From Escherichia phage NJ01: a stretch of DNA of 64,000 nt. The position numbers were made by a program, and so were the translations under genes. How positions within the stretch are numbered: position 1 is the stretch's first letter; the number at the start of each line of letters is the position of its first letter. Below, piece after piece: positions 1-64,000 of this stretch. The notes beneath the pieces are model-generated. The model saw nothing but the letters and a program-made list of their open reading frames with translations, was not told the DNA's origin and searched no databases. The DNA is taken from sequence record NC_018835.1. One strand, 5' to 3'.

Positions 1-156
1 GCGGTCAGTTTTCGTTGGGCCATTCTATTTATTACGGTATCCGCAACTAAAGCCTTACATGCGGTTGGCTGATTCCCTGCCTCATAATAAATAGTCAATG
101 TCAACATTAGCTGGGCCGTTGTTATCAGAACTTGCTACCTCCTGTTTTACGGGCAT

Positions 157-182
157 AAAAAAGCCCCAGCCGTAGCCGGGGC
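157..182 (-). terminator. putative rho-independent terminator (minus strand)
   Basis: Hairpin GCCCCAGCCGTAGCCGGGGC (163-182) preceded on + strand by AAAAAA, i.e. hairpin then U-run on minus-strand transcript. Confidence 0.35.
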
Positions 183-349
183 AAAACCTGAAAGCAACAC
201 ATGACCGTTGCTATAAATACACTCGCAAATGCACTTACAGCAACGCAAAAAGCCGCTCAAAGGCGGCTATGCGGAAGCTTCAAATGGGGAGAGGGCGCGA
301 CGCCTACAGAAAGAGCGTCATAGTACTAAAAGAGGGGACTATATTCCTA

Positions 350-793
350 CTACTTAACCCTTGCCTCTTTGATGGGGTCAATGTATTTCTCAACTCCCCA
401 TTTGTGTTTACTGTCTGCGTAGAAAACATCAGGCGCACACTGACTTGTCTTAGGAAACGCTTGAGGGTCTTTCGTGCTACCCTTAAATTTCTGTTTACCA
501 CGGGTGCGACCATTACAGAAGATTTCTAATTTCTTCTCCTCTTCTGTTTTAGCTCCCCCGCTCTTTAACAAAGAACGTTTATGATCGGCTAACAATAACG
601 CATCAGCACGATGGACGCGATGGCCTACACGTTTTGCCACACTAGAAGGGATATAGGATTCAGCTTCAGCTTTTGCAGCACGACGTTTTAAACTGCGCTT
701 ACTGACGTGATTGGTTGCCTTTGGCTTCTCTTTCTCCAGTTCAGAGATAGAAAAACAACGCCCGCCTTTCATGCTGATTTTTGATTTAGCCAT
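350..793 (-). CDS. hypothetical basic protein (147 aa)
   Basis: ORF track; Lys/Arg-rich; no recognisable motif. Confidence 0.4.
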   Translation of the reverse strand: MAKSKISMKGGRCFSISELEKEKPKATNHVSKRSLKRRAAKAEAESYIPSSVAKRVGHRVHRADALLLADHKRSLLKSGGAKTEEEKKLEIFCNGRTRGKQKFKGSTKDPQAFPKTSQCAPDVFYADSKHKWGVEKYIDPIKEARVK

Positions 794-862
794 TGTCTTA
801 TTCCTTTTAGTGATAAGTTATATCGGGCAAGCCCATCAAGGCGACGGGCTTGAACAAATAAC

Positions 863-1072
863 TTAATCAAGTAAACTAAACGACTTCCAACTGCGTAGAA
901 GGATTGTACCATCATCCATAGTTACGCATAATTTTAGCAGTGTTTTGTTGGTACTGCTCACCGTTGTAATTTGTCCGGTTGTACATTTACCCTTATTACT
1001 GTAAAGATATATAACACGACGGCCTAACAAACGAGATGGCGCTTTCTTAAACTCTGAAATATTAGTGATCAT
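863..1072 (-). CDS. hypothetical protein
   Basis: ORF track; start abuts upstream ORF stop. Confidence 0.3.
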   Translation of the reverse strand: MITNISEFKKAPSRLLGRRVIYLYSNKGKCTTGQITTVSSTNKTLLKLCVTMDDGTILLRSWKSFSLLD

Positions 1073-1293
1073 AATGCTTGATACCTTTGAATATGTTCAA
1101 TACGGGTGGATTGAGCAAATGACGCTTTAACCGCCATCTTTCTAACTTCTTCCTTACGTTGGTTAGTGTGCACAGTATCCCAATGATTGTTATCACGTTG
1201 GCGCTGTAATATCTTACTACATTTGCGATGGTTTCCCGTGCTGCGATGTTTCTCACAAATAGGACACTTGCCAAAATTATTACTGAATATCAT
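1069..1293 (-). CDS. small Cys/His-rich protein (possible zinc finger / HNH-like)
   Basis: CPICEKH...GNHRKC...HWDTVH pattern; weak. Confidence 0.3.
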   Translation of the reverse strand: MIFSNNFGKCPICEKHRSTGNHRKCSKILQRQRDNNHWDTVHTNQRKEEVRKMAVKASFAQSTRIEHIQRYQAL

Positions 1294-1517
1294 TTTCTCA
1301 ATCCCATCTTTCTTAAGACACGGCCTAGCGTTGTTTCTTGCGTGATAATATAGCTGATCGCCTCACGTTCCAACGTTTCAATTTTCATTGGTGACGGATA
1401 CCATTCACCGGTAAGCATACATTTACATTCAATGCCATACTTTTTAGATAGGCGGTAATGTTGACCGTTGACAAGATTCCGATAAATCGTGGTATGCGTA
1501 ATTAACATGATCGTCAC
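1290..1517 (-). CDS. hypothetical protein
   Basis: ORF track; overlapping start/stop chain with neighbours. Confidence 0.3.
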   Translation of the reverse strand: MTIMLITHTTIYRNLVNGQHYRLSKKYGIECKCMLTGEWYPSPMKIETLEREAISYIITQETTLGRVLRKMGLRK

Positions 1518-1560
1518 CTTTGATTATATTCTTTGATTAATGCACTGAATCAATACACTG

Positions 1561-1596
1561 ATAAAAGAAAAGGCGCTACCCGTTAAGATAGCGCCT
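1561..1596 (-). terminator. rho-independent terminator (minus strand) after 302-aa gene
   Basis: Hairpin AGGCGCTA...TAGCGCCT (1571-1596) with A-run 1561-1570 on + strand (U-run on minus transcript), 24 nt past the stop at 1620. Confidence 0.5.
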
Positions 1597-1619
1597 CATG
1601 TTTATTAGAATTGTCTTAC

Positions 1620-2528
1620 TTATGCTGCCTGACGTGCCGCCATAATCTCAGCTGCCTTGCGCAATACTTCTTCCTCTTCTTCTTTCGCAGCTTGTTCGGT
1701 ACGGGTAGCAACCGTTGAAGAGATACGACCGCGCAGACTTTCTAACTTCTCCTGAATAGCCGCAATAGTCTTTTCCATTTCATCAGCGTATGAATCGAGT
1801 GATTCTAATTCCTTGCTTGATGCGTTCATCAGATAATCGTCTGAGATCGCTACAGTTGAAGCCGTGACTTTCTTGATGAGTGAATCAAAGGACTTTTTAA
1901 CTTTCCCCACGTCTTCACTTAAGGCGATAGTGTTGTCACTGGTAGCGCCATTGCGCTCATCAGCCAATAATTTGGCTTCAATACGGATTGCATTCAATCG
2001 TTCGACCAAAGCGTAAACATCTTGGTTAAAATCTTCCTTGTTTTTCGCCGGGATTTGCAGATGTGCCGCCACGTTGTCATTGCAACCCTTGTAGAAGTTA
2101 GGGTTATCGACTTCAATTTCACGGCCTAAAGCAAAGTTTTCGAAAGCATTTGACCAGCGAGCGCGGTTTTGTTCCATTTTGGCCTTAATTTGCGCTTCTT
2201 TCGCATCTTCTTTCGCTTTCGCTTCACCTTCCAGATTAATCCACTTTTTACGACCGTTTGCCGCATCAGTGTTAAACTTGATGGGAGTTAAGAAAGTAAT
2301 TGCAGTGGCGATCACATCCATATCGCGGAAACGTTCAGTTAACAGAAAATCGACTGCCGACTGCAATACGTCCAGCTTTTTACCGTTACTGCGGAAGTGC
2401 TGCAAGTGCCCTAACAGAAAATTAGAAACATCCTGTTTAATCGCCGCGTTATTGCTGCGGATATTGTTAGCCAGTGCGTTAAAGCCAGATTCTTTTACCA
2501 GATTGAAAATTTTAGCCATGATATTCAC
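1620..2528 (-). CDS. hypothetical protein (302 aa), coiled-coil/acidic C-terminus
   Basis: Long ORF, terminator immediately downstream; no recognisable catalytic motif. Confidence 0.55.
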   Translation of the reverse strand: MNIMAKIFNLVKESGFNALANNIRSNNAAIKQDVSNFLLGHLQHFRSNGKKLDVLQSAVDFLLTERFRDMDVIATAITFLTPIKFNTDAANGRKKWINLEGEAKAKEDAKEAQIKAKMEQNRARWSNAFENFALGREIEVDNPNFYKGCNDNVAAHLQIPAKNKEDFNQDVYALVERLNAIRIEAKLLADERNGATSDNTIALSEDVGKVKKSFDSLIKKVTASTVAISDDYLMNASSKELESLDSYADEMEKTIAAIQEKLESLRGRISSTVATRTEQAAKEEEEEVLRKAAEIMAARQAA

Positions 2529-3750
2529 CTTTCAATTGTAAGGGCACTATTGCCCCCGCTCGCTATGAGCCTTTTAAGCCATTATTGACTTATCAATATC
2601 CACTCAATGTTAAGTAAATATTGATAAGCGGAGCGGTCTTATCAGGAGTTAACCTTGCCGCCCCCTTATCCGTGATGTTTCATCTGGTATCTTTAATTAG
2701 TCGCTATAAACGAAGCCGACCTGATAGCGATGATAAATCATCACAATAAGGCAAGTGTGTCCGACACTATTTAATTACATTGCTGTAACCGTCGGCAATA
2801 TCGTTTATTATACTTTCGCTCTCGCCTATCCTTTTATATCAGCTCTCAATCGCTAGTCATCGCCCACTATGGGATACTATTGCGAAAGAGTCACTAACCG
2901 CCTAATATTCCGGCGTTTTATATCTTTCGGCAAGTTTACTACATAAACCGACTATGTACTTTCATCATAAGACGAATCTCAAGCCGTTCGCATCGTAAAC
3001 GTTCACACTAAACCTTATTGTTAAATAGCAATTTGCTACCCTTTAACCACCCCCCGCCGCTCTCAATTGAGCGTTAATTCGTCGGACTTGTCTGCCCTGA
3101 TTAGTTTCTTTCACTGTAGCACCGTGTTAGCGATGGCCGCCGCTACCCTTAACCGTGGGCGATTAGTTTAAGCCGTTGCGTGTACTCAATGAATCCGCTT
3201 ATCAGTGGTGACGTTTCCAGTTAAGGGATTGTAAAACTGTTTACCCTGATGGTTTAGGGAGTTTTACGCCGTTTTATCTGGTATGCTTTCCGATGGTTAT
3301 TATCTTCCAGCATATTCAACCGATATATGGGGACGTTTAAATTATTAAAGAGCGGTAAATCTGTCAGCGTGCTTTCTCACGCTACGCAACTGTAAGCCGT
3401 TGTTTCGCTTTTCACTTAAGCGGTGATTTGCCTAGTGAGTACGCTCATTATGGACCATGATGTTTTCGCTGTCAACCGCTTTTTTAATCTTTTTCGTCGT
3501 TCCCGCTATTGGGAGGATATATCAATCAGCTTTATTTGATTGAAGATCAAGCGATGAGGCTAAAATCATGATTCACATTGTTAAAGAGCGGTTACTACAT
3601 TCACAGCTTAACACATCGTGTTAGCTTGTCAAACTCTTTTTATCATCTTCTTTTATTCTTTTCCCTTATCTCGCGTGAATCTATGCGAAAGGGCAAGATG
3701 ATAAATTTTTAAAGAGCGGGGATGTTTCACGTCATCGCTGACTTATGCTT

Positions 3751-3779
3751 ACTATATATCAGGCTGTTTTCGGTGTCTA
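3751..3779 (-). promoter_or_regulatory. sigma70-like promoter (minus strand)
   Basis: Minus strand reads TAGACA-17 nt-TATAGT (-35 at 3779-3774, -10 at 3756-3751). Confidence 0.4.
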
Positions 3780-3971
3780 TACTCTTTTTAAGAATATTTT
3801 CACTTTCTAGCCTGATTTTTAAAGAGCGTTTAAAACTGTATGGCTCCCATAACACCATTTGATAATCAGTTAACCTATGACTATTCAGGGGCATGGTATC
3901 CGGCTGCCTCCGTCTGACTTGCTTCACTCACTAGGGAGTTACTTGAGCGGTCATCTTGTCTTTCTAAGCTC

Positions 3972-3999
3972 ATTATAGGTTAGGCTTTCCAGCTGTCAA
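3972..3999 (-). promoter_or_regulatory. near-consensus sigma70 promoter (minus strand)
   Basis: Minus strand reads TTGACA-16 nt-TATAAT (-35 at 3999-3994, -10 at 3977-3972); A/T-rich UP-like region upstream. Confidence 0.5.
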
Positions 4000-4264
4000 A
4001 TACTTTTTCAAGTATTTTTCACTTTCCAGCCTGATTTTTAAAGAGCGCGCGGCGTATGTTTTACATCGTACCCGATGAAAATCAGTATACGCCAGCTTTC
4101 AGGAAGTGCAATAGGGTAAAGCAAATTATTTTAAACTTTTTCACTATAGGAAGGTAAAAGAGCGGGCGCACGTGATACAACACAGAAAACGGCTTGTAAA
4201 GCGATATTTAGCGGCCTAAAACGCACCACAGCGAGCTAAAAGGGAGTAAGGAATACAATCACCT

Positions 4265-4295
4265 TAGAAAAGAAAAAAGCCTCATGGCGAGGCTT
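4265..4295 (-). terminator. rho-independent terminator (minus strand)
   Basis: Hairpin AAGCCTC-ATGGC-GAGGCTT with A-run on + strand (U-run on minus transcript), downstream of gene ending at 4371. Confidence 0.45.
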
Positions 4296-4370
4296 TCAGG
4301 AGGTTTTAAAGCATTAGATAGATTGTGACCATAGGAATGACCACGGCACAATAAAGGAGAAAGATTAAGC

Positions 4371-4736
4371 CTATGGATTTACACATTGACCATTACCGGA
4401 CTCAATTTCATTCATGGACTCATCAAAGAGCGTCAACGATGAGCGCATCAAGTGATTGACCGTGATTTGTTTACCAGTGATTTCATTTACCAGTAAAATA
4501 GTTTTACTATCTGATTGCACATGATCAAAATCATTTACATGCAAAATAATAACTTTAGGTGACTTTTTACCGGTTTCATAGTTTTCTATAAGGTAGGTAC
4601 ATTGCAAGCCGTCAACCGTAGCAGGGGAAAACGTTGCAGCCTTAACGCTACCCATAGCCGATAACAGCACACCTAACAGAAGAATGACCAGAAAAAAGCC
4701 TACAACCGTTTTAACGACGAATCTAATAAACCACAT
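4371..4736 (-). CDS. membrane-anchored or secreted protein (121 aa)
   Basis: N-terminal hydrophobic segment VVGFFLVILLLGVLLSAMG. Confidence 0.5.
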   Translation of the reverse strand: MWFIRFVVKTVVGFFLVILLLGVLLSAMGSVKAATFSPATVDGLQCTYLIENYETGKKSPKVIILHVNDFDHVQSDSKTILLVNEITGKQITVNHLMRSSLTLFDESMNEIESGNGQCVNP

Positions 4737-4929
4737 AGCAATAAACCTCTTTAATTAGTTTAAGAATATCGAAAGCGGCAACAATCAATAAATAGTTTAA
4801 AGAAACGAAGCCAATGACAAACAAAAACAGAAAGAACACAACCGGACACCTAAAAAACGTAAGAATAAAGCATATCAGCGACGAATAACGCCACTGTAAC
4901 AACGAATAAGCAACGCAAAAAATAATCAT
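4723..4929 (-). CDS. small hydrophobic membrane protein (68 aa)
   Basis: Two predicted hydrophobic helices. Confidence 0.4.
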   Translation of the reverse strand: MIIFCVAYSLLQWRYSSLICFILTFFRCPVVFFLFLFVIGFVSLNYLLIVAAFDILKLIKEVYCYVVY

Positions 4930-4941
4930 GAATCATTTTTA

Positions 4942-5193
4942 TCACCATTTTGGCAGATCGCAATCCAGAAGACCAGCAAGCGACAAACCACCGTCAATGT
5001 AAATTGATCGGAAGTCATCGCGATTTATATCAATGCGCACCAATTGAAGCCATTTTTTTGCCTCGTTAAAACTCATGGAACAAAAGGCAACGGTAGGCAC
5101 TGTAACCTGACCATCTCGCATATTAAATAGAATGACGGTATCACCAATAAAACAAGAAAAGCCGTTGGATAATTTAACTTCTTTGATAGCCAT
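4942..5193 (-). CDS. hypothetical protein (83 aa)
   Basis: ORF track; compact spacing with neighbours. Confidence 0.45.
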   Translation of the reverse strand: MAIKEVKLSNGFSCFIGDTVILFNMRDGQVTVPTVAFCSMSFNEAKKWLQLVRIDINRDDFRSIYIDGGLSLAGLLDCDLPKW

Positions 5194-5219
5194 GTTTTAC
5201 ACTCCTGAAAATTGGTTAT

Positions 5220-5711
5220 TTACTTACTGGCCTTGATGCAGTTGGCTAGATTGACATGAACGGTATAAACAGCGTTATCCGCATTATTGTAAACCGTGGT
5301 GGCAATCATCGACTGATTAACCGGGCCATAACTGACCAGATTCGTGACAGCTTTCGCATGGCTGTAACGTTGTACAGTGCCATACGTCACCATATCCGCA
5401 TCGTTATCAGTACGCTTGAGAACTAGATCACTGTTAGGCTGATTGTCTAGTGTTTTGGTACTAACGACCAGACCATCACGGGAAACGTTACTAAATTTAA
5501 CCTTTAAAACGACCTGATTGGTGTCACTATCAGCACCATTGCAAATCATCCAACCTTTATTGATGGAACTAACGAAGACACTAGCCGCATCAGTTGCAGG
5601 AGCAGGACTAGCAACAGCCTTATCAGGAAAGGAAGTTACCAGCGCACTAACACCGATCGCGGCGACTAGTGCATAACTTGCCAGATTAATCATCTGCATT
5701 GGTTTAATCAT
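5220..5711 (-). CDS. secreted protein with signal peptide (163 aa)
   Basis: N-terminal signal-like MINLASYALVAAIGVSALV, two Cys; fimbrial/Ig-like flavour, unassigned. Confidence 0.5.
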   Translation of the reverse strand: MIKPMQMINLASYALVAAIGVSALVTSFPDKAVASPAPATDAASVFVSSINKGWMICNGADSDTNQVVLKVKFSNVSRDGLVVSTKTLDNQPNSDLVLKRTDNDADMVTYGTVQRYSHAKAVTNLVSYGPVNQSMIATTVYNNADNAVYTVHVNLANCIKASK

Positions 5712-6688
5712 TTGTGAAGCCTCTTTGATATGTATCAGATAAGGATATAATAGGACACGCTTTCTTACATTGCAACCATCTTTCTAACTTTCTTTCTTTC
5801 TACTAAAAGTAGCGCCATTAAACTTACTAGTCCTATCTTTCGGGCTTAACTTGCTATCAGCGAACGACTCGACTACTTCACAAACGATCAGAACAAGTAA
5901 AGGAAACACCACAACCATGACCATCATTATTAAGATTATCATTTCTATTACTCCAATCACTCAATCAATAGGCTTCAATTTACTACTACTTAACAAGGAA
6001 GACAAGCGACCACGGGTAAACTGTTTCTACTATATAGGACGGGGCATACAACAACCGCATAACAGACCACGGGGAAACATAGCAAGATAATGCGGTAATA
6101 ATATACCACTTAAATAATTGTATAACTCAAACATCAAAAACCGTTCGTACTACGTACTCACGCACGCTGAAAAAGAAAGGAATAAACATCAATAAAAACA
6201 ATCATTCTTAAAAGAATTATTAAAAGAAATATAATCATCCACTTAATTAATACATACATCATTATTGCACTCATAACAATCACTATTGAAACTATTTACA
6301 TTCAAACTATGGGGAGCTGCGACTGTTACATGACGGTACGACGCTTTCGCTGTCGGTATTATATCGCCTTAAACTATTGGTACAGTGAAGACTAGCCTTT
6401 CTCCTACTCTTTAAAGGGGAACTAAATAAACGGGTAGGTAATGAATAGGATGGTATACACGGGGAAAGAATAACGGGGAGTAGGCACGGGGAAAGGTTGG
6501 AACGTTGATAGGGATGTAAAGGCATTGCCAATAACCATTTTTTATTTGAGGACTCCCCCTTTTTAGGAAACACGCTGCGAGCGCCTAGCCCCACTCGGTC
6601 AAATCAGAATTTTAAACAGATATATACATCTTTATTTTTTATAAATCTGTATTTTAAACTCTTATATATAAGCTTAAGAGAGGACTTA

Positions 6689-6850
6689 ATGAATCTAATT
6701 AAAGTATTTAGACGGATGAAGTGTAAGCACAATTACTATCCTCTTCGTAAAGCTTACGGGGATGAAAGAATACATGGTCTCTACCTATCAACATGGGGGT
6801 GTAAGGAATGTGGTAAGTTGAGATTCAGTACATGGGTGGATAGGCCTTAA
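6689..6850 (+). CDS. small zinc-ribbon-like protein (53 aa), below ORF-track size cutoff
   Basis: ATG at 6689 preceded by AGAGAGGA; translation MNLIKVFRRMKCKHNYYPLRKAYGDERIHGLYLSTWGCKECGKLRFSTWVDRP. Confidence 0.35.
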   Translation: MNLIKVFRRMKCKHNYYPLRKAYGDERIHGLYLSTWGCKECGKLRFSTWVDRP

Positions 6851-6854
6851 CGTG

Positions 6855-6950
6855 ACATGGCCTTTATGAGAGTGCCCTTTACTTCAGAGTACACGGGTTG
6901 TTGGTATGAGGGTGCCTTTACGGGTTGGTCTTATGATGTGCCCTTTATAC
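6855..6950. repeat. three to four direct repeats of TATGAG(A/G)GTGCC(C)TTTA(C/T)-like unit
   Basis: Copies at 6865-6882, 6905-6921, 6932-6948 plus a partial copy near 6856. Confidence 0.5.
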
Positions 6951-7069
6951 TTTTATTCAGAGGATAAGAATATGAAGTTTTTAAAAGAACTACACTCCTT
7001 GATTTATAAGGACATAGTGTACTCAGTATCCCGCAATGCATGGTTCTACCAAAAAGGTGGCAACGGTGA

Positions 7070-7360
7070 ATGGGTAGATTAAATCTTACTCAGAGGAGAA
7101 GAATTATGAATTTAGTATTAGACTTTTTATCAGAGTTGGTGCCTCGGTTCAGAACGGAGACATACGCTTTCGTAGTCAACAGTGACTCTGAAGATGGGAT
7201 GGAAGCTACGTGCTTAGGGCGTCTTGTTGACTTGGATGATGAAACAGATTTCGATATTACAATTGATGTGAGTAGCTTAGGTTGGCTCTTCTTCAGAGCA
7301 TTCCGCACTTACAAAGTAGAAACGTATAAAGATTATAGCAAGGGAGATAAAGATGAGTGA
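7070..7360 (+). CDS. hypothetical protein (96 aa)
   Basis: ORF track; first gene of rightward block. Confidence 0.4.
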   Translation: MGRLNLTQRRRIMNLVLDFLSELVPRFRTETYAFVVNSDSEDGMEATCLGRLVDLDDETDFDITIDVSSLGWLFFRAFRTYKVETYKDYSKGDKDE

Positions 7361-7982
7361 TTTAATCGCACGTAACATGGAAGGTGTTTATGGAGGTAGT
7401 TTCCCTGCTGGATCTCCTTTCCACATTAAAGCAATGGACATGGTTGATTACAATTCACAGCTGTGTCGCTCTGGTTGTAGCTTACAACATTTAGAAACTA
7501 TGGGAAATATCTCAGGCTTAGCTGTACAAGATTTATATAGTGGAAGTATTCTTAAACCAAATATTACGGAGAACAAAAACATGTTAGATTTGATTCATAC
7601 TACTCGCCCTAATTCTAAAACTAAATCAGCACCATCTACTCTGGAAGTAGTTGAATACGAATCTACTAAACATGATCATCTCCCTGACTATGCTCGTGCA
7701 ATGATTGAGATGATTGAAGAAGCTGAATATGAAATGCTCCATGATTACATTACCTCCAAAGATGAATGGCATCGTGATGTTCGAATCGAAGAAGATGGTA
7801 CAGAAACAATTACGTGGATTCACAAGAGTGAGTTAGTAGACGACGCACTGCGAGACTACGAAAAATTTTTGGTCGACGGCTCTATTCTTTTAGAGGAAGA
7901 GAAGGGTGTAGAACTTCCGTGGGAGGGTGAGACAATTGCTTTAGGTAAGATGTTTAACCTGTCCGTTGGTGATTGTAAGTAA
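7353..7982 (+). CDS. hypothetical protein (209 aa)
   Basis: ORF track; followed by terminator hairpin. Confidence 0.5.
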   Translation: MSDLIARNMEGVYGGSFPAGSPFHIKAMDMVDYNSQLCRSGCSLQHLETMGNISGLAVQDLYSGSILKPNITENKNMLDLIHTTRPNSKTKSAPSTLEVVEYESTKHDHLPDYARAMIEMIEEAEYEMLHDYITSKDEWHRDVRIEEDGTETITWIHKSELVDDALRDYEKFLVDGSILLEEEKGVELPWEGETIALGKMFNLSVGDCK

Positions 7983-7987
7983 TGTTT

Positions 7988-8008
7988 GCCTCCCTTGGGA
8001 GGCTTTTT
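7988..8008 (+). terminator. rho-independent terminator
   Basis: GCCTCCC-TT-GGGAGGC followed by TTTTT. Confidence 0.5.
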
Positions 8009-8038
8009 GTGTTGTTGATAATGTAGAAGGAGTATAAA

Positions 8039-8512
8039 ATGTTTGGAGAAAACGGAGAACTCACACCTGCACAGGTAGCTGAGATTACAGGAAGATTACC
8101 CGGAGTAACGGAAGAACTTGAAGGCCGTGGTATGAACCCAAGCAATGGGAAGTTTCAAAAGGGAAATAAATTCGGACGACCCAGAGGTAGTAGAGGTAAA
8201 CTGACACAATTAATGTTGGACCGTGTTGCTGCAAGTCATTTGTCTCCTGATGAAGTGTTAATTCAAATTTACGAAGATCCTAATATTCCACCTGATCTTA
8301 GATTCAAGGCTGCATCAAAAGTTGCAGATCTGGTATATCCTAAGGCGGCCTCTGTTGAAGTTAAGATTGAGGAAGAGAATGTAATCAACGAAGAATCATT
8401 GAATGCACAAATCAAGGACTTCTTGACTGGAGCACTTGGTATCGATGTTATGCCTCCAGAAGAAGACAACTCTGAGGACGCTGAAAAGGGGGAGGAAGCG
8501 GACGAGAGTTAA
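8039..8512 (+). CDS. putative terminase small subunit
   Basis: Position immediately upstream of large terminase; acidic C-terminus; no direct motif. Confidence 0.4.
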   Translation: MFGENGELTPAQVAEITGRLPGVTEELEGRGMNPSNGKFQKGNKFGRPRGSRGKLTQLMLDRVAASHLSPDEVLIQIYEDPNIPPDLRFKAASKVADLVYPKAASVEVKIEEENVINEESLNAQIKDFLTGALGIDVMPPEEDNSEDAEKGEEADES

Positions 8513-8630
8513 TTAAAGGAAGCTGTATGGATGCTGGATTTTAAGTTAACCAGATATGCAGCGAATAAGAGAGGGGGGAGGTTCTTTGACGAAGGGACTT
8601 TCCCTTTTCTATTTTTAAACTGGAGGAAGT

Positions 8631-10172
8631 ATGTCATTAGATAAACAAATTTATGAAGCTCTAACTGGTAACAACCTTAGTGTGGATGAAAAGAAAGCAC
8701 TATTGAATATGTTGAAAGAGCGTGACCAATGGAGGAAGTATAATAGGATTTTGTCTTTCAAGGCGTATGACTTCCAAAAGAAATTTTATGCAGCAGGATT
8801 GAAGCATCGCTTTAGATTCTTGTGTGCAGCGAACCGTGTTGGTAAATCTTACAGCGAGGCATACGAGTTTGCTTGTCATGTCACAGGTCGATACCCAACT
8901 TGGTGGACAGGATATAAATTTAAAAGACCTATCTTAGCATGGGCAGTTGGTATTACAGGGGATTCCACAAGGAAAGTATTGCAAAAGGAATTGTTTGGTA
9001 CACCTATCGGAAAGGATACAAATTTATTAGGGACAGGTGTCATTCCTCGTGATGCTATCGTCATTGATACGATAGAACGAGATGGTAACAAACTTCAAAT
9101 CGTACAAATCAAACATCAAAATGAGAGAGGAGAGTTTGACGGTTTAAGTACATTAGAATTCCGTTCAACCCAACAGGGTGAACACACATTGATGGGTGCA
9201 ACAGTTGACTACATTTGGTTAGACGAAGAAGATCCATACGAGTCTATGGCTATATTCGCACAGTGCGTCACACGTACACTCACAACTAAAGGTCTAGTTA
9301 CAATTACAGCTACACCAGAGAACGGTTTAACTGAACTGGTAGATAAATTTATGAAAGGCGAAGGGGATGAGAGCACAGGTTCTCTCTATTTCCAGAACGC
9401 TTCTTGGTGGGATGCTCATGCAGACCTAGGTGGGCATATCACTGACCAAGATATAAAAGATATGACTGAAGGTATTCCAGCGTGGCAATTAGAGATGCGT
9501 TCAAAAGGTATGCCATTGTTAGGAAGTGGTTTGATATATGATGTATCGGATGACACAATTAAATGTGAACCATTCGAAATTCCTGATACGTGGAAACGTG
9601 TCTGTGCAATTGATATTGGTATTGATCACCCAACTGCTGCTGTTTGGACAGCTTACGACGCAAACACGGATACTATCTATGTTTACGACTCATATAAAGA
9701 AGGTGGCTTTACTCCAGTGTATCATGCTCCAGCTATTAATGGTCGTGGTCAGTGGATTCCTGTCATCCTACCGCATGATGCGGACAATACTGAGAAAGGT
9801 AGTGGTTCATCTGTTGCTCAATTCTATAAGAATGCAGGAGTTAACGTACAGAGTGAGACCTTCTACAACAAAATTGGAATGGATGGTAAAAAGAACTTCT
9901 TTGTAGAACCGGGAATCACAGATATCCGAGAAAGAATGATGAGTGGACGCTTTAAAGTCTTTAACACAGCCGCTAACGCTAAGCTATTCGAAGAGAAAGC
10001 TAGATATCACCGTAAGGTTGGTAAGATTATTAAAGAACATGATGACTTAATGGATGCAATGCGCTATTCAGCGTGTTCTGTTACACATCGTGGTCGCTCT
10101 AAGCATGATGTTAGCTACGGAAGTGCTTCTTTGTATGAGGCAAACGTAAGCAGATGGAATCAGAGCTACTAA
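8631..10172 (+). CDS. terminase large subunit
   Basis: Walker A-like CAANRVGKS, acidic WLDEED motif, size and position upstream of portal. Confidence 0.75.
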   Translation: MSLDKQIYEALTGNNLSVDEKKALLNMLKERDQWRKYNRILSFKAYDFQKKFYAAGLKHRFRFLCAANRVGKSYSEAYEFACHVTGRYPTWWTGYKFKRPILAWAVGITGDSTRKVLQKELFGTPIGKDTNLLGTGVIPRDAIVIDTIERDGNKLQIVQIKHQNERGEFDGLSTLEFRSTQQGEHTLMGATVDYIWLDEEDPYESMAIFAQCVTRTLTTKGLVTITATPENGLTELVDKFMKGEGDESTGSLYFQNASWWDAHADLGGHITDQDIKDMTEGIPAWQLEMRSKGMPLLGSGLIYDVSDDTIKCEPFEIPDTWKRVCAIDIGIDHPTAAVWTAYDANTDTIYVYDSYKEGGFTPVYHAPAINGRGQWIPVILPHDADNTEKGSGSSVAQFYKNAGVNVQSETFYNKIGMDGKKNFFVEPGITDIRERMMSGRFKVFNTAANAKLFEEKARYHRKVGKIIKEHDDLMDAMRYSACSVTHRGRSKHDVSYGSASLYEANVSRWNQSY

Positions 10173-10177
10173 AGTAA

Positions 10178-10206
10178 GGGGAGGTTTGTCCTCCCTTCTT
10201 TTATTT
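10178..10206 (+). terminator. terminator-like hairpin
   Basis: GGGAGG-TTTGT-CCTCCC followed by TTCTTTTATTT. Confidence 0.45.
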
Positions 10207-10232
10207 AAGCTATCAACCGAGGGAGAGAATAG

Positions 10233-12476
10233 ATGGCTAAGCAAAAATATAGTGAAGAGGTGTTGGACGAGTTACGTGTTGACCTTCAACGTCGTTTTAA
10301 TTACGCTCAAGGCTACGTAGACACAGCTGTTAAGGGCTATGCTCGTGAAGCTTGGGAATATTTCTATGGTAACTTACCTGCACCAGTAACTGCTGGCAGC
10401 TCTAGTTGGGTAGATCGTACTGTTTGGGAATCTGTTAACGGTACACTGCAAGATATTATTAACGTATTCTGTTCTGGTGATGAAGCAGTTACTTTTGTAG
10501 CTGACAACCAACAGGACTCTGATGCTGCTGATGTAGCAACTAAATTAGTTAACCAAATTCTTCTGCGTGATAATCCGGGATACAATATTATCTCCTCTGC
10601 TGCACAAGAATGTCTGGTTACTCGTAACTCTTTTATCAAATACTATTGGGATGAGCACACTTCTACTCAAACTGAAGAAGCTGAAGGTGTACCACCGGAA
10701 GCATTGGCTGCATATGTTCAGGGATTAGAAGCTGGTGGACTCAAGAATCTGGAAATCTTCACTGAAGAAAACGAAGATGGTACAGTTGATGTTAAAGTTA
10801 CTTACGAACAAACTGTTAAACGTGTGAAAGTTGAATATGTTCCTTCAGAGCAAATCTTTGTTGATGAACATGCTACCTCTTTTGCAGATGCACAATACTT
10901 CTGTCATCGTGTACGTCGTTCTAAAGAAGATCTGGTTGCTATGGGCTTCCCTAAAGATGAGATTGAAGCATTCAACGACTGGACAGACACGATGGATACC
11001 ACTCAATCTACAGTTGCTTGGTCTCGTACTGACTGGCGTCAGGACATTGATGCTGACATTGGTACAGATACTGAAGATATCGCTACTATGGTTTGGGTTT
11101 ATGAGCACTACATCCGTACTGGTGTTCTAGATAAGAATAAAGAATCTAAACTCTATCAGGTTATTCAAGCTGGTGAGCATATCCTTCACACTGAAGAAGT
11201 AACTCACATTCCGTTTGTAACCTTCTGTCCGTATCCGATTCCGGGTTCCTTCTACGGTCAATCAGTCTATGACATTACGAAAGATATTCAGGATTTACGT
11301 ACCGCGTTAGTTCGTGGTTATATTGATAACGTCAACAATGCTAACTATGGTCGATACAAAGCTCTTGTTGGTGCATACGATCGTCGCTCTCTGCTTGATA
11401 ACCGTCCCGGTGGAGTGGTTGAAATGGAACGTCAGGACGCTATTGATCTGTTCCCATACCATAACCTACCTCAAGGTATTGACGGCCTCCTAGGCATGTC
11501 TGAGGAGCTTAAAGAGACACGTACCGGTGTAACTAAACTTGGCATGGGTATCAACCCTGATGTGTTTAAGAATGATAACGCTTATGCAACCGTAGGATTG
11601 ATGATGAATGCTGCACAGAACCGTCTCCGTATGGTATGTCGTAACATTGCTCACAATGGTATGGTTGAATTGATGCGTGGTATTTACAGCCTTATCAGAG
11701 AAAACGGTGAAGTTCCTATTGAGGTACAAACCCCTCGTGGTATGGTTCAGGTTAACCCGAAACAATTACCAGCTCGTCATAATCTTCAAGTTGTTGTAGC
11801 CATCTCTCCTAATGAGAAAGCAGAACGTGCACAGAAACTGATTAGCTTGAAACAGCTGATTGCAGCAGATGCACAGTTAGCACCTCTCTTCGGTTTGGAG
11901 CAAGACCGTTACATGACTGCACAGATCTTTGAGTTGATGGGTATTAAGGACACTCATAAATACTTACTGCCTCTGGAACAGTATCAGCCTCCTGAGCCGT
12001 CTCCGATGGAAATCCTCCAGCTTGAGATGACTAAAGCACAGGTTGAGAACGTACAGGCTTCTTCTCAGAAGATGATTGCTGATGCATTCGACCAGCGTGA
12101 ACGTACTACATTCGAACAGCAGAAAGCTGCGGATGAATTAAGTCTGCGTCAGGAAGAGTTGCAGTTCAAGCAAGAAAATGCAGCAGATGCTATGACTCTG
12201 GAAAACCGTAAAGAAGATAACAATGCAACTCTGGAACAAGCTAAGCACAAGTTAGCTCTTATGCAACAGCAGGTCCGTCAGTATGAGTCTGTACTGAAAG
12301 AATTGCAGATGGTTATGGAACATCAGGTTGACCAAGAGAAGATTGTTCAGCAAACTCGTGTTCAGGATAAAACTTTGGAACTCCAGAAGAAAGAAGCAAA
12401 TGTAACTAAGAAAGAGCAACAAGCTTCTCTCAAAGATTCACGGATTCCAGGCAAACGTCTTGGAAGTAAAAAGTAA
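10233..12476 (+). CDS. portal protein (747 aa) with coiled-coil C-terminal extension
   Basis: Size and position between terminase and scaffold/capsid. Confidence 0.65.
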   Translation: MAKQKYSEEVLDELRVDLQRRFNYAQGYVDTAVKGYAREAWEYFYGNLPAPVTAGSSSWVDRTVWESVNGTLQDIINVFCSGDEAVTFVADNQQDSDAADVATKLVNQILLRDNPGYNIISSAAQECLVTRNSFIKYYWDEHTSTQTEEAEGVPPEALAAYVQGLEAGGLKNLEIFTEENEDGTVDVKVTYEQTVKRVKVEYVPSEQIFVDEHATSFADAQYFCHRVRRSKEDLVAMGFPKDEIEAFNDWTDTMDTTQSTVAWSRTDWRQDIDADIGTDTEDIATMVWVYEHYIRTGVLDKNKESKLYQVIQAGEHILHTEEVTHIPFVTFCPYPIPGSFYGQSVYDITKDIQDLRTALVRGYIDNVNNANYGRYKALVGAYDRRSLLDNRPGGVVEMERQDAIDLFPYHNLPQGIDGLLGMSEELKETRTGVTKLGMGINPDVFKNDNAYATVGLMMNAAQNRLRMVCRNIAHNGMVELMRGIYSLIRENGEVPIEVQTPRGMVQVNPKQLPARHNLQVVVAISPNEKAERAQKLISLKQLIAADAQLAPLFGLEQDRYMTAQIFELMGIKDTHKYLLPLEQYQPPEPSPMEILQLEMTKAQVENVQASSQKMIADAFDQRERTTFEQQKAADELSLRQEELQFKQENAADAMTLENRKEDNNATLEQAKHKLALMQQQVRQYESVLKELQMVMEHQVDQEKIVQQTRVQDKTLELQKKEANVTKKEQQASLKDSRIPGKRLGSKK

Positions 12477-12485
12477 GGACGTCGA

Positions 12486-12722
12486 ATGAACATTAGGCAT
12501 CAATTCAATAAAGAGCACGCCGCCGCTTTGGCGGCTCTCAATCTTAACGGCAGTCTTGACGCAGCATTAGAGGCATTGAAAGAAAGACTCATGACAGAGA
12601 TAGTTCAAACTGAACCTCATGAGAATAAGAAACGCGAAGATTGTTATCAAAAGTATAAAATGGTGGGTAGCTTAAAAGAGGTCATAAAAGCTGCTATCAA
12701 TAGTGCAGGAGATGTTTCATAA
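12486..12722 (+). CDS. hypothetical protein (78 aa)
   Basis: ORF track. Confidence 0.4.
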   Translation: MNIRHQFNKEHAAALAALNLNGSLDAALEALKERLMTEIVQTEPHENKKREDCYQKYKMVGSLKEVIKAAINSAGDVS

Positions 12723-13807
12723 TGCCACAAGATAATTATATTGACCCGAACGATTTTAAATCTTTCCTCCAACTGGATGACCTGAAAGGCTCTTTTAAAG
12801 AAGAGCTTGGTCGATTAGAATCTGAACAAGAACCAGAAGTGGACATTGACGACGAGTTCCCGGAAGATACCGGTGACAACTTCGACTTTGATACCGACCT
12901 TCTCGGTGAAAGCGATGAGCTTAAGTTCGAAGATGAAGATGGTTGGGAAGATCATGATGAGGAAGGCGAAGTCGAAGAAGATGGGGATGACTCTGACGAA
13001 GGTGATGAAAACACTGAAGCAGAAGAGGAAGACTCAAGCGATGCAGGATATGAAGATGATTCTGCTGACGGTGATGGTGAAGTCTTTGATGTAGACTACG
13101 AAACCGTTATCACCCTTCCTGATGGACGTGAGATGACTATTGAAGAACTCTCCAATGGCTATCTTACTGGTGCTGACATGACTGAACGAGAATCAACTCT
13201 TCAGCGTCACATGGAAGCATTTGAGGAACGTGTAGTAGGTTTGAAGGATGTATTAGAATTAGCGTCTTTAGAAGCAGACCGAGTAATTGAAGATTACAAC
13301 GGATTTGATTGGGACAAGCTTGCAGTAGAAGATCCTCAAGCATATGTTGAAAACAAACGTTTCCTAGAGAAGTACACAGCTCGTCGTAACCAGCTTGAAC
13401 AGGCTCAGATGCGTGTTAAGCAGGAAGCAGCAGCTAAAGAACAGGAAGCTTTCCAAGCCAAAAGTGTTGAGTGCGTTAATATTCTGAAACGTGAGATTCC
13501 AAATTGGGATGAAAACTTATATCAAAACTTAATGCAATATGCAATTGACTTAGGTGCTACTGAAGAAGAAGTATTGAAGGAAAACCGTCCGTCTATTTTC
13601 CTAGCTCTCCATAAAGCATACCAATTTGATAAAGGTAAGCAGCAGGTGATGGCTAAGATTAAACGTCCCGGTGCTCCACGCAAGGTTGTGAAGTCTGATG
13701 CTGCAAAGTCTCGTACTTCCAATAAGCCAGACAACGCTAAGGTTGCCAAGGCATTCGCAGAGGGTCGCGTTAGTCACGAAGACGCATTCAAATTCCTCGT
13801 AGATTAA
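12722..13807 (+). CDS. scaffolding protein
   Basis: Highly acidic N-terminal half (D/E runs), coiled-coil, position before capsid. Confidence 0.55.
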   Translation: MPQDNYIDPNDFKSFLQLDDLKGSFKEELGRLESEQEPEVDIDDEFPEDTGDNFDFDTDLLGESDELKFEDEDGWEDHDEEGEVEEDGDDSDEGDENTEAEEEDSSDAGYEDDSADGDGEVFDVDYETVITLPDGREMTIEELSNGYLTGADMTERESTLQRHMEAFEERVVGLKDVLELASLEADRVIEDYNGFDWDKLAVEDPQAYVENKRFLEKYTARRNQLEQAQMRVKQEAAAKEQEAFQAKSVECVNILKREIPNWDENLYQNLMQYAIDLGATEEEVLKENRPSIFLALHKAYQFDKGKQQVMAKIKRPGAPRKVVKSDAAKSRTSNKPDNAKVAKAFAEGRVSHEDAFKFLVD

Positions 13808-13848
13808 TCGACAAATTAATTATTTAATAGTATAGGAGCTAACATAAC

Positions 13849-14910
13849 ATGGCTAATCCAACTTTATTTGTATCGTATGACCAGAATGGTAAAAAACTTT
13901 CTTTTGCTAACTGGATTTCTGTTCTGTCCCCTCAGGATACTCCGTTCGTATCTATGACCGGTAAAGAGTCTATCAACCAGACTATCTTTAGCTGGCAGAC
14001 CGATGCACTGGCAAGCGTTGATGGTAATAACGCACACGTCGAAGGTTCTCGTGCTGAAGACGGCGAAATGAAACCGACTGTTATCAAGTCTAACGTTACT
14101 CAGATTCTGCGTAAGGTTGTTCGTGTTTCTGACACTGCTAACACCACCGCTAACTACGGTCGTGGTCGTGAACTGATGTATCAGCTGGAGAAGAAAGGTA
14201 AAGAGATCAAGCGTGACCTCGAGAAAATCCTTCTGTCCGGTCAGGCTCGTACCGACGTTCTGGCTGACCAGTATCTGACTAACTCCGCAGCTGATCCGAC
14301 TCAGATTGGTAAGAACGACACCCATGCAGCTCGTAAGACTGGTGCATTCCAGTTCCTGTGTGCTCACGGCGGTCTGACTGGTGGCGTTGTTGACAAAACC
14401 AAGAATGGTCCTGCTGACCCAGATACCGGTGCTGTAACTGTTAAAGTTGCACAGAACGCTTCTAACCCGGCTACTAACATCGGTTTTGATGAAGCAGATA
14501 TCTTTGATATGACTCTGCAACTTTACACCGCTGGTTCTGAAGCAGATATCATCATGATTAACCCGGCTCATGCTAAGATCTTCGCTGGTCTGCAAGAAAA
14601 CACTCAGGGTTCACGTAAGCGTATCTTTGAGAACACCAAGCAGTTCATCTACGAAGTTAACAGCATCACTGACCCGCTGGGCCAGAGCTACAAAATCATC
14701 GTTAACCGTTGGATGCCTACCGATGCAGTTTACTTCTTCCGTAGCGCTGACTGGACCCAGATGGTTCTGCGTGCTCCGAAACGTACCGAACTGGCAAAAG
14801 ATGGTTCTTACGAAAAATGGATGATTGAGATGGAAGTTGGTCTGCGTCACCGCAACCCGTATGCTTCCGGTGTTCTGTTCACTGCTGCGGGAAAGGCAGT
14901 GGCGGCGTAA
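13849..14910 (+). CDS. major capsid protein (353 aa)
   Basis: Position after scaffold, size; slippery site and out-of-frame Ig-like extension at 3' end. Confidence 0.7.
   Translation: MANPTLFVSYDQNGKKLSFANWISVLSPQDTPFVSMTGKESINQTIFSWQTDALASVDGNNAHVEGSRAEDGEMKPTVIKSNVTQILRKVVRVSDTANTTANYGRGRELMYQLEKKGKEIKRDLEKILLSGQARTDVLADQYLTNSAADPTQIGKNDTHAARKTGAFQFLCAHGGLTGGVVDKTKNGPADPDTGAVTVKVAQNASNPATNIGFDEADIFDMTLQLYTAGSEADIIMINPAHAKIFAGLQENTQGSRKRIFENTKQFIYEVNSITDPLGQSYKIIVNRWMPTDAVYFFRSADWTQMVLRAPKRTELAKDGSYEKWMIEMEVGLRHRNPYASGVLFTAAGKAVAA
14889..14895 (+). promoter_or_regulatory. candidate -1 programmed ribosomal frameshift slippery heptamer G_GGA_AAG
   Basis: GGGAAAG in X_XXY_YYZ register of capsid frame, 13 nt before capsid stop; -1 frame open to 15437. 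Confidence 0.55.
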
Positions 14911-15437
14911 CAGTAGATACCATAACTGTTAGTCCTTCGTCGGTTGCAAGCCTTCCGACGGGGGCTACTCAGCAGTTTACAGCTACAGCACAAATGAGTG
15001 ATAGCTCCACATCAACAACTGGATTTGTTTGGTCCGTTGAGGGTGGTGGGGCTATTTCTGTTTCTGGACTGTACACTGCACCGAGTGCGTCGCAAGAAAC
15101 CCCGATCACAGTGAAAGCTACTAAAGGTGGTAAATCCGGTACATCTACAATCTCAGCTATTGCTGACCCTGAACCTACAATTGTAAGTCGTGGTCCTATT
15201 GCTGGTAAAGTCGGTGGTTCTACTACTGCCTTCTCTACAATGTTTACTGTAACCAATTCTGCTGGTAGTGATTATGATTTTGTTGTAACCCCTACTGAAG
15301 CAGGTACTGTCAGTGCAGCTGGTCTTTTGACTCTTGCTGATGCTGCTACTGGTACAGTCTCTGTTGCAGCTACACACAAGACTAAACCTCTTGTAACAGC
15401 CACTTGTGAATTCACAGGTGTTACCCCCAAAGCCTAA
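14895..15437 (+). CDS. capsid C-terminal extension with two Ig-like (BIG2-type) domains, reached by -1 frameshift
   Basis: -1 frame reads GSGGVTVDTITVSPSSVASLPTGATQQFTATAQ... through ORF 14994..15437; Thr/Ser/Val-rich beta-sandwich-like sequence. Confidence 0.55.
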   Translation, partial: GSGGVTVDTITVSPSSVASLPTGATQQFTATAQMSDSSTSTTGFVWSVEGGGAISVSGLYTAPSASQETPITVKATKGGKSGTSTISAIADPEPTIVSRGPIAGKVGGSTTAFSTMFTVTNSAGSDYDFVVTPTEAGTVSAAGLLTLADAATGTVSVAATHKTKPLVTATCEFTGVTPKA

Positions 15438-15442
15438 AACTA

Positions 15443-15470
15443 AAGCTGCCTTCGGGTGGCTTTTCTTGTT
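15443..15470 (+). terminator. terminator hairpin with UUCG tetraloop
   Basis: AAGCTGCC-TTCG-GGTGGCTT followed by TTCTTGTTTT. Confidence 0.45.
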
Positions 15471-15494
15471 TTAAGACCTATACAAGCTAGTGTG

Positions 15495-15503
15495 TAATGT
15501 ATA
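15495..15503 (+). promoter_or_regulatory. TAATGTATA promoter-like element
   Basis: Exact TAATGTATA 33 nt upstream of ATG at 15537, RBS AAGGAGGA between. Confidence 0.45.
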
Positions 15504-15536
15504 TTCTTTGTCTACATATAACAAGGAGGACAACCT

Positions 15537-16289
15537 ATGGCGATGCCAGAAGTGCAAAACCCGATTAACACGTATGGCTGGCTTAAGAAAGCTGTTGCCT
15601 TGTGGGCCGATCGAGACGATGATGAATTTGTTAATCAAATTCCAAACTTTATTAACTTTGCAGAGAAAGAGATTTATCGTAACTTACGTATCCCTCCTCT
15701 GGAAAAAGAAGTGTATTTAGATATTAAAGATGGAGTAGCTTACATTCCTCCTGATTACTTAGAAGCTCAATGGATGATGAGAGCCAAAGATGGTACAATC
15801 TTCCAAGTAACATCTCCTGAAGAGATTAGCTATCGTAGACAGCATGGAACAATTAACCCATCTCATTGGAATAACCAACCTGTTAACTTTGCTCGTTTCG
15901 GTAGTCGTTTCATTTTCTACCCTAGTATTGAAGCAGATACTCCTGTTTATCCTGATGATGGAAGTCCTTTGATTCCAGCAGAAAACTCAGTAATTCTCAG
16001 TTATTATGCAGACCCACCGGAATTCCATGAAGATGCAGATACCAGTGCTATTCTTACTATTGCACCAGAACTTCTTCTGTATTTCACTCTACGTCACGCT
16101 TGCTTATTTGTTCAAGATGATAATGGAGTTCAGAAATGGTCTGCATTAGGAAAAGCTATCCTTGATGAAATGGTAGAACAGAATAAGAAACAAGAGTACT
16201 CAGGTTCACCTATCGCAATTCCGAATAACATGACTCGACTTCAGAGCAGCTTGCCTGACATTTATGGTATTCGTACTTCTCGTGTATAA
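15537..16289 (+). CDS. virion structural protein (250 aa), possible head-tail adaptor
   Basis: Position after capsid; no motif recognised. Confidence 0.4.
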   Translation: MAMPEVQNPINTYGWLKKAVALWADRDDDEFVNQIPNFINFAEKEIYRNLRIPPLEKEVYLDIKDGVAYIPPDYLEAQWMMRAKDGTIFQVTSPEEISYRRQHGTINPSHWNNQPVNFARFGSRFIFYPSIEADTPVYPDDGSPLIPAENSVILSYYADPPEFHEDADTSAILTIAPELLLYFTLRHACLFVQDDNGVQKWSALGKAILDEMVEQNKKQEYSGSPIAIPNNMTRLQSSLPDIYGIRTSRV

Positions 16290-16298
16290 GGAGATAAT

Positions 16299-18857
16299 AT
16301 GATCGTTTATAATAACCAAGCACCTGATGCAGTGAATAACGTTGGGCAGTTTGGTGCTACTGAAGGCTCTATCGGAGCTTACAAGCAAGCAGCAGAATAC
16401 GCAGCTGACTCCAAATATTGGGCACTGCTAGCGGAATCTAAGTTTGGTACAATTGATGACTTGATCGCTGAAGTAGAACGTCTGTATCAACAAGGTGTTC
16501 TGATGAAGCAGGATATTGAAGATCTTAAACAAGATTTTAAAGATCAAGATGCTCGTCTTATGACCTTGATTGCCCAGACTAACGCAGCTGTTTCTGATGC
16601 GAATAACGCTGTTGCTTTAATCAATCAGAAACTTATTGAAGTCCAGAATCAGCTTGACGTTCTGTTAGGAATGTCCGTTGATGTAACCACACTTCCTCCG
16701 GGAACTCCGGCTACTGGTTCTTTTAATCCTAACACTGGTGTAATCTCTCTAGGTATCCCAGAAGGCGAACCCGGAAAGGATGGTTCTGTTAAGGATTTAG
16801 ACACAGCTCCTACTGGTGTTCCAGAGCTAGGTGATTTAGGTTTCTATGTTGACAAAGATGACAATACCGTCCACAAAACTACTCTAGATAACATTGCTAA
16901 CTTAATCCCATCTGTTCGTTCTGTCTCTATTAACGGCGGTCCAGCTCTTGATGGAGAGGTTGCTCTAATACTTAACAAAGAGACGGTAGGTTTAGGAAAT
17001 GTTCTGAACGTCGCTCAGTACAGTCGTCAAGAGATTAATGACAAATTTGACAAGACTACCAAGACATACCAATCAAAAGCAGAAGCTGATGCTGATGCTC
17101 AGTATCGTCAAGTAGGTGAGAAAGTTTTAGTTTGGGAAGCTACTAAGTATGAATTCTATACTGTTGCTGCTAACAAAACACTGACTCCTGTTAAAACTGA
17201 AGGTAGAATTCTTACCGTTAACTCTCGCTCTCCAGACTCAAGCGGTAATATCGATATCACGATTCCAACAGGTAACCCGTCTTTGTATCTTGGTGAAATG
17301 GTAATGTTCCCTTACGACCCATCTAAGAATATCTCCTACCCAGGAGTTCTTCCTGCTGATGGTCGTCTGGTATCAAAAGAATCTGCTCTCGACTTAGGCC
17401 CATCTCTTGTCAGTGGTCAGCTTCCTGTAGTCTCTGAAACTGAATGGCAAGCAGGGTCTAAACAATATTTCTCATGGGGTAAGCTAGCAGATGGGATTAC
17501 TGATGCGGATTCTACTAATTTCATCAATATTCGACTTCCTGATTGGACTGGAGGGGAGGCAATAAGAGCACCAGATTCTGATAAAGATTCTCAATACAAT
17601 GGGTCTGTACAGGCTCAGAAACCTTATGTTGTCACGGTAAATAACCAAGCTCCTGATGAGATTACAGGGAACGTAACCCTCTCCAGATCTATCTTGGGAG
17701 CAGCTTCTTCTGGTGCAAACTCTGATATAACATCCCTGACAGGACTCACTACAGCTCTCTCTATCGCTCAAGGTGGTACAGGAGGGAAAACTCCATCTGA
17801 AGCTAGGGCAAACCTAAATCTTGAAAGATTTCAACAAGACAACTCGCAGACTTTGATATATTCTCCTGATTATGCCCGTCGTGTTTATGTTGACAACACT
17901 GGTGGTTCTTGGGGGTGCCAGAACGTAACAGATGGCGGTTTTATTGCTCTTGGTATTCCTCAAGGGGGTACAGGGGCTAAGGATGCTGCTGGTGCACGAA
18001 GTAATCTCGGTTTGGGTTCAGTGTCCACACTAAACAATATACCCGTAGCTAATGGAGGTACTGGAGCAACTACTGCTGCTGGTGCTCGTTCCAACTTAGG
18101 TCTTGGGAGTGTTTCTACTCTGGATAATGTACCTATTGCTAATGGTGGGACAGGGGCAGCTGATGCTGCTGGTGCAAGGTTTAATATTGGAGCACTAAGC
18201 AGCACCCCAGCAAATACAGGTGTTGGTGGTACTGGTAATCGCGTCCAACATGCATCCGGGAATGGCCTGTTTACTTTAGACATGTTTAACTGCTACTGGT
18301 ATATGCAGCCAGAGGATACTAACTTCTGGGTTGCCCACAGTGTATCATATGCAGGATCTGGTGGCGAAGCCTCTGGATACGGTCGTATAACTTACGCAAT
18401 AAAGATTGCAGATGGAACAACAAAATATGTCCATTGTCTTACAAACAAAAATACTATTACCGATGTAAGCGGTTTTATCAAAGCGGCATCTCCGGTAGTT
18501 AATATTTACGCCAACGGTCGATATGAGACGAACGATGAATCTGAGGGGGTCAATGTCATTCGGCAAGGTGTCGGTGAGTATTTGATTACCGGTTGCCTCG
18601 GCTTAAACGCAGATGCAAAATGGGGAGGTATCGACGGCGGCTTTGAAATCCCTATTGACCGCAACAAACAGCCTAGGGTTTGGCTTGATTATGAGGTTAA
18701 AGAAGATGGTTCTATTTTAGTCAAGACCTATCACAGAACCCATTCAACATCCCCAGTTTTTGCTAGAAACGAGTTGGAAGGTTTTTCTGACGGTGACCCA
18801 ATCGATATCCCTGCTGATGCTTTCATATCAGTTCGTGTTGAAATGCCTTCTAAATGA
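16299..18857 (+). CDS. tail fiber protein (852 aa) with internal tandem repeats
   Basis: Three tandem GGTGAxxAAGARSNLGLGSVSTLxNxPxANGGTG units; long fibrous Gly/Thr/Ser-rich composition. Confidence 0.6.
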   Translation: MIVYNNQAPDAVNNVGQFGATEGSIGAYKQAAEYAADSKYWALLAESKFGTIDDLIAEVERLYQQGVLMKQDIEDLKQDFKDQDARLMTLIAQTNAAVSDANNAVALINQKLIEVQNQLDVLLGMSVDVTTLPPGTPATGSFNPNTGVISLGIPEGEPGKDGSVKDLDTAPTGVPELGDLGFYVDKDDNTVHKTTLDNIANLIPSVRSVSINGGPALDGEVALILNKETVGLGNVLNVAQYSRQEINDKFDKTTKTYQSKAEADADAQYRQVGEKVLVWEATKYEFYTVAANKTLTPVKTEGRILTVNSRSPDSSGNIDITIPTGNPSLYLGEMVMFPYDPSKNISYPGVLPADGRLVSKESALDLGPSLVSGQLPVVSETEWQAGSKQYFSWGKLADGITDADSTNFINIRLPDWTGGEAIRAPDSDKDSQYNGSVQAQKPYVVTVNNQAPDEITGNVTLSRSILGAASSGANSDITSLTGLTTALSIAQGGTGGKTPSEARANLNLERFQQDNSQTLIYSPDYARRVYVDNTGGSWGCQNVTDGGFIALGIPQGGTGAKDAAGARSNLGLGSVSTLNNIPVANGGTGATTAAGARSNLGLGSVSTLDNVPIANGGTGAADAAGARFNIGALSSTPANTGVGGTGNRVQHASGNGLFTLDMFNCYWYMQPEDTNFWVAHSVSYAGSGGEASGYGRITYAIKIADGTTKYVHCLTNKNTITDVSGFIKAASPVVNIYANGRYETNDESEGVNVIRQGVGEYLITGCLGLNADAKWGGIDGGFEIPIDRNKQPRVWLDYEVKEDGSILVKTYHRTHSTSPVFARNELEGFSDGDPIDIPADAFISVRVEMPSK
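17950..18200 (+). repeat. about 60-nt tandem repeats inside tail fiber gene
   Basis: Three near-identical units encoding ANGGTGAxxAAGARSNLGLGSVSTL. Confidence 0.6.
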
Positions 18858-18866
18858 AACAAGAAT

Positions 18867-18885
18867 GCTCCCTTCGGGGAGCTTT
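18867..18885 (+). terminator. UUCG-tetraloop hairpin (weak terminator or RNA stabiliser)
   Basis: GCTCCC-TTCG-GGGAGC then TTT; RBS follows immediately. Confidence 0.35.
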
Positions 18886-18897
18886 AAGGAGAAATAA

Positions 18898-21075
18898 ATG
18901 TCTAGAGAATTAATGCCCAAATCTGGTATAATGATGCCTCATGTAGTAGTAACCAGAGATGCGGCTGTTGTTGGTGTTTCTACGGTAGATGGTCAGGCAG
19001 GAGCTGTGAATCTGACTGATAAATATTTACAGAAAACTGACGCAGCTGCTACATACCAGACTAAAGTGGAAGGAGCATCTAAAGATTTTGTACTGGATTC
19101 GATTCAACCTATTATGTCTGGTGCTTTATTCAGAGCAGACCCTTGGGTTGTTAACGACACCCCTCTCCGTTCTACCGGAGCTAACGGTGTAGAGTCAGTG
19201 GATATGATGAAGGTTACTCCTGATAACTCAATTAAGATTGGCAGTTATGCTTCTTCTGTTCAAGGAGTAGAGATTCATTCTGCTGGTCGTCTTCAAGTAG
19301 TAGACCAGAACGACTCTGGTGTAGAAACTAAATATCCAGTATATTCTAAACGCTATCGTCCTGAGATTGAGGATCTGCCTTTCGCTGCAATTGGTTCTTA
19401 TGTCAAAGATTCAAAGGGCCGTACTATTGGTGTAAACCGTACCGGTATCAACTCTGATATCAAACAACTCACCCAAAAGGTCACTTTTACCCAACCTGTT
19501 ACTGTAGCAGATGCTGTAGGCGATTATGATGCAGTGACACTGAGACAGCTTCGTAATAGTGGTGGTGGTTCTGGTGGTCCTACTATGAGTGGTATCTCCA
19601 ACTTTGGTATTGGTGATTTCCATCTTCGTGATAGTCGTGCTTTCATCCCTGCATTCGAAGTTGTATCAGATGGTCAGCTACTGAATCGTGCTGATTACCC
19701 TGATCTTTGGGCTTATGCCCAGTTGTTAACCCCTATCACAGATGCTGCTTGGTTGGCTGATGCACAGCAACGAGGTAAATATTCAACTGGTGATGGTTCT
19801 ACTACCTTCCGTGTTCCTGATAGGAATGGTGTTCAGAGTGGCTCTCTGAAAGAACTCTTTGCTCGTGGTGATGGTGGTAATAGTAGTAATAATGGAATGG
19901 CTTATGATGCGGCACTTCCTAACATCGTAGGTTACACTGCCCACACTCTTTTAACTGCTGCGAGTAATCAAGGACAGGTTGCTACCGATGGAGCTTTTAC
20001 CTCTACAACCTCAACCTCAGGTGTTTGGCCTTTGTCTGGCGGTGGCGGTCTTTATACCAACATTCAGCTTAACGCTAACAACAGTGATGCTACTTATGGT
20101 CGCTACGGAATCACAGCGAATGCTATCCCTCGTAACTTCATTGGTGTTTGGACTATCCGTGCTCATGGTGGTTTTGTAGCAGCTAACACTTCTTGGTCTG
20201 TTATTAACAGTGATGCTTCAGAACAACCTTCAGGTACTCCTATTACTGGTGGATTGGTTTCTTCTAAGTATGTAGTTGGAGGTGTGGATAAGTATCGGTC
20301 TTCTATCCAGTTGATAGGGTCTAATGAAGTTGATTTATCAACTAGAATTACGACTATAAATGATAGATATTCCATCGGGGCTGCAACTTGGGATTTTAAG
20401 TTAGATGGTAAACTTGTTTTTAATAAAAGTTTAAATCCTACCGGAACAGGATACTCCCCTGCTAACACCTACGTAACTCTTGCTAATACTTGGCTGACTT
20501 CTCCCTATAGTGGATACGTTGGTTTTGTTGGTGGCGGTGTTGGAGTTTCTAACGGAGGTTGGAGAAACTTCATCTCTTTAGGGTCTTTGATTTTCCCTGA
20601 TTCAGCCCACCCTACTGCTATTATCTCTCAAGTGTATGATTACGATATGGCGACCGGGAACCAGCCTAATGGGGACATTGTTCGGAATACATCGTTCAAT
20701 GCTGAGAGCTATGATATCACTTTCGGGAACAACAGTGGGACTACTAATTACATCTTCAGTAAATCTCCAGTCTCTGACGAGCGTCTAAAACATAGCATCA
20801 AAGAGGAGGGGACAGCCACAGCTCTTTCTAACCTAAACAAGATGGAGTATAAAACCTTTATCTATAATTATGATGAGAAAGCAACTGTAAGGCGTGGATT
20901 TATTGCCCAGCAACTTGAAGCTATTGACCCTCAATATGTTAGGAAGTATAAAACCTTCAAAGGTACTGATACTCTAGCTTTAGATGAGAATGTGTTGCTT
21001 TTAGATGCAATTGCTGCTATCCAAGAGCTTTCTAAAAAGGTTGAGGCTTTAGAAGCAAAACTAGCAGAGAAGTAA
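18898..21075 (+). CDS. tail fiber / tailspike with C-terminal S74-like intramolecular chaperone domain
   Basis: C-terminal SDERLKHSIKEE...coiled-coil ending LEAKLAEK resembles self-cleaving chaperone domains of endosialidase and L-shaped tail fibers. Confidence 0.55.
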   Translation: MSRELMPKSGIMMPHVVVTRDAAVVGVSTVDGQAGAVNLTDKYLQKTDAAATYQTKVEGASKDFVLDSIQPIMSGALFRADPWVVNDTPLRSTGANGVESVDMMKVTPDNSIKIGSYASSVQGVEIHSAGRLQVVDQNDSGVETKYPVYSKRYRPEIEDLPFAAIGSYVKDSKGRTIGVNRTGINSDIKQLTQKVTFTQPVTVADAVGDYDAVTLRQLRNSGGGSGGPTMSGISNFGIGDFHLRDSRAFIPAFEVVSDGQLLNRADYPDLWAYAQLLTPITDAAWLADAQQRGKYSTGDGSTTFRVPDRNGVQSGSLKELFARGDGGNSSNNGMAYDAALPNIVGYTAHTLLTAASNQGQVATDGAFTSTTSTSGVWPLSGGGGLYTNIQLNANNSDATYGRYGITANAIPRNFIGVWTIRAHGGFVAANTSWSVINSDASEQPSGTPITGGLVSSKYVVGGVDKYRSSIQLIGSNEVDLSTRITTINDRYSIGAATWDFKLDGKLVFNKSLNPTGTGYSPANTYVTLANTWLTSPYSGYVGFVGGGVGVSNGGWRNFISLGSLIFPDSAHPTAIISQVYDYDMATGNQPNGDIVRNTSFNAESYDITFGNNSGTTNYIFSKSPVSDERLKHSIKEEGTATALSNLNKMEYKTFIYNYDEKATVRRGFIAQQLEAIDPQYVRKYKTFKGTDTLALDENVLLLDAIAAIQELSKKVEALEAKLAEK

Positions 21076-21079
21076 GATA

Positions 21080-21097
21080 AGCCCCTTCGGGGGCTTT
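21080..21097 (+). terminator. UUCG-tetraloop hairpin
   Basis: AGCCCC-TTCG-GGGGCT then TT. Confidence 0.3.
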
Positions 21098-21167
21098 AGT
21101 AGTAAGTACCCTTAGTAAGTAATGAAACTAATATATCCCAAGAGGTTAATATATAGGAGACACTCAA

Positions 21168-21386
21168 ATGAAAATGATGAAACAAGCTGCATACGGTTTA
21201 ATCTGTTTAGGTGCAGGTGTTGTGGTGTCAACCGCAGTTCCTGTAAGCGCAGTTCATCCATTAGTAACTGTCCCTGCTCCAGTAGAGAAGCTTAGCTCTC
21301 AATGTAAGCAGAGAACAATTCAAAATAACCTAGTTGTTATTTGTCCTGATGCTGAATCTAACGCTCTGAGAAAGATACTACCTTAA
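21168..21386 (+). CDS. small membrane/secreted protein (72 aa), possible holin
   Basis: N-terminal hydrophobic segment AAYGLICLGAGVVVSTAVPVSAV; immediately upstream of lysozyme. Confidence 0.35.
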   Translation: MKMMKQAAYGLICLGAGVVVSTAVPVSAVHPLVTVPAPVEKLSSQCKQRTIQNNLVVICPDAESNALRKILP

Positions 21387-21414
21387 TTTAAAGGGACCAC
21401 AAAGGAGGTTAGAA

Positions 21415-21906
21415 ATGGATAACGCCGCATTGCCACCTGTACAACTAAACTTAAGCCCAGCTGGAATGGAATTCATCATGAAGCATGAGGGTATGAGAAC
21501 CAAGGCTTATAAAGATTCCGCAGGTATCTGGACTATATGTGTAGGGGCTACGCGCGATATGAATGGTTATCCGGTTAGACAAGGATTAACGTATTCTATA
21601 GAGGATTGTCTAGCTCTGCTAGATAGAGACACACAAGACTCTGTTCGTGCTACTCAGAAGAACATAAAGGTTCCTTTACTAGTTCATGAGTTTGATGCAC
21701 TCACTTCTTTCAACTTCAATGTTGGCAGTGGTGCTTTGAGAACATCTAAGTTAAGGAAGGTTATCAATGGAGAAGTGAAAGGGGATGTTTATTCCGAATT
21801 TCTTCGTTGGGATAAAATAACGGTCAGGGGAGAAAAGCAGAGAAGTCAGGGTCTTCATAACAGAAGGGTTGCAGAAGCTGATCTTTACACTGAAGGTAAA
21901 TATTAA
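21415..21906 (+). CDS. lysozyme (GH24, T4-lysozyme-like muramidase)
   Basis: HEGMRTKAYKDSAGIWTICVGAT matches the catalytic-Glu / xAYxDxxGxxTIGxG signature. Confidence 0.75.
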   Translation: MDNAALPPVQLNLSPAGMEFIMKHEGMRTKAYKDSAGIWTICVGATRDMNGYPVRQGLTYSIEDCLALLDRDTQDSVRATQKNIKVPLLVHEFDALTSFNFNVGSGALRTSKLRKVINGEVKGDVYSEFLRWDKITVRGEKQRSQGLHNRRVAEADLYTEGKY

Positions 21907-21918
21907 TGGAGGTGCCTT

Positions 21919-22722
21919 TTGGCTATCGAAACTAATGCGGTAGTTATTACCGACTTAAACCCACTCTATCCTAGAGACAGGGATTACATCTACGAAGGGG
22001 CGGCTCAAATCCGCCTCATTAAACAAACACTACAGAATACATTCCCCAATGTTACAGAACCAGTTGATATAGATTCTGATACCTTTAAGATTATGTCAGA
22101 GAAGCTCAAGTTTACTGGCGATGCAATGGATGTTGGTGGTCTGATGATTAAGAACGTCACTCCGGGGACTGGTGACAGGGATGTTGTTACTAAAGGTCAG
22201 ATGGAAGCGTTCATGAAGAACTGGATGGAGAATAAGCTCTATCGAATTGGCTCTTACTATATCACTGAAGAAGATATTAACCCCGGTGACTCGATCTCCC
22301 TAGGGTTTGGTTCTTGGGCTAAAGTTACTGGTGTTATCATGGGTACTGGTGTTGTAAACCCTGATGGCTCTGTTCCTAATGCTCAGAGGGTTGAGTTCCA
22401 AGCAGGTGGTACTGGTGGTCGTGTCTTCAATACTATTCGTACAGAGAACGTACCTTTGATGACAGTTAATGGCTCCAGCTTCTCCTTATCCAGCAACACC
22501 CATAGTCACAACATGGTGTTTGGTCGTGGAGATGCTAGTGGTCATAACAGCTCGCCTAACTGGTACAGTCCGGGTGGTGGTTACAGTCAGAGAACAGAGA
22601 ATGATACACACTCTCATACAATCTCTGGTAGTGTGAGTCTTGGTCGTGATGACATTTCTCGTCAACCTATCAACACTTTGCCACCATTCAGATCGGCTCA
22701 CATTTGGAGACGTATTAGCTAA
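21919..22722 (+). CDS. tail fiber / receptor-binding-like protein (267 aa)
   Basis: Gly/Ser-rich C-terminus with HSH repeats (NTHSHNMVF, NDTHSHTIS); position among tail genes. Confidence 0.4.
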   Translation: MAIETNAVVITDLNPLYPRDRDYIYEGAAQIRLIKQTLQNTFPNVTEPVDIDSDTFKIMSEKLKFTGDAMDVGGLMIKNVTPGTGDRDVVTKGQMEAFMKNWMENKLYRIGSYYITEEDINPGDSISLGFGSWAKVTGVIMGTGVVNPDGSVPNAQRVEFQAGGTGGRVFNTIRTENVPLMTVNGSSFSLSSNTHSHNMVFGRGDASGHNSSPNWYSPGGGYSQRTENDTHSHTISGSVSLGRDDISRQPINTLPPFRSAHIWRRIS

Positions 22723-22731
22723 GGAGGAATT

Positions 22732-25700
22732 ATGGCGCTGTATCCAATAAAGTCACTAGGTGCTGTAGGCGTTATCGCTGATCAGGCTCCGACAGACTTA
22801 GCTCCTAATGCTTTCACTAATGCTATAAATGCTCGATTTGTTGAGCAGAGAGTATTTAAGACGGGGGGCAATGCCCCTCTTTCTTATGTAGATGAAGATA
22901 AGGATTTAACCCCTCTGTCTTTCGTTTCTATGCCTTTCGATTATTATAGCGCAGGTAATAGCTTTCTTGTTGTAGGTACGGATAAGAAGTTATATAAACT
23001 GACAGATGAAAGCTTGACTGACATTAGCCGTAAGGTTGCTACAGTCACTAAAAAGGCTTCTGCCTCAATTAAGATTTATCCAGTTGTTTCTCAGATTGTT
23101 CCAAAAGAATCAACTATTTCAATGAACTTCAATCAGACTAAGAATCTAGAAGTTTCTCTTCTTCCTGCTGATGCTAACAATACCGACCTTGTTTGGGAGG
23201 TTAGTAATTCATCTTATGGAAGTATTACAGTAGACCCTAGTGATTCTAAACTTGCTACTCTAACATCTTTTGAGAGAGAGGGTAATCTTGTAGTAACTAT
23301 CTCTACTGCTGATGATTCTGTAGTGGCTCAGATTGCTGTTAACATTATAGATGGTGATTCGGGAATCTTCTTGAGTCAAGACACTGTTACTATCCGTAAA
23401 GGAGGGACTACCACTCTTACAGCTGTTACTGGTAAAACTCCTGTAACTTGGTCCAGCAGCAATGCTTCTATTGTATCTGTAACCCCTAATGCTAATTCCC
23501 TAACTGCTGTTATTACTGCTAATGGTGAGGGCAATGTAACAATCACTGCTGATAACGGAACGAAAACTGCTTCTTGTGAGGTTGTTTCCATACCTCAGAT
23601 TGACAGTATCACCTTAAGTCAGTCAGATGTGATAGTTAGTAGAGGTTCTCAATACATTTTAACTGCTACCCTTTCTCCTGCTAACGCCCCTAATCAAAAC
23701 ATTACTTGGACTTCTTCTAATCCAAATATTGCAACAGTATCAGGGACCAGTACACAAGGGACGGTCAACGCCCTACTCGCTGGCTTTACTGAGATTACGG
23801 CTACCACTGAAGAAGGTAACAGAGTTGCTGTCTGTACTGTACGAGTAGACTTAGCTGGAAGGGCGATGAGAACAAGTGCTATGGCATTTGCTGCACCTGC
23901 ATCAGAACCAATTGAATCACAAGAGGAAGAAGTAGTAACTCCTCCTGAAAGTGAAGAGATGGTTTATTTTGCTGAGCCTACGTCTGGTATTGATACGTCA
24001 GGGATGTACGAAGGTAACAGCTTCTATGACTATTCTAACGTAAATGATATTGAAGGTTTTGCAAGAGCTTCTTTGTTCGCAACTCCTTTGTCATCCGTAA
24101 CCTTAGATGTTGTCAGCGCTTCTCTCGATGTTGGTGAGGAAATAGTTATCACAGCTACAGCTTCCCCAGAAGGTGATTATTCTTATCAGTGGTCTGTTGA
24201 TAAGACTGGTTATGTTTCTACAACTTCAGTTACTGGTAAATCTATCAAACTGGTTGCTCTTCGTAAAGGAGAGATTAATGTAACATGTACTGTCAGCCAA
24301 ATGACTCAGAAGGATTACGACGCTTTTGATGACTACCCTTGGTATCACGCTGTTATCTCTAACTGTGCAGTTGCTACAACTCACTATGAAACTCCTCAGG
24401 TAAAAGAATTCGAATCAGAATACTTTGTAGACCTTCCGGGATGGGGTGAGCAAACAGTTGTTGATAATGATGGAAACCCTTCAGTCAAGAAGTTTAACTG
24501 GAAATGTGAAAGAGTAAGATCTTTTAACAACCGTCTTTTTGCTCTGAATATGAGAGAGGCTAATGCTTCTGGTGTTACCACTAACTACCCACTTCGTCTT
24601 CGTTGGTCTAACTTTGCCAATGAGAACAAAGCTCCTACACTGTGGGATGACTTTGCCTACGATCGGGTTGTGTCTTCGGACTTGGCTTCTAACATCGTAG
24701 GACAGACTCAGGCTTTAGAAAATGGATATGCTGGTTACATTGACCTAGCGGACTCTAACGGCAGCTTAATTGATATCTTACCTCTTAAAGATTACTTGTT
24801 CGTTTATACAGAGTTTGAAACGTATATTGGTTCTCCGACTAATAACACATACCAACCTCTGATGTTCAAGAAACTCTTTAATGACTCTGGTATCCTTGCT
24901 CCTGAGTGTGTGGTTGAAGTAGAAGGTAGCCACTTCGTAGTTACTCAGAACGATGTAATCCTACACAATGGTGCAACCAAGAAGTCAATTGCATCTAACC
25001 GTGTTAAGAACATGCTGATTAATGAGGTGTGTCTGGTTAACCCTCTAGCAACTCGAGTACACTTGCATCAGGATAAGAAAGAAGTTTGGGTTCTCTATGT
25101 AGGTCCGGGAGAGCCGAAAGAAAGCTTCGCTTGCACTAAAGCTGCTGTATGGAACTACGAGTTTGATACTTGGTCTTTCCGTACTATCCCTTATGCTCAG
25201 TGTATCGGTCTGGTTGATCCTCCTGTTCTAGAGAGAGGTCCAATCTGGTCTGACTTCCAAGAGATCACTTGGGATGACCCATCTATCAAAGAACTCGTTT
25301 GGAGAAAGGATGCAACAAACTTTAGACAGAGGGTTACGATAGTAGGTTCGTTCTTGAGGGGATTCTACCAAGTGGATGTAGGTGCTCTTGATTATTTCTA
25401 TGACAGGTTAAATGATGTTGTTATAGAGAAGCCTCTGGAGATGAGGTTGGAGAGAACTGGTCTAGATTTTGATAATGTGACAAATGAGTGGAATCAGAAG
25501 CATATTAACAGATTCCGTCCTCAGACAACCGGCTCAGGCACTTATACCTTTGAAGCTGGAGGTAGTCAATTCTCAAATGAATATGGACACCCACACACAT
25601 CTAAGACTTATACAATCGGTGTTGACAGGCATGTCTCGGTGAGACTGAACCATCCATACCTTTTCTATAATGTTATAGATAATGATGTTAACAGTAATGC

Positions 25701-25749
25701 TGCTATCAATGGGTTAACGATAGAGTTTGCTGTTGGCGGACGGAGATAA
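22732..25749 (+). CDS. tail protein (1005 aa) with four tandem BIG2-like Ig domains
   Basis: Repeated about 80-aa units of BIG2 type (e.g. TLTAVTGKTPVTWSSSNASIVSV, ILTATLSPANAPNQNITWTSSNPNIATV). Confidence 0.5.
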   Translation: MALYPIKSLGAVGVIADQAPTDLAPNAFTNAINARFVEQRVFKTGGNAPLSYVDEDKDLTPLSFVSMPFDYYSAGNSFLVVGTDKKLYKLTDESLTDISRKVATVTKKASASIKIYPVVSQIVPKESTISMNFNQTKNLEVSLLPADANNTDLVWEVSNSSYGSITVDPSDSKLATLTSFEREGNLVVTISTADDSVVAQIAVNIIDGDSGIFLSQDTVTIRKGGTTTLTAVTGKTPVTWSSSNASIVSVTPNANSLTAVITANGEGNVTITADNGTKTASCEVVSIPQIDSITLSQSDVIVSRGSQYILTATLSPANAPNQNITWTSSNPNIATVSGTSTQGTVNALLAGFTEITATTEEGNRVAVCTVRVDLAGRAMRTSAMAFAAPASEPIESQEEEVVTPPESEEMVYFAEPTSGIDTSGMYEGNSFYDYSNVNDIEGFARASLFATPLSSVTLDVVSASLDVGEEIVITATASPEGDYSYQWSVDKTGYVSTTSVTGKSIKLVALRKGEINVTCTVSQMTQKDYDAFDDYPWYHAVISNCAVATTHYETPQVKEFESEYFVDLPGWGEQTVVDNDGNPSVKKFNWKCERVRSFNNRLFALNMREANASGVTTNYPLRLRWSNFANENKAPTLWDDFAYDRVVSSDLASNIVGQTQALENGYAGYIDLADSNGSLIDILPLKDYLFVYTEFETYIGSPTNNTYQPLMFKKLFNDSGILAPECVVEVEGSHFVVTQNDVILHNGATKKSIASNRVKNMLINEVCLVNPLATRVHLHQDKKEVWVLYVGPGEPKESFACTKAAVWNYEFDTWSFRTIPYAQCIGLVDPPVLERGPIWSDFQEITWDDPSIKELVWRKDATNFRQRVTIVGSFLRGFYQVDVGALDYFYDRLNDVVIEKPLEMRLERTGLDFDNVTNEWNQKHINRFRPQTTGSGTYTFEAGGSQFSNEYGHPHTSKTYTIGVDRHVSVRLNHPYLFYNVIDNDVNSNAAINGLTIEFAVGGRR

Positions 25750-25754
25750 CAACA

Positions 25755-25782
25755 AGGGGCTTCGTGCCCCTTTTATTGTTTT
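25755..25782 (+). terminator. rho-independent terminator
   Basis: GGGGC-TTCGT-GCCCC followed by TTTTATTGTTTT. Confidence 0.5.
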
Positions 25783-25792
25783 GGAGGAACTT

Positions 25793-26761
25793 ATGGGTGC
25801 AGGTGGTTTTCGTAAGAACACTGGTCGTAATAACACCACACTCCCGTACAACGTTGGGTTTCTCAATAATGTACAGGACACAGAAACATATAACGTAGCC
25901 GTATATGACGAGCTACAGAAAGTCAGTACAGCTACTAACCAAATGTTCCAAGCTATTGATGAGATTCACGATGAGATTGATGTTCGTATCAAAGCTCTTC
26001 ATGCGATGAATCTACAATTTGATGAGCTTGAGAACAGAATTACCACAGAGATTGAAACAGCTATCGCAGATATTATAACACAGATGGGGAATCTCTCCAC
26101 TGAAGATATTTGGGATAATTCTGTTCAACCTCCTGTAAAATTAGAAAGCACTGTATCTGGCTTTAAGACAAGTATTGAAGGTAACACAACTAAGATTCAA
26201 ACGGTAGAAGGGATTGTTAACGACCAAGGTCAAGAGATTGCTTTAGTTCAGACAGAGATTCAAAATATCAATGGAAGCCTCTCTCAGTATATGAAGCTTT
26301 CTGAGTATGAAGCTACTTGGGGTGTTAACTCTACGGTCAACGGAAGATACGCTGGGGTCAAGTTAACTAACAACGGAACAAACAGTCAATTCCAAGTAAC
26401 AGCTAACAAGTTTATTGTTGGTGATGGCAGCTCTGGTAATACCCCTTTTGTATTTGAAGGCGGAAGAGCTAGGATGGAATTCGCTGACATAAAGAACGTC
26501 AACATCACAACAGCTCAGATTGCCAACGCTAGAATTCAATGGGCACAGATTGATAACGTATCTATCTCCAATGCTCAAATTCAGAACTTATCAGCGGATA
26601 AAATCACTGCTGGTTCTATGTGGGGTTCTAACTGGAGACTTACTGTTGGGGGTGACTTTGTTATGGGTGGCACAGGTGGTTCTCAGTTGTGGATGAATGG
26701 TAATAGAATAGATTTTTATGATGGGAGTGGAACTCTTCGCATAAGAATAGGGAGTTGGTAA
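25793..26761 (+). CDS. tail-associated protein with coiled-coil region (start moved to ATG at 25793)
   Basis: Track ORF starts 25727 inside terminator; ATG at 25793 has GGAGGA RBS. Confidence 0.45.
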   Translation: MGAGGFRKNTGRNNTTLPYNVGFLNNVQDTETYNVAVYDELQKVSTATNQMFQAIDEIHDEIDVRIKALHAMNLQFDELENRITTEIETAIADIITQMGNLSTEDIWDNSVQPPVKLESTVSGFKTSIEGNTTKIQTVEGIVNDQGQEIALVQTEIQNINGSLSQYMKLSEYEATWGVNSTVNGRYAGVKLTNNGTNSQFQVTANKFIVGDGSSGNTPFVFEGGRARMEFADIKNVNITTAQIANARIQWAQIDNVSISNAQIQNLSADKITAGSMWGSNWRLTVGGDFVMGGTGGSQLWMNGNRIDFYDGSGTLRIRIGSW

Positions 26762-26762
26762 T

Positions 26763-27797
26763 ATGGCGTATGGAATATGGACAAGACCGGTCGGTCCGGG
26801 GCCAGCAGCACCTGCTGATATTTACATTGACAGTGGTAGCACATTCCCTCAGTTAAGAAACAGGGTCAGTGGTAATTTTTCTTTTAATGGTAACACATGT
26901 GATCTACCTATAAGCGGTTGGGATGGAAGTGGTCAGATAGTTGTAGTCCCAACAGGGTCTGTTGTTTGGGAGAGATACATACCTCCTAATGTAACATCTG
27001 ATGTGTATTGGCTAACGGATATATCTGTTATTAATAACTCAACCTTCAGAGTTACTATGGATTATAATGTAAACGGTTGGGTATTTGATATGGCTTTTAA
27101 TGTATATCAAATATGGCCTAGAGCTAACAGGAACTATGGAATCACATTCTCCAACTCTGCTGACTATTTCTCAATCTCTGATTCTGGAGTTGTTGGTCAA
27201 TGTATTTGGGCTTGGGAGGGTGACATAAATGGTGCTCTTCAAATACCAGATATTGGTGGTTTTGATATGAGCCGAGCAACTGTCTACGCGAATTGGAGTA
27301 ACGGCGGAGCAGGTCTGCTATACAACCCATCCAATAGGGTTGTTTATGTGTACCAGAACAGGTCTCATGATAATGGTAACACAAACCAAACAGGGTACAT
27401 TGGTGGTGTTAGGATTGCCGTCTTCTGTGATGGTTCGGGAGTACCAACCCACAATGGAGGTTTAAATATCTTTTCTCCAAATGGGTCTCAGTGTGTTTTT
27501 TCTACATATAGAACCCCTTTTAGTGTTGAGGGGTTTATGCCTATGAGTGGTGGTAACACATCTTTGGCCTATCCAATGATACCTCTATCTTATGGTGCTG
27601 GAGCAATAAGAGGTAAGGCTAGTGGTTGGTATTTTCAACACACAAGATCTCACATGATGAATGGCTCTTCTTTTGGTACAGGTTTCGGAAGGATGATTTA
27701 CTCTTGGAGTAGTCAATATGATTTAGGAGGGGGTGGTGCCCTCGGGTTAAGTATTCCAATATTAGATGCTAGAAAGATATTCAGGAGTATACAATAA
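26763..27797 (+). CDS. tail/structural protein (344 aa)
   Basis: ORF track; Gly/Asn/Ser-rich. Confidence 0.45.
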   Translation: MAYGIWTRPVGPGPAAPADIYIDSGSTFPQLRNRVSGNFSFNGNTCDLPISGWDGSGQIVVVPTGSVVWERYIPPNVTSDVYWLTDISVINNSTFRVTMDYNVNGWVFDMAFNVYQIWPRANRNYGITFSNSADYFSISDSGVVGQCIWAWEGDINGALQIPDIGGFDMSRATVYANWSNGGAGLLYNPSNRVVYVYQNRSHDNGNTNQTGYIGGVRIAVFCDGSGVPTHNGGLNIFSPNGSQCVFSTYRTPFSVEGFMPMSGGNTSLAYPMIPLSYGAGAIRGKASGWYFQHTRSHMMNGSSFGTGFGRMIYSWSSQYDLGGGGALGLSIPILDARKIFRSIQ

Positions 27798-27806
27798 GGA
27801 GATATT

Positions 27807-28589
27807 ATGGCAATTAGAATGGGTATCGAAGAACTAGACCCAATGGTACAGCAAGCTTCAAAGAAGTATGGGATTCCTGCTGCTTTGATTCATGCTGTAA
27901 TCCAAAGAGAGTCTAGTGGACGTCCTAAAGTAGCCTCTGGAACTGGTCCTGTAGGTCTAATGCAGATCAGTAAAGGGTTGGCTAAAGACTATGGATACAA
28001 ACTAGAAGATAGACTGGACCCAGCAAAGAATATTGACATGGGTGCTCGTTATATCAGAGATAACTTAAAAGCTTTTAATGGTGATATTAAGAAAGCAATG
28101 GTTGGTTACTCTGAAGGGACAGGGGGTGCTAGGCAGATGTTTGCTGGTAAGAAAGGGTTTACCCCTCAGGCTCTAGACTCAATGAACAATAAACATTTTC
28201 TTCCTTTTTACGGTGATGCAGCTTCTCAGATTGCTAACCCAATTGGGGCTTTACAAGCTGTTCAACCAGCCAATCAGTTTAATCCTGACCTGTTAGATAG
28301 AGAGAAGGCTGCACAAGCTCCCACTCAGGCAGAGATTGCTGCTTCTAAGACGGGTGCTTTAGGTGGTAATCCGGTAGAGTTTTACTCTGATGAAGTACAG
28401 GAGGGTGAAGACCAGAAGCCTCAACAGAACTTTGGTAATGCAGTATTAGGAGTAGCTGCTATGCTTGCTGGTAAACCTCCTACTTCTCAAACAGTTCAGA
28501 GGGCAAGTGCACCTCATGCAGCAGGTTCTCAGTACAGTCCACAAACACAAGCAGTGCTTAGACGTTTGGCTAGCATTGGTGTTAAGTAA
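27807..28589 (+). CDS. lytic transglycosylase (SLT domain), probably virion-associated
   Basis: IQRESSGRP...GLMQIS SLT catalytic motif. Confidence 0.65.
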   Translation: MAIRMGIEELDPMVQQASKKYGIPAALIHAVIQRESSGRPKVASGTGPVGLMQISKGLAKDYGYKLEDRLDPAKNIDMGARYIRDNLKAFNGDIKKAMVGYSEGTGGARQMFAGKKGFTPQALDSMNNKHFLPFYGDAASQIANPIGALQAVQPANQFNPDLLDREKAAQAPTQAEIAASKTGALGGNPVEFYSDEVQEGEDQKPQQNFGNAVLGVAAMLAGKPPTSQTVQRASAPHAAGSQYSPQTQAVLRRLASIGVK

Positions 28590-28608
28590 TAGTCATTAAG
28601 GAGGACTT

Positions 28609-29661
28609 ATGTCTTTATTTGGAAAATCAGCTTCTAGCAAAACCACAGTGGCTCCTTCCTCTCAGGTTGATGCCCTGCTGAAGCAGATTGTTGCTAATGC
28701 TCAGAATATGCAGAACAACGATCAGGGATTTATTTCCCAACAGCTGGCTGGGTTTAATGGCAACCAACAAGGTGCTCTGAATAACTTAGCAGCTTCTACA
28801 ACTCAAAAACAATTGGCTGATATGTACACACCTCGTACACAGCAAGGTTTGGACCAACTGAACTCTCTTGCCAAACAGTATCAGAATATTGTTAATGGTG
28901 GCGGTTTAACTGCTGATGGTGTTAACAACTTTAGTAAAGGATTAAATAGCTCAGCTCTTGCTCAGGCTACTAGCAAAGCAGCTTCTAATGTTTCTCTTGG
29001 CAATGGCTCTGATTCAGGCTCTCTCCGTAGGGCTGCGGCTCAAGGGGCGGCTTTGAATGGTGCTAATACAAATCTATCTCGTACCATCAATGGTAAGAAC
29101 ATGGGAATCAGTGCTCTTCAACAAGACCAGAACTTCCAGAGAGGTTTGCTTGGTGCTCAGTCTGGTTTAGCTGGACAGAATCTCAATCTTGGTGCTCAAG
29201 GTGTTCAGGCAACTCAGCAAGCTATCCAGAATCAACTTATGGCTGGTAATCTACAACAGCAACAAGCTCAAGCTCAAGCAGATATCAATTGGCAAAACGC
29301 TATTGGTTCTCAGCAGTATGGATGGAATCAGCTTAACAACCAGCTTAATGTATTAAACAGTGTAAGCCCGATGGCTGGATACACAATTAAGAATGCTGCT
29401 CCGGGAGTTAATACTGGACAACAGCTCCTAGGTGCTGGTATCACTGGCTTGGGTATTGCAGGTCGTTTGGGTGCTTTCTCTCCTAACCAACAGACCCAGA
29501 ATGCTTGGAGTTCCTATAACAACTCAGGTGGGCAGTCTGGTATGGCTGGTCCTATGATTGGAGGTTCTAATCTTTCTCAACAGAAAGGTCAGTCTAACTG
29601 GTTATCCACAACGGGTAATAATATCTTAGGCGGTGTCTTAGGGGCATTCGGAGCAAACTAA
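28609..29661 (+). CDS. Q/N/G-rich low-complexity internal virion protein
   Basis: Gln/Asn/Gly/Ser-rich; paralog of next gene (shared MxLFGxxxSKTT N-terminus). Confidence 0.45.
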   Translation: MSLFGKSASSKTTVAPSSQVDALLKQIVANAQNMQNNDQGFISQQLAGFNGNQQGALNNLAASTTQKQLADMYTPRTQQGLDQLNSLAKQYQNIVNGGGLTADGVNNFSKGLNSSALAQATSKAASNVSLGNGSDSGSLRRAAAQGAALNGANTNLSRTINGKNMGISALQQDQNFQRGLLGAQSGLAGQNLNLGAQGVQATQQAIQNQLMAGNLQQQQAQAQADINWQNAIGSQQYGWNQLNNQLNVLNSVSPMAGYTIKNAAPGVNTGQQLLGAGITGLGIAGRLGAFSPNQQTQNAWSSYNNSGGQSGMAGPMIGGSNLSQQKGQSNWLSTTGNNILGGVLGAFGAN

Positions 29662-29673
29662 AGGAGATTTGAT

Positions 29674-30642
29674 ATGGCTTTATTTGGAGGAGGGAATAGT
29701 AAAACTACTTCCCAAATGATTCGCCCTGAATACATTCAACAGTATATTGACCAGCTTAACCAGCAGATTGGTAATACTAGTTCAGGGGATTATGTTTATC
29801 GTGACAATGTAGGGTTTAATAACAACCAGACAGAAGCTCTTAACAACTTGGCACAATCTGGTGCTCTAGGGACTCTCTCACAACAATACATGGATGCAGC
29901 AGGCCAAGGGTTGGGTTATCTAGATAATGCCTATAAAGGCTACCAGAGCCTTTCTGGACAAGGTGGGGTTACTGGAGAACAGATTGGTGCTCTTGCTGGT
30001 CAATTGTATGATGACGATGCTGTGCAAGCAGCTATTACAGCTAATAACGAACAAGTTCAACAGAACCTAGCACGTAATGCTTTGCCTCAGTTAGCTCAAC
30101 AGTATGCTGGTCAGCAGGGTTCAGGTGCTCGTATGGCTAAATCTTTCGCTCAAGGCGATGCTCTGAATCAGATGCAAGGACAAGCAACAGATATTACCAA
30201 TAGCGCCTATAACTCAGCTATTAGTCAAGCTGAAAGCATCCTCTCTGGTAATAGGCAGAATCAGGCAGCTGCTCTCTCAGGTCTTTCTACTATCGGTTCT
30301 AATCTTTCTAACTTAGGCCAGCAAGGTGCTAATTTGTCTCAACAGCAAATGATGAATCAATGGAATGCAGGGTTGCAGCAACAACAGCAACAACAGAATG
30401 AATATGATAATGCCTACCAGAATGCTCAGAACGCAGCTAATTGGGGATGGCAAGATATCAACAACCAACTCGGTGCAGCAGGTGTACTTAACGGCGCTCT
30501 CGGACAAACTACAACTACTAAAACATCTGGTGGGGGTGGTGGCTTCTTAGGTGGAGCTATGAGTGGTGCAGCAGCTGGTTCTTCTTTTGGTCCTTGGGGT
30601 GCTTTGGCTGGAGGGGTGATTGGCGGGATGGCTAGTTCTTAA
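29674..30642 (+). CDS. Q/N/G-rich low-complexity internal virion protein (paralog)
   Basis: polyQ stretch QQQQQQQ, Gly-rich C-terminus. Confidence 0.45.
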   Translation: MALFGGGNSKTTSQMIRPEYIQQYIDQLNQQIGNTSSGDYVYRDNVGFNNNQTEALNNLAQSGALGTLSQQYMDAAGQGLGYLDNAYKGYQSLSGQGGVTGEQIGALAGQLYDDDAVQAAITANNEQVQQNLARNALPQLAQQYAGQQGSGARMAKSFAQGDALNQMQGQATDITNSAYNSAISQAESILSGNRQNQAAALSGLSTIGSNLSNLGQQGANLSQQQMMNQWNAGLQQQQQQQNEYDNAYQNAQNAANWGWQDINNQLGAAGVLNGALGQTTTTKTSGGGGGFLGGAMSGAAAGSSFGPWGALAGGVIGGMASS

Positions 30643-30655
30643 TTAGGAGATAAAT

Positions 30656-32305
30656 ATGCAACAGACAACTTATGCTCAGGTCAGAAGTCGCGACCCGAGA
30701 AATACTTTCTATGGTGTTAATCCGGGAGCGGCTTCGGCCTCTCCTTATATGGCTAGACCTATTCAGACATCAGATGTTTCTATGTACCAACGTCCTGCTG
30801 TACCTGCTGGACTTTCCCGTCTTGTAGGTCAAACTTCAGTAGATTATCAGAACATGCTGAACCCTGTTCAGAGTAATGGACTCCCTTCTGATATTCCTAA
30901 TGACGTACAACCTCAAGCACAACAAGCTGTAACTCTTCCTGAGCCTAACAATCAGGAAACTGTGCAAGATGCCGGACCTTCTCCTTCTTCTATTCCTCAG
31001 GAATCAGAACCTCTTCCGGTAACACCTCCCACTAAACCGCTAGAAGCTGGTCCTATGGAGTTTACTCCTTCTCAGGTGGAACAGGCACAAGGTGTGGTTA
31101 ACACTCTTGCTCAAGGACAAGACACTGGTGATGGTATGGCTGCTGCTACTCGTGCTAAAGATCAGGAACGTGTTAACAATGACATCATGCAGGTTGCTAA
31201 AGCTAAAGACCCTTCAGAAGCTTGGAATAAACTACAGAAAGAACCTTTCTATCAGAACTCTAGTTTCTATACAGGTTTGATGGGTGTAGGTCTCTCTATC
31301 ATGTCAGGTAAGTCTCCTATCGAAGCGTTCCAGATTGGTCAAGGAATGGCTAATCAAGATGAGACTAAGAAGCAACTAGAAGCTAACCGTGATGCATTGG
31401 TTGAACAGGGTTTCTCTCAAGACTCAATTGCAGCTGCTATAGCTCAGGGTGATCCTTCTCTTCTGAAGATGAAAGCTAAAGACCCTCTTCAACAGGAAGC
31501 TCTGTATGCTGCTCGTGAAGAACGTCAGAATGCTGAGTGGGATAGACGTCAACAGATTCAAGAACAGACTATGCGTGAGCGTGCTGATGAGACTCGACGT
31601 GCCGCTGAAGAAAGAGCTAACATGAACTTTGAACGTCAGAAAGAGTTGATCGGCTTCCGTGATAAGGTTAAGGCTGAACGTGCTGAACAAGCTGCTCAGA
31701 GTTTTAACTTTAACCCGAAAGAAGTTCGTCTTGCTCAGAACACCGCTGAAGGTACAGTTGCTAAGCAGTGGGCTGAGAAGGGTGGTCTGTTTAATCAGTC
31801 CAACAAAGACTTGGATTTGGCTGACAAAGCAGTTAAAGATAAAGATTACCAGACAGCTCGTTCTGCTTACATGCAGGCTATTATGAACTCTGCAAGGGCT
31901 GAAATTGGTGCTACTCGCTCTCTTACCGAAGAAGACTTGGGACATTTTGCAGAAGACCCATCGGTCTTTATCCGTGTAGGTAACAAGTTTGCTCTGAAGT
32001 CAGGATGGCGTCCTACTGACTCTGCTCTTTCTTATGCTCGTAAGCAGGCCAATGTTGGTCACACCTCTGCGATGAAAGGTGTTGCTGATGCTAAGAGAGC
32101 TACTATCGAAGCATATATTGGTTCTGGTATGGACAAGAAAAGAGCTACTGCATTGGTTAACCGTGCAATTCCTTCTGGTGGTTTCTATGACCCTCTCGGT
32201 GTTTTCTCTGAGCAAGCAGAAGAGTCAGTTGGTGGTGCAGCAACCAATCCTAAACTGAATGGTGCTCTATCGGCTGTTGAAGACACTAGCTGGTTCACTG
32301 AGTAA
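30656..32305 (+). CDS. internal virion protein with hydrophobic segment (549 aa)
   Basis: Pro/Gln-rich N-terminus, hydrophobic FYTGLMGVGLSIMSG, coiled-coil. Confidence 0.45.
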   Translation: MQQTTYAQVRSRDPRNTFYGVNPGAASASPYMARPIQTSDVSMYQRPAVPAGLSRLVGQTSVDYQNMLNPVQSNGLPSDIPNDVQPQAQQAVTLPEPNNQETVQDAGPSPSSIPQESEPLPVTPPTKPLEAGPMEFTPSQVEQAQGVVNTLAQGQDTGDGMAAATRAKDQERVNNDIMQVAKAKDPSEAWNKLQKEPFYQNSSFYTGLMGVGLSIMSGKSPIEAFQIGQGMANQDETKKQLEANRDALVEQGFSQDSIAAAIAQGDPSLLKMKAKDPLQQEALYAAREERQNAEWDRRQQIQEQTMRERADETRRAAEERANMNFERQKELIGFRDKVKAERAEQAAQSFNFNPKEVRLAQNTAEGTVAKQWAEKGGLFNQSNKDLDLADKAVKDKDYQTARSAYMQAIMNSARAEIGATRSLTEEDLGHFAEDPSVFIRVGNKFALKSGWRPTDSALSYARKQANVGHTSAMKGVADAKRATIEAYIGSGMDKKRATALVNRAIPSGGFYDPLGVFSEQAEESVGGAATNPKLNGALSAVEDTSWFTE

Positions 32306-32325
32306 TACCTAAGTCCTGCCTTCTA

Positions 32326-32334
32326 TAATGTATA
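32326..32334 (+). promoter_or_regulatory. TAATGTATA promoter-like element
   Basis: Exact TAATGTATA 37 nt upstream of ATG at 32372. Confidence 0.45.
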
Positions 32335-32371
32335 TAGGGGGTAGGACATTTTATTTATAAAAGGAGACGTT

Positions 32372-35300
32372 ATGGCTAACATTAAACCGTGGGAAGAAGC
32401 TTCCAAAGCTCCTGCGTATCTGAATGCCTCTCCGGAGCGTCAAGCTCAAATGAGAGAACAATATAAGGCAGCAGGTGGCTCTATTCCTGAGGAACAACCA
32501 GTAGCACAACCACAACAAGAAGAACGTGGTGCTGTAGGTGAGTTTGCTCAAGGTGTGTCAAATGCTCTTCAGTCCGGCAGTGCTAATATCTCTGCTAACC
32601 TTTCTAGAGGTATTGGTGGTTTAGTTGAGATTGGTGAAGACCTAGTTGGAGCACAAACCGGCTATGGTAAACGTATGCAAGAGAACGCCCAGAACCTTCT
32701 TAAAGATCGTATGGATAAGATTGAGGATGGGATTGGTAAAACTGCTGGTCAGTATGCTGGAGTGGTTGCTGACATTGGTTTGACAGTTGCTAACCCGTTA
32801 GCTGCCGCTGCTATCATCGCAGGTCGTGAGACAGGTCGTGCATATGCAGACCAAACCCCTAAAGAGGGAGAAGACAAATCCGTTCTGGATGCAGCTCTTG
32901 TTGGTGGTGCTAACTATGCAGCTCAGAGAATTCTTCCGGGTGCTGTTGGTACAGCTGAATCCGCACTTGGTCGTATCGGTCAGAACGTTGCTAGTAACGC
33001 AGTGGCTGGTGCTAAGGGTGGTGCTATTGTTGGTGCTGCTGAAGCTCAGAACAAACATGGTGACGATAACAACCTAGCCAAGACATTAGAAGGTGTTATA
33101 GAAGAAGGGGCTATGGGTGCTGCATTTGGTGGTGCAGTTGGTGGTGTTCATGGTTTGATTAGTCGTCCAGATTCTGCTGTCTTTAAGAATACTCCAGAGT
33201 ATGCAAAGACTGACATTGCTGCTGATGATGAATTAATTCGTAGTGCTAAGAACGTTGATGAACTGAAAGAAGCCTACTCTAAAGCTGATACTGCTAACGC
33301 TGCTTCTGCTCTTAATCTTCTGGATGAGAATGGATTCCGTATCACGGACGCTGTTGCTGTGGATTCTCCTGCTGCTCAGCGTATTCTTAATACAGACCAA
33401 GCTCGTGCTGAGAAAGCTGCTTCTGCTCAGAAAGAGCATTCTAACATTCCGGGCCTTAATCCTTTGGCTTCTCCTGCTAAAGTTCGTGGTAAAGCATTCG
33501 CTGATAATGAACACAATCAGAAGCAAGCTGTCGCTATGAAAGATGCAATGGCTGACTACACCAAGGATAACACGAAAGCTCTTACAGATGTTCTAGATAA
33601 CCTAGACCGTGAATTAACTTCTCTTAGAGCATCTGGACACTTCACCGGTAGTCCACTTGACGTTAAGAATCGCACACAAGCTGACCGTGATTTCATTGAT
33701 GCTTACAAGACTTTCTACAACGAGGCGAATCGATTCAAAGCTCGTGATGGTGAAGACTTTAATAACTTTGTAGAGAAAGCTGCTGAGCTACAGAAGATGG
33801 CTGATAACGTTTCTCCAGAGATGAAGAAAGCTATTGGCGGGTTGAAGAAACTGAAAGGTATGCCTGAAGGTTTTAATCCCATTCAAGATGCCTACACTCT
33901 GAACAATACAGCTAAATTCATGAGCAACCAAGACCGTGGTTGGACTTCCCTGACTGATGATGGCTTCCGTGAGACTTCTTCTCCTAGTCTGGTTATGAAC
34001 ACCCTTGGTGCTGCTAAGTATGCTATAAACCGCTTCTCTTCTCAGCGTGCTCGCTCTCAACGTGTTAAGCAACAAGAGGCTAACAGTGAAGCTATCCGCT
34101 CTCTGGCTCGTGGTGATTTGGAAGTTGCTCGTGCTAAATCTACTGCTGATGAAGCTCGTGCTAAAATGGAAGAAGAACCAGTTGTTGATGACATTAAATT
34201 CAAGACGCAAAATGACGTAGAAACCGAACCGGTTCGGGAGCCTTCTTCTAGTACTGTGACGGAAGAAAATCTTCCTTCTTCTGCTCCTCAAGAATCTCCT
34301 CTTACAGCTCGTGATTTAGTTGCGCAAAGACGTGCTATCCGTCAGGCTGAACAGCGTCGTGCTGAAGAAGAGGCAGCTGCTGCTCAAGAAGCTCCGGTTG
34401 AACAGGCTCCACAGGCTGAACCACTCCCTGCTCGTAATCCTTTAGAGGAACGTCGTGCAATGGAACAGCAACGTGCTCAAGAAGAGGCCGCACAGGCTCC
34501 AGAACCAACCGTAGAGGAACCAACAGCCAAAGCTGAGCCATTACCTGCTCGTGCTCCTAAAGCTCCTGAGGAAGCTGTACAGGACGTTAAACCGGAAAGC
34601 GGTATAGAGTACCTAGCTGCTATGTCAAGTACTGCTCGTCAAGTTGCTAGAGATCGTGCAACACGTTTTGCTAAATCCTTATACTCTAAGGCTGCTAAGG
34701 CTAAAGCTACTGCTGAAAACTTCTTAGCTTACAAAGGCGACCCTTTGGAGTTGATGCGTCGTATTCGTCGGGAAGATAATGCTATCAACACTGAACGTCA
34801 TGAAGAGATGGCTCGTAATCAGTTAGCTTCTCAGCAAGGTATTGCTACTGCTAAGAACAACACTGTACGAACTAATTTTGCTGAATGGGTTAAGGAACGT
34901 GGTCTGCCAGAAGACATTGCTACTAAGGCATTACGTGCTGAAGAGAAAGGTTTAGGTGGGAACGTGACTAACTTAGATAGTCTGAAACGTCGTGCTGAGA
35001 GATTGTATCAGAAGCAGCGTGAGGATGAGTTTGATAGGCTGTACCAAGAAGCTCTGGAAGAGAACAAAGCTTTCGATAAGAAGGATGCTCCTAAATTGGT
35101 TGACCAGAAGAAAGAGCTTCAGTCTGAGATTGATACTTTGATTGATTCAGAACCTTTACGTCCTGCTCAGAAAGATGCTATGCGCAAGCTGATGAATGAT
35201 TATGTAGATGGGAAGTTTAAATCTTCAGAGAAGGCTGGTAGAGAAGAGGCTTTGGAAGTTGGTCAGATGAAGGATGTTTGGGATGGGTTTATTAACACCT

Positions 35301-36793
35301 ATAACAGAGAAGTGAATGCCTTCAACAAAGCTAACAAGAACTCTCAATACGAAGCTGCTGCTAAACACTTGCAGGCTCGTGAAGAACGTCTTGCTACTCT
35401 GAGAAATAAAGCTCAGGCTCGTTCAGATGCTAAAGCTGCTGTTGAAAATGAACGTAAAACTCTAGAGGCTATTGCAGCTCAGAAGAGTGAGATTGAGAAG
35501 ATGATGGAAGGTTTACCTAAGCCTGTTCGTGAAGCTCAGGAATCTCGTACATTGAAACAGTTGGCTGCTCACCATGATAAGAACTCTCCAGTTCCTCCAG
35601 AGAAGTTCCGTAGTTACATTGAACGTATCCATAACGCCGAGTCAGATTACCTTGACCGTCAGCGTCGTTTAACTGATGCAGAGGAAGATGCTCGTCAGGC
35701 TAAGTGGAATAAGATGTATGAGCAAGCGGAAGAGATGGACCGTAAATTTGATATAGACAAAAGAGTTAAACGCAGTGAAGAGCTTAAAGCGGCTCAGAAG
35801 CGTGAGAATGATCTCATGGCAGTACAACGTCAACGTGACGACATTCATCGTCGCCTGATGCATACTTTGGAAGATAAAGGCATATCTAAAGAGGATGCTG
35901 AAGCATTTGCTGGTTCCTACATGGATAACCGTTATGCACTTCTTGATAAGCCTATGACTCCTACTGAACATCAGAATGCTCGTTCTCGTATCGAAGCTGA
36001 TGTTGAGAAGTTTGCTAAGAAGTACGAATCAATGACCCCTATCGAGAAAGAGATTGTTAAGATTACTGGAGATACTGAAGGTAAGCTTGATAACTTGGAT
36101 GCGGATACTAGGAAGGCTGTTGAGGAGGCTCAGAAGGTTGACTCTGATATTAAGAAACTGCAAGAGGAAGAGTTGGAGATGGAGAAGATTCGTTCTGCTC
36201 TGCCTGACGATGAAAAATCTCAAGCAAATTCTGATATCTTGGAAAGTATCAAACAGCAGGAAGAAGTCTTTGCTGATAAAGTAGAGAAAGCTTTCTTAAG
36301 CGGGAAGAGCTTGGATGAGTTGGCTAGTGTGGCTGAAGTTTTAGACAGGGTTCATGGTGCAGACAAGGCTGGTAACAACCGTCGCTTTGTACGTGCATTG
36401 CAGACTGCTGCTGAAAACAAGAAGAAGTATGGTGATAATCCGGTAGCTTGGTTTAGTGCTGATGATTATTCTGCTATTGCTAAACTTGGTGCTTCTTCCG
36501 CAGGTGGTAACAAATCTAGAGCACTGGAGAAGATCTTTGGTTCTACAGCTGAACAAGCTAAGAGTAAGTTGCTTGGTAGGGATGATGTAGCGAAGATGAG
36601 ACGTGTAATTGAAGAGAACCCTGATGTTAAGATTCCTTCTTACAAGACAACGAATCGTACTGAGTACTTGCAGTTCTTGGAGAAGTTTAATGACGAAGGG
36701 AAGCCGAAGATTAAACGTGGCTCATTGTCAGAGAAGCTTGAACGCAGTAAGCGTCAATCGAGACTCCGTGTAAGAGTTCGACCTAAGGAGTGA
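32372..36793 (+). CDS. large internal virion / ejection protein (1473 aa), coiled-coil rich
   Basis: Very long charged alpha-helical ORF at end of structural module; not clearly a tape measure. Confidence 0.55.
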   Translation: MANIKPWEEASKAPAYLNASPERQAQMREQYKAAGGSIPEEQPVAQPQQEERGAVGEFAQGVSNALQSGSANISANLSRGIGGLVEIGEDLVGAQTGYGKRMQENAQNLLKDRMDKIEDGIGKTAGQYAGVVADIGLTVANPLAAAAIIAGRETGRAYADQTPKEGEDKSVLDAALVGGANYAAQRILPGAVGTAESALGRIGQNVASNAVAGAKGGAIVGAAEAQNKHGDDNNLAKTLEGVIEEGAMGAAFGGAVGGVHGLISRPDSAVFKNTPEYAKTDIAADDELIRSAKNVDELKEAYSKADTANAASALNLLDENGFRITDAVAVDSPAAQRILNTDQARAEKAASAQKEHSNIPGLNPLASPAKVRGKAFADNEHNQKQAVAMKDAMADYTKDNTKALTDVLDNLDRELTSLRASGHFTGSPLDVKNRTQADRDFIDAYKTFYNEANRFKARDGEDFNNFVEKAAELQKMADNVSPEMKKAIGGLKKLKGMPEGFNPIQDAYTLNNTAKFMSNQDRGWTSLTDDGFRETSSPSLVMNTLGAAKYAINRFSSQRARSQRVKQQEANSEAIRSLARGDLEVARAKSTADEARAKMEEEPVVDDIKFKTQNDVETEPVREPSSSTVTEENLPSSAPQESPLTARDLVAQRRAIRQAEQRRAEEEAAAAQEAPVEQAPQAEPLPARNPLEERRAMEQQRAQEEAAQAPEPTVEEPTAKAEPLPARAPKAPEEAVQDVKPESGIEYLAAMSSTARQVARDRATRFAKSLYSKAAKAKATAENFLAYKGDPLELMRRIRREDNAINTERHEEMARNQLASQQGIATAKNNTVRTNFAEWVKERGLPEDIATKALRAEEKGLGGNVTNLDSLKRRAERLYQKQREDEFDRLYQEALEENKAFDKKDAPKLVDQKKELQSEIDTLIDSEPLRPAQKDAMRKLMNDYVDGKFKSSEKAGREEALEVGQMKDVWDGFINTYNREVNAFNKANKNSQYEAAAKHLQAREERLATLRNKAQARSDAKAAVENERKTLEAIAAQKSEIEKMMEGLPKPVREAQESRTLKQLAAHHDKNSPVPPEKFRSYIERIHNAESDYLDRQRRLTDAEEDARQAKWNKMYEQAEEMDRKFDIDKRVKRSEELKAAQKRENDLMAVQRQRDDIHRRLMHTLEDKGISKEDAEAFAGSYMDNRYALLDKPMTPTEHQNARSRIEADVEKFAKKYESMTPIEKEIVKITGDTEGKLDNLDADTRKAVEEAQKVDSDIKKLQEEELEMEKIRSALPDDEKSQANSDILESIKQQEEVFADKVEKAFLSGKSLDELASVAEVLDRVHGADKAGNNRRFVRALQTAAENKKKYGDNPVAWFSADDYSAIAKLGASSAGGNKSRALEKIFGSTAEQAKSKLLGRDDVAKMRRVIEENPDVKIPSYKTTNRTEYLQFLEKFNDEGKPKIKRGSLSEKLERSKRQSRLRVRVRPKE

Positions 36794-36794
36794 T

Positions 36795-36838
36795 AAAAGA
36801 AAAGCCCCAACCGAAAGGAAGGGGCTTTATTTATTTCT
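36795..36838. terminator. bidirectional terminator at convergence of structural and replication modules
   Basis: AAAGCCCC-12 nt loop-GGGGCTTT flanked by A-run upstream and TTATTTATTT downstream. Confidence 0.55.
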
Positions 36839-37242
36839 AGATTTTCTTGTAAGTGATAGTTCCTTCTTTAACAGCTTTATCATAAGCCGCTTTGAACTTT
36901 TTCATCATATCAATTTTGCTCTGTTTTATCTTTTCAAAAACCATCAAATTCGTCATACATCCCAATTCTCTTCAGAAGTCTGGATGTTCATCTTCAAAGC
37001 ATCCTGAGATGCCTCCGTAGAACCAATCTGATTTACTGCCAAGAATAACAACTCCTTCATTCATACACCCTCCTAGATTGTGTTTATAAAATTAGTAAGT
37101 TTCTCTTCGCTTTCATCAAAAGCTTTTCCAGCTGCTTCCATCTCCCAAGTTTCGGCATTGTCAATAAAGCTCTGAGCTTCTAATAGATCGTGGATTAAGT
37201 CGAAGAGTTTATTTTTATCTGCTTGTGTGATCATGTCAGTTC

Positions 37243-37611
37243 CTAGATTAAATCGTAATACTGAATAATGTCAGAGAGTTTGAACTCTCGAATCTCATCT
37301 TTCTCTACATCTATCGCTGTCATAATCCAACAAGGTTTGCCACCGTTATGAAAACGGGAGCTAGCAACGGAGGTTCGGAGTGGAATAACGGACCGGTCAG
37401 CAATCTCGCCTCTCCAATTGCGATAGCGAAAGCGAAGCACTTGTTGCGTAGATTTTTGATCATCACTCATTTCCTTTTTTGAATTGTTTTCTTGCATCAT
37501 TCTCTTCTTTTGTTTTAATCTTATGACAAGGGTCTTTACACAGAACCTGAAAACCTTCTTTTTCACATAGAGCACGAGAGATGATTTCATCCCAAGTTGC
37601 TTCATGGTCAA
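37243..37611 (-). CDS. hypothetical protein (start uncertain)
   Basis: ORF track; overlaps 3' part of next ORF in another frame. Confidence 0.3.
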   Translation of the reverse strand: MTMKQLGMKSSLVLYVKKKVFRFCVKTLVIRLKQKKRMMQENNSKKEMSDDQKSTQQVLRFRYRNWRGEIADRSVIPLRTSVASSRFHNGGKPCWIMTAIDVEKDEIREFKLSDIIQYYDLI

Positions 37612-37864
37612 GAGGGACTATAGGCTCTATGTGGTCAATAGCCATATCCTTTACAGGGTGGTCAGAACCACACATGGCACACTTAAAGTGCATTGCCAGT
37701 CTTCCTGTCTTTGGATTAATTTTCTGCTCTGTCTTGGCGTCTGCTAGTGCATCGAACATAGGCTTCCACTTTCTAGTCAGAGAACGAATCCCTGACTTGA
37801 TGAAAGAATTGTAACGAGCTTCAGTCCACATTCCAGAGCATCTAGTCTTCTCAGCCTTCGCCAT
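37463..37864 (-). CDS. HNH-type endonuclease-like zinc-finger protein
   Basis: KCAMCG...IDHIEPI...LCKDPCH resembles CxxC...DHIxP...CxxCH HNH signature. Confidence 0.45.
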   Translation of the reverse strand: MAKAEKTRCSGMWTEARYNSFIKSGIRSLTRKWKPMFDALADAKTEQKINPKTGRLAMHFKCAMCGSDHPVKDMAIDHIEPIVPLDHEATWDEIISRALCEKEGFQVLCKDPCHKIKTKEENDARKQFKKGNE

Positions 37865-38042
37865 AACCTACACTCATATCATCTTCTTCCCATACACGTT
37901 TATCCACTCGATGTGATACTTTTTCACGCTTTTCTTTAATATAGCGATTGCCTAATTCATGACTATATTTAATACGCTGCTCTTTTCGAGATTCGCGATT
38001 GGAGGAGTTTTCATCATATGAACGATAGTCAAATTTACCCAT
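37851..38042 (-). CDS. hypothetical protein (start moved to internal Met)
   Basis: Track ORF 37851..38150 overlaps flap-endonuclease gene; internal start avoids overlap. Confidence 0.3.
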   Translation of the reverse strand: MGKFDYRSYDENSSNRESRKEQRIKYSHELGNRYIKEKREKVSHRVDKRVWEEDDMSVGYGEG

Positions 38043-38052
38043 TATAATATCC

Positions 38053-38874
38053 TTATTCCCAAGTTTTTTCGAGCCACGACCAATCAAATAGGTCTTCCGG
38101 AGTCTGACCAACAAAGAGCAGCCGAGCATTCTCAAGCATCTTCTCTTCATCTTCAGTATCGAACTTCTTATAATATTCCATTCGTACTATATGATACATG
38201 GTCCACTTGTCTGTAACACCAGCCAATAACTTAGCTGCTGCTTTCTTCCCTATTCCTTGACGTCGAAGCTGAAGCTTACCGCCCCACATAACTTCTTTAC
38301 GTTCTCCACATCCGGGGATATTATCTGTACCATCTCCAACCAACATCTGATAGAAGAAGTTTTGCCATGAAACTAAATCAGATACATAGTGAGGAGGGAC
38401 TTCTTTCTGTCTTTCTCCACAAGCCCAACGGTAGTGCCATCCGGGAGTTATCAACAAATCCTTGTCTCTAGTACAGATGATAGTGTTCTTATCCCTACGT
38501 TGCCTTTCAGCTAGTGCATCATCAGCCTCTCTCCCAAATACATCTATATATTCATACTTACCTTTAATGTAATCACCAACGTTCTGCCAGTGAAAAGGTC
38601 TTTCTCCGGGAGGTCTGTTTGCTTTGTAGTCTTGCTGCTTAGCAACATCAAAACGGAAGTTACCGCCTTCGCTGAAGTAGAACACAACCTTACTGCAACC
38701 TGAGCGAGCAATGATAGTATCTATCTTGTACTGAAGTCGTTCAATCATGAAATTGTAATCAACTGGAACACGTCCTGTGTCAAGAAAGGGATGCTCCTGA
38801 GTAAGAGCACCCACTTCATATCGAAGAACGTCAGCATCCACTATAGCTACTTCAGGGAGCTTAACGTCTTCCAT
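38053..38874 (-). CDS. 5'-3' exonuclease / flap endonuclease (PIN-like)
   Basis: VDADVL, EADDALA, TRDKDLL, GDGTDNIPG acidic clusters typical of T5/T7 5' nucleases. Confidence 0.7.
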   Translation of the reverse strand: MEDVKLPEVAIVDADVLRYEVGALTQEHPFLDTGRVPVDYNFMIERLQYKIDTIIARSGCSKVVFYFSEGGNFRFDVAKQQDYKANRPPGERPFHWQNVGDYIKGKYEYIDVFGREADDALAERQRRDKNTIICTRDKDLLITPGWHYRWACGERQKEVPPHYVSDLVSWQNFFYQMLVGDGTDNIPGCGERKEVMWGGKLQLRRQGIGKKAAAKLLAGVTDKWTMYHIVRMEYYKKFDTEDEEKMLENARLLFVGQTPEDLFDWSWLEKTWE

Positions 38875-38875
38875 A

Positions 38876-39402
38876 TTATTCTCCTAACAGCTTACGAATT
38901 TCACTACGGAAATTATCATACTCTTCAGGGTATTCAAACCCGCATTCGAGAAGAGCATAATGAACAACCTTCAGCAAATCCTGAACCTTATTCTTATCTT
39001 TGTGTCGATAAGCGTATTTGATCATATTGGTTTGTTGGAAGTTCAACTGAGGGTTTGCATGATAAAATTCAACAGGCTGAATGATTTTAGATTCAGGGTT
39101 ATAGTGTGCACCACCAACCATAGTGTCTAAAGCTGGACTCCTTTTGCTGGTTTGTTCAGTTGTAGCTTTAAAGCTGACTACAGGAACAGAGGAATAAATT
39201 GGATACTCTTCACCTACTGGCGGCTTTACCATCAACTTTTTCATTGCAAATCGAATTTCTGTATCAGAGGAACATGAAGAGATTTCTTCAACAGATTTAC
39301 GATAACTGTCAATAACTGCACGTAGCATGGAGACTGTCTTAGTCTTCTCTTTTAACTTCTCTGTTAATACAATAACTTCTGCTCTTTTGGATTCAAACTC
39401 GG

Positions 39403-39412
<10 letters not shown>
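38876..39412 (-). CDS. DUF3310-like phage protein
   Basis: GGAHYNPESKIIQPVEFY...NMIKYAYRHKDKNKVQDLLKVVHYALL recalled as DUF3310 pattern. Confidence 0.4.
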
Positions 39413-40696
<1,284 letters not shown>

Positions 40697-40944
40697 AATG
40701 CATCTCTTTATAAATGGTTTCCGTGTTCTTCTTCCAGCTAGATAAACCGGTAAGAACTCTCTGAGCAACTTCATCAGCTGCCTTACTTCTTTCAATCTCT
40801 AACTCTTGTTGATGTTTCTCTTTGTCTAGATTACTGCTGTCTGTTTGATATTCGTTAAACTTCATACCACCAAAGAATACAAGAGCTGAGAAAACGATAA
40901 ACCCTAAGTTATCACTTAACGTGTTTTGCATGTTGTCTCCAACG

Positions 40945-40966
40945 AAAAAAGCCACCCGAAGGTGGC
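40945..40966 (-). terminator. rho-independent terminator (minus strand)
   Basis: Minus strand GCCACC-TTCG-GGTGGC followed by TTTTTT. Confidence 0.5.
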
Positions 40967-40988
40967 TAAGCTATAACAAGGAGAGTTA

Positions 40989-41735
40989 TTAGAATGGGCT
41001 ATCGTTGTCGTCTTCGTAAGTAGAAGCAGGCTCTCTATCAATCGTAGGGATTGAAGGAGTAGCTTCTTTCTGTTCTGTCTCAGAAGCACGAGTAATTTCA
41101 CGACCAGCCAGAGGCATGTTCTTAGCGTCATTAGCTTGAGTAAGCAGGTTGCGCTGGAACGGGAACATCAGTTGATAGGATGCTACGTTCTCATCGGTTT
41201 CAGCATACGGTTCGAAGAATACCAGAGGACTACGAGCTTCACCAACTGCTGCACGATATTTGGTTGGGATTGGAGAAATGGTTTTGATGGAGTTTTTAAC
41301 TTCACCAGCTTTATTAGTGTAAGAGTTAACCAGAATGTTGACAGGCTGACCTAACAGTACATCCTTAAACCAAGACAGATCACCTTTCAGTGCTTGAATG
41401 CTTGGGTCAATCATCTTGCAGAGATCAAGGATACCAGAGTTCTTAGCTCGTGGGTTTACATCATAGCTCTTGAACTGGCAAGCAGGACGTGGTTCTAATG
41501 CCTTACCATCGGAATCTTTACCAGTAGCATCAACACCAATCAGCTCGAAAGCCAAATCCATACGGAAAGCTGGATTCTTAGGAGTTACTGCTTTGGTCTT
41601 CGGGTCAATCCAAGGGTCACGATTGTGAACACCCAAACCTACTACACGAACAATACGTGCTTCGTACTCGCCATCAGGGATAATGTCGTAGTTGGATTTA
41701 CGAGAAGAAGTTGCGATAGTTGGAATCATAGACAT
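40989..41735 (-). CDS. putative single-stranded DNA-binding protein
   Basis: Acidic C-terminal tail ending EDDNDSPF (SSB/gp2.5-like tail with terminal Phe); first gene after large intergenic region. Confidence 0.45.
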   Translation of the reverse strand: MSMIPTIATSSRKSNYDIIPDGEYEARIVRVVGLGVHNRDPWIDPKTKAVTPKNPAFRMDLAFELIGVDATGKDSDGKALEPRPACQFKSYDVNPRAKNSGILDLCKMIDPSIQALKGDLSWFKDVLLGQPVNILVNSYTNKAGEVKNSIKTISPIPTKYRAAVGEARSPLVFFEPYAETDENVASYQLMFPFQRNLLTQANDAKNMPLAGREITRASETEQKEATPSIPTIDREPASTYEDDNDSPF

Positions 41736-41794
41736 ATTTTAATTTCCTTATTTAATTTGAAAGATTGTTGCTCTCTTTGAGCGGTTATGTATAA

Positions 41795-41803
41795 TATACA
41801 TTA
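41795..41803 (-). promoter_or_regulatory. TAATGTATA promoter-like element (minus strand)
   Basis: + strand TATACATTA; 59 nt upstream of SSB-like start; overlaps a TATAAT hexamer. Confidence 0.4.
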
Positions 41804-41866
41804 CGCTTATACCGATAAGAGTGCTATATAATATAAGTATCTTTGGTAGTAGATATAACACATTAG

Positions 41867-41875
41867 TAATGTATA
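41867..41875 (+). promoter_or_regulatory. TAATGTATA element on + strand, divergent from 41795-41803
   Basis: Exact TAATGTATA; no + strand ORF downstream. Confidence 0.3.
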
Positions 41876-41971
41876 TATTGTATAGCTGATAAAGTTATTG
41901 CAGGCTTGTATATTGGGCAATTCACAGAATCCCTTGCAAGTACCGAAGGGCAGGAGCCACCTGCGAGATAA

Positions 41972-42037
41972 AAATAGAGAATTAAGGAATCCTTGATTTA
42001 GGTTGTAGGGACTCCTAGGGACTTTGATTCTCTATTT
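41972..42037. repeat. 11-bp perfect inverted repeat AAATAGAGAAT / ATTCTCTATTT with 44-nt spacer
   Basis: Arms 41972-41982 and 42027-42037; spacer has secondary near-palindrome GGAATCC. Confidence 0.55.
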
Positions 42038-42151
42038 AAAAGAATATTAATTACTTACTACCTAAATAATTAACTAACTTACTTAAACCAAATTCAAGAA
42101 TAATAGATAAAAAGATTATTCCTAAGAAAGCTAAAAAGTAAAGTATATAAG

Positions 42152-42316
42152 TTACCATTCAAGTAAACCTTTAAAGTTAGATTGTTCTACTATTCGCTGA
42201 TAACGAAGATTAGAATCAGCTTGTTTCTTTAACATCTCATTATATTGGTCTCTGATAGAGTCTTTATAAACTACAGGTTCTTTAAATAATGAGATCTTGT
42301 TCTTTTCTTCTTTCAT
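42152..42316 (-). CDS. hypothetical small protein (start uncertain)
   Basis: Track ORF 42152..42400 overlaps phosphoesterase; internal Met used. Confidence 0.3.
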   Translation of the reverse strand: MKEEKNKISLFKEPVVYKDSIRDQYNEMLKKQADSNLRYQRIVEQSNFKGLLEW

Positions 42317-42785
42317 CGAAAACCTTCCTAATCTCTTGCAGAGAAACAGCTTTATAGTTAATTTGCTCCATTGATGTACAGAAATATCTCCAATCATCAA
42401 TTACATGATTATGTGTATGAGCATAAATATTAAACTTCCCTCTCATTTCATCAGTGTGAATAGGAATGTGAGTTATCCAAAACTCTTTATACTTATAATC
42501 ACCAGAGATTCTACGAAAGACTTTCATCATATCAGGGAGAAGTTCTAACCTATCATGGTTTCCTAAGACCAGATGCTTCTCTCCTTTCACTTCAGCGATA
42601 ATATCAAGGGCATACTTTTCAAATACCCAATCACCAGTAAAGAAGATTTTATCACGTTTGGTTACGTGGTCAAAAGCAGCCAGAATTGCTTTGTCATGTT
42701 CTTCGATGTTTTTAAATTGCTTACGAAAACTACAGATGTTGCGATGGCCTAAGTGACCATCTCCTGCAAAATAAACTTCAGCCAT
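42282..42785 (-). CDS. metallophosphoesterase (calcineurin-like phosphatase)
   Basis: GDGHLG, TGDWV, LGNHD, HTHNH motifs. Confidence 0.65.
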   Translation of the reverse strand: MAEVYFAGDGHLGHRNICSFRKQFKNIEEHDKAILAAFDHVTKRDKIFFTGDWVFEKYALDIIAEVKGEKHLVLGNHDRLELLPDMMKVFRRISGDYKYKEFWITHIPIHTDEMRGKFNIYAHTHNHVIDDWRYFCTSMEQINYKAVSLQEIRKVFDERRKEQDLII

Positions 42786-42794
42786 AAAGACCTC

Positions 42795-43277
42795 TTAAAT
42801 AGTTAATTTGTGATCTTCCTCCGCTCTGTTTCTAACAGAGACGGCTTCCTCTAGGGTTGAGAAAGTTCCTAGGTATTTAGTTTTACCCTTAATGTGGATA
42901 TTGGCTATGTACTTCCCTCTTGAATTGAGGTATACACCCTTAGCCCCTGATGTGTTGTTAGAGTTCAAACCCTTGTTCCAAGAGTTATTCTCGTTGTTAA
43001 CTTCTCTAAGGTTGCCTATGGAATCATTGGAAGGGTTTCGATCAATGTGATCTATTTGATCTTTAGGTAAAACGCCATTAGCAAAATACCAAATAACGTG
43101 GTATCTGTAAATGGCTCTTCCTTTCAATCGAATAAGCACTCTTCCATCCTTTTTTAAAGTTCCTGCCTCATCACCCCGCCTGCATTTTGTTCCGTTGTGA
43201 ATTCTCCAGAACACTTTCCCAGATGATAAATCACAAACAAAGAACTCATCCAGAAGATCTTCTATCATATCATGCAA
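42795..43277 (-). CDS. HNH homing endonuclease with AP2-type DNA-binding domain
   Basis: IDHIDRNPSNDSIGNLREV (HNH) plus GVYLNSRGKYIANIHIKGKTKYLGTFSTLEEA (AP2-like). Confidence 0.6.
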   Translation of the reverse strand: MHDMIEDLLDEFFVCDLSSGKVFWRIHNGTKCRRGDEAGTLKKDGRVLIRLKGRAIYRYHVIWYFANGVLPKDQIDHIDRNPSNDSIGNLREVNNENNSWNKGLNSNNTSGAKGVYLNSRGKYIANIHIKGKTKYLGTFSTLEEAVSVRNRAEEDHKLTI

Positions 43278-43486
43278 CCATCACAAGTAAGGTCTCCAAG
43301 AAGGGACAGTGATAACAAACGAGACTGCTCATCACTATACAGTTGATCAATCTCTTCTTTAAGTTTTGCCAATTCCATAAAGTTAATAAGCTGTCCATGT
43401 TCGAGACAGTCTGTTTTCAATACGAATAAAACATCAGCGTCTGTTGAATCTTCACTTGAATATTTATCAATGTATTCCATTTTCAC
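43265..43486 (-). CDS. hypothetical protein
   Basis: ORF track. Confidence 0.3.
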   Translation of the reverse strand: MKMEYIDKYSSEDSTDADVLFVLKTDCLEHGQLINFMELAKLKEEIDQLYSDEQSRLLSLSLLGDLTCDGCMI

Positions 43487-43635
43487 CCCTATCTATTATG
43501 ACCAAGACTTAGCTGTTACTTCAACATACGTTTTAACTTCACCTTTCAACACCTCCTGAGAAGCGTTTGCACTCTCTTCAGAGTGATGTACAACGGTGAT
43601 CTCTTTCTTTCCAATCTTATAAGTGTGAATCCAAA

Positions 43636-43854
43636 TCATGATACTTCCTTAATATCAATTAGTTCATAGCTACATCCTGCATCTTTGCAAGATTGCTCCA
43701 ATTTCTGTGTTGCCTCTATTGGGTTTTCGCCATCAACTACCTCTTTTTTACAAGAGGCTACTACGTTATAGGCATCAGTCCAAAATCTACTTTTATACTC
43801 AATTAGATAATATTTCATCGAGATGTTGTCCTCCCCCAATCTTTTACGTAGCAT
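43636..43854 (-). CDS. hypothetical protein
   Basis: ORF track. Confidence 0.3.
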   Translation of the reverse strand: MLRKRLGEDNISMKYYLIEYKSRFWTDAYNVVASCKKEVVDGENPIEATQKLEQSCKDAGCSYELIDIKEVS

Positions 43855-43990
43855 CGACCGTTAACCCACTTTGTCTCTGATTTAAACTCTTGAGACAGCC
43901 TCACTTCACAGTCTTCTCTACTGGCATCCCCTCCGATATCAATCAGATACAGGAATAGAGCTATACCTAAAGTCCAAAGGATTATCTTCT

Positions 43991-44389
43991 TCATCGAATC
44001 ACCAGAGGCTCTTCAGAGTACACAGGAGCGGCTATTTCTACAGGAGGTGCTGCCCTAAGGTCATTAAGTCTTACACCCTTCAGCATCCCGTCTAGGTGAT
44101 CTTTCTTAGGGATTCCAACAGGGAAGTCGTCAATCCAAATATCTACAAAGAAACCTAGCTGACGACATACATCATCCTTCTGAACACCATTGCAAAAGAT
44201 GATAGGAATCTGCAAACACTCTGCATCAATCTTAATGTCGTGATTATCGTACCCATTAGGCTCTGCAAAGCGATAAGTTACAAAACGTACATCATAACCT
44301 TTGGCTTGCATTAATGCCACCACAGAGCGCCACAGCTTCTTATCTGAGGTGTAAGTATCATCGTAATCTAAACCAATATTCATATCCAA
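43991..44389 (-). CDS. HAD-like phosphatase / 5'(3')-deoxyribonucleotidase-like
   Basis: N-terminal GLDYDDT (DxDxT) and C-terminal WIDDFP. Confidence 0.4.
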   Translation of the reverse strand: MDMNIGLDYDDTYTSDKKLWRSVVALMQAKGYDVRFVTYRFAEPNGYDNHDIKIDAECLQIPIIFCNGVQKDDVCRQLGFFVDIWIDDFPVGIPKKDHLDGMLKGVRLNDLRAAPPVEIAAPVYSEEPLVIR

Positions 44390-44401
44390 ATCCTTTAGAC
44401 A

Positions 44402-44423
44402 AGAAAAGCCGCCCTAAGGCAGC
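44402..44423 (-). terminator. rho-independent terminator (minus strand)
   Basis: Minus strand GCTGCC-TTAG-GGCGGC (one G-U) followed by TTTTCTT. Confidence 0.4.
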
Positions 44424-44430
44424 TCTTTAT

Positions 44431-44607
44431 TTAGTCGGTCACTTTAGCTTCAAGTGCTTCATTTTCGATACTCAAGTCAATCACTACACCAGTAAGCTCA
44501 ACAACTGCTTGGCGAAGGGCATCTTTACCCATAGAGTGTACTTGAGTTAGGAAGAAAGCTTTACCTTCTTCGGTGGACAGGGTTTCTTTTAATTCAGAAG
44601 CAGTCAT
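44431..44607 (-). CDS. small protein (58 aa), below ORF-track size cutoff
   Basis: ATG at 44607 with AAGGAA RBS; translation MTASELKETLSTEEGKAFFLTQVHSMGKDALRQAVVELTGVVIDLSIENEALEAKVTD; terminator follows. Confidence 0.35.
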   Translation of the reverse strand: MTASELKETLSTEEGKAFFLTQVHSMGKDALRQAVVELTGVVIDLSIENEALEAKVTD

Positions 44608-44616
44608 TGATATTCC

Positions 44617-44811
44617 TTATGTTATGTTATAAATTCGCATGATTGTACCGCCATTGGCTTCAATAGCAGCAACCATTTGGTTTCGTTCTTCATCTGTGTA
44701 AACTAACACACTTCTAAACTCACCAGTTGCATCAGTATAAAGGATGTTGTATTTCGGAGGCGGCTTACGGTAGATACCTTCCATCATTCTTTCTCCTCTC
44801 GTTCTTTCCAC
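44617..44811 (-). CDS. hypothetical protein
   Basis: ORF track. Confidence 0.35.
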   Translation of the reverse strand: MERTRGERMMEGIYRKPPPKYNILYTDATGEFRSVLVYTDEERNQMVAAIEANGGTIMRIYNIT

Positions 44812-44967
44812 AGTTCAGCAAGTTCTAAATAAAACTCAGCTTCATCAGGACGTCCTTGTTCATTACAGATGGCGCTCTGACGATAACACCAATCCGATGG
44901 CATCTCTTCCACTTCAATCTCCTTGTTACGAACCAATCAATAAGAATAGTTCATTCGTCTTATTTAT

Positions 44968-45159
44968 TCACTCTACCAATGCAGGTACTTCTATCCTTTT
45001 AACTGTGAATGTCTTGTTTGGAAACTTTCGAACTAGCTCTGCTGCTTTGGTTATTGCTAAGTTCTCTGTCTCAAAGATACACAGTTGACCATTTAATGCT
45101 ACGAGAGTGGAGCCACCGCTGAAGACGGCCCAAGATTCATAATAACCTTTAACACTCAT
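44968..45159 (-). CDS. hypothetical protein
   Basis: ORF track. Confidence 0.35.
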   Translation of the reverse strand: MSVKGYYESWAVFSGGSTLVALNGQLCIFETENLAITKAAELVRKFPNKTFTVKRIEVPALVE

Positions 45160-45167
45160 ATTTTACC

Positions 45168-47012
45168 TTAGTGTGTATGCATCCAGTTAAGTCCAATCTG
45201 ACAATCAGATGCCAGAGGACATTCCATGTTCAAATACTCACCAGCTTTCTTAACGCAAAGCTCAGTGTGCTCTTTGAGTTTCTGTACATCATTACGATTC
45301 ACTGAGAACTGGCCCTCATCGTGCATGTCAATTACCTTCGCACAGCGAACTCCATCTTTCTCAATCCACTTGTTAAGGAACATCATAGCATATTTCATAA
45401 CAACAGCACCAGCGCATTGCAGGAGTGTGTTAAGAGCTTTATGAACCATAACCTTACCAGTGGCATCTCGTCTCATTGTAATCTTACGACCATCAACACC
45501 AATCAAGTATCCTTGAGCAGCTTTCTCTGTCATACGATCAATGAGGATTGCAATACATGGGTTCTCTGCCAAGAATCGTGCTCGCATCACTGAACCTTCG
45601 TCAGCCCCACCACCTACAATTGAACCGAGCTTAGCGTCACCAGCACCATAGTTGAATGCGTAGATAAACGTCTTAGCGTTGTCACGAGTAGGAAGACCAG
45701 CAAGTTTCTGGTTGTGGGAGTGAATATCACCTTCAAGGAGGATATCACGATACATAATAGCAGAAGCTAAACCACGCTCTGCCAGAGCTTTCTTAGCTGG
45801 ATTGTTCTCTTCAATTGCTTCAGCAAGCATATCCCTACACTCTTTAATGAGGTAGTGTGCAAGCATACGCAATTCTAATCCAGAACCATCATACCCTAAG
45901 AATACTTCTTTACCAGCGGGTATGTAATATTTGTAAGCACCTACAGGTTTATCTTTCTTCCCCGGCTTACCTTTCTCGTAAATTACGTTAGTACCTTTTC
46001 GTATATAACAACCATCAGGAACAACGTTAGTAATAACGAAAGGACGAGAGTGATCACCATCTGAGTTACAGTCAGACTCAAACAAACCGCGACACTCATG
46101 ACCAAACAAACCACGGGAGGGAATATTAACCACGATACGATGTTTGAATCGAAAAGTCGGCGTAGCACAGCTGTTAGCTTCTGCCGAAAGTTTACCATCT
46201 TCGCGTTCCTTTGCTATGAGTCCACTGATAAGACCTAGCCTGTGAGCCGCTACAACGCGTCTCTTAAGCAAACTTCCGACACTCCCTAGCTCACCCCCTA
46301 ACCCTTCTTCAAGAGTCTCCTCGAGGTTTGTAGGAGCTGTAGGCCACTTGTTTGAGGTAGCTAGTGCTATCTTAATCTCATCAAAAGTGATAGGTCTACG
46401 TCGGTTAGGATTTAAACCTAAACCAAATACATAAGCCTTCATGTAGTTCTTAGTTTTAAACCTAAAATGCTTCTCTAAGAACTTCCTAATATCAGCGTCA
46501 ACCATCTCGGCTGTCTGCTTCTGTTTAGCATTACCTCTCATCCAAGCTGAATACCACGCTTGGTATGTTCCATACTTTCGCATATCTTTCTTGATTTCAA
46601 AAGTATTCCAAGGTTTCTTTGATACGTTAAACTCTGGAGGAAGAAAACCCTCATCCATAAGGGCTTCTTTAACTCGTGCATCTTTCGATGGGTCAAAGTC
46701 CACGTATTCAACACAGGTGAATGCTCCACCAATGTCTTCTCTCTTAAGACCAACTCTATCACAATAGGCTTGAGGCCACTTCTGTAAAGCTCCAGACTTC
46801 TTAAATGGCTTCATATAAGTAGAGCCATCTAATCTCATCTTAGGTAAGAGAGGAATCAGTTCTTTGTCAATATTAACAATAATCTCTTTAAGGAGGTGAA
46901 CATACCACCGAGCATTTCTTCGGTTGAAACTCACTCCGTGCTTCGCTTGCTTAGAGATTATATCAGCGACAGTCATCTCTGTCAAAAATGGGAGAGCGTC
47001 CGGGTTGCTCAC
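45168..47012 (-). CDS. DNA polymerase, family A (T7 gp5-like), polymerase domain only
   Basis: Motif A YDGSGLELRMLAHY, motif B RDNAKTFIYAFNYGAG, motif C VIDMHDEGQF; no exonuclease motifs in this ORF. Confidence 0.85.
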   Translation of the reverse strand: MSNPDALPFLTEMTVADIISKQAKHGVSFNRRNARWYVHLLKEIIVNIDKELIPLLPKMRLDGSTYMKPFKKSGALQKWPQAYCDRVGLKREDIGGAFTCVEYVDFDPSKDARVKEALMDEGFLPPEFNVSKKPWNTFEIKKDMRKYGTYQAWYSAWMRGNAKQKQTAEMVDADIRKFLEKHFRFKTKNYMKAYVFGLGLNPNRRRPITFDEIKIALATSNKWPTAPTNLEETLEEGLGGELGSVGSLLKRRVVAAHRLGLISGLIAKEREDGKLSAEANSCATPTFRFKHRIVVNIPSRGLFGHECRGLFESDCNSDGDHSRPFVITNVVPDGCYIRKGTNVIYEKGKPGKKDKPVGAYKYYIPAGKEVFLGYDGSGLELRMLAHYLIKECRDMLAEAIEENNPAKKALAERGLASAIMYRDILLEGDIHSHNQKLAGLPTRDNAKTFIYAFNYGAGDAKLGSIVGGGADEGSVMRARFLAENPCIAILIDRMTEKAAQGYLIGVDGRKITMRRDATGKVMVHKALNTLLQCAGAVVMKYAMMFLNKWIEKDGVRCAKVIDMHDEGQFSVNRNDVQKLKEHTELCVKKAGEYLNMECPLASDCQIGLNWMHTH

Positions 47013-47028
47013 TTTATACTCCTTTAAA

Positions 47029-47451
47029 TTATTGGTAAATCAAATCCGTAAATGCTTGATTGTCTTCTATCACATCTAACACGGTAGCTTCATAACTGTA
47101 AGCCCTAACCGCCCCGTTAACAACTATCCGAGGAGTAGGTGGAGGTGGTGCATGGTTAGCCCTAGCTTCACGAGGTTGCTCTCGTACTAGATGAGCCACA
47201 ACCCTTTGGTTGGCGACCTCTTCTCTTTCTCGGATAGCTCTCTGGATGTAAGCCAACTTCATACCCCAAGCTTCTTCAAACTCTTGAGGGTGCTTATCAC
47301 TGATAACCACATACTGACGTTCAGGGATACCAGAGCGAATCTCTGATAATAGCTCATGGAACAAATCCAGTTCATGTTCAGTGAGATTCATTTCGATATC
47401 ATCCCACTTGAGAACTAAGAAACGGTTTTGGTGTCTAGCTGGTAATGGCAT
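47029..47451 (-). CDS. hypothetical protein (140 aa)
   Basis: ORF track. Confidence 0.4.
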   Translation of the reverse strand: MPLPARHQNRFLVLKWDDIEMNLTEHELDLFHELLSEIRSGIPERQYVVISDKHPQEFEEAWGMKLAYIQRAIREREEVANQRVVAHLVREQPREARANHAPPPPTPRIVVNGAVRAYSYEATVLDVIEDNQAFTDLIYQ

Positions 47452-47614
47452 TCTACTCCACCTCTACTCTAACGTAAGTTCTCTCGCCAACATCATCTTT
47501 CCAGACCCATGCCTTGGCATCTTCTTCAGACTTAAAAGCTTTCACAACGCTGTATCCACCTTCCCATTCATCACCGAACCAGCGCTGTCCTACGTAAACA
47601 TATTCTTTCATTAT

Positions 47615-47890
47615 TTAACCTTTTGGGAATGGCATTAAAGATTCCATAGCAGATTTAATTTCGCTATTGATTCGAGCATCTCGATAAGAGATAAACTTAC
47701 CTTTGCTATCTCGTAACATCACATGGGTTCTAGCTGTTACGTGGGGAAGTAATGTAATACTAGTTGGGATAGTGTCAATCCCTACAGAAAATTTGTCAAT
47801 AGTCTTGCTTTCACTTAACAGATAAGACCAAGTTTGCTTCGGATGGTTAGGGTATGTGTCTCGAATTTGAACCATAGCTAACTTATTCAT
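47615..47890 (-). CDS. small protein, member of tandem paralog pair
   Basis: Shares GKFISY...E...PFPKG with next gene. Confidence 0.45.
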   Translation of the reverse strand: MNKLAMVQIRDTYPNHPKQTWSYLLSESKTIDKFSVGIDTIPTSITLLPHVTARTHVMLRDSKGKFISYRDARINSEIKSAMESLMPFPKG

Positions 47891-47891
47891 A

Positions 47892-48143
47892 TTAAACTCC
47901 TTTAGGGAATGGGATGAGGTTTTCTACTGCAACACGGAACTCTTTCTCTACGTTTTTATTCTTATAAGAAATGAATTTACCATCAGCCCCACGGAGGATT
48001 ACGTTAGTACGAGCTGTTTTTGGGTTATGACCAATCTGGTTTGCAATAATATTAGCAATGCCGTGGTTATTGGTAAATTTCCATTTAACCATACGATTGT
48101 TAGACATTACATCAATGATATTTACAGATTTTACAATAGACAT
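47892..48143 (-). CDS. small protein, member of tandem paralog pair
   Basis: LRGADGKFISYKNKNVEKEFRVAVENLIPFPKGV vs LRDSKGKFISYRDARINSEIKSAMESLMPFPKG. Confidence 0.45.
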   Translation of the reverse strand: MSIVKSVNIIDVMSNNRMVKWKFTNNHGIANIIANQIGHNPKTARTNVILRGADGKFISYKNKNVEKEFRVAVENLIPFPKGV

Positions 48144-48177
48144 ATTTATTACCTAAGAAGTTTAATTTGGTTTATAT

Positions 48178-48206
48178 AAAAGAAAAGGCCACCCATTTGG
48201 GTAGCC
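48178..48206 (-). terminator. rho-independent terminator (minus strand)
   Basis: Minus strand GGCTACCC-AAAT-GGGTGGCC followed by TTTTCTTTT. Confidence 0.45.
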
Positions 48207-48211
48207 TTATA

Positions 48212-48529
48212 TTACGATGAGCTTAAAGCTCCTTTTCGTGCTCCAGCCGCTTTTCCAGCTCGATCACCACTTTTGCCGCCGTTTGAACGGTTTGAGCTGA
48301 CTGATTCAACACGTAAGTTGCTTGACGCATTAGAGCCTCCAGACTTGACAGCTCGTTTGTGTCCAACATCTTTACCTCTGACAGCAGCTTTTCCATCGCG
48401 CTTTTCAACGATGCGACGTGCACGGTGGCGCTGAGCATCTCCGCTCTTGCTACCAATTCCCGTTTCACCACGGGCAATTGCGGTACGTCTTTCTTGTGCA
48501 TAATCTCTCTTTCCTACATGGTCTGCCAT
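48212..48529 (-). CDS. basic low-complexity protein (105 aa)
   Basis: ATG at 48529 with AAGGAG RBS at 6-nt spacing; TAATGTATA element 37 nt upstream. Confidence 0.45.
   Translation of the reverse strand: MADHVGKRDYAQERRTAIARGETGIGSKSGDAQRHRARRIVEKRDGKAAVRGKDVGHKRAVKSGGSNASSNLRVESVSSNRSNGGKSGDRAGKAAGARKGALSSS
48223..48501 (-). CDS. alternative-frame ORF (92 aa, helical) fully inside 48212..48529
   Basis: Own ATG with AGGAAAG upstream; which frame is expressed is unresolved. Confidence 0.3.
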   Translation of the reverse strand: MHKKDVPQLPVVKRELVARAEMLSATVHVASLKSAMEKLLSEVKMLDTNELSSLEALMRQATYVLNQSAQTVQTAAKVVIELEKRLEHEKEL

Positions 48530-48565
48530 TTAGAACTCCTTAATATATCAGTATACACTAAGGAG

Positions 48566-48574
48566 TATACATTA
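48566..48574 (-). promoter_or_regulatory. TAATGTATA promoter-like element (minus strand)
   Basis: + strand TATACATTA between PhoH stop and next gene start. Confidence 0.45.
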
Positions 48575-48585
48575 TAAGTTACTGT

Positions 48586-49323
48586 TTAAGCTTTCTTTTC
48601 CATTGCTTTAACAATCGCCTTACAGAAACCAGAACGAACAATGTCATCTGATTCCCCATCTACTATCTCAGCGAACTCATACAGATCATGTTCATCAATA
48701 AAGTTAGTAGCCCAAGTAAGACCACTCTCACGACCACGCATATCATGCTGGTTAGTATCACCCATGCAGAACAGCTGAGAGGTCTCTCCCAATCGAGTCA
48801 TGATTGAGAAGGCTTCATCTTTAGTGGTGTTCTGGAACTCATCTACGATAACAATAGCATCATTGAAAGAACGACCACGGAGATACTCCAGAGGTACGAA
48901 CTCAATATTACTGTTACCGAGCTGGCATTCATAGAACCCTTTACCATATCGCTGAGTAATAACATCAATGATAGGCATCAAATATGGTTCAAACTTCTCA
49001 CGCATCCCTCCCGGAAGCAACCCAAGAGAATTACCCATGCCGACCGAAGGGCGACTCAAGATAATCTTCTGAATCTTACCACTCTTCAGTGCATCGATAA
49101 CCGTGGAAGTGATTACAAAGGTCTTACCACAGCCCGCAGGAGCGTCTGTGAACACAACTTGTTTAGTCTTGATAGCATTGAGCAGTTCAGACTGGAACTG
49201 GTTCTGAGGGACTACAGGCTTTGCTAAAACCACCTCTTCAAACTCGCGCTTACCCTTACGAGTGACAAGTGCTTCCCGACGAAGGTCTTTCCGTGATTCT
49301 TTCCGTGATTGACGACGACTCAT
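48586..49323 (-). CDS. phoH: PhoH-like ATPase
   Basis: Walker A TDAPAGCGKTFV, Walker B-like IVIVDEFQN. Confidence 0.75.
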   Translation of the reverse strand: MSRRQSRKESRKDLRREALVTRKGKREFEEVVLAKPVVPQNQFQSELLNAIKTKQVVFTDAPAGCGKTFVITSTVIDALKSGKIQKIILSRPSVGMGNSLGLLPGGMREKFEPYLMPIIDVITQRYGKGFYECQLGNSNIEFVPLEYLRGRSFNDAIVIVDEFQNTTKDEAFSIMTRLGETSQLFCMGDTNQHDMRGRESGLTWATNFIDEHDLYEFAEIVDGESDDIVRSGFCKAIVKAMEKKA

Positions 49324-49532
49324 TTACGCTCTCCAATTTCTTCGTAATGACATTCAGTAGTTAAACAATCTTTACAGATTGCTGTATAAACCCTGACGTT
49401 AGTAAATCGTTTGTTCTTCCCTTTGGTTGGAGAGCCTTTGGCAAGCTCTCTGATAACCTTGTTACTTAAATGAAGGTTTGTCCCTTCACATCTAGAGCAC
49501 TTCACCACAATGTCCATTCGGTAAGAGACCAC
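49320..49532 (-). CDS. zinc-ribbon protein (70 aa)
   Basis: CSRCEG...CKDCLTTEC paired CxxC. Confidence 0.4.
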   Translation of the reverse strand: MVSYRMDIVVKCSRCEGTNLHLSNKVIRELAKGSPTKGKNKRFTNVRVYTAICKDCLTTECHYEEIGERK

Positions 49533-49702
49533 AGAGAGTCACCTATGTGGGCATTGTCATTCCTGATGAGGTCTTTGATTTTATCAACATCAGTTAAGTG
49601 AGTCACATTCAAAATATCCTCAACATCTGGGGCATATTTAAATATGGCAACAATACTGTTGTGATCTTCAGCATATCTTTCTAGAACATAAACTACGCTC
49701 AT
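49502..49702 (-). CDS. hypothetical protein
   Basis: ORF track. Confidence 0.35.
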   Translation of the reverse strand: MSVVYVLERYAEDHNSIVAIFKYAPDVEDILNVTHLTDVDKIKDLIRNDNAHIGDSLWSLTEWTLW

Positions 49703-50022
49703 GCGAAGTTAACCTCTTTATGAAGTCTGTAAACAGCTGTCGCCATACAAGCAACAGCTTCGTTATGTGGGAGATGCATCCCTGTAGAACCATCCCAATC
49801 TTTGAACTCATTGTCAAAGACTCCGGTAGGCTCTGGATACAAGGCTTGCAACTCAACCAAATCGTTAGCAACTTGTTGCCATTTATCATCAGACCAGATA
49901 GGGTCATCCAACCAGTAATACAAATAGGAATGGATGATCAATTGCCTTCTGTGCCGATTAATTACTTCAGCGGGACTTATCTCACTTCCATTTGAAGTCC
50001 TAAATGTATTACTGTCAATCAT
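49699..50022 (-). CDS. small protein resembling NAD-dependent DNA ligase N-terminal (Ia) domain
   Basis: HSYLYYWLDDPIWSDDKWQQVANDLVELQALYPE vs LigA [29 protein letters not shown]. Confidence 0.35.
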   Translation of the reverse strand: MIDSNTFRTSNGSEISPAEVINRHRRQLIIHSYLYYWLDDPIWSDDKWQQVANDLVELQALYPEPTGVFDNEFKDWDGSTGMHLPHNEAVACMATAVYRLHKEVNFA

Positions 50023-50267
50023 TTCACAACCTTAAATTTGAATGTTGTTGGGTGATAATAATGCAACCTGTTAATGGTGTGCTTTGTTTCAAGATATATC
50101 CTACAAGAGTGACACATCACATGATTCAGACCAGTTACAGGATTAGGTTTAAAGTTGGCGATAGGCTTCTCTTTCTTACAGAAGCTACAGACTTTCTTTT
50201 CCATCTTTTCTCCAGTGGTCAACGAACTGCTGAAACACTTTACGGTCAAATGTGAAATTACGAGCAA
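50019..50267 (-). CDS. small zinc-finger protein (start uncertain)
   Basis: CSFCKK...CHSC motif; probable start at internal MEKKV. Confidence 0.35.
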   Translation of the reverse strand: MLVISHLTVKCFSSSLTTGEKMEKKVCSFCKKEKPIANFKPNPVTGLNHVMCHSCRIYLETKHTINRLHYYHPTTFKFKVVK

Positions 50268-50418
50268 TTCCGCATTCTCTAAAAGTGGCAGGCATATAAT
50301 CTACATCACCTTCAGATGTATGACCATAGACTTGAATAAGCTTCTTAATCTTATCCTTCTCTCTTCGAGGAAGCATTCTAAATGCCTCCTGAATATCTGT
50401 AATATGTTTTATCTTCAT
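50185..50418 (-). CDS. hypothetical protein
   Basis: ORF track. Confidence 0.35.
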   Translation of the reverse strand: MKIKHITDIQEAFRMLPRREKDKIKKLIQVYGHTSEGDVDYMPATFRECGIARNFTFDRKVFQQFVDHWRKDGKESL

Positions 50419-50564
50419 CAGAAATTCCTGCTAATCCTCTGAGTTGTGGGAACAGCAATATTCACATACTCCACAACAAGGGCAAATTTCTACACTTGGG
50501 TCATATGCATCATCAACTGTCATCCCACACTTGGTGCAGAACACATCATCATCTTCTTCCAATA

Positions 50565-51221
50565 TTAACTCTCCAAAGTTTTCTTCAGAGCTGCCCACGA
50601 GATTGGGTAGAGTTTAGCCATCTCTTCATCCAGAGATTGAGCAAACACTCGAACTTCATACTGAGCATGGGAGGATAGTCGCTGACGACACAACTCAAAC
50701 CAGCCATACAAAGAACCAGTCCACACCCACTCAGTGATCATTCCCTGAGGAAGAACAAATCGGGCTTGTTCTGGTGCAACGAATTCAATCAACTTGTCAT
50801 ATGCTGCTAGAGAAGCTTCATATGCATCGTTAATCAACATTAATGCTTCAGCTCGTTCTCCATCGATGAGTTGAACCCCTGAACCTGCATGGAGGTCCGA
50901 AGGTCTCGCAAAAATCTCTTTAGGGATGAAGACTTCAACTGCTCCATCTTTATACCGCCGGGACATTTCGTTCCACGAGAATCCAACCTGATGCTTGCCC
51001 AACTGTCTCGCAATTGCGATAGGTGCTTTGCATCGGAAACTGACTTGTGGGTGTCGGAATGGAGTAACATGCTTCTCTCTTGCGAGGAAGTTGATGAGAC
51101 GTTCATCACGTTCATTTAAATCACCTTCACGGGTTACGCCAAAGGAAACTCGAGCTGCGTTTACTACGCTACGATCACTTCCCATAGCTTCGATTAATGT
51201 TGCTTGTAATTGTTCATTCAT
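50565..51221 (-). CDS. thyX: flavin-dependent thymidylate synthase (ThyX)
   Basis: ARQLGKHQVGFSWNEMSRRY matches the ThyX RHR-x7-S-x-NE-x-S-x-RY signature. Confidence 0.7.
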   Translation of the reverse strand: MNEQLQATLIEAMGSDRSVVNAARVSFGVTREGDLNERDERLINFLAREKHVTPFRHPQVSFRCKAPIAIARQLGKHQVGFSWNEMSRRYKDGAVEVFIPKEIFARPSDLHAGSGVQLIDGERAEALMLINDAYEASLAAYDKLIEFVAPEQARFVLPQGMITEWVWTGSLYGWFELCRQRLSSHAQYEVRVFAQSLDEEMAKLYPISWAALKKTLES

Positions 51222-51236
51222 CCGTGAATTTCCTTA

Positions 51237-51446
51237 TTAATATTCTTTTACATAATAAACCACTAAGGTTCCCATCTCTGACAATGTTGATTTATGTAAG
51301 CTTACTTTACTATAAATCTTTGGGGCCATCTTAAGAGCCTTCTTAAAACGGCGAGCATCTTTACGAGTAGCAAAGTGCTCTGTAACAGGTATAGCCGGGT
51401 CTTGGTAGAGGTAATATACCACCGTCCAATATTTTTTCATAATCAA
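51237..51446 (-). CDS. small protein, member of four-copy paralog family
   Basis: Shares TRKDARRFKK core and C-terminal Tyr with 53300..53915 trio. Confidence 0.45.
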   Translation of the reverse strand: MIMKKYWTVVYYLYQDPAIPVTEHFATRKDARRFKKALKMAPKIYSKVSLHKSTLSEMGTLVVYYVKEY

Positions 51447-51715
51447 ACACCTAGGGCAGTAGTTAAGAATGCTTTCAGGTTTGCTTCGGTCTGCATACCA
51501 GAGAGACTATAGTGTGCACCACTATTACGGTCAGGTACAACGAAAGCAGGGATGCTTCTTACACCATACTTAACAGCTTGTTCACGACCATCACCTTCAA
51601 GGATGTTAATCTCTTCTACTTCTACATCGAACTCCTTAACAACCTTCTCAAAGGTAGGAGCCATTGCTTTACATGGAGCACACTGATCACTATAAAACTT
51701 AATCACTTTAGACAT
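51443..51715 (-). CDS. thioredoxin-family protein (start moved to ATG at 51715)
   Basis: CAPC active site (FYSDQCAPCK), cis-Pro region RSIPAF. Confidence 0.65.
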   Translation of the reverse strand: MSKVIKFYSDQCAPCKAMAPTFEKVVKEFDVEVEEINILEGDGREQAVKYGVRSIPAFVVPDRNSGAHYSLSGMQTEANLKAFLTTALGV

Positions 51716-51716
51716 T

Positions 51717-51893
51717 CTATTCCTTGTTAATAAACAGGTTGATATGACGTTGGGTAGCAGGAACAACAATAAAAGATTTATACTGACCTTTTGCTAAGTC
51801 ATGAGCAATCTTCTTTGTCTGACCAAGACCCATCACACAGCCACTAACAATAATGGCGTGTGCTTGCAACTCTTCAGGGAGTTTTAGTTTCAT
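51717..51893 (-). CDS. small protein (58 aa), below ORF-track size cutoff
   Basis: ATG at 51893 with AAGGAA upstream; stop overlaps thioredoxin start (TAGAATG). Confidence 0.3.
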   Translation of the reverse strand: MKLKLPEELQAHAIIVSGCVMGLGQTKKIAHDLAKGQYKSFIVVPATQRHINLFINKE

Positions 51894-51905
51894 TCTTCAG
51901 GTTCC

Positions 51906-52091
51906 TTACAGCATAGCAAGAATGATAATAAGAGGTAATGTTATAGCGAAATTAATAAGAACAGCGCTGCCTAGCTTGATAGCTTTAACATCCTCTTCTG
52001 ATGGGTTTTCTTTAATTGCTAAATTTCGAGCTTTATATATAACAGTACCAATTATTAACGACCACACGGCCCACACAATCAGTGAAATCAT
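51906..52091 (-). CDS. small two-TM membrane protein
   Basis: MISLIVWAVWSLIIGTVIY...INFAITLPLIIILAML. Confidence 0.45.
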   Translation of the reverse strand: MISLIVWAVWSLIIGTVIYKARNLAIKENPSEEDVKAIKLGSAVLINFAITLPLIIILAML

Positions 52092-52100
52092 ATCAAACCC

Positions 52101-52280
52101 TTATGCAGTCAGGAGGTGAAGCAGGAATGGGATAACAACAGCTACGACAACCATGATGGTTGATGCTGTTTGAATCTCACCTTTCTTGTCAGGGGTTTCT
52201 TCAATAAGCTTGCCAGAAGCCCAATAGATACCACCACCAATAAAGACAGCCCAAATACCCCATACGATTGCTGATAACAT
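52101..52280 (-). CDS. small two-TM membrane protein, paralog of 51906..52091
   Basis: Translation MLSAIVWGIWAVFIGGGIYWASGKLIEETPDKKGEIQTASTIMVVVAVVIPFLLHLLTA; track ORF 52142..52396 is another frame. Confidence 0.45.
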   Translation of the reverse strand: MLSAIVWGIWAVFIGGGIYWASGKLIEETPDKKGEIQTASTIMVVVAVVIPFLLHLLTA

Positions 52281-52341
52281 ATATCTATATCCTTATAAAT
52301 AAGTTCGCCCCACCTCGGGTTAGGAGACAGGGCGGAGGTTT

Positions 52342-52953
52342 TTAGTAAGACACATCGCCACTTGAGTGGGACATGTTGCTCTTGACGAAGTAGCAATACT
52401 TGCCAAGACCTTCATTAATTTCTTGAAGCATACTCTGATCAACTGGATAAGTGGCTAAATCACCATCAAACTCATCCATCTTCTCAATAATACACATCAA
52501 GGTCATGCACATATCAGAGAGCATACCGTCCATATCTAGGTCAGCATTACCCTCTGAGAACCAAGCATGGGAGAGATAATTGGCTGCTGTGGCGTCCACT
52601 TTAACACAGTGGTAACGCATACGTTCAGCAATACGATCTCCTACTTGTCGTGCGTAATCTTCCAGCTCATCAAACATACCATGAACACCCTGAAATCCTG
52701 CACCAGAGACGTTCCAATGGTAGTTTTTAGCTTTGATATGCAAGAGTTCCATGTTAGCTTGTAAGCAGCTCAGGATGTGTTCTAGGCTGTTTCCACTAAT
52801 CATACCCTGCATTGTTTCAAGGCGAGAGATTGAAAGCTCGGACCGATCTAACATATTGTATTCGACACGACCAATCTCGGGTAAGTCAAAGACATTCTTA
52901 TGCATTTGGGTTTTCTCCATCAAGTTCAACTGAGTTAGCAACATTACGTGCAA
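52342..52953 (-). CDS. Dps / ferritin-like protein (start uncertain)
   Basis: HIKAKNYHWNVSGAGFQGVHGMFDELEDYARQVGDRIAERM matches Dps ferroxidase helix pair. Confidence 0.6.
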   Translation of the reverse strand: MHVMLLTQLNLMEKTQMHKNVFDLPEIGRVEYNMLDRSELSISRLETMQGMISGNSLEHILSCLQANMELLHIKAKNYHWNVSGAGFQGVHGMFDELEDYARQVGDRIAERMRYHCVKVDATAANYLSHAWFSEGNADLDMDGMLSDMCMTLMCIIEKMDEFDGDLATYPVDQSMLQEINEGLGKYCYFVKSNMSHSSGDVSY

Positions 52954-53227
52954 TATTATCCATTACCTGCTGGGTAATTACGATGCAGTTCTGCGGGTCT
53001 ACTGACTTAGAACGCCCCATTTCAGGGTCATACACCTTAACTCGCTTAGCAGTTGAACCTGTAACCTGAAGAACCTTCAACAGATATCCCTGATTACCAA
53101 TAGACCAAGCAACAACATCACGATTCTTGATAAAGCGACCAAGCATATCACGATGATAAAACTGTTGCATCACCTTGGATTTTGTAATCTCTTCAGTGGG
53201 CGGGGCCACTTTACTCAAATCTAACAT
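52898..53227 (-). CDS. hypothetical protein (109 aa)
   Basis: ORF track; overlaps annotated Dps start. Confidence 0.4.
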   Translation of the reverse strand: MLDLSKVAPPTEEITKSKVMQQFYHRDMLGRFIKNRDVVAWSIGNQGYLLKVLQVTGSTAKRVKVYDPEMGRSKSVDPQNCIVITQQVMDNIARNVANSVELDGENPNA

Positions 53228-53266
53228 AACTCTCTCCTGTAAAATACAAATTCTTATTGTACTCTA

Positions 53267-53275
53267 TATACATTT
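53267..53275 (-). promoter_or_regulatory. variant AAATGTATA element (minus strand)
   Basis: + strand TATACATTT, 40 nt upstream of gene start at 53227. Confidence 0.3.
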
Positions 53276-53299
53276 GAGAGTTACCATATCTACTACCAA

Positions 53300-53509
53300 T
53301 CAGTAATAAATTACTTTAGACATAAAAGAACCCGAGTTAGGGTCTTCGTACCAGCGATGTATATCAGCGCTTTTTACTATTGTGCCCAGAGTCTTCAACT
53401 GTTTCTTAGCAATACGAGCCTCTTTGCGAGTGTCAAACAATTTGATGCTATCTTTTCTCGTGTGTTGATCAAGATCCCAAACAACACGAATCGCCCACAT
53501 CTTTTTCAT
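53300..53509 (-). CDS. small protein, paralog family member
   Basis: W.IRV...TRKEARIAKKQLK...Y-COOH pattern. Confidence 0.5.
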   Translation of the reverse strand: MKKMWAIRVVWDLDQHTRKDSIKLFDTRKEARIAKKQLKTLGTIVKSADIHRWYEDPNSGSFMSKVIYY

Positions 53510-53718
53510 TAGTAATGTACCTTTCCGCTGATATAAACACGACCAGAAGAATACTCCTTGGCCTTATGGATACTGATACTATTGACCACGTCACCAGTAA
53601 GCATAGTCTTTTTAAAATCTCGAGCCTGTTGACGAGTAGGAAGTGCAGTCATAGTCATACCACCTGATGCCCACTTAATCTTTGCTAACCAAAACTGTCT
53701 CATAGTGATTGGTCTCAT
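53509..53718 (-). CDS. small protein, paralog family member
   Basis: TRQQARDFKK core, C-terminal HY; start/stop overlap with neighbours. Confidence 0.5.
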   Translation of the reverse strand: MRPITMRQFWLAKIKWASGGMTMTALPTRQQARDFKKTMLTGDVVNSISIHKAKEYSSGRVYISGKVHY

Positions 53719-53915
53719 TAATAATAAACCTTGCTGTTGGCAAAAAGAGCACCTTCGTTATTCACAATAGCTTTTCCTATTGTAACCTTATTGAGTCTAA
53801 AAGTAGACTTGTATTGGTTTTTGACCCTACGGGCGTGTTCTCGAGTATTAACAAAATCTACAGCTACTAACTCTCCAGTCGTGTTATCATGTACACGAAC
53901 AATCCACTTTTTCAT
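53718..53915 (-). CDS. small protein, paralog family member
   Basis: TREHARRVKNQYK core, C-terminal YY. Confidence 0.5.
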   Translation of the reverse strand: MKKWIVRVHDNTTGELVAVDFVNTREHARRVKNQYKSTFRLNKVTIGKAIVNNEGALFANSKVYY

Positions 53916-54118
53916 TTTACTAAACCCTTCATAAAGTTATAAAGATCATTAGAGGCTTTACCCCATTCAAGGTGCTTCTTATCCATATAGCTCTTACATG
54001 CTTCTTTACTACTTTCGACGCATATATCAAATTGATGACATGCTCGACCAAATGTCATAGCTTTTAATTGAACCTCGGTAGTCAAACCTTTCAGTTCTTG
54101 GAACTCTTCTTCAGTCAT
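53912..54118 (-). CDS. hypothetical protein (68 aa)
   Basis: ORF track. Confidence 0.4.
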   Translation of the reverse strand: MTEEEFQELKGLTTEVQLKAMTFGRACHQFDICVESSKEACKSYMDKKHLEWGKASNDLYNFMKGLVK

Positions 54119-54652
54119 TTACACACCCTTAGATGCAACAACACCTTCAGAGTTATTATAACGACCCTTCACTGCATAGGAATGTTCCCCTGCATGAGAG
54201 TGCTCAAACATCACCATCTGACCAACACGCATACCAGCACGAACTCGTAAGCTATGATGCTTGGTTACGTTGTGGAATTCAAACGTCAGCTTACTGCTAT
54301 TAAATCCAGCATCAGCCCATCCAGCATGTAGGTGGTTCAAACCACAACGAGCCATAGATGAACGAAGAACAAACAGGCTTGAGATATTATCTGGAAGATT
54401 AAACTCCTCCATGGAGTGAGCCAAGAAGAACTGACCCGGAGTGATAACCAAACCCTCTTCAGGAATCTTTACTTCCTTCCACTGAAGATTTTCTTTCGCA
54501 TCAATATCAACGATGCCATCAGCCTGTTCTTCAACAAGGATAGTATCACCAATACGGATATCCACACTAGCAGCGTTAACATACTTATGCTCCGCATCCA
54601 GATAGCCATTGTCAATTACATCGTGCAGTTCAACACTTCCTAGTAAACTCAT
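54119..54652 (-). CDS. dcd: dCTP deaminase (dUTPase superfamily)
   Basis: LRSSMARCGLNHLHAGWADAGFNS matches the dcd SSxARxGL...GxxDxGF motif. Confidence 0.7.
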   Translation of the reverse strand: MSLLGSVELHDVIDNGYLDAEHKYVNAASVDIRIGDTILVEEQADGIVDIDAKENLQWKEVKIPEEGLVITPGQFFLAHSMEEFNLPDNISSLFVLRSSMARCGLNHLHAGWADAGFNSSKLTFEFHNVTKHHSLRVRAGMRVGQMVMFEHSHAGEHSYAVKGRYNNSEGVVASKGV

Positions 54653-54661
54653 TCTTATTCC

Positions 54662-56017
54662 TTAGTTATTTGTTTCCATGTCAAAAGAGATTCCACGACC
54701 CGCTTCATCGGCAAACCGAACTGTACGGGTTTGAGGCTGCAATACTTCAGGGTTATCAGCAACAAAGCGATCAGCGAGACTGCGGCTGACGGTCTCAGCT
54801 AATTCACCATGAGAAGGGATATTAAGATCGGCGAGATTATCAACCACATCTTGGGCCACGTCTTCATCAGTCCATACAGCCCTAACAGGTGCGTTGAAAC
54901 TCTGACCAGAGAACTGGTGACGGCTAACAGTCAAACCATTTGATTGACCATTAGAACGTCTAGACAACCACTGCTCAAATGAATCGCCAGTAACACCAAG
55001 AGCTTCTTCAAAAGATGTTCTACGAGTAGAGCTTAGATTTCGTGCTTCGTTTGCTCGACGTCTTGCAGGGGCTACAAACACCCCTTCAACTGCATTGTGC
55101 CGATTAGGTTCATCTTCTCGACCAAGGAGATCTCCTCCTGTATTAGTTGTTAAGTTTGTTAACCCTTCAGACCAATACGCATGAATTCGGCTAGAGCCAT
55201 GAAGACTTGACATTAACTGAATCTCTTCGTAAGGTATACCAAAGAATAGACTCATGTCTCGGTCAACACAATACGAGGGACTTGTCGTATCCTCAACATA
55301 AGTAACCTGACCCCGTTCATCGACCAGATGATTAATCGGTTGAGGTGTAGGGAGGTATCGAGAGTGGGCCATATATTGATATGCAACAGATGGAGCTGAG
55401 AATCTTAACACTTGTGAATTAGGCCACTTTTTGTGAACGTATCTGATTTCACGACTAGAAACAACCACAGGGCAAGGAGCGGTCATAGCTAAATATCCAT
55501 GAGGAGTCATGAATAGGTTGTCAAGAGTCATCGCACCACGGCACATCATAGGAAAATTATCCAATACCTCTTCAATAGAAGTAGGATAATTAAACATGAA
55601 TTGAATGCGGGTTCCATTCCACTGAAACTCAATAATATCAGTGAATGTTAATTGAGAACCCCCAGCATATGATTCGTTTGTAGCTTCAGCAAGAAGGGAT
55701 GCATACTCGATATCTTGTGATTCAAGCCACTCTTTCACATTGCTTTCAATCTCTCGTCCAAGAGCTTGCCAATGATCAACTGTAGTGAAAGTATTTTGAG
55801 TCCCTGGCGTCTGTCCTCTGACAACGAAGATATCAATATCGTGAGGTGCTATGTTATTAAGCACGGCATCACGAACAGCCCCACCAGTAATGATAGGGCA
55901 AATGCCGTCTGGAATCAAGTTGTTGTTAATCAACTGTTCAATGAAGTGACGACCAACAGTGATATCAGGTTGTTGAGCAACCTTATCTTCAATTTGGTTA
56001 ATCGGGATAACAATCAT
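54662..56017 (-). CDS. Pol-beta-superfamily nucleotidyltransferase with CCA-adding-enzyme-like head domain
   Basis: ITGGAVRDAVL...PHDIDIF (GGxVRD ... DxD) near N-terminus after start at 56017 (MIVIPINQ); long C-terminal region without recognised motifs. Confidence 0.5.
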   Translation of the reverse strand: MIVIPINQIEDKVAQQPDITVGRHFIEQLINNNLIPDGICPIITGGAVRDAVLNNIAPHDIDIFVVRGQTPGTQNTFTTVDHWQALGREIESNVKEWLESQDIEYASLLAEATNESYAGGSQLTFTDIIEFQWNGTRIQFMFNYPTSIEEVLDNFPMMCRGAMTLDNLFMTPHGYLAMTAPCPVVVSSREIRYVHKKWPNSQVLRFSAPSVAYQYMAHSRYLPTPQPINHLVDERGQVTYVEDTTSPSYCVDRDMSLFFGIPYEEIQLMSSLHGSSRIHAYWSEGLTNLTTNTGGDLLGREDEPNRHNAVEGVFVAPARRRANEARNLSSTRRTSFEEALGVTGDSFEQWLSRRSNGQSNGLTVSRHQFSGQSFNAPVRAVWTDEDVAQDVVDNLADLNIPSHGELAETVSRSLADRFVADNPEVLQPQTRTVRFADEAGRGISFDMETNN

Positions 56018-56018
56018 T

Positions 56019-56573
56019 TTACATTTTCCAATATAATGAAGGTGGGTCGTAAGGGTCAAATCCCGTGAGTTCACACAAGTATTTATAAACCTTAACGGTT
56101 AAGTTAACGTCCTGTTCACAGTAAGTAAACATATCTTCAGTGAAAGCATCCCATGCTTCCTCTTGCTCACCGTAGTCTCCTTTAAGTTCCTCTAAGAACT
56201 CACCCCATTGCTTCAAACCATGACCTCTTGGGCCATGTCTAGGGTCACCTTTCGGATACTCAGGACTGTCACCAATACGGTCAGGTTTAAGATATCGACT
56301 AAGACACAAGGTGTCGAAGACGTTAAAACGATAGTCGATCAGATTGGGATACATCTTCTTCAGAGCACAAAGGTCGAAGTCAATAATATTATGACCTACG
56401 AGCACATCAGCTTCTGTAAGTTTACGAATCCCATCTTCAATTTGGTGAGGCCGATAGCCCCACCTTTCACCAGTTTCAACATCGAAGATGTAAATACACC
56501 ACACTTTAGTTATGTCATCGTACAGTGCATTACTCTCGATATCAAATGCAAACACTTTCTTTTTCTTTACCAC
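56019..56573 (-). CDS. 3'-5' proofreading exonuclease, T7 gp5 N-terminal-domain-like, as a separate gene
   Basis: Exo I FDIESNAL, Exo II HNIIDFD, Exo III YCEQDV; collinear with T7 DNAP N-terminus ([15 protein letters not shown]). Confidence 0.8.

Positions 56574-64000: not shown

Follow-up and report, generated by a model that had tools for sequence, protein, structure and literature searches.

In the genome of Escherichia phage NJ01 (NC_018835.1) a small thioredoxin gene lies in the same region as a T7-like DNA polymerase, and the question is what the phage uses this thioredoxin for. E. coli thioredoxin (TrxA) bound to T7 gp5 renders the T7 DNA polymerase processive. The first-pass annotation of the 64,000 nucleotides analysed here, referred to as the window throughout, had proposed that the phage-encoded protein might replace the host factor. 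Both the gene, which is conserved in the phiEco32-like (Kuravirus) phages of E. coli, and this hypothesis are already known: thioredoxin was listed among the genes common to all C3 phages (Mirzaei et al. 2014), and its coupling to the T7-like polymerase for processivity was hypothesised for this phage group (Corban & Ramsey 2021). We add a residue-level map of the shortened thioredoxin-binding domain (TBD), the prediction that the whole thumb extension is ordered, and a comparative pattern, with relatives that carry non-orthologous redoxins and LUZ24-like phages that have no thioredoxin, which speaks for a catalytic redox role. The features discussed are collected in Table 1.

Table 1. Features of the thioredoxin and polymerase region, in coordinates of the window.
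Feature	Coordinates	Strand	Evidence and remarks
T7-like family A DNA polymerase, polymerase-domain subunit, 614 aa	45168..47012	-	Pfam DNA_pol_A; T7 gp5 match; AlphaFold2 (AF2); Foldseek
Thumb insertion 2, polymerase residues 128-237, ~110 aa, mostly helical	46302..46631	-	after helix H1; alignments, AF2
Thumb insertion 1, polymerase residues 57-110, 54 aa	46683..46844	-	opposite T7 262-338 (77 aa); hhalign, MAFFT
ThyX flavin-dependent thymidylate synthase	50565..51221	-	two genes downstream of thioredoxin; Pfam Thy1 E 1.4e-43
Thioredoxin-family gene, 90 aa	51443..51715	-	CAPC = residues 12-15; cis-Pro loop 'RSIPA'; ORF and translation, Pfam, PDB, PHROG
Shine-Dalgarno AAGGA	51721..51725	-	5 nt upstream of thioredoxin ATG; read from the sequence
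Dps/ferritin-like 'DNA-binding protein'	52342..52905	-	Pfam Ferritin, NCBIfam Dps, phrog_3636; ferroxidase motif intact
109-aa conserved protein, phrog_10984, no cysteines	52898..53227	-	always adjoins Dps-like gene (synteny)
dCTP deaminase	54119..54652	-	Pfam DCD E 3.5e-34
3'-5' exonuclease subunit of split polymerase, 184 aa	56019..56573	-	Pfam DNA_pol_A_exo1 E 1.1e-8; 172-1 annotation 'DNA polymerase exonuclease subunit'
T7 gp4-like primase-helicase	56567..58357	-	Pfam DnaB_C and Toprim_2; annotation

The thioredoxin gene was read on the minus strand from an ATG at 51715 to a stop at 51443-51445, and its product of 90 amino acids starts with MSKVIKFYSDQCAPCKAMAP (full sequence: MSKVIKFYSDQCAPCKAMAPTFEKVVKEFDVEVEEINILEGDGREQAVKYGVRSIPAFVVPDRNSGAHYSLSGMQTEANLKAFLTTALGV). 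An upstream ORF of 58 aa stops at 51717-51719, 1 nt ahead of the thioredoxin ATG, and the ATG of the downstream ORF follows 2 nt past the thioredoxin stop; the gene is thus part of a tightly packed operon. The call of a CAPC thioredoxin in the first-pass annotation was borne out by the ORF itself, by Pfam Thioredoxin PF00085 (residues 4-85, E 2.5e-13, 50.3 bits with a cutoff of 23.5), by PHROG phrog_22 'thioredoxin domain' (E 1.9e-12) and by thioredoxins of the PDB, including E. coli TrxA of the T7 complex (1skr_B, E 1.7e-7, query 4-86 versus TrxA 24-105). The loop 'RSIPA' was aligned with E. coli R73-G74-I75-P76-T77. All orthologs, down to ~40% identity, carried a CxPC (CAPC, CSPC or CVPC) together with the cis-Pro loop. 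The models for canonical bacterial TrxA equivalogs were not reached, neither TIGR01068 (49 bits, cutoff 96.8) nor NF006898 (34.8, cutoff 138). Compared to TrxA, the phage protein has QCAPC for WCGPC, a Lys at the Asp26 position and no N-terminal beta1-alpha1 unit (~20 aa). The E. coli TrxA sequence used for this residue comparison agrees with the coordinates of the PDB alignment. N-terminal truncation is reported to be common to most phage thioredoxins (Tahan, Shitrit & Lindell, bioRxiv 10.1101/2025.10.05.680603). Using a relative with 78% amino-acid identity, a dN/dS of ~0.11 was obtained, with dS near saturation, next to 0.12 for ThyX and 0.08 for the polymerase. The value of ~0.11 indicates that the thioredoxin gene is under purifying selection. 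A pseudogene or relic was rejected on account of this dN/dS and the invariant CxPC. In the Kuravirus SU10 the orthologous thioredoxin was seen by mass spectrometry with 52.8% coverage (Mirzaei et al. 2014).

Along its entire length, the interval 44000-58500 of the window shares 97.8% identity with Escherichia phage 172-1 (NC_028903; Kuravirus, Gordonclarkvirinae; 77,266 bp); matches to this interval were obtained in 119 phiEco32-like records. The coordinates of the window and NC_028903 are offset by ~+2,885, and the ~13 kb of genome beyond the window were covered through the 172-1 reference. No ribonucleotide reductase (RNR) had been visible to the first-pass annotation, which named an RNR elsewhere in the genome as the alternative explanation for the thioredoxin. 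The absence holds for the window and equally for the complete genome of 172-1: none is annotated in the full 77 kb, NrdA, NrdB, NrdD and NrdG from relatives gave no tblastn match in the window or in 172-1, and a Pfam scan of the remaining large unassigned ORFs returned no RNR family. As the genome has no RNR, a role of the thioredoxin as reductant of a phage-encoded RNR was rejected for it. The placement of thioredoxin and polymerase in the same module was correct only loosely; both are located in the same region, but the polymerase lies 4.4 kb downstream of the thioredoxin gene and the exonuclease 4.3 kb upstream of it. The exonuclease gene adjoins the gp4-like primase-helicase gene. By synteny among C3 phages, the most constant neighbours of the thioredoxin are the Dps-like ferroxidase, linked to it in all C3-morphotype relatives examined, and the cysteine-free protein of ~90-110 aa. 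A function of the 109-aa neighbour as redox substrate was rejected, since it has no cysteines. In GAP52 and Privateer the dCTP deaminase gene directly precedes that of the thioredoxin.

The polymerase is T7-like in the sense that T7 gp5 is its nearest solved relative, as found by sequence (E 6e-33), by hhalign (probability 100%, E 3.8e-56, T7 residues 206-704) and by Foldseek of the AF2 model, for which the top matches were all T7 gp5 (E 5e-26); the model, built from an 87-sequence alignment, had a mean pLDDT of 93.2. That description was, however, incomplete, as the enzyme is split into an exonuclease and a polymerase gene located 9 kb apart. Alignment to T7 gp5 by hhalign, the check which had been proposed for the thumb, revealed insertion 1 between helices H and H1, the exact site of the T7 TBD. 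Its 54 aa exceed the length of at least 50 aa by which a TBD is recognised (Czernecki et al. 2023, PMC10201439), but are 23 aa fewer than in T7. The strand FTCVEY corresponds to T7 YTPVEH, which touches I75/R73 of thioredoxin, with T7 P325, T327, V329 and E330 facing A97 (Pro in the clade consensus), T99, V101 and E102. Insertion 1 has no counterpart for T7 Y265, 272-278, 285-292 and 315-321 (including R318/E319, K285, R288 and K290), and one of the four T7 loop-B lysines K299, K300, K302 and K304 is kept. On the thioredoxin side, the equivalents of R73, I75, P76 and G92 are kept, while those of W31 and K90 are lost.

Insertion 2 has no T7 counterpart, and a shorter version of it occurs in LUZ24-like polymerases. 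In the AF2 models insertion 1 formed ordered strands (59-66 and 98-104) and a helix (78-87), and both insertions folded into one ordered domain without a partner (pLDDT ~90-98, ~92 as typical value), in the full protein and the isolated thumb alike. This predicted order suggests an autonomous thumb which may be intrinsically processive. Fold searches with the thumb matched nothing beyond PolA thumbs and members of this polymerase's own clade, with no structural match outside the clade for insertion 2; the longest thumb fold alignment, 128 residues, was to T7 gp5.

For the distribution of both proteins, tblastn identified the thioredoxin in 125 phage records, comprising Kuravirus-like Escherichia/Shigella phages, Salmonella 7-11-like phages, C3 podophages of Cronobacter and Proteus, and a few N4-like and crAss-like phages. 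Identity was 96-100% within Kuravirus and ~40-47% to Grimontviridae over the aligned part. The polymerase clade amounted to 255 records and also takes in 106 Pseudomonas LUZ24/PaP3-like phages (~40% identity), Aeromonas Lahexavirus (50%) and Vibrio phages. The MAFFT alignment showed insertion 1 to be complete in the LUZ24/PaP3-like polymerases. PaP3 itself lacks a thioredoxin-fold ORF, an RNR and genes of nucleotide metabolism, and other relatives contain non-orthologous redoxins, so that the thioredoxin gene does not track the TBD-bearing polymerase across genomes. These small redoxins, encoded in the same module, have CGPC, CPKC, CSFC (a glutaredoxin) and CVNC sites, and two of them are found beside NrdAB. 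In Lahexavirus LAh_8 a thioredoxin-like gene (76 aa, CVNC) is situated two genes from NrdA-NrdB and away from the Dps cluster, and one metagenomic relative (L096) has a glutaredoxin directly upstream of NrdA-NrdB. Of two further metagenomic relatives, one (L095) encodes a 70-aa CGPC redoxin and the other (L097) a CPKC redoxin of 78 aa whose gene immediately follows that of the exonuclease. Among the C3 phages the thioredoxin is accompanied by NrdAB in Privateer, by NrdDG only in GAP52 and L099, and by no RNR in Kuravirus and 7-11; L099 has the Kuravirus gene order, with 2.8 kb between NrdDG and the thioredoxin gene. A locus search with the thioredoxin alone yielded only 4 near-identical Kuravirus loci, and a protein homolog search only 15 close relatives. 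The locus search with the polymerase alignment returned mostly generic environmental T7-like polymerases matched in palm and fingers only; no thioredoxin-HMM match was obtained in these environmental loci, but the loci are short.

With moderate confidence we favour the reading that the phage thioredoxin is a redox-active auxiliary protein which acts catalytically, in dNTP supply or redox protection; its activity, reductant and targets we infer. The protein is produced along with the operon of middle genes for replication and nucleotide metabolism; it would be kept reduced by host thioredoxin reductase and NADPH and would hand electrons to disulfide-dependent enzymes. Given the lack of a phage RNR, its foremost candidate target would be the host class Ia ribonucleotide reductase NrdAB, the enzyme that feeds the pathway of phage dCTP deaminase, ThyX and dNMP kinase. 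A possible second role would be thiol/peroxide protection together with the adjacent Dps-like protein. The Pfam, PDB and PHROG family assignments, the invariant CxPC and the low dN/dS support such a putative redox function, as does the expression of the orthologous protein in SU10. Further support comes from the gene neighbourhood, in that the gene invariably has the Dps-like gene beside it and nucleotide-metabolism genes (dCTP deaminase, ThyX) around it, and from the NrdDG genes near the thioredoxin in L099. By analogy, the thioredoxin of cyanophage Syn5 also lends support; it has redox activity and enhances genome replication, and RNR reduction is the role preferred by its authors (Tahan, Shitrit & Lindell, bioRxiv 10.1101/2025.10.05.680603). 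The non-orthologous redoxins of the relatives would be expected if any disulfide reductase serves, and unexpected for a shape-specific polymerase subunit.

The main weakness of the catalytic redox role is that Kuravirus and Salmonella phage 7-11 retain the thioredoxin without an RNR, which leaves host NrdAB or some other protein as the target. Class III NrdDG, judged by its T4 and E. coli homologs, uses formate and not thioredoxin. With RNR-less Kuravirus and 7-11 on the one hand and NrdDG-only GAP52 and L099 on the other, the thioredoxin cannot have a phage RNR as its conserved partner. It also counts against this role that E. coli NrdAB is already served by abundant Trx1, Trx2 and Grx1. Finally, the non-canonical features of the protein (QCAPC, Lys at Asp26, a TIGR01068 score of 49 versus 96.8) make its efficient reduction by TrxB an assumption.

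According to the processivity hypothesis, the phage thioredoxin would bind the 54-aa TBD equivalent at the thumb tip, close the thumb over the duplex and free replication from host TrxA. We consider this unlikely. Both of its premises, the thumb insertion and the genome without RNR, are true, so that neither of the two grounds for refutation named in the first-pass annotation applies, and among solved structures the polymerase is nearest to T7 gp5; nevertheless, the comparisons mildly disfavour the mechanism. Insertion 1 is located at the exact H/H1 site and aligned to T7 262-338, and the T7 contact strand is matched by A97 (or the consensus Pro), T99, V101 and E102, but it is 23 aa shorter and has no counterparts of Y265, R318/E319, the 272-290 loop and three of the four loop-B lysines. 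Likewise, the conserved R73, I75, P76 and G92 equivalents of the thioredoxin stand against the loss of W31 and K90, and the E330 equivalent is a Trp in Grimontviridae while the Arg73 equivalent stays, so that no covariation is seen. That AF2 joins both insertions into a single ordered domain without a partner also speaks against a thumb in need of thioredoxin. Thioredoxin and this polymerase do occur together in all C3 podophages, with or without RNR. Against this, insertion 1 is kept in the ~106 LUZ24-like Pseudomonas records, PaP3 being devoid of a thioredoxin-fold ORF, Lahexavirus with its 50% identical polymerase has the thioredoxin-like gene by NrdAB, and the redoxins in the polymerase clade are non-orthologous. 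Modelling of other phages points in the same direction: AF3 put the host thioredoxin on the Syn5 polymerase and rejected the phage one (Tahan, Shitrit & Lindell, bioRxiv 10.1101/2025.10.05.680603), and AF2 did not dock host thioredoxin on split polymerases with a half-length TBD (Czernecki et al. 2023, PMC10201439). A literature search for Kuravirus and trxA host-factor data found nothing relevant.

A more specific proposal, in which the thioredoxin would be a dedicated third subunit of a split replicase (exonuclease, polymerase and thioredoxin) that docks on the 54-aa TBD via the FTCVEY strand, seems quite unlikely to us. If true, the virus would have internalised the T7-type dependence on a host factor, and the retention of the thioredoxin in RNR-less Kuravirus and 7-11 would be explained. 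A polymerase clamp of this kind would represent the first virus-encoded version of the T7/host-thioredoxin processivity mechanism and would offer biotechnology a self-contained three-part replicase.

Rather improbable, too, though a plausible variant of the redox role, is the explanation that thioredoxin, the adjacent Dps-like ferroxidase and the 109-aa protein together limit peroxide/Fenton damage to replicating phage DNA. The linkage of these three genes is kept in Kuravirus, L099, L100, 7-11, GAP52 and Privateer whereas the genes around them are rearranged, but it could merely reflect a shared middle-gene operon, and in Lahexavirus the homolog of the 109-aa protein and Dps stay together as a pair without the thioredoxin-like gene. 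The intact ferroxidase motif of Dps argues for protection, as does the abundance of thioredoxin and Dps-like protein in the SU10 proteome (52.8% and 35.8% coverage). ThyX, encoded two genes from the thioredoxin, has an NADPH-oxidase side reaction that yields H2O2, which may matter for such a module. On the other hand, the 109-aa protein is without cysteines, and we know of no biochemical coupling between Dps and thioredoxin, which counts against the proposal. That the thioredoxin is a dispensable leftover of an ancestral RNR partnership in the RNR-less Kuraviruses would agree with close relatives having NrdDG or NrdAB nearby and with a 98-aa NrdD ATP-cone ORF being all that 7-11 and Privateer retain, but is highly improbable in view of the strong purifying selection on a gene with invariant CxPC, its presence in more than 100 sequenced Kuravirus-like genomes and the expression of the protein in SU10.

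In comparison with known systems, the closest counterparts are the orthologs of other C3 podophages, which represent the same gene in the same operon context: those of phiEco32, SU10 (CDS65), Privateer (QIN94863), 7-11 (AEK81994) and GAP52 (gp050). The phiEco32 ortholog is annotated as 'thiol-disulfide isomerase and thioredoxin', that of 172-1 only as 'hypothetical protein'. T4 NrdC thioredoxin and the glutaredoxin/NrdH-type redoxins beside phage NrdAB, exemplified here by L096 and LAh_8, constitute a known type of phage redoxin. The Kuravirus protein resembles them as a small phage CxxC redoxin in a nucleotide-metabolism module, but its genome has no phage RNR to reduce. With T7 gp5 and E. 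coli thioredoxin (PDB 1T7P) the Kuravirus system shares the T7-like polymerase, the H/H1 insertion, the FTxVEY/YTPVEH strand and the R73/I75/P76/G92 equivalents of thioredoxin. In contrast to T7, the Kuravirus polymerase is split, its insertion comprises 54 instead of 77 aa and is ordered in AF2, and an extra insertion of ~110 aa is present, while the thioredoxin is phage-encoded, N-terminally truncated and carries QCAPC instead of WCGPC. Cyanophage Syn5 likewise combines an N-terminally truncated phage thioredoxin in a replication cluster with a T7-like polymerase, and the same two hypotheses were weighed for it; however, Syn5 has its own RNR and a CGPC site, and its thioredoxin has been studied by experiment. 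A TBD of 50 aa or more is noted for only ~29% of the T7-like PolAs (Czernecki et al. 2023, PMC10201439). The S-SBP1-like PolAs, too, are split between an exonuclease and a polymerase gene and have a shortened TBD, and the phiKMV-like PolAs have an extra ordered insertion after helix H1, at the same position as insertion 2 but unrelated to it (Czernecki et al. 2023, PMC10201439). Different from both groups, the exonuclease and polymerase genes of Kuravirus are non-adjacent, and the two types of thumb insertion are united in one enzyme.

In all C3 podophages examined, the thioredoxin and the Dps-like ferroxidase were found linked to a small protein (phrog_10984, about 90-110 aa) that lacks cysteines (52342-53227 with 51443-51715 in the window; related loci L004, L005, L006, L099 and L100). 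In Aeromonas phage LAh_8, unlike in these phages, only the pairing of the small protein with Dps was kept. In Salmonella phage 7-11 and in Proteus phage Privateer, all that is kept of NrdD is an ORF of about 98 aa that covers its N-terminal part (ATP cone) and adjoins Dps. Full NrdD-NrdG was observed in GAP52 and in a Kuravirus-like contig (L099). This pattern suggests either loss of the class III ribonucleotide reductase in the lineage or a stand-alone ATP-cone regulator.

Four paralogous ORFs encode products of 65-69 aa that have in common MKK-W at the N-terminus, the motif TR..AR..K in the centre and Tyr at the C-terminus, and pairwise BLASTP among them yielded E values of 2e-6 to 0.03. The one searched against the PHROG families, immediately downstream of the thioredoxin gene, matched phrog_4939. 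A tandem pair of other paralogues (59-61 aa) lies between the Dps-like and thioredoxin genes, and the hydrophobic segments at the N- and C-terminal ends of both products suggest two transmembrane helices in each.

Features of the window and of related loci
Feature	Position	Strand	Remark
Small paralogue 1	51237-51440	-	
Small paralogue 2	53300-53509	-	tandem array of three
Small paralogue 3	53509-53718	-	tandem array of three
Small paralogue 4	53718-53915	-	tandem array of three
Tandem pair	51906-52091, 52101-52280	-	
Polymerase gene (family A)	45168-47012	-	split from exonuclease gene
Thumb insertion 2	46302-46631		residues 128-237
Exonuclease gene	56019-56573	-	
470-aa ORF	54662-56074	-	
NrdD ATP-cone ORF, 7-11	L005 11292-11591		
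NrdD ATP-cone ORF, Privateer	L004 10034-10330		
NrdD-NrdG	L099 13122-15945		
T7-type RNA polymerase	L097 20518-21830		beside NrdDG

The exonuclease and polymerase genes of the split enzyme are separated by about 9 kb with roughly 25 ORFs in the gap. In some Kuravirus relatives (L007, L008, L010) the polymerase gene was found additionally broken up (454 + 159 aa or 564 + 50 aa); insertion of endonuclease genes is the presumed cause. The second thumb insertion, about 110 aa after helix H1, was predicted as mostly helical in a high-confidence model, and the structure search gave no matches outside its own polymerase clade. This insertion is shorter in LUZ24-like polymerases than in those of Kuravirus, Grimontviridae and Lahexavirus. 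It could act as an intrinsic processivity domain or as a partner-binding domain. Between the exonuclease and dCTP deaminase genes, a 470-aa ORF, whose listed start overlaps the exonuclease ORF end, showed a weak match (E 0.003) to the poly(A) polymerase/CCA-adding head domain as its sole match; relatives carry the annotation "nucleotidyltransferase".

A 91-kb metagenomic relative of the same polymerase clade (L097) encodes a single-subunit T7-type RNA polymerase (PF00940), instead of which Kuraviruses possess a phage sigma factor (39792-40436 in the window).

Follow-up and report, generated by a model that had tools for sequence, protein, structure and literature searches.

Two adjacent minus-strand genes of Escherichia phage NJ01, here called A and B, are genuine genes under purifying selection. 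They are paralogous members of the phiEco32 gp66 family (PHROG 9296), a lineage-restricted group of proteins of 59-61 residues. They lie in a stretch of 64,000 nucleotides (sequence record NC_018835.1), referred to below as the window. Modelling indicates that both proteins are probably inserted in the membrane as hairpins. A sequence-only reading of the same DNA had put the pair forward as candidate holins; that assignment is not supported, and we contend that gp66-type hairpins should not carry holin annotation. The practical value of the present analysis is mostly corrective, in that 21168-21386, and not the gp66 pair, is the best assignment for the holin of this phage group. For A and B themselves we tentatively favour a non-lytic, accessory role in the inner membrane, which by analogy may amount to superinfection-exclusion or immunity-type (Imm/SieA-like) protection. 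The analysis shows that the genes are real and paralogous, and establishes the hairpin prediction, the place in the operon, the distribution, the fast divergence and the module exchange; the membrane location, topology, middle timing and whole functional role of the two proteins we infer.

Coding status and operon of A and B

An ORF search of the window finds both members of the tandem two-helix pair where the sequence-only reading had put them, on the minus strand, a detail absent from that reading:

52101..52280, minus strand: ORF B, 59 aa; ATG start, TAA stop; SD AAGGA 9 nt before the start
51906..52091, minus strand: ORF A, 61 aa; ATG start, TAA stop; SD AAGGG 7 nt before the start
52142..52396, minus strand: 84-aa ORF that overlaps B out of frame, and also covers a conserved RNA hairpin (see below) and the 3' end of the Dps gene

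B is transcribed first and A follows downstream, across a spacer of 9 nt. The dN/dS ratios of the two frames range from 0.08 to 0.5 overall; comparison with close relatives gives 0.08-0.15, comparison with other genera 0.2-0.5, and that of A with the Suseptimavirus copies 0.23-0.29. Being below 1 throughout, these ratios do not demonstrate positive selection. The overlapping ORF at 52142-52396, by comparison, is spurious, as had been supposed: it begins with TTG, matches no Pfam or PHROG family, and is interrupted by in-frame stops in five of seven related phages (Paul, 4E8, ECBP2, EK010 and EP335). The accompanying claim that B was hidden holds in so far as B falls below the 60-aa listing cutoff of the ORF track, but B is annotated in almost every public Kuravirus record.

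The pair sits within a tightly packed minus-strand gene block, which reads gp68-Dps-B-A-orf58-Trx-orf69-ThyX and is headed by the promoter element AAATGTATA:

53267..53275, minus strand: promoter element AAATGTATA, located by pattern match upstream of the gp68 homolog; equivalent to P68 (phiEco32) and P87 (172-1)
52898-53227, minus strand: gp68 homolog, first gene of the block
52342-52905, minus strand: Dps-like protein, gene directly before B in the block
52306..52334, minus strand: RNA hairpin (11-bp stem, three G.U pairs) with a U-rich tract behind it, situated after the Dps-like gene and before B
51717..51893, minus strand: orf58, 58 aa, PHROG 19504 (E 1.8e-45); no hydrophobic segment (non-membrane)
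51443-51718, minus strand: thioredoxin, block gene after orf58
between thioredoxin and ThyX, minus strand: 69-aa ORF (orf69)
50565-51221, minus strand: ThyX, last block gene given

For both P68 of phiEco32 and P87 of 172-1, exactly the element aAATGTATA, which is recognised by the phage sigma factor gp36, is given in Table S3 of PMC8948821. The window sequence around the promoter is almost identical to the SU10 promoter between CDS68 and CDS69, which is grouped with the 'middle promoters', and CDS25-68 of SU10 are, by homology, middle genes. From this homology to phiEco32 and SU10 we infer that A and B are expressed in mid-infection from P68. A separate sigma-70 or gp36 promoter immediately before B was considered and rejected, as the hairpin and the SD leave no space for one and no matching element was obtained.

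The hairpin at 52306-52334 matches a terminator-like pattern, with a minimum free energy of -19.1 kcal/mol (z -2.0). Across three genera its stem is invariant and its loop variable; the one change found in the stem converts U.G to U-A, and no compensatory pairs occur among these genera, the support for the structure thus being conservation only. It is likely a leaky terminator, an attenuator or a transcript-stabilising element. In SU10, thioredoxin, which is encoded downstream of the hairpin, was detected by mass spectrometry, and since this protein is made, termination at the hairpin is incomplete. The gp66 homolog went undetected in the same SU10 proteomics, in which the products of flanking genes were detected.

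The gp66 family: identity, predicted fold and divergence

The window derives from a phiEco32-like podophage of the Gordonclarkvirinae, genus Kuravirus, and is most closely related to Escherichia phage 172-1, with which it is 96.7% identical in nucleotide sequence between 50500 and 54000. A and B are each 100% identical to their counterparts in that phage (ORF84/ORF85, with B equivalent to ORF85), which are carried in its record as hypothetical proteins, and B is 97% identical to phiEco32 gp66 (phi32_66). Both match PHROG 9296 over the full profile (positions 1-59 of 59), with E-values of 5.2e-34 for B and 1.7e-29 for A, and the two align with one another at 33% identity over 58 residues (BLASTP, E 6e-11). 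The paralogy proposed by the sequence-only reading is thus borne out, and the sequence similarity puts it far beyond chance. As PHROG 9296 is labelled 'unknown function', and as phiEco32 gp66 and 172-1 ORF84/85 are on record, these genes are already known, and belong to an ordinary phage membrane orphan family. Our literature search found no publication giving gp66-family proteins a function.

Broader searches returned little beyond the family itself. Scans of A and B against Pfam, NCBIfam and PADLOC gave nothing above noise, the only Pfam match of the pair being a sub-threshold one to DUF4310 (E 0.024), which scored 14.7 bits where the cutoff is 27. Among 5.8 billion proteins, a word-indexed search retrieved four near-identical clusters and nothing else, and a profile search run exhaustively over 1.84 billion representatives retrieved four real clusters together with one spurious repeat protein, and no remote relatives.

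The sequence-only reading had described both proteins as two-helix membrane proteins, and hydropathy and structure prediction agree with that description. Each protein comprises two hydrophobic segments, at residues 1-20 and from approximately 38 to the end, with Kyte-Doolittle 17-residue means of up to 2.4-2.7. The uncharged hydrophobic stretches are 19-24 residues long, the first beginning at residue 1 and the second reaching the last residue, such that charges (3-5 Lys/Arg and 2-4 Asp/Glu) are confined to the central 12-20 residues. The final 22-24 residues are hydrophobic and uncharged, and neither A nor B has a hydrophilic or charged terminal domain. AlphaFold2, from alignments of only six sequences, models both proteins as helical hairpins, with helices at residues 2-28 and 30-58 in B (pLDDT 91.8), and at 2-25 and 32-60 in A (pLDDT 82.8). 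The turn is located at an invariant Glu-x-Pro (E28-x-P30), and the further invariant residues S3, W7, W10, G15, Y19, S40 and P51 are small or aromatic and intramembrane. Together with the conserved tip, these residues fit a specific packing interface. Hydropathy and a positive-inside count would place the Lys/Arg-rich loop in the cytoplasm and both termini outside (N-out/C-out). There are no conserved cysteines or other redox- or metal-binding motifs in the gp66 family; a redox role tied to the neighbouring thioredoxin and Dps was rejected for want of conserved Cys or metal ligands.

By tblastn the family occurs at 139 places in 96 phage records, all of them Gordonclarkvirinae infecting Escherichia or Shigella, from the genera Kuravirus, Suseptimavirus and Nieuwekanaalvirus. 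It is kept in 96 of the approximately 97 genomes of the clade; 43 of the 96 carry two copies, which is the arrangement of the window, and 53 carry one, as do phiEco32, SU10 and Paul. The position of gp66 between the Dps-like gene and thioredoxin is common to 172-1, Paul, phiEco32, 4E8, ECBP2, EK010 and EP335. Phage 7-11 keeps Dps, Trx and ThyX, with no gp66-family protein and no small hydrophobic ORF in the block, and because it retains these enzymes without any such protein, the gp66 family is not their cofactor. In P0007, a variant from metagenomic sequence, the second helix is frameshifted.

Copies of the A type (at least 85% identity) were found in 43 records, in every case as the second place; A is a diverged paralog of B, and an accessory second copy. 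In the window it travels with orf58, which is present in 58 records, and the two form a module that is inserted or deleted relative to phiEco32 and Paul, where gp66 is directly followed by thioredoxin:

51716..52094, no strand assigned: A + orf58 module, 379 bp

The blastn breakpoints against phiEco32 fall at window positions 52095 and 51715. Nucleotide identity to ECBP2/4E8 is 90-96% across A and orf58 (95-96% for orf58), versus 71-78% for B, Dps, Trx and ThyX. The window therefore looks like a recombinational mosaic, in which a phiEco32-type gp66 is combined with a Suseptimavirus-type A + orf58 module that was exchanged between genera. The gp66-type copy is only 49-51% identical to the Suseptimavirus versions, whereas dCTP deaminase, gp68, Dps, thioredoxin and ThyX retain 78-95% identity; in EP335 the corresponding figures are 69% for gp66 and 74-97% for its neighbours. 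On these comparisons the gp66 family diverges faster than the genes around it.

Lysis genes and the holin reading

The recognisable lysis genes of this phage are distributed between two places in the window:

21168..21386, plus strand: putative holin, 72 aa, single N-terminal TMD, begins MKMMKQ; PHROG 11161 'holin' (E 4.8e-50)
21415..21906, plus strand: endolysin, lysozyme-like and soluble, PHROG 7 (E 2.5e-46); N-terminus MDNAALPPVQLNLSPAGME hydrophilic
40436..40955, minus strand: overlapping i-spanin and o-spanin, PHROG 1152 Rz-like spanin (E 2.4e-38); o-spanin frame with lipobox-like MSAC
15495-15503: late promoter element P13, upstream of the 72-aa holin and the endolysin
41795-41803: middle promoter element P40, upstream of the spanin genes

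The 72-aa putative holin is encoded directly upstream of the endolysin, in the same order as gp014/gp015 of Paul, and is present in exactly one copy per record in all 97 of 97 related records. It is annotated as 'holin class III' in MN045231, the original Paul record. Its opening residues, MKMMKQ, resemble the dual-start motif of dual-start holins. The N-terminus of the protein can also be read as a signal peptide. By position and by homology to a 'putative holin', the gene at 21168-21386 is the best holin candidate of this phage group, and the sequence-only reading, which had named it as a fallback, was nearer the mark there than with A and B. The same reading remarked that no holin sits next to the spanins; this is literally true, as the spanins (annotated gp035/gp036 in Paul) are separate from the holin and endolysin, but the putative holin adjoins the endolysin instead. 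No SAR or signal-anchor N-terminus was found on the endolysin, and because this enzyme is non-SAR and soluble, no pinholin is needed.

A role for A and B as holin, antiholin or another lysis-timing component, whether by forming holes or by modulating the 72-aa protein, is in our view distinctly unlikely. Their small size and two hydrophobic helices each would suit such a role, the 72-aa 'holin' is itself only putative, with an N-terminus that is possibly a signal peptide, and the spanins, which also belong to a middle operon (P40), set a precedent for lysis genes outside the late cluster. Moreover, phages 7-11 and GAP52, which are without the holin/lysozyme pair (PMC4281155), are also without gp66. 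Against this, A and B occupy an operon that is, by homology, of middle timing, approximately 30 kb from the endolysin and on the opposite strand. They have neither a charged cytoplasmic tail nor a soluble domain for timing control to act on, their predicted N-out/C-out orientation would be the reverse of that of two-TMD holins, and they lack a dual-start motif, unlike the 72-aa protein. A soluble endolysin leaves a pinholin unnecessary, the holin slot is occupied in 97 of 97 genomes, and over half of the genomes with the family (53 of 96) carry a single gene and not a pair. No match of A or B to the holin families of Pfam, PHROGs or NCBIfam was obtained, even at E-values of up to 1. Holins as a class are late genes, expressed along with morphogenesis and for the most part adjoining the endolysin. 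They are defined by temporally regulated lethality that can be triggered by energy poisons, together with release of the endolysin (PMC12894885). In a more radical form of the lysis reading, which we consider very unlikely, the tail-less N-out/C-out hairpins would be the true lysis clock of phiEco32-like phages, or an antiholin partner, made from a middle promoter and reaching a critical level late, with the 72-aa 'holin' then a secreted or signal-anchored accessory. Were this so, the hairpins would represent a holin topology and a regulatory layout outside classes I-III.

Possible functions and comparison with known systems

The tentatively favoured mechanism, of the superinfection-exclusion kind that the sequence-only reading had raised as its second suggestion, is as follows. 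A and B would each form a bare hairpin of two helices in the inner membrane of E. coli, with both termini flush with the periplasmic face, and the short charged tip, bearing the invariant Glu-x-Pro, in the cytoplasm. The genes would be transcribed mid-infection from the gp36-dependent P68, together with those for the Dps-like protein, thioredoxin and ThyX, and after a leaky hairpin. Helix-helix packing, either through self-association or through docking onto a membrane partner, might then protect the infected cell from competitors or from host membrane-acting functions, in the manner of T4 Imm or P22 SieA, and the second copy, A, could add a different specificity. The clade limitation of the family, its fast divergence, its variation in copy number and the exchange of A with orf58 all point to an accessory or arms-race role, and this pattern, with the packing residues and the tip, suggests that the proteins engage in a specific interaction within the inner membrane and do not form holes in bulk. 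Some observations sit uneasily with exclusion, however. Presence in 96 of approximately 97 genomes is not usually seen with an accessory gene that serves competition only; middle expression comes late for such a function, in comparison with the immediate-early class; and the hairpin has almost no exposed part on the periplasmic side, at which the ejection conduit of an incoming phage is first met. A Pfam scan of A and B detected no similarity to T4 Imm (of which PF14373, Imm_superinfect, is presumably the Pfam family) or to SieA.

Close behind the exclusion reading ranks a possible, if doubtful, part for A and B in host takeover or anti-defence, in which the hairpin would bind a protein of the host inner membrane and inhibit or redirect it. 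Transporters, proteases, enzymes of the cell envelope and membrane-bound effectors of abortive infection are examples of such targets, and modulation of larger partners in this way is known from small membrane proteins of bacteria. The conserved intramembrane interface residues, fast divergence and copy-number variation speak for takeover as they do for exclusion, and a function required in every infection fits the presence of the family in nearly all members of the clade. The Gordonclarkvirinae are also reported to be highly resistant to tested defence systems (PMC11990801), but this resistance is mainly to restriction-modification, which is not a membrane system. The hairpins have no PADLOC, Pfam or NCBIfam relationship, and with a conserved host target one would expect genera that share host species to have diverged more slowly than they have. 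We consider it unlikely that A and B serve as a membrane tether or assembly factor for the mid-infection machinery of the phage (for replication, or for a neighbouring nucleotide or redox complex), or that they are dispensable remnants without selectable function. In favour stands co-transcription, at a position fixed in three genera, with the genes for the Dps-like protein, thioredoxin, ThyX and dCTP deaminase, but phage 7-11 has the same enzymes and no small hydrophobic ORF nearby, and the family is without Cys or any other redox- or metal-binding motif. The frameshifted second helix of the P0007 metagenomic variant also speaks for this proposal; a remnant, however, is at odds with purifying selection (dN/dS 0.08-0.5) and with intact ORFs in 96 genomes.

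The molecular biology of the Gordonclarkvirinae is poorly studied (BASEL study, PMC11990801), and the podophage group is both abundant and therapeutically used. If the favoured exclusion reading, or a host interaction, proves true, then the gp66 family would constitute a minimal inner-membrane effector of approximately 60 aa in a virulent podophage group, and its one- and two-copy variants and diverged types would offer a natural specificity series. Experiments on the family are now feasible, since an engineered K-12 strain serves as host for the BASEL isolates Bas86-93.

Foldseek searches of the models against PDB and BFVD retrieved generic hairpins and the family's own members only. The generic hairpins were mainly ATP synthase c subunits, with non-significant E-values (0.6 or worse). 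Subunit c of the F-type ATP synthase provides the best overlay on the B model (TM approximately 0.8; rmsd 1.3 A over 52 residues), and shares with B a Gly-rich first helix, a polar loop with Pro, and the predicted N-out/C-out orientation. The two are nevertheless only 21% identical, at a Foldseek E of at least 0.6 and with no sequence-family (Pfam) match, and the ion-binding carboxylate of subunit c helix 2 has no equivalent, as no gp66-family member has an acidic residue in its second helix. Homology to subunit c was therefore rejected on the grounds of non-significant E-values, the lack of the carboxylate and the lack of a family match, and the likeness in shape is an analogy generic to tight TM hairpins. 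By the same analogy, oligomer formation through self-association of the hairpins would be plausible.

In class II holins the N- and C-termini are both cytoplasmic, the C-terminal tail is charged and a dual start is frequent; their genes are late and linked to that of the endolysin, which for pinholins is typically of the SAR type. Proteins of these kinds, such as S21 68 of phage 21, resemble A and B in size (approximately 60-70 aa) and in having two TM helices. A and B differ from them in being without tails, in the predicted cytoplasmic placement of the charged loop, in their middle operon, in the soluble endolysin of the phage, and in showing no sequence similarity.

Under the exclusion reading that we tentatively prefer, the systems to compare are T4 Imm (83 aa), P22 SieA (162 aa, 3 TMDs) and HK97 gp15. 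SieA comes from a podophage, in which it provides exclusion at the inner membrane, and its types share less than 30% sequence identity; plating assays and assays of K+ efflux or DNA entry have been carried out on it (PMC10883804). Neither Imm nor SieA has detectable homology to A and B, which fall far short of SieA in size and lack any periplasmic or cytoplasmic domain beyond a tip of approximately 15 residues; and no exclusion phenotype is known for any Kuravirus. Nonetheless, Imm, SieA, gp15 and the gp66 hairpins, if these insert as predicted, are alike in being small phage proteins of the inner membrane that have strongly diverged types and are without an enzymatic domain, and T4 Imm is expressed in lytic growth before the late genes, as would be the case for A and B under P68.

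Probable recombination and possible loss in the hairpin family

Relative to phiEco32 and Paul, the interval 51716-52094 is a 379-bp indel that comprises both A, the 61-aa paralog of the gp66 ortholog B, and orf58, the adjacent 58-aa non-membrane ORF (51717-51893, minus strand). The DNA of this segment is 90-96% identical to that of Suseptimavirus phages, despite flanks that have diverged to 71-78% identity, and this disparity points to recent inter-genus recombination as the origin of the A and orf58 segment. The two genes can also be found apart, as phages of the EK010 and EP335 types carry orf58 without A. Whereas the two-helix hairpin family to which A and B belong is confined to the clade, orf58 is weakly related to sequences beyond it: relatives at 50% identity in Salmonella phage PKM.Hi.22.6 and phage PKM.Lu.22.1, and a marginal match in an Acinetobacter phage.

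Among 97 records that match the DNA of this region and carry the putative holin, only 96 have a detectable member of the gp66 family, and thus one genome may have naturally lost the gene. The 62-aa metagenomic protein P0007, an ECBP2-type member of this family, turns into unrelated hydrophilic sequence after residue 45 (…MVVCFRSLSTCGLHNEIKAP), reflecting either an error in sequencing or a natural frameshift that deletes the second helix.

Conservation is apparent upstream of B, where the 61-nt spacer that separates it from a Dps-like gene retains 84-90% nucleotide identity between genera, compared with 71-82% in the flanking genes. This spacer region contains the following element:

52306-52334, minus strand: RNA hairpin, conserved, with a U-rich tail and three G.U pairs in its stem

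The loop of this hairpin varies and its stem is invariant; no compensatory change was found in the stem.

The putative holin

The holin status of the 72-aa ORF at 21168-21386 is putative, being based on position and annotation only. Its product has a dual-start-like N-terminus (MKMMKQ), a single N-terminal hydrophobic segment followed by 'VSA-VH', and two Cys in its tail. 'VSA-VH' could alternatively be read as a signal-peptidase site, and the protein's second, weak PHROG match (E 0.027) is an Rz-like spanin. A further structure lies just upstream:

21080-21096, plus strand: GC-rich hairpin after the tail-fibre gene

Neighbouring small ORFs and gp36-sigma elements

Four paralogous minus-strand ORFs of ~65-69 aa lie within 53300-53915 and at 51237-51446, and have in common the motif 'F.TR(K/E).AR.(F/A)KK' and, at the C-terminus, '(V/I)(Y/H)Y':

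53718-53915, 53509-53718 and 53300-53509, minus strand: three tandem paralogs, equivalent to phiEco32 gp71/70/69
51237-51446, minus strand: dispersed fourth paralog (PHROG 4939), flanked by the thioredoxin and ThyX genes

phiEco32 lacks this fourth copy, and the Suseptimavirus counterpart is just ~40% identical to it.

Another small ORF is annotated as a membrane protein in 172-1 and Paul:

50431-50598, minus strand: PHROG 16989, 'membrane protein'

No hydrophobic segment was found in its acidic, Cys-rich product (CTKCG...CPCCGVCEYCC), which looks like a zinc-ribbon protein, rendering the annotation doubtful.

Genome-wide, matches to the tAATGTAtA consensus of the phage sigma factor gp36 with at most one mismatch are not above chance (22 versus 20 expected), and the meaningful matches are only those at the right positions:

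8019, 15495 and 32326, plus strand: gp36-sigma elements matching tAATGTAtA
41795, 48566 and 53267, minus strand: gp36-sigma elements matching tAATGTAtA

By this consensus, all six of the phiEco32 gp36-sigma promoter elements, P6, P13, P26, P40, P58 and P68, are locatable in the window, at the above positions in that order.

What the first reader, a model, noticed from the sequence alone, without database searches (positions are those of the whole stretch)
52342..52953. Phage-encoded Dps/ferritin-like protein
The sequence HWNVSGAGFQGVHGMFDELEDYARQVGDRIAERM matches the Dps ferroxidase helix pair. Dps-like proteins are uncommon in phages; it may protect replicating DNA from oxidative damage or manage iron during infection. 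Its start is uncertain because the track ORF overlaps the upstream gene.
Basis: partly seen in the sequence, partly recalled or inferred. Interest (0 to 1): 0.5.

Follow-up and report, generated by a model that had tools for sequence, protein, structure and literature searches.

The report
Phage Dps mini-ferritin, already annotated
This gene in a phiEco32-like (Kuravirus) E. coli phage encodes a genuine but divergent Dps-type iron-detoxifying mini-ferritin with all its iron-binding residues intact; it has been annotated as such since 2008, so the find is correct but not new.

Summary
The ORF and the quoted peptide are real. The true CDS is 52342-52905 on the minus strand: ATG start with a GGAG ribosome-binding site, overlapping the upstream stop. 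It encodes 187 aa (21.3 kDa, pI 4.7).

It is a Dps-family protein. It passes the Pfam Ferritin cut-off, matches PHROG 3636 (E 3e-55), and a profile search of the PDB returns only Dps proteins (E 6e-15). The AlphaFold2 model is a four-helix bundle with the short BC helix. H63, W64, H75, D79, D90 and E94 align with E. coli Dps H51, W52, H63, D67, D78 and E82. They are invariant in all homologues examined.

The window is a Kuravirus, 97% identical to phage 172-1. The orthologue phiEco32 gp67 is already labelled 'member of the Dps family', and the SU10 and Privateer papers noted it.

Points added here:
- The gene sits behind the experimentally characterised phage-sigma middle promoter P68.
- It is translationally coupled to a lineage-specific 109-aa partner, gp68-like.
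- It is under strong purifying selection (dN/dS about 0.05).
- It is acidic and has no basic tail, so the 'DNA-binding' label is doubtful.
- It is unusually rich in Cys and Met.
- Many GenBank records call it 'integrase', which is wrong.

Its role in infection has not been tested. Iron and peroxide detoxification during replication, after host transcription shut-off, is the most likely function.

The parts
52342..52905 (-). Dps-family mini-ferritin CDS (187 aa plus stop); orthologue of phiEco32 gp67 and SU10 CDS67
   Evidence: ORF; start codon analysis; Pfam, PHROG and PDB hits; AF2 model with pLDDT 80.5 and Foldseek top hits all Dps; 97.9% identical to phiEco32 gp67; dN/dS 0.055.
52624..52719 (-). 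Residues 63-94, the helix A end to helix B segment carrying the ferroxidase ligands H63, H75, D79, D90, E94 and W64
   Evidence: Invariant in 16 close and 14 distant homologues. Aligned to E. coli Dps H51/W52/H63/D67/D78/E82.
52771..52905 (-). N-terminal extension of about 45 aa, specific to Kuravirus-like Dps (conserved MHNNVFDLP and S-x-x-R-L-E/D-x-M motifs; predicted helix 18-37). Net acidic, not Lys-rich.
   Evidence: Alignment A1. Absent from the 146-156-aa homologues of SE131, J3S, A24 and 4_4572. pI 5.05 with 4 K+R against 7 D+E. pLDDT 44-62. dN/dS about 0.2, so still constrained.
52915..52918 (-). GGAG ribosome-binding site for the Dps gene, lying inside the 3' end of the upstream gene
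   Evidence: Sequence read directly. SU7 record annotates an RBS at the equivalent position.
52898..53227 (-). gp68-like gene (109 aa, PHROG 10984, function unknown), translationally coupled to Dps; predicted small SH3/Tudor-like beta-barrel
53266..53274 (-). AAATGTATA, the promoter element of phiEco32 middle promoter P68 (consensus tAATGTAtA), recognised by the phage sigma gp36 and activated by gp79
   Evidence: Motif search. The region is 97% identical to phiEco32, motif included. The motif lies upstream of gene 68, consistent with the experimentally detected promoters (PMC4331800). P68 was used as the 'middle promoter' in transcription assays and for the cryo-EM open complex (PMC12276001).
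52306..52334 (-). Terminator-like hairpin (11-bp stem, 7 G-C pairs) starting 8 nt after the Dps stop codon; weak U-tract
   Evidence: Identical in phiEco32. The folding energy is not exceptional (z = -1.28), so function as a terminator is not established.

Best explanation
The gene encodes a divergent member of the Dps (mini-ferritin) family. It is made in the middle phase of infection from the phage-sigma (gp36/gp79) promoter P68, together with the small gp68-like protein.

By homology it should assemble into a hollow dodecamer. Two-fold-related subunits would share di-iron ferroxidase sites: H63, H75 and D79 from one chain, D90 and E94 from the other. Fe2+ would be oxidised there, preferentially with H2O2, and stored as a ferric core. 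That removes both Fenton reagents.

The most likely benefit is protection of replicating phage DNA and the phage's nucleotide-metabolism and redox module (ThyX, thioredoxin, dCTP deaminase) from hydroxyl-radical damage. This would matter at a time when gp79 has shut off sigma70- and sigmaS-dependent host transcription, so the host cannot induce its own dps or OxyR response.

Shown here: family membership, an intact ligand set, the fold, the promoter context, expression and purifying selection. Inferred: the dodecamer, ferroxidase activity and the protective role.
For: Family and fold.

Ligands invariant and aligned to E. coli Dps.

Strong purifying selection, with core dN/dS about 0.02.

Expression: 6 peptides and 35.8% coverage for SU10 CDS67, the highest peptide count among middle-gene products.

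Promoter P68 lies upstream of the gp68-gp67 pair.

gp79 inhibits sigma70- and sigmaS-holoenzyme transcription (PMC12276001). That host dps depends on sigma70/OxyR and sigmaS/IHF is my own knowledge (Altuvia et al. 1994).

Conserved neighbourhood of nucleotide and redox enzymes in every lineage: ThyX, thioredoxin and dCTP deaminase here, and the same plus anaerobic RNR NrdD/NrdG in Aeromonas, Cronobacter and Proteus relatives.

The protein is only about 19% identical to host Dps. It belongs to a small phage clade of 7 representatives at E<1e-30 among 1.84 billion proteins, so it is a long-maintained phage gene rather than a recent pick-up.
Against: - No biochemical or genetic test of any phage Dps was found in the searchable literature.
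- Oligomeric state could not be predicted with the tools available.
- The clade is unusually Cys- and Met-rich: median 7 Cys against 1 in other Dps representatives. It also carries a 45-aa N-terminal extension of unknown role. Both hint at chemistry or interactions beyond a standard Dps.
- It scores far below the NCBIfam Dps equivalog cut-off (34.5 against 114 bits).
- Detection in virion preparations is not predicted by a purely cytoplasmic role.
Confidence: 0.65

Rival explanations
1. It is mainly a DNA-binding, DNA-condensing protein, as its database label says. It would coat or compact phage or host DNA, for example to shield phage DNA from nucleases or to reorganise the nucleoid.
For: Database labels read 'DNA binding protein'. 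Some Dps proteins bind DNA through N-terminal extensions; L. lactis Dps uses an N-terminal helix and D. radiodurans Dps1 a long N-terminal tail (my own knowledge). This protein has an extra predicted N-terminal helix, residues 18-37.
Against: The protein is acidic throughout: pI 4.7, N-terminal 45 aa with 4 K+R against 7 D+E, C-terminal tail with no basic residue. The Lys-rich flexible tail that E. coli Dps needs to bind DNA is absent. Dps proteins without such tails, such as those of Listeria innocua and Agrobacterium, do not bind DNA (my own knowledge). Relatives in SE131, J3S, A24 and 4_4572 lack the extension altogether.
Confidence: 0.12
2. It is an iron store or iron donor (or a protector) for iron-dependent or oxygen-sensitive enzymes needed for dNTP synthesis, rather than a DNA protectant.
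For: In Aeromonas 4_4572, Cronobacter A24 and Proteus J3S the gp68-like/Dps pair lies next to the anaerobic ribonucleotide reductase genes and thioredoxin. That NrdG is an Fe-S radical-SAM activase is my own knowledge. The gene is always embedded in the nucleotide-metabolism module.
Against: The Kuravirus genome studied here has no annotated RNR or other iron enzyme, yet it keeps the gene under strong constraint. Dps proteins are generally poorer iron stores than ferritins (my own knowledge).
Confidence: 0.13
3. It is a virion-associated protein, either carried in or on the prolate capsid, or delivered with the DNA.
For: It was detected by MS in CsCl-purified Privateer virions, where ten predicted virion-associated proteins were verified. 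It was also detected in concentrated SU10. BFVD holds phage proteins named 'prohead protease' that contain a Dps-like fold.
Against: The SU10 2014 preparation also contained DNA polymerase, thioredoxin, PhoH and the sigma factor, so it carried cytoplasmic proteins. The 2022 SU10 structural study lists only late gene products as virion proteins and found no unassigned internal density. The gene is a middle gene, not a late one. Abundant, dense, iron-loaded cages could co-band with phage in CsCl (inference).
Confidence: 0.07
4. It is an integrase, as many GenBank records state.
For: The annotation 'integrase' or 'putative integrase' appears in 172-1, KBNP1711, IME267, XT73, IMEP8, DE5, YW01, EK5 and other records.
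Against: At E<=1 the only Pfam hit is Ferritin, with no recombinase domain. The fold is a Dps four-helix bundle. RefSeq re-annotation calls it a DNA binding protein.
Confidence: 0.01

Closest known systems
phiEco32 gp67 (YP_001671812, 'DNA binding protein, member of the Dps family'), SU10 CDS67 and 172-1 ORF86
   Same: Orthologues at 97-99% amino-acid identity, with the same length, start, neighbours, P68 promoter region and downstream hairpin.
   Different: Nothing of substance; this is the same gene in a sister phage.
Bacterial Dps mini-ferritins with solved structures (B. anthracis Dlp-2 1JIG, B. subtilis MrgA 2CHP, M. smegmatis Dps2 2Z90, S. aureus Dps 2D5K, E. coli Dps 1DPS/1F30)
   Same: Four-helix bundle with a BC helix, TM-score normalised to target (TMt) of 0.79-0.91. 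Full-length profile match. Identical ferroxidase ligand pattern HW-x10-H-x3-D-x10-D-x3-E.
   Different: - Only 19-27% identity.
- Below the NCBIfam equivalog cut-offs.
- An extra 45-aa acidic N-terminal extension.
- No basic DNA-binding tail.
- 5-10 cysteines, against 0-1 in most Dps, and about twice the methionine content.
- Expressed from a phage-sigma promoter rather than OxyR- or sigmaS-dependent ones.
Dps homologues of other prolate (C3) podophages: Salmonella SE131/7-11, Proteus Privateer/J3S, Cronobacter A24/GAP52, Aeromonas LAh/4_4572
   Same: Same phage clade of Dps at 31-45% identity. Same nucleotide-metabolism neighbourhood. A gp68-like gene lies immediately upstream in most of them.
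   Different: They are 146-156 aa and lack the long N-terminal extension. They sit next to NrdD/NrdG, which Kuravirus lacks. In SE131 the gp68-like gene is about 1.3 kb away.
Ferritin-like cargo of encapsulins (HK97-fold shells). This is an analogy only.
   Same: A ferritin-superfamily protein associated with an HK97-fold particle, if the virion association is real.
   Different: Encapsulin cargo is a different branch of the ferritin superfamily and uses a C-terminal targeting peptide; this comparison rests on my own knowledge. No such peptide was looked for, and there is no evidence of loading here.

Membership tests
Dps (DNA protection during starvation) / mini-ferritin family | Significant match to the Ferritin-like domain model above the curated threshold | tested here: met
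   PF00210 scores 30.9 bits against a gathering cut-off of 24.5. All 25 homologues carry PF00210. A profile search of the PDB gives 53 Dps-family sequences at E<=1e-3.
Dps (DNA protection during starvation) / mini-ferritin family | Four-helix bundle with a short BC helix in the long B-C loop | tested here: met
   AF2 model helices 41-65, 72-98, 107-112 (BC), 125-150 and 154-176; pLDDT above 84 across the core. The top 50 Foldseek PDB hits are all Dps or Dps-like, with TMt up to 0.91.
Dps (DNA protection during starvation) / mini-ferritin family | Intersubunit ferroxidase ligands (E. coli H51, H63, D67 from one chain; D78, E82 from the other) and the adjacent Trp52 | tested here: met
   H63, H75, D79, D90, E94 and W64 align to these positions and are invariant. 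The reference sequence was verified against PDB 1f30.
Dps (DNA protection during starvation) / mini-ferritin family | Dodecameric hollow cage with 23 symmetry | not testable with these tools
Dps (DNA protection during starvation) / mini-ferritin family | Fe2+ oxidation by H2O2 or O2 and formation of an iron core | not testable with these tools
   This needs biochemistry.
E. coli-type DNA-binding Dps (the basis of the 'DNA binding protein' label) | Flexible Lys/Arg-rich N- or C-terminal tail | tested here: not met
   The N-terminal 45 aa have pI 5.05 with 4 K+R against 7 D+E. The C-terminal SHSSGDVSY has no basic residue. Whole-protein pI is 4.7.
NCBIfam equivalog of bacterial Dps (NF006975) or DpsA (NF041388, NF052461) | Score above the curated equivalog cut-off | tested here: not met
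   34.5 against 114, 32.2 against 170 and 17.6 against 300 bits. It is a family member, not an orthologue-level equivalent.
Phage integrase (tyrosine or serine recombinase), as annotated in many records | Recombinase catalytic domain | tested here: not met
   No recombinase Pfam hit at E<=1. The fold is a Dps bundle.
phiEco32 gp36-dependent middle transcription unit | tAATGTAtA element upstream, at the position of the experimentally mapped P68 | tested here: met
   AAATGTATA at 53266-53274 (-). The region is 97% identical to phiEco32. P68 is described in PMC4331800 and PMC12276001. Transcription in this particular phage was not measured.

The most novel reading that the evidence does not exclude
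The Kuravirus Dps, with its lineage-specific N-terminal extension, its many cysteines and methionines and its co-translated SH3-like partner gp68, may not be a plain cytoplasmic Dps. It could be a specialised two-component system. One form would be a redox-active, thiol-rich cage that gp68 tethers to phage DNA, the replisome or the prolate capsid. That would make an encapsulin-like association of a mini-ferritin with an HK97-fold particle, and would explain its recovery from purified virions of two distant C3 podophages.
Probability: 0.07. Interest if true: 0.6.

Novelty: already known. Interest (0 to 1): 0.22.

Why it matters
As an identification it adds nothing new. The gene has been called a Dps-family member since the phiEco32 genome, and two later papers remarked on it.

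It has modest practical value. Many Kuravirus records label this gene 'integrase'. That label could wrongly mark strictly lytic therapeutic-candidate phages as temperate. The 'DNA-binding' label is also not supported by the sequence.

Biologically, no phage Dps seems to have been tested. This one is a tractable case: a core gene of a well-studied phage group, driven by a structurally characterised phage-sigma promoter, and paired with a conserved unknown partner. It could be used to ask why a lytic phage needs its own iron and peroxide detoxifier after shutting down host transcription.

Tried and rejected
- Alternative starts TTG 52953 and ATG 52920. Rejected because neither has a Shine-Dalgarno sequence, both overlap the upstream gene further, and all homologues and reference annotations start at MH(K/N)N.
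- Plus-strand ORFs inside the region (42-85 aa). No support, and the substitution pattern fits the minus-strand frame.
- Integrase annotation. Rejected.
- Terminator status of the hairpin at 52306-52334. The pattern scan finds it, but its folding energy is not exceptional (z = -1.28) and the U-tract is weak, so it is listed only as terminator-like.
- gp68 function. There are no Pfam or NCBIfam hits. The AF2 model is of modest confidence (pLDDT 63). Foldseek against the PDB gives nothing at E<=1e-3, only generic Tudor/SH3-like barrels. The afdb50 library was unavailable.
- Whether gp68-like accompanies Dps outside C3 podophages. It was absent from 78 other IMG/VR Dps loci, so the pairing is lineage-specific.
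- Primary phiEco32 papers (Savalia 2008, Pavlova 2012). They are not held, so promoter facts come from later open-access papers.
- Searches for experimental work on phage Dps. None found. The 7-7-1 paper hit was a false lead, because there 'DPs' means decoration proteins.
- A look for Dps-protease fusions among the fetched loci. Only one long fusion turned up (L055: Ferritin plus DUF5824), and it has no capsid link.

Full report
**Observation**

The minus-strand ORF 52342-52953 exists, and its translation contains the quoted peptide exactly. Those coordinates describe the longest possible ORF, which starts at a TTG. The real start is the ATG at 52905:
- A GGAG lies 9 nt upstream of it.
- The ATG overlaps the TAA of the upstream gene in the sequence ATGCATAA.
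- Every homologue begins MH(K/N)N.
- phiEco32 gp67 and 172-1 ORF86 are annotated from the same codon.

The product is 187 aa, 21.3 kDa, with pI 4.7. This matches the 21.2 kDa reported for SU10 CDS67.

**What the protein is**

Sequence searches all point to Dps:
- Pfam gives only the Ferritin-like domain, above its gathering score (30.9 against 24.5 bits).
- PHROGs gives phrog_3636 at E 3e-55 over the whole Dps core.
- A single-sequence search of the PDB returns essentially only Dps proteins (best 2.6e-9).
- A profile of 16 homologues raises this to 6e-15, covering the full domain.

The AlphaFold2 model has mean pLDDT 80.5, and above 84 across the core. It is a four-helix bundle with the short BC helix typical of Dps, plus an extra low-confidence N-terminal helix. 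Its 50 best Foldseek matches in the PDB are all Dps or Dps-like structures, with TMt up to 0.91.

The spacing HW-x10-H-x3-D-x10-D-x3-E places H63, W64, H75, D79, D90 and E94 on E. coli Dps H51, W52, H63, D67, D78 and E82. These residues are invariant in close and distant homologues.

The gene is under strong purifying selection. dN/dS against phiEco32 is 0.055 at dS 0.24, with the core near 0.02 and the N-terminal extension near 0.2.

**Where it comes from, and whether it is new**

The window is a Kuravirus (phiEco32-like prolate podophage). It is 97.4% identical over 4 kb to Escherichia phage 172-1.

The orthologue phiEco32 gp67 is annotated 'DNA binding protein; member of the Dps family'. 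The SU10 paper lists CDS67 (DPS domain) among the few genes shared by all sequenced C3 phages (PMC4281155). The Privateer paper notes the Dps homologue and says its function is unverified (PMC7881722). The identification is therefore already known.

Dps relatives are rare across phage genomes as a whole: 137 of 50,697 records. They are nevertheless universal in this lineage. At least 370 IMG/VR contigs also encode Dps relatives, and BFVD holds about 15 viral Dps-like folds at E<=1e-3.

The lineage's Dps forms a small separate clade. Only 7 cluster representatives reach E<1e-30 among 1.84 billion proteins, before ordinary Dps proteins begin. It is only about 19% identical to E. coli Dps, so it is an old phage gene rather than a recent host capture.

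**Anatomy of the locus**

Upstream, at 53266-53274 (-), lies AAATGTATA. This matches the single-element promoter consensus tAATGTAtA of the phage sigma factor gp36. The intergenic region is 97% identical to phiEco32.

In phiEco32 this motif lies upstream of genes 6, 13, 26, 40, 58 and 68, in agreement with the experimentally mapped promoters (PMC4331800). P68 is the 'middle promoter' used for in-vitro transcription and for the cryo-EM open complex with RNAP-gp36-gp79 (PMC12276001).

P68 drives two genes. The first is the 109-aa gp68-like gene (52898-53227). The second is Dps, which is translationally coupled to it. A terminator-like hairpin follows 8 nt after the Dps stop and is conserved in phiEco32. 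Its energy is unremarkable.

**The gp68-like partner**

It has the same phage distribution as Dps. It sits immediately upstream of Dps in Aeromonas 4_4572, Cronobacter A24 and Proteus J3S. In Salmonella SE131 it lies about 1.3 kb away. It is absent from 78 unrelated viral Dps loci.

Its model is a small SH3/Tudor-like beta-barrel flanked by helices, at modest confidence and without a significant structural match. Its function remains unknown.

**Likely mechanism**

By homology, which is inference, the protein forms a dodecameric cage. Ferroxidase sites at the dimer interfaces oxidise Fe2+, preferentially with H2O2, and deposit ferric iron inside. That Dps prefers H2O2 as oxidant is my own knowledge of the family.

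Three observations make a protective role during replication the best reading:
- The gene is always embedded in the nucleotide-metabolism and redox module. Here that is ThyX, thioredoxin and dCTP deaminase; in relatives it also includes NrdD/NrdG.
- It is a middle gene whose promoter is activated by gp79.
- gp79 simultaneously blocks sigma70- and sigmaS-dependent transcription. Those are the two routes by which E. coli induces its own dps (my own knowledge).

The phage therefore appears to supply a function that the silenced host can no longer induce.

**What does not fit a standard Dps**

The 'DNA-binding' label is not supported. The protein and both of its tails are acidic, and the Lys-rich tail used by E. 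coli Dps is missing.

The clade is unusually rich in cysteine and methionine: median 7 Cys against 1, and 6.5% Met against 3.8%. Kuravirus-like members carry a conserved 45-aa N-terminal extension that relatives lack. These features are unexplained.

**Rival readings**

Iron supply to iron-dependent enzymes is suggested by NrdD/NrdG adjacency in relatives. However, Kuravirus has no annotated iron enzyme.

Virion association is suggested by MS detection in CsCl-purified Privateer and in concentrated SU10. Against this:
- The SU10 sample also contained DNA polymerase, thioredoxin, PhoH and the sigma factor.
- The 2022 SU10 structural study lists only late gene products as virion proteins.

The 'integrase' label present in many records is simply wrong.

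**Verdict**

Interest is low to moderate. The residual interest lies in the untested biology of a phage-sigma-driven, Cys-rich, tail-less Dps paired with a conserved unknown partner, and in correcting the misleading 'integrase' and 'DNA-binding' annotations.

Noticed in passing
window 52898-53227 (-): gp68-like gene (109 aa, PHROG 10984, no Pfam or NCBIfam hit), translationally coupled to Dps. It has the same phage distribution as Dps and lies immediately upstream of it in Aeromonas, Cronobacter and Proteus C3 podophages, but about 1.3 kb away in Salmonella SE131. The predicted fold is an SH3/Tudor-like small beta-barrel (pLDDT 63) with no significant structural match. It is a possible Dps partner of unknown function.
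   Followed up: partly
window 52342-52905 (-) and its orthologues in GenBank (e.g. KP308307 ORF86, KF981730 ECBP3_0069): Many Kuravirus-group records annotate this Dps gene as 'integrase' or 'putative integrase'. There is no recombinase domain. The error could wrongly flag lytic therapeutic-candidate phages as temperate.
   Followed up: yes
window 52342-52905 (-); proteins P0001-P0031: The phage Dps clade is unusually rich in cysteine (median 7 per protein against 1 in 137 other Dps representatives, 54 of which have none) and in methionine (6.5% against 3.8%). The motif DMCMTL in helix C is nearly invariant. The reason is unknown.
   Followed up: partly
window 53300-53509, 53509-53718, 53718-53915 and 51237-51446 (all -): Four paralogous small proteins of 65-69 aa, all PHROG 4939 (unknown function). 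Three lie in tandem just upstream of P68 and one lies downstream near thioredoxin.
   Followed up: no
window 52101-52280 and 51906-52091 (-): Two tandem paralogues (59 and 61 aa, PHROG 9296) that look like small hydrophobic membrane proteins, immediately downstream of the Dps hairpin.
   Followed up: no
window 15496(+), 27099(+), 32327(+), 41868(+), 41795(-), 48566(-), 53267(-): There are seven exact AATGTATA matches (2.5 expected by chance). Their number and strand split are in line with the few gp36-dependent middle and late promoters described for phiEco32. Only the one at 53267 (P68) was examined.
   Followed up: partly
L006 (Proteus J3S), L007 (Aeromonas 4_4572), L008 (Cronobacter A24): In non-Kuravirus C3 podophages the order thioredoxin, gp68-like, Dps is followed or preceded by the anaerobic ribonucleotide reductase genes (NrdD/NrdG). 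Kuravirus lacks these genes.
   Followed up: partly
BFVD entries A0A6J7XDU5, A0A6J7WPK9, A0A6J7WIS1; L055 664-2892 (+): Some uncultured-phage proteins named 'Prohead protease' (333-763 aa) contain a Dps-like fold. One IMG/VR contig encodes a 743-aa protein with an N-terminal Ferritin/Dps domain and a DUF5824 domain. Dps fusions in phages may be worth a separate look; the protease fusions could not be verified here.
   Followed up: partly
protein P0032: A 1156-aa database protein made of about 20 tandem copies of a roughly 59-aa unit that resembles the Dps helix A/B segment but lacks the His ligands. It is probably an assembly or repeat artefact unrelated to this phage.
   Followed up: no
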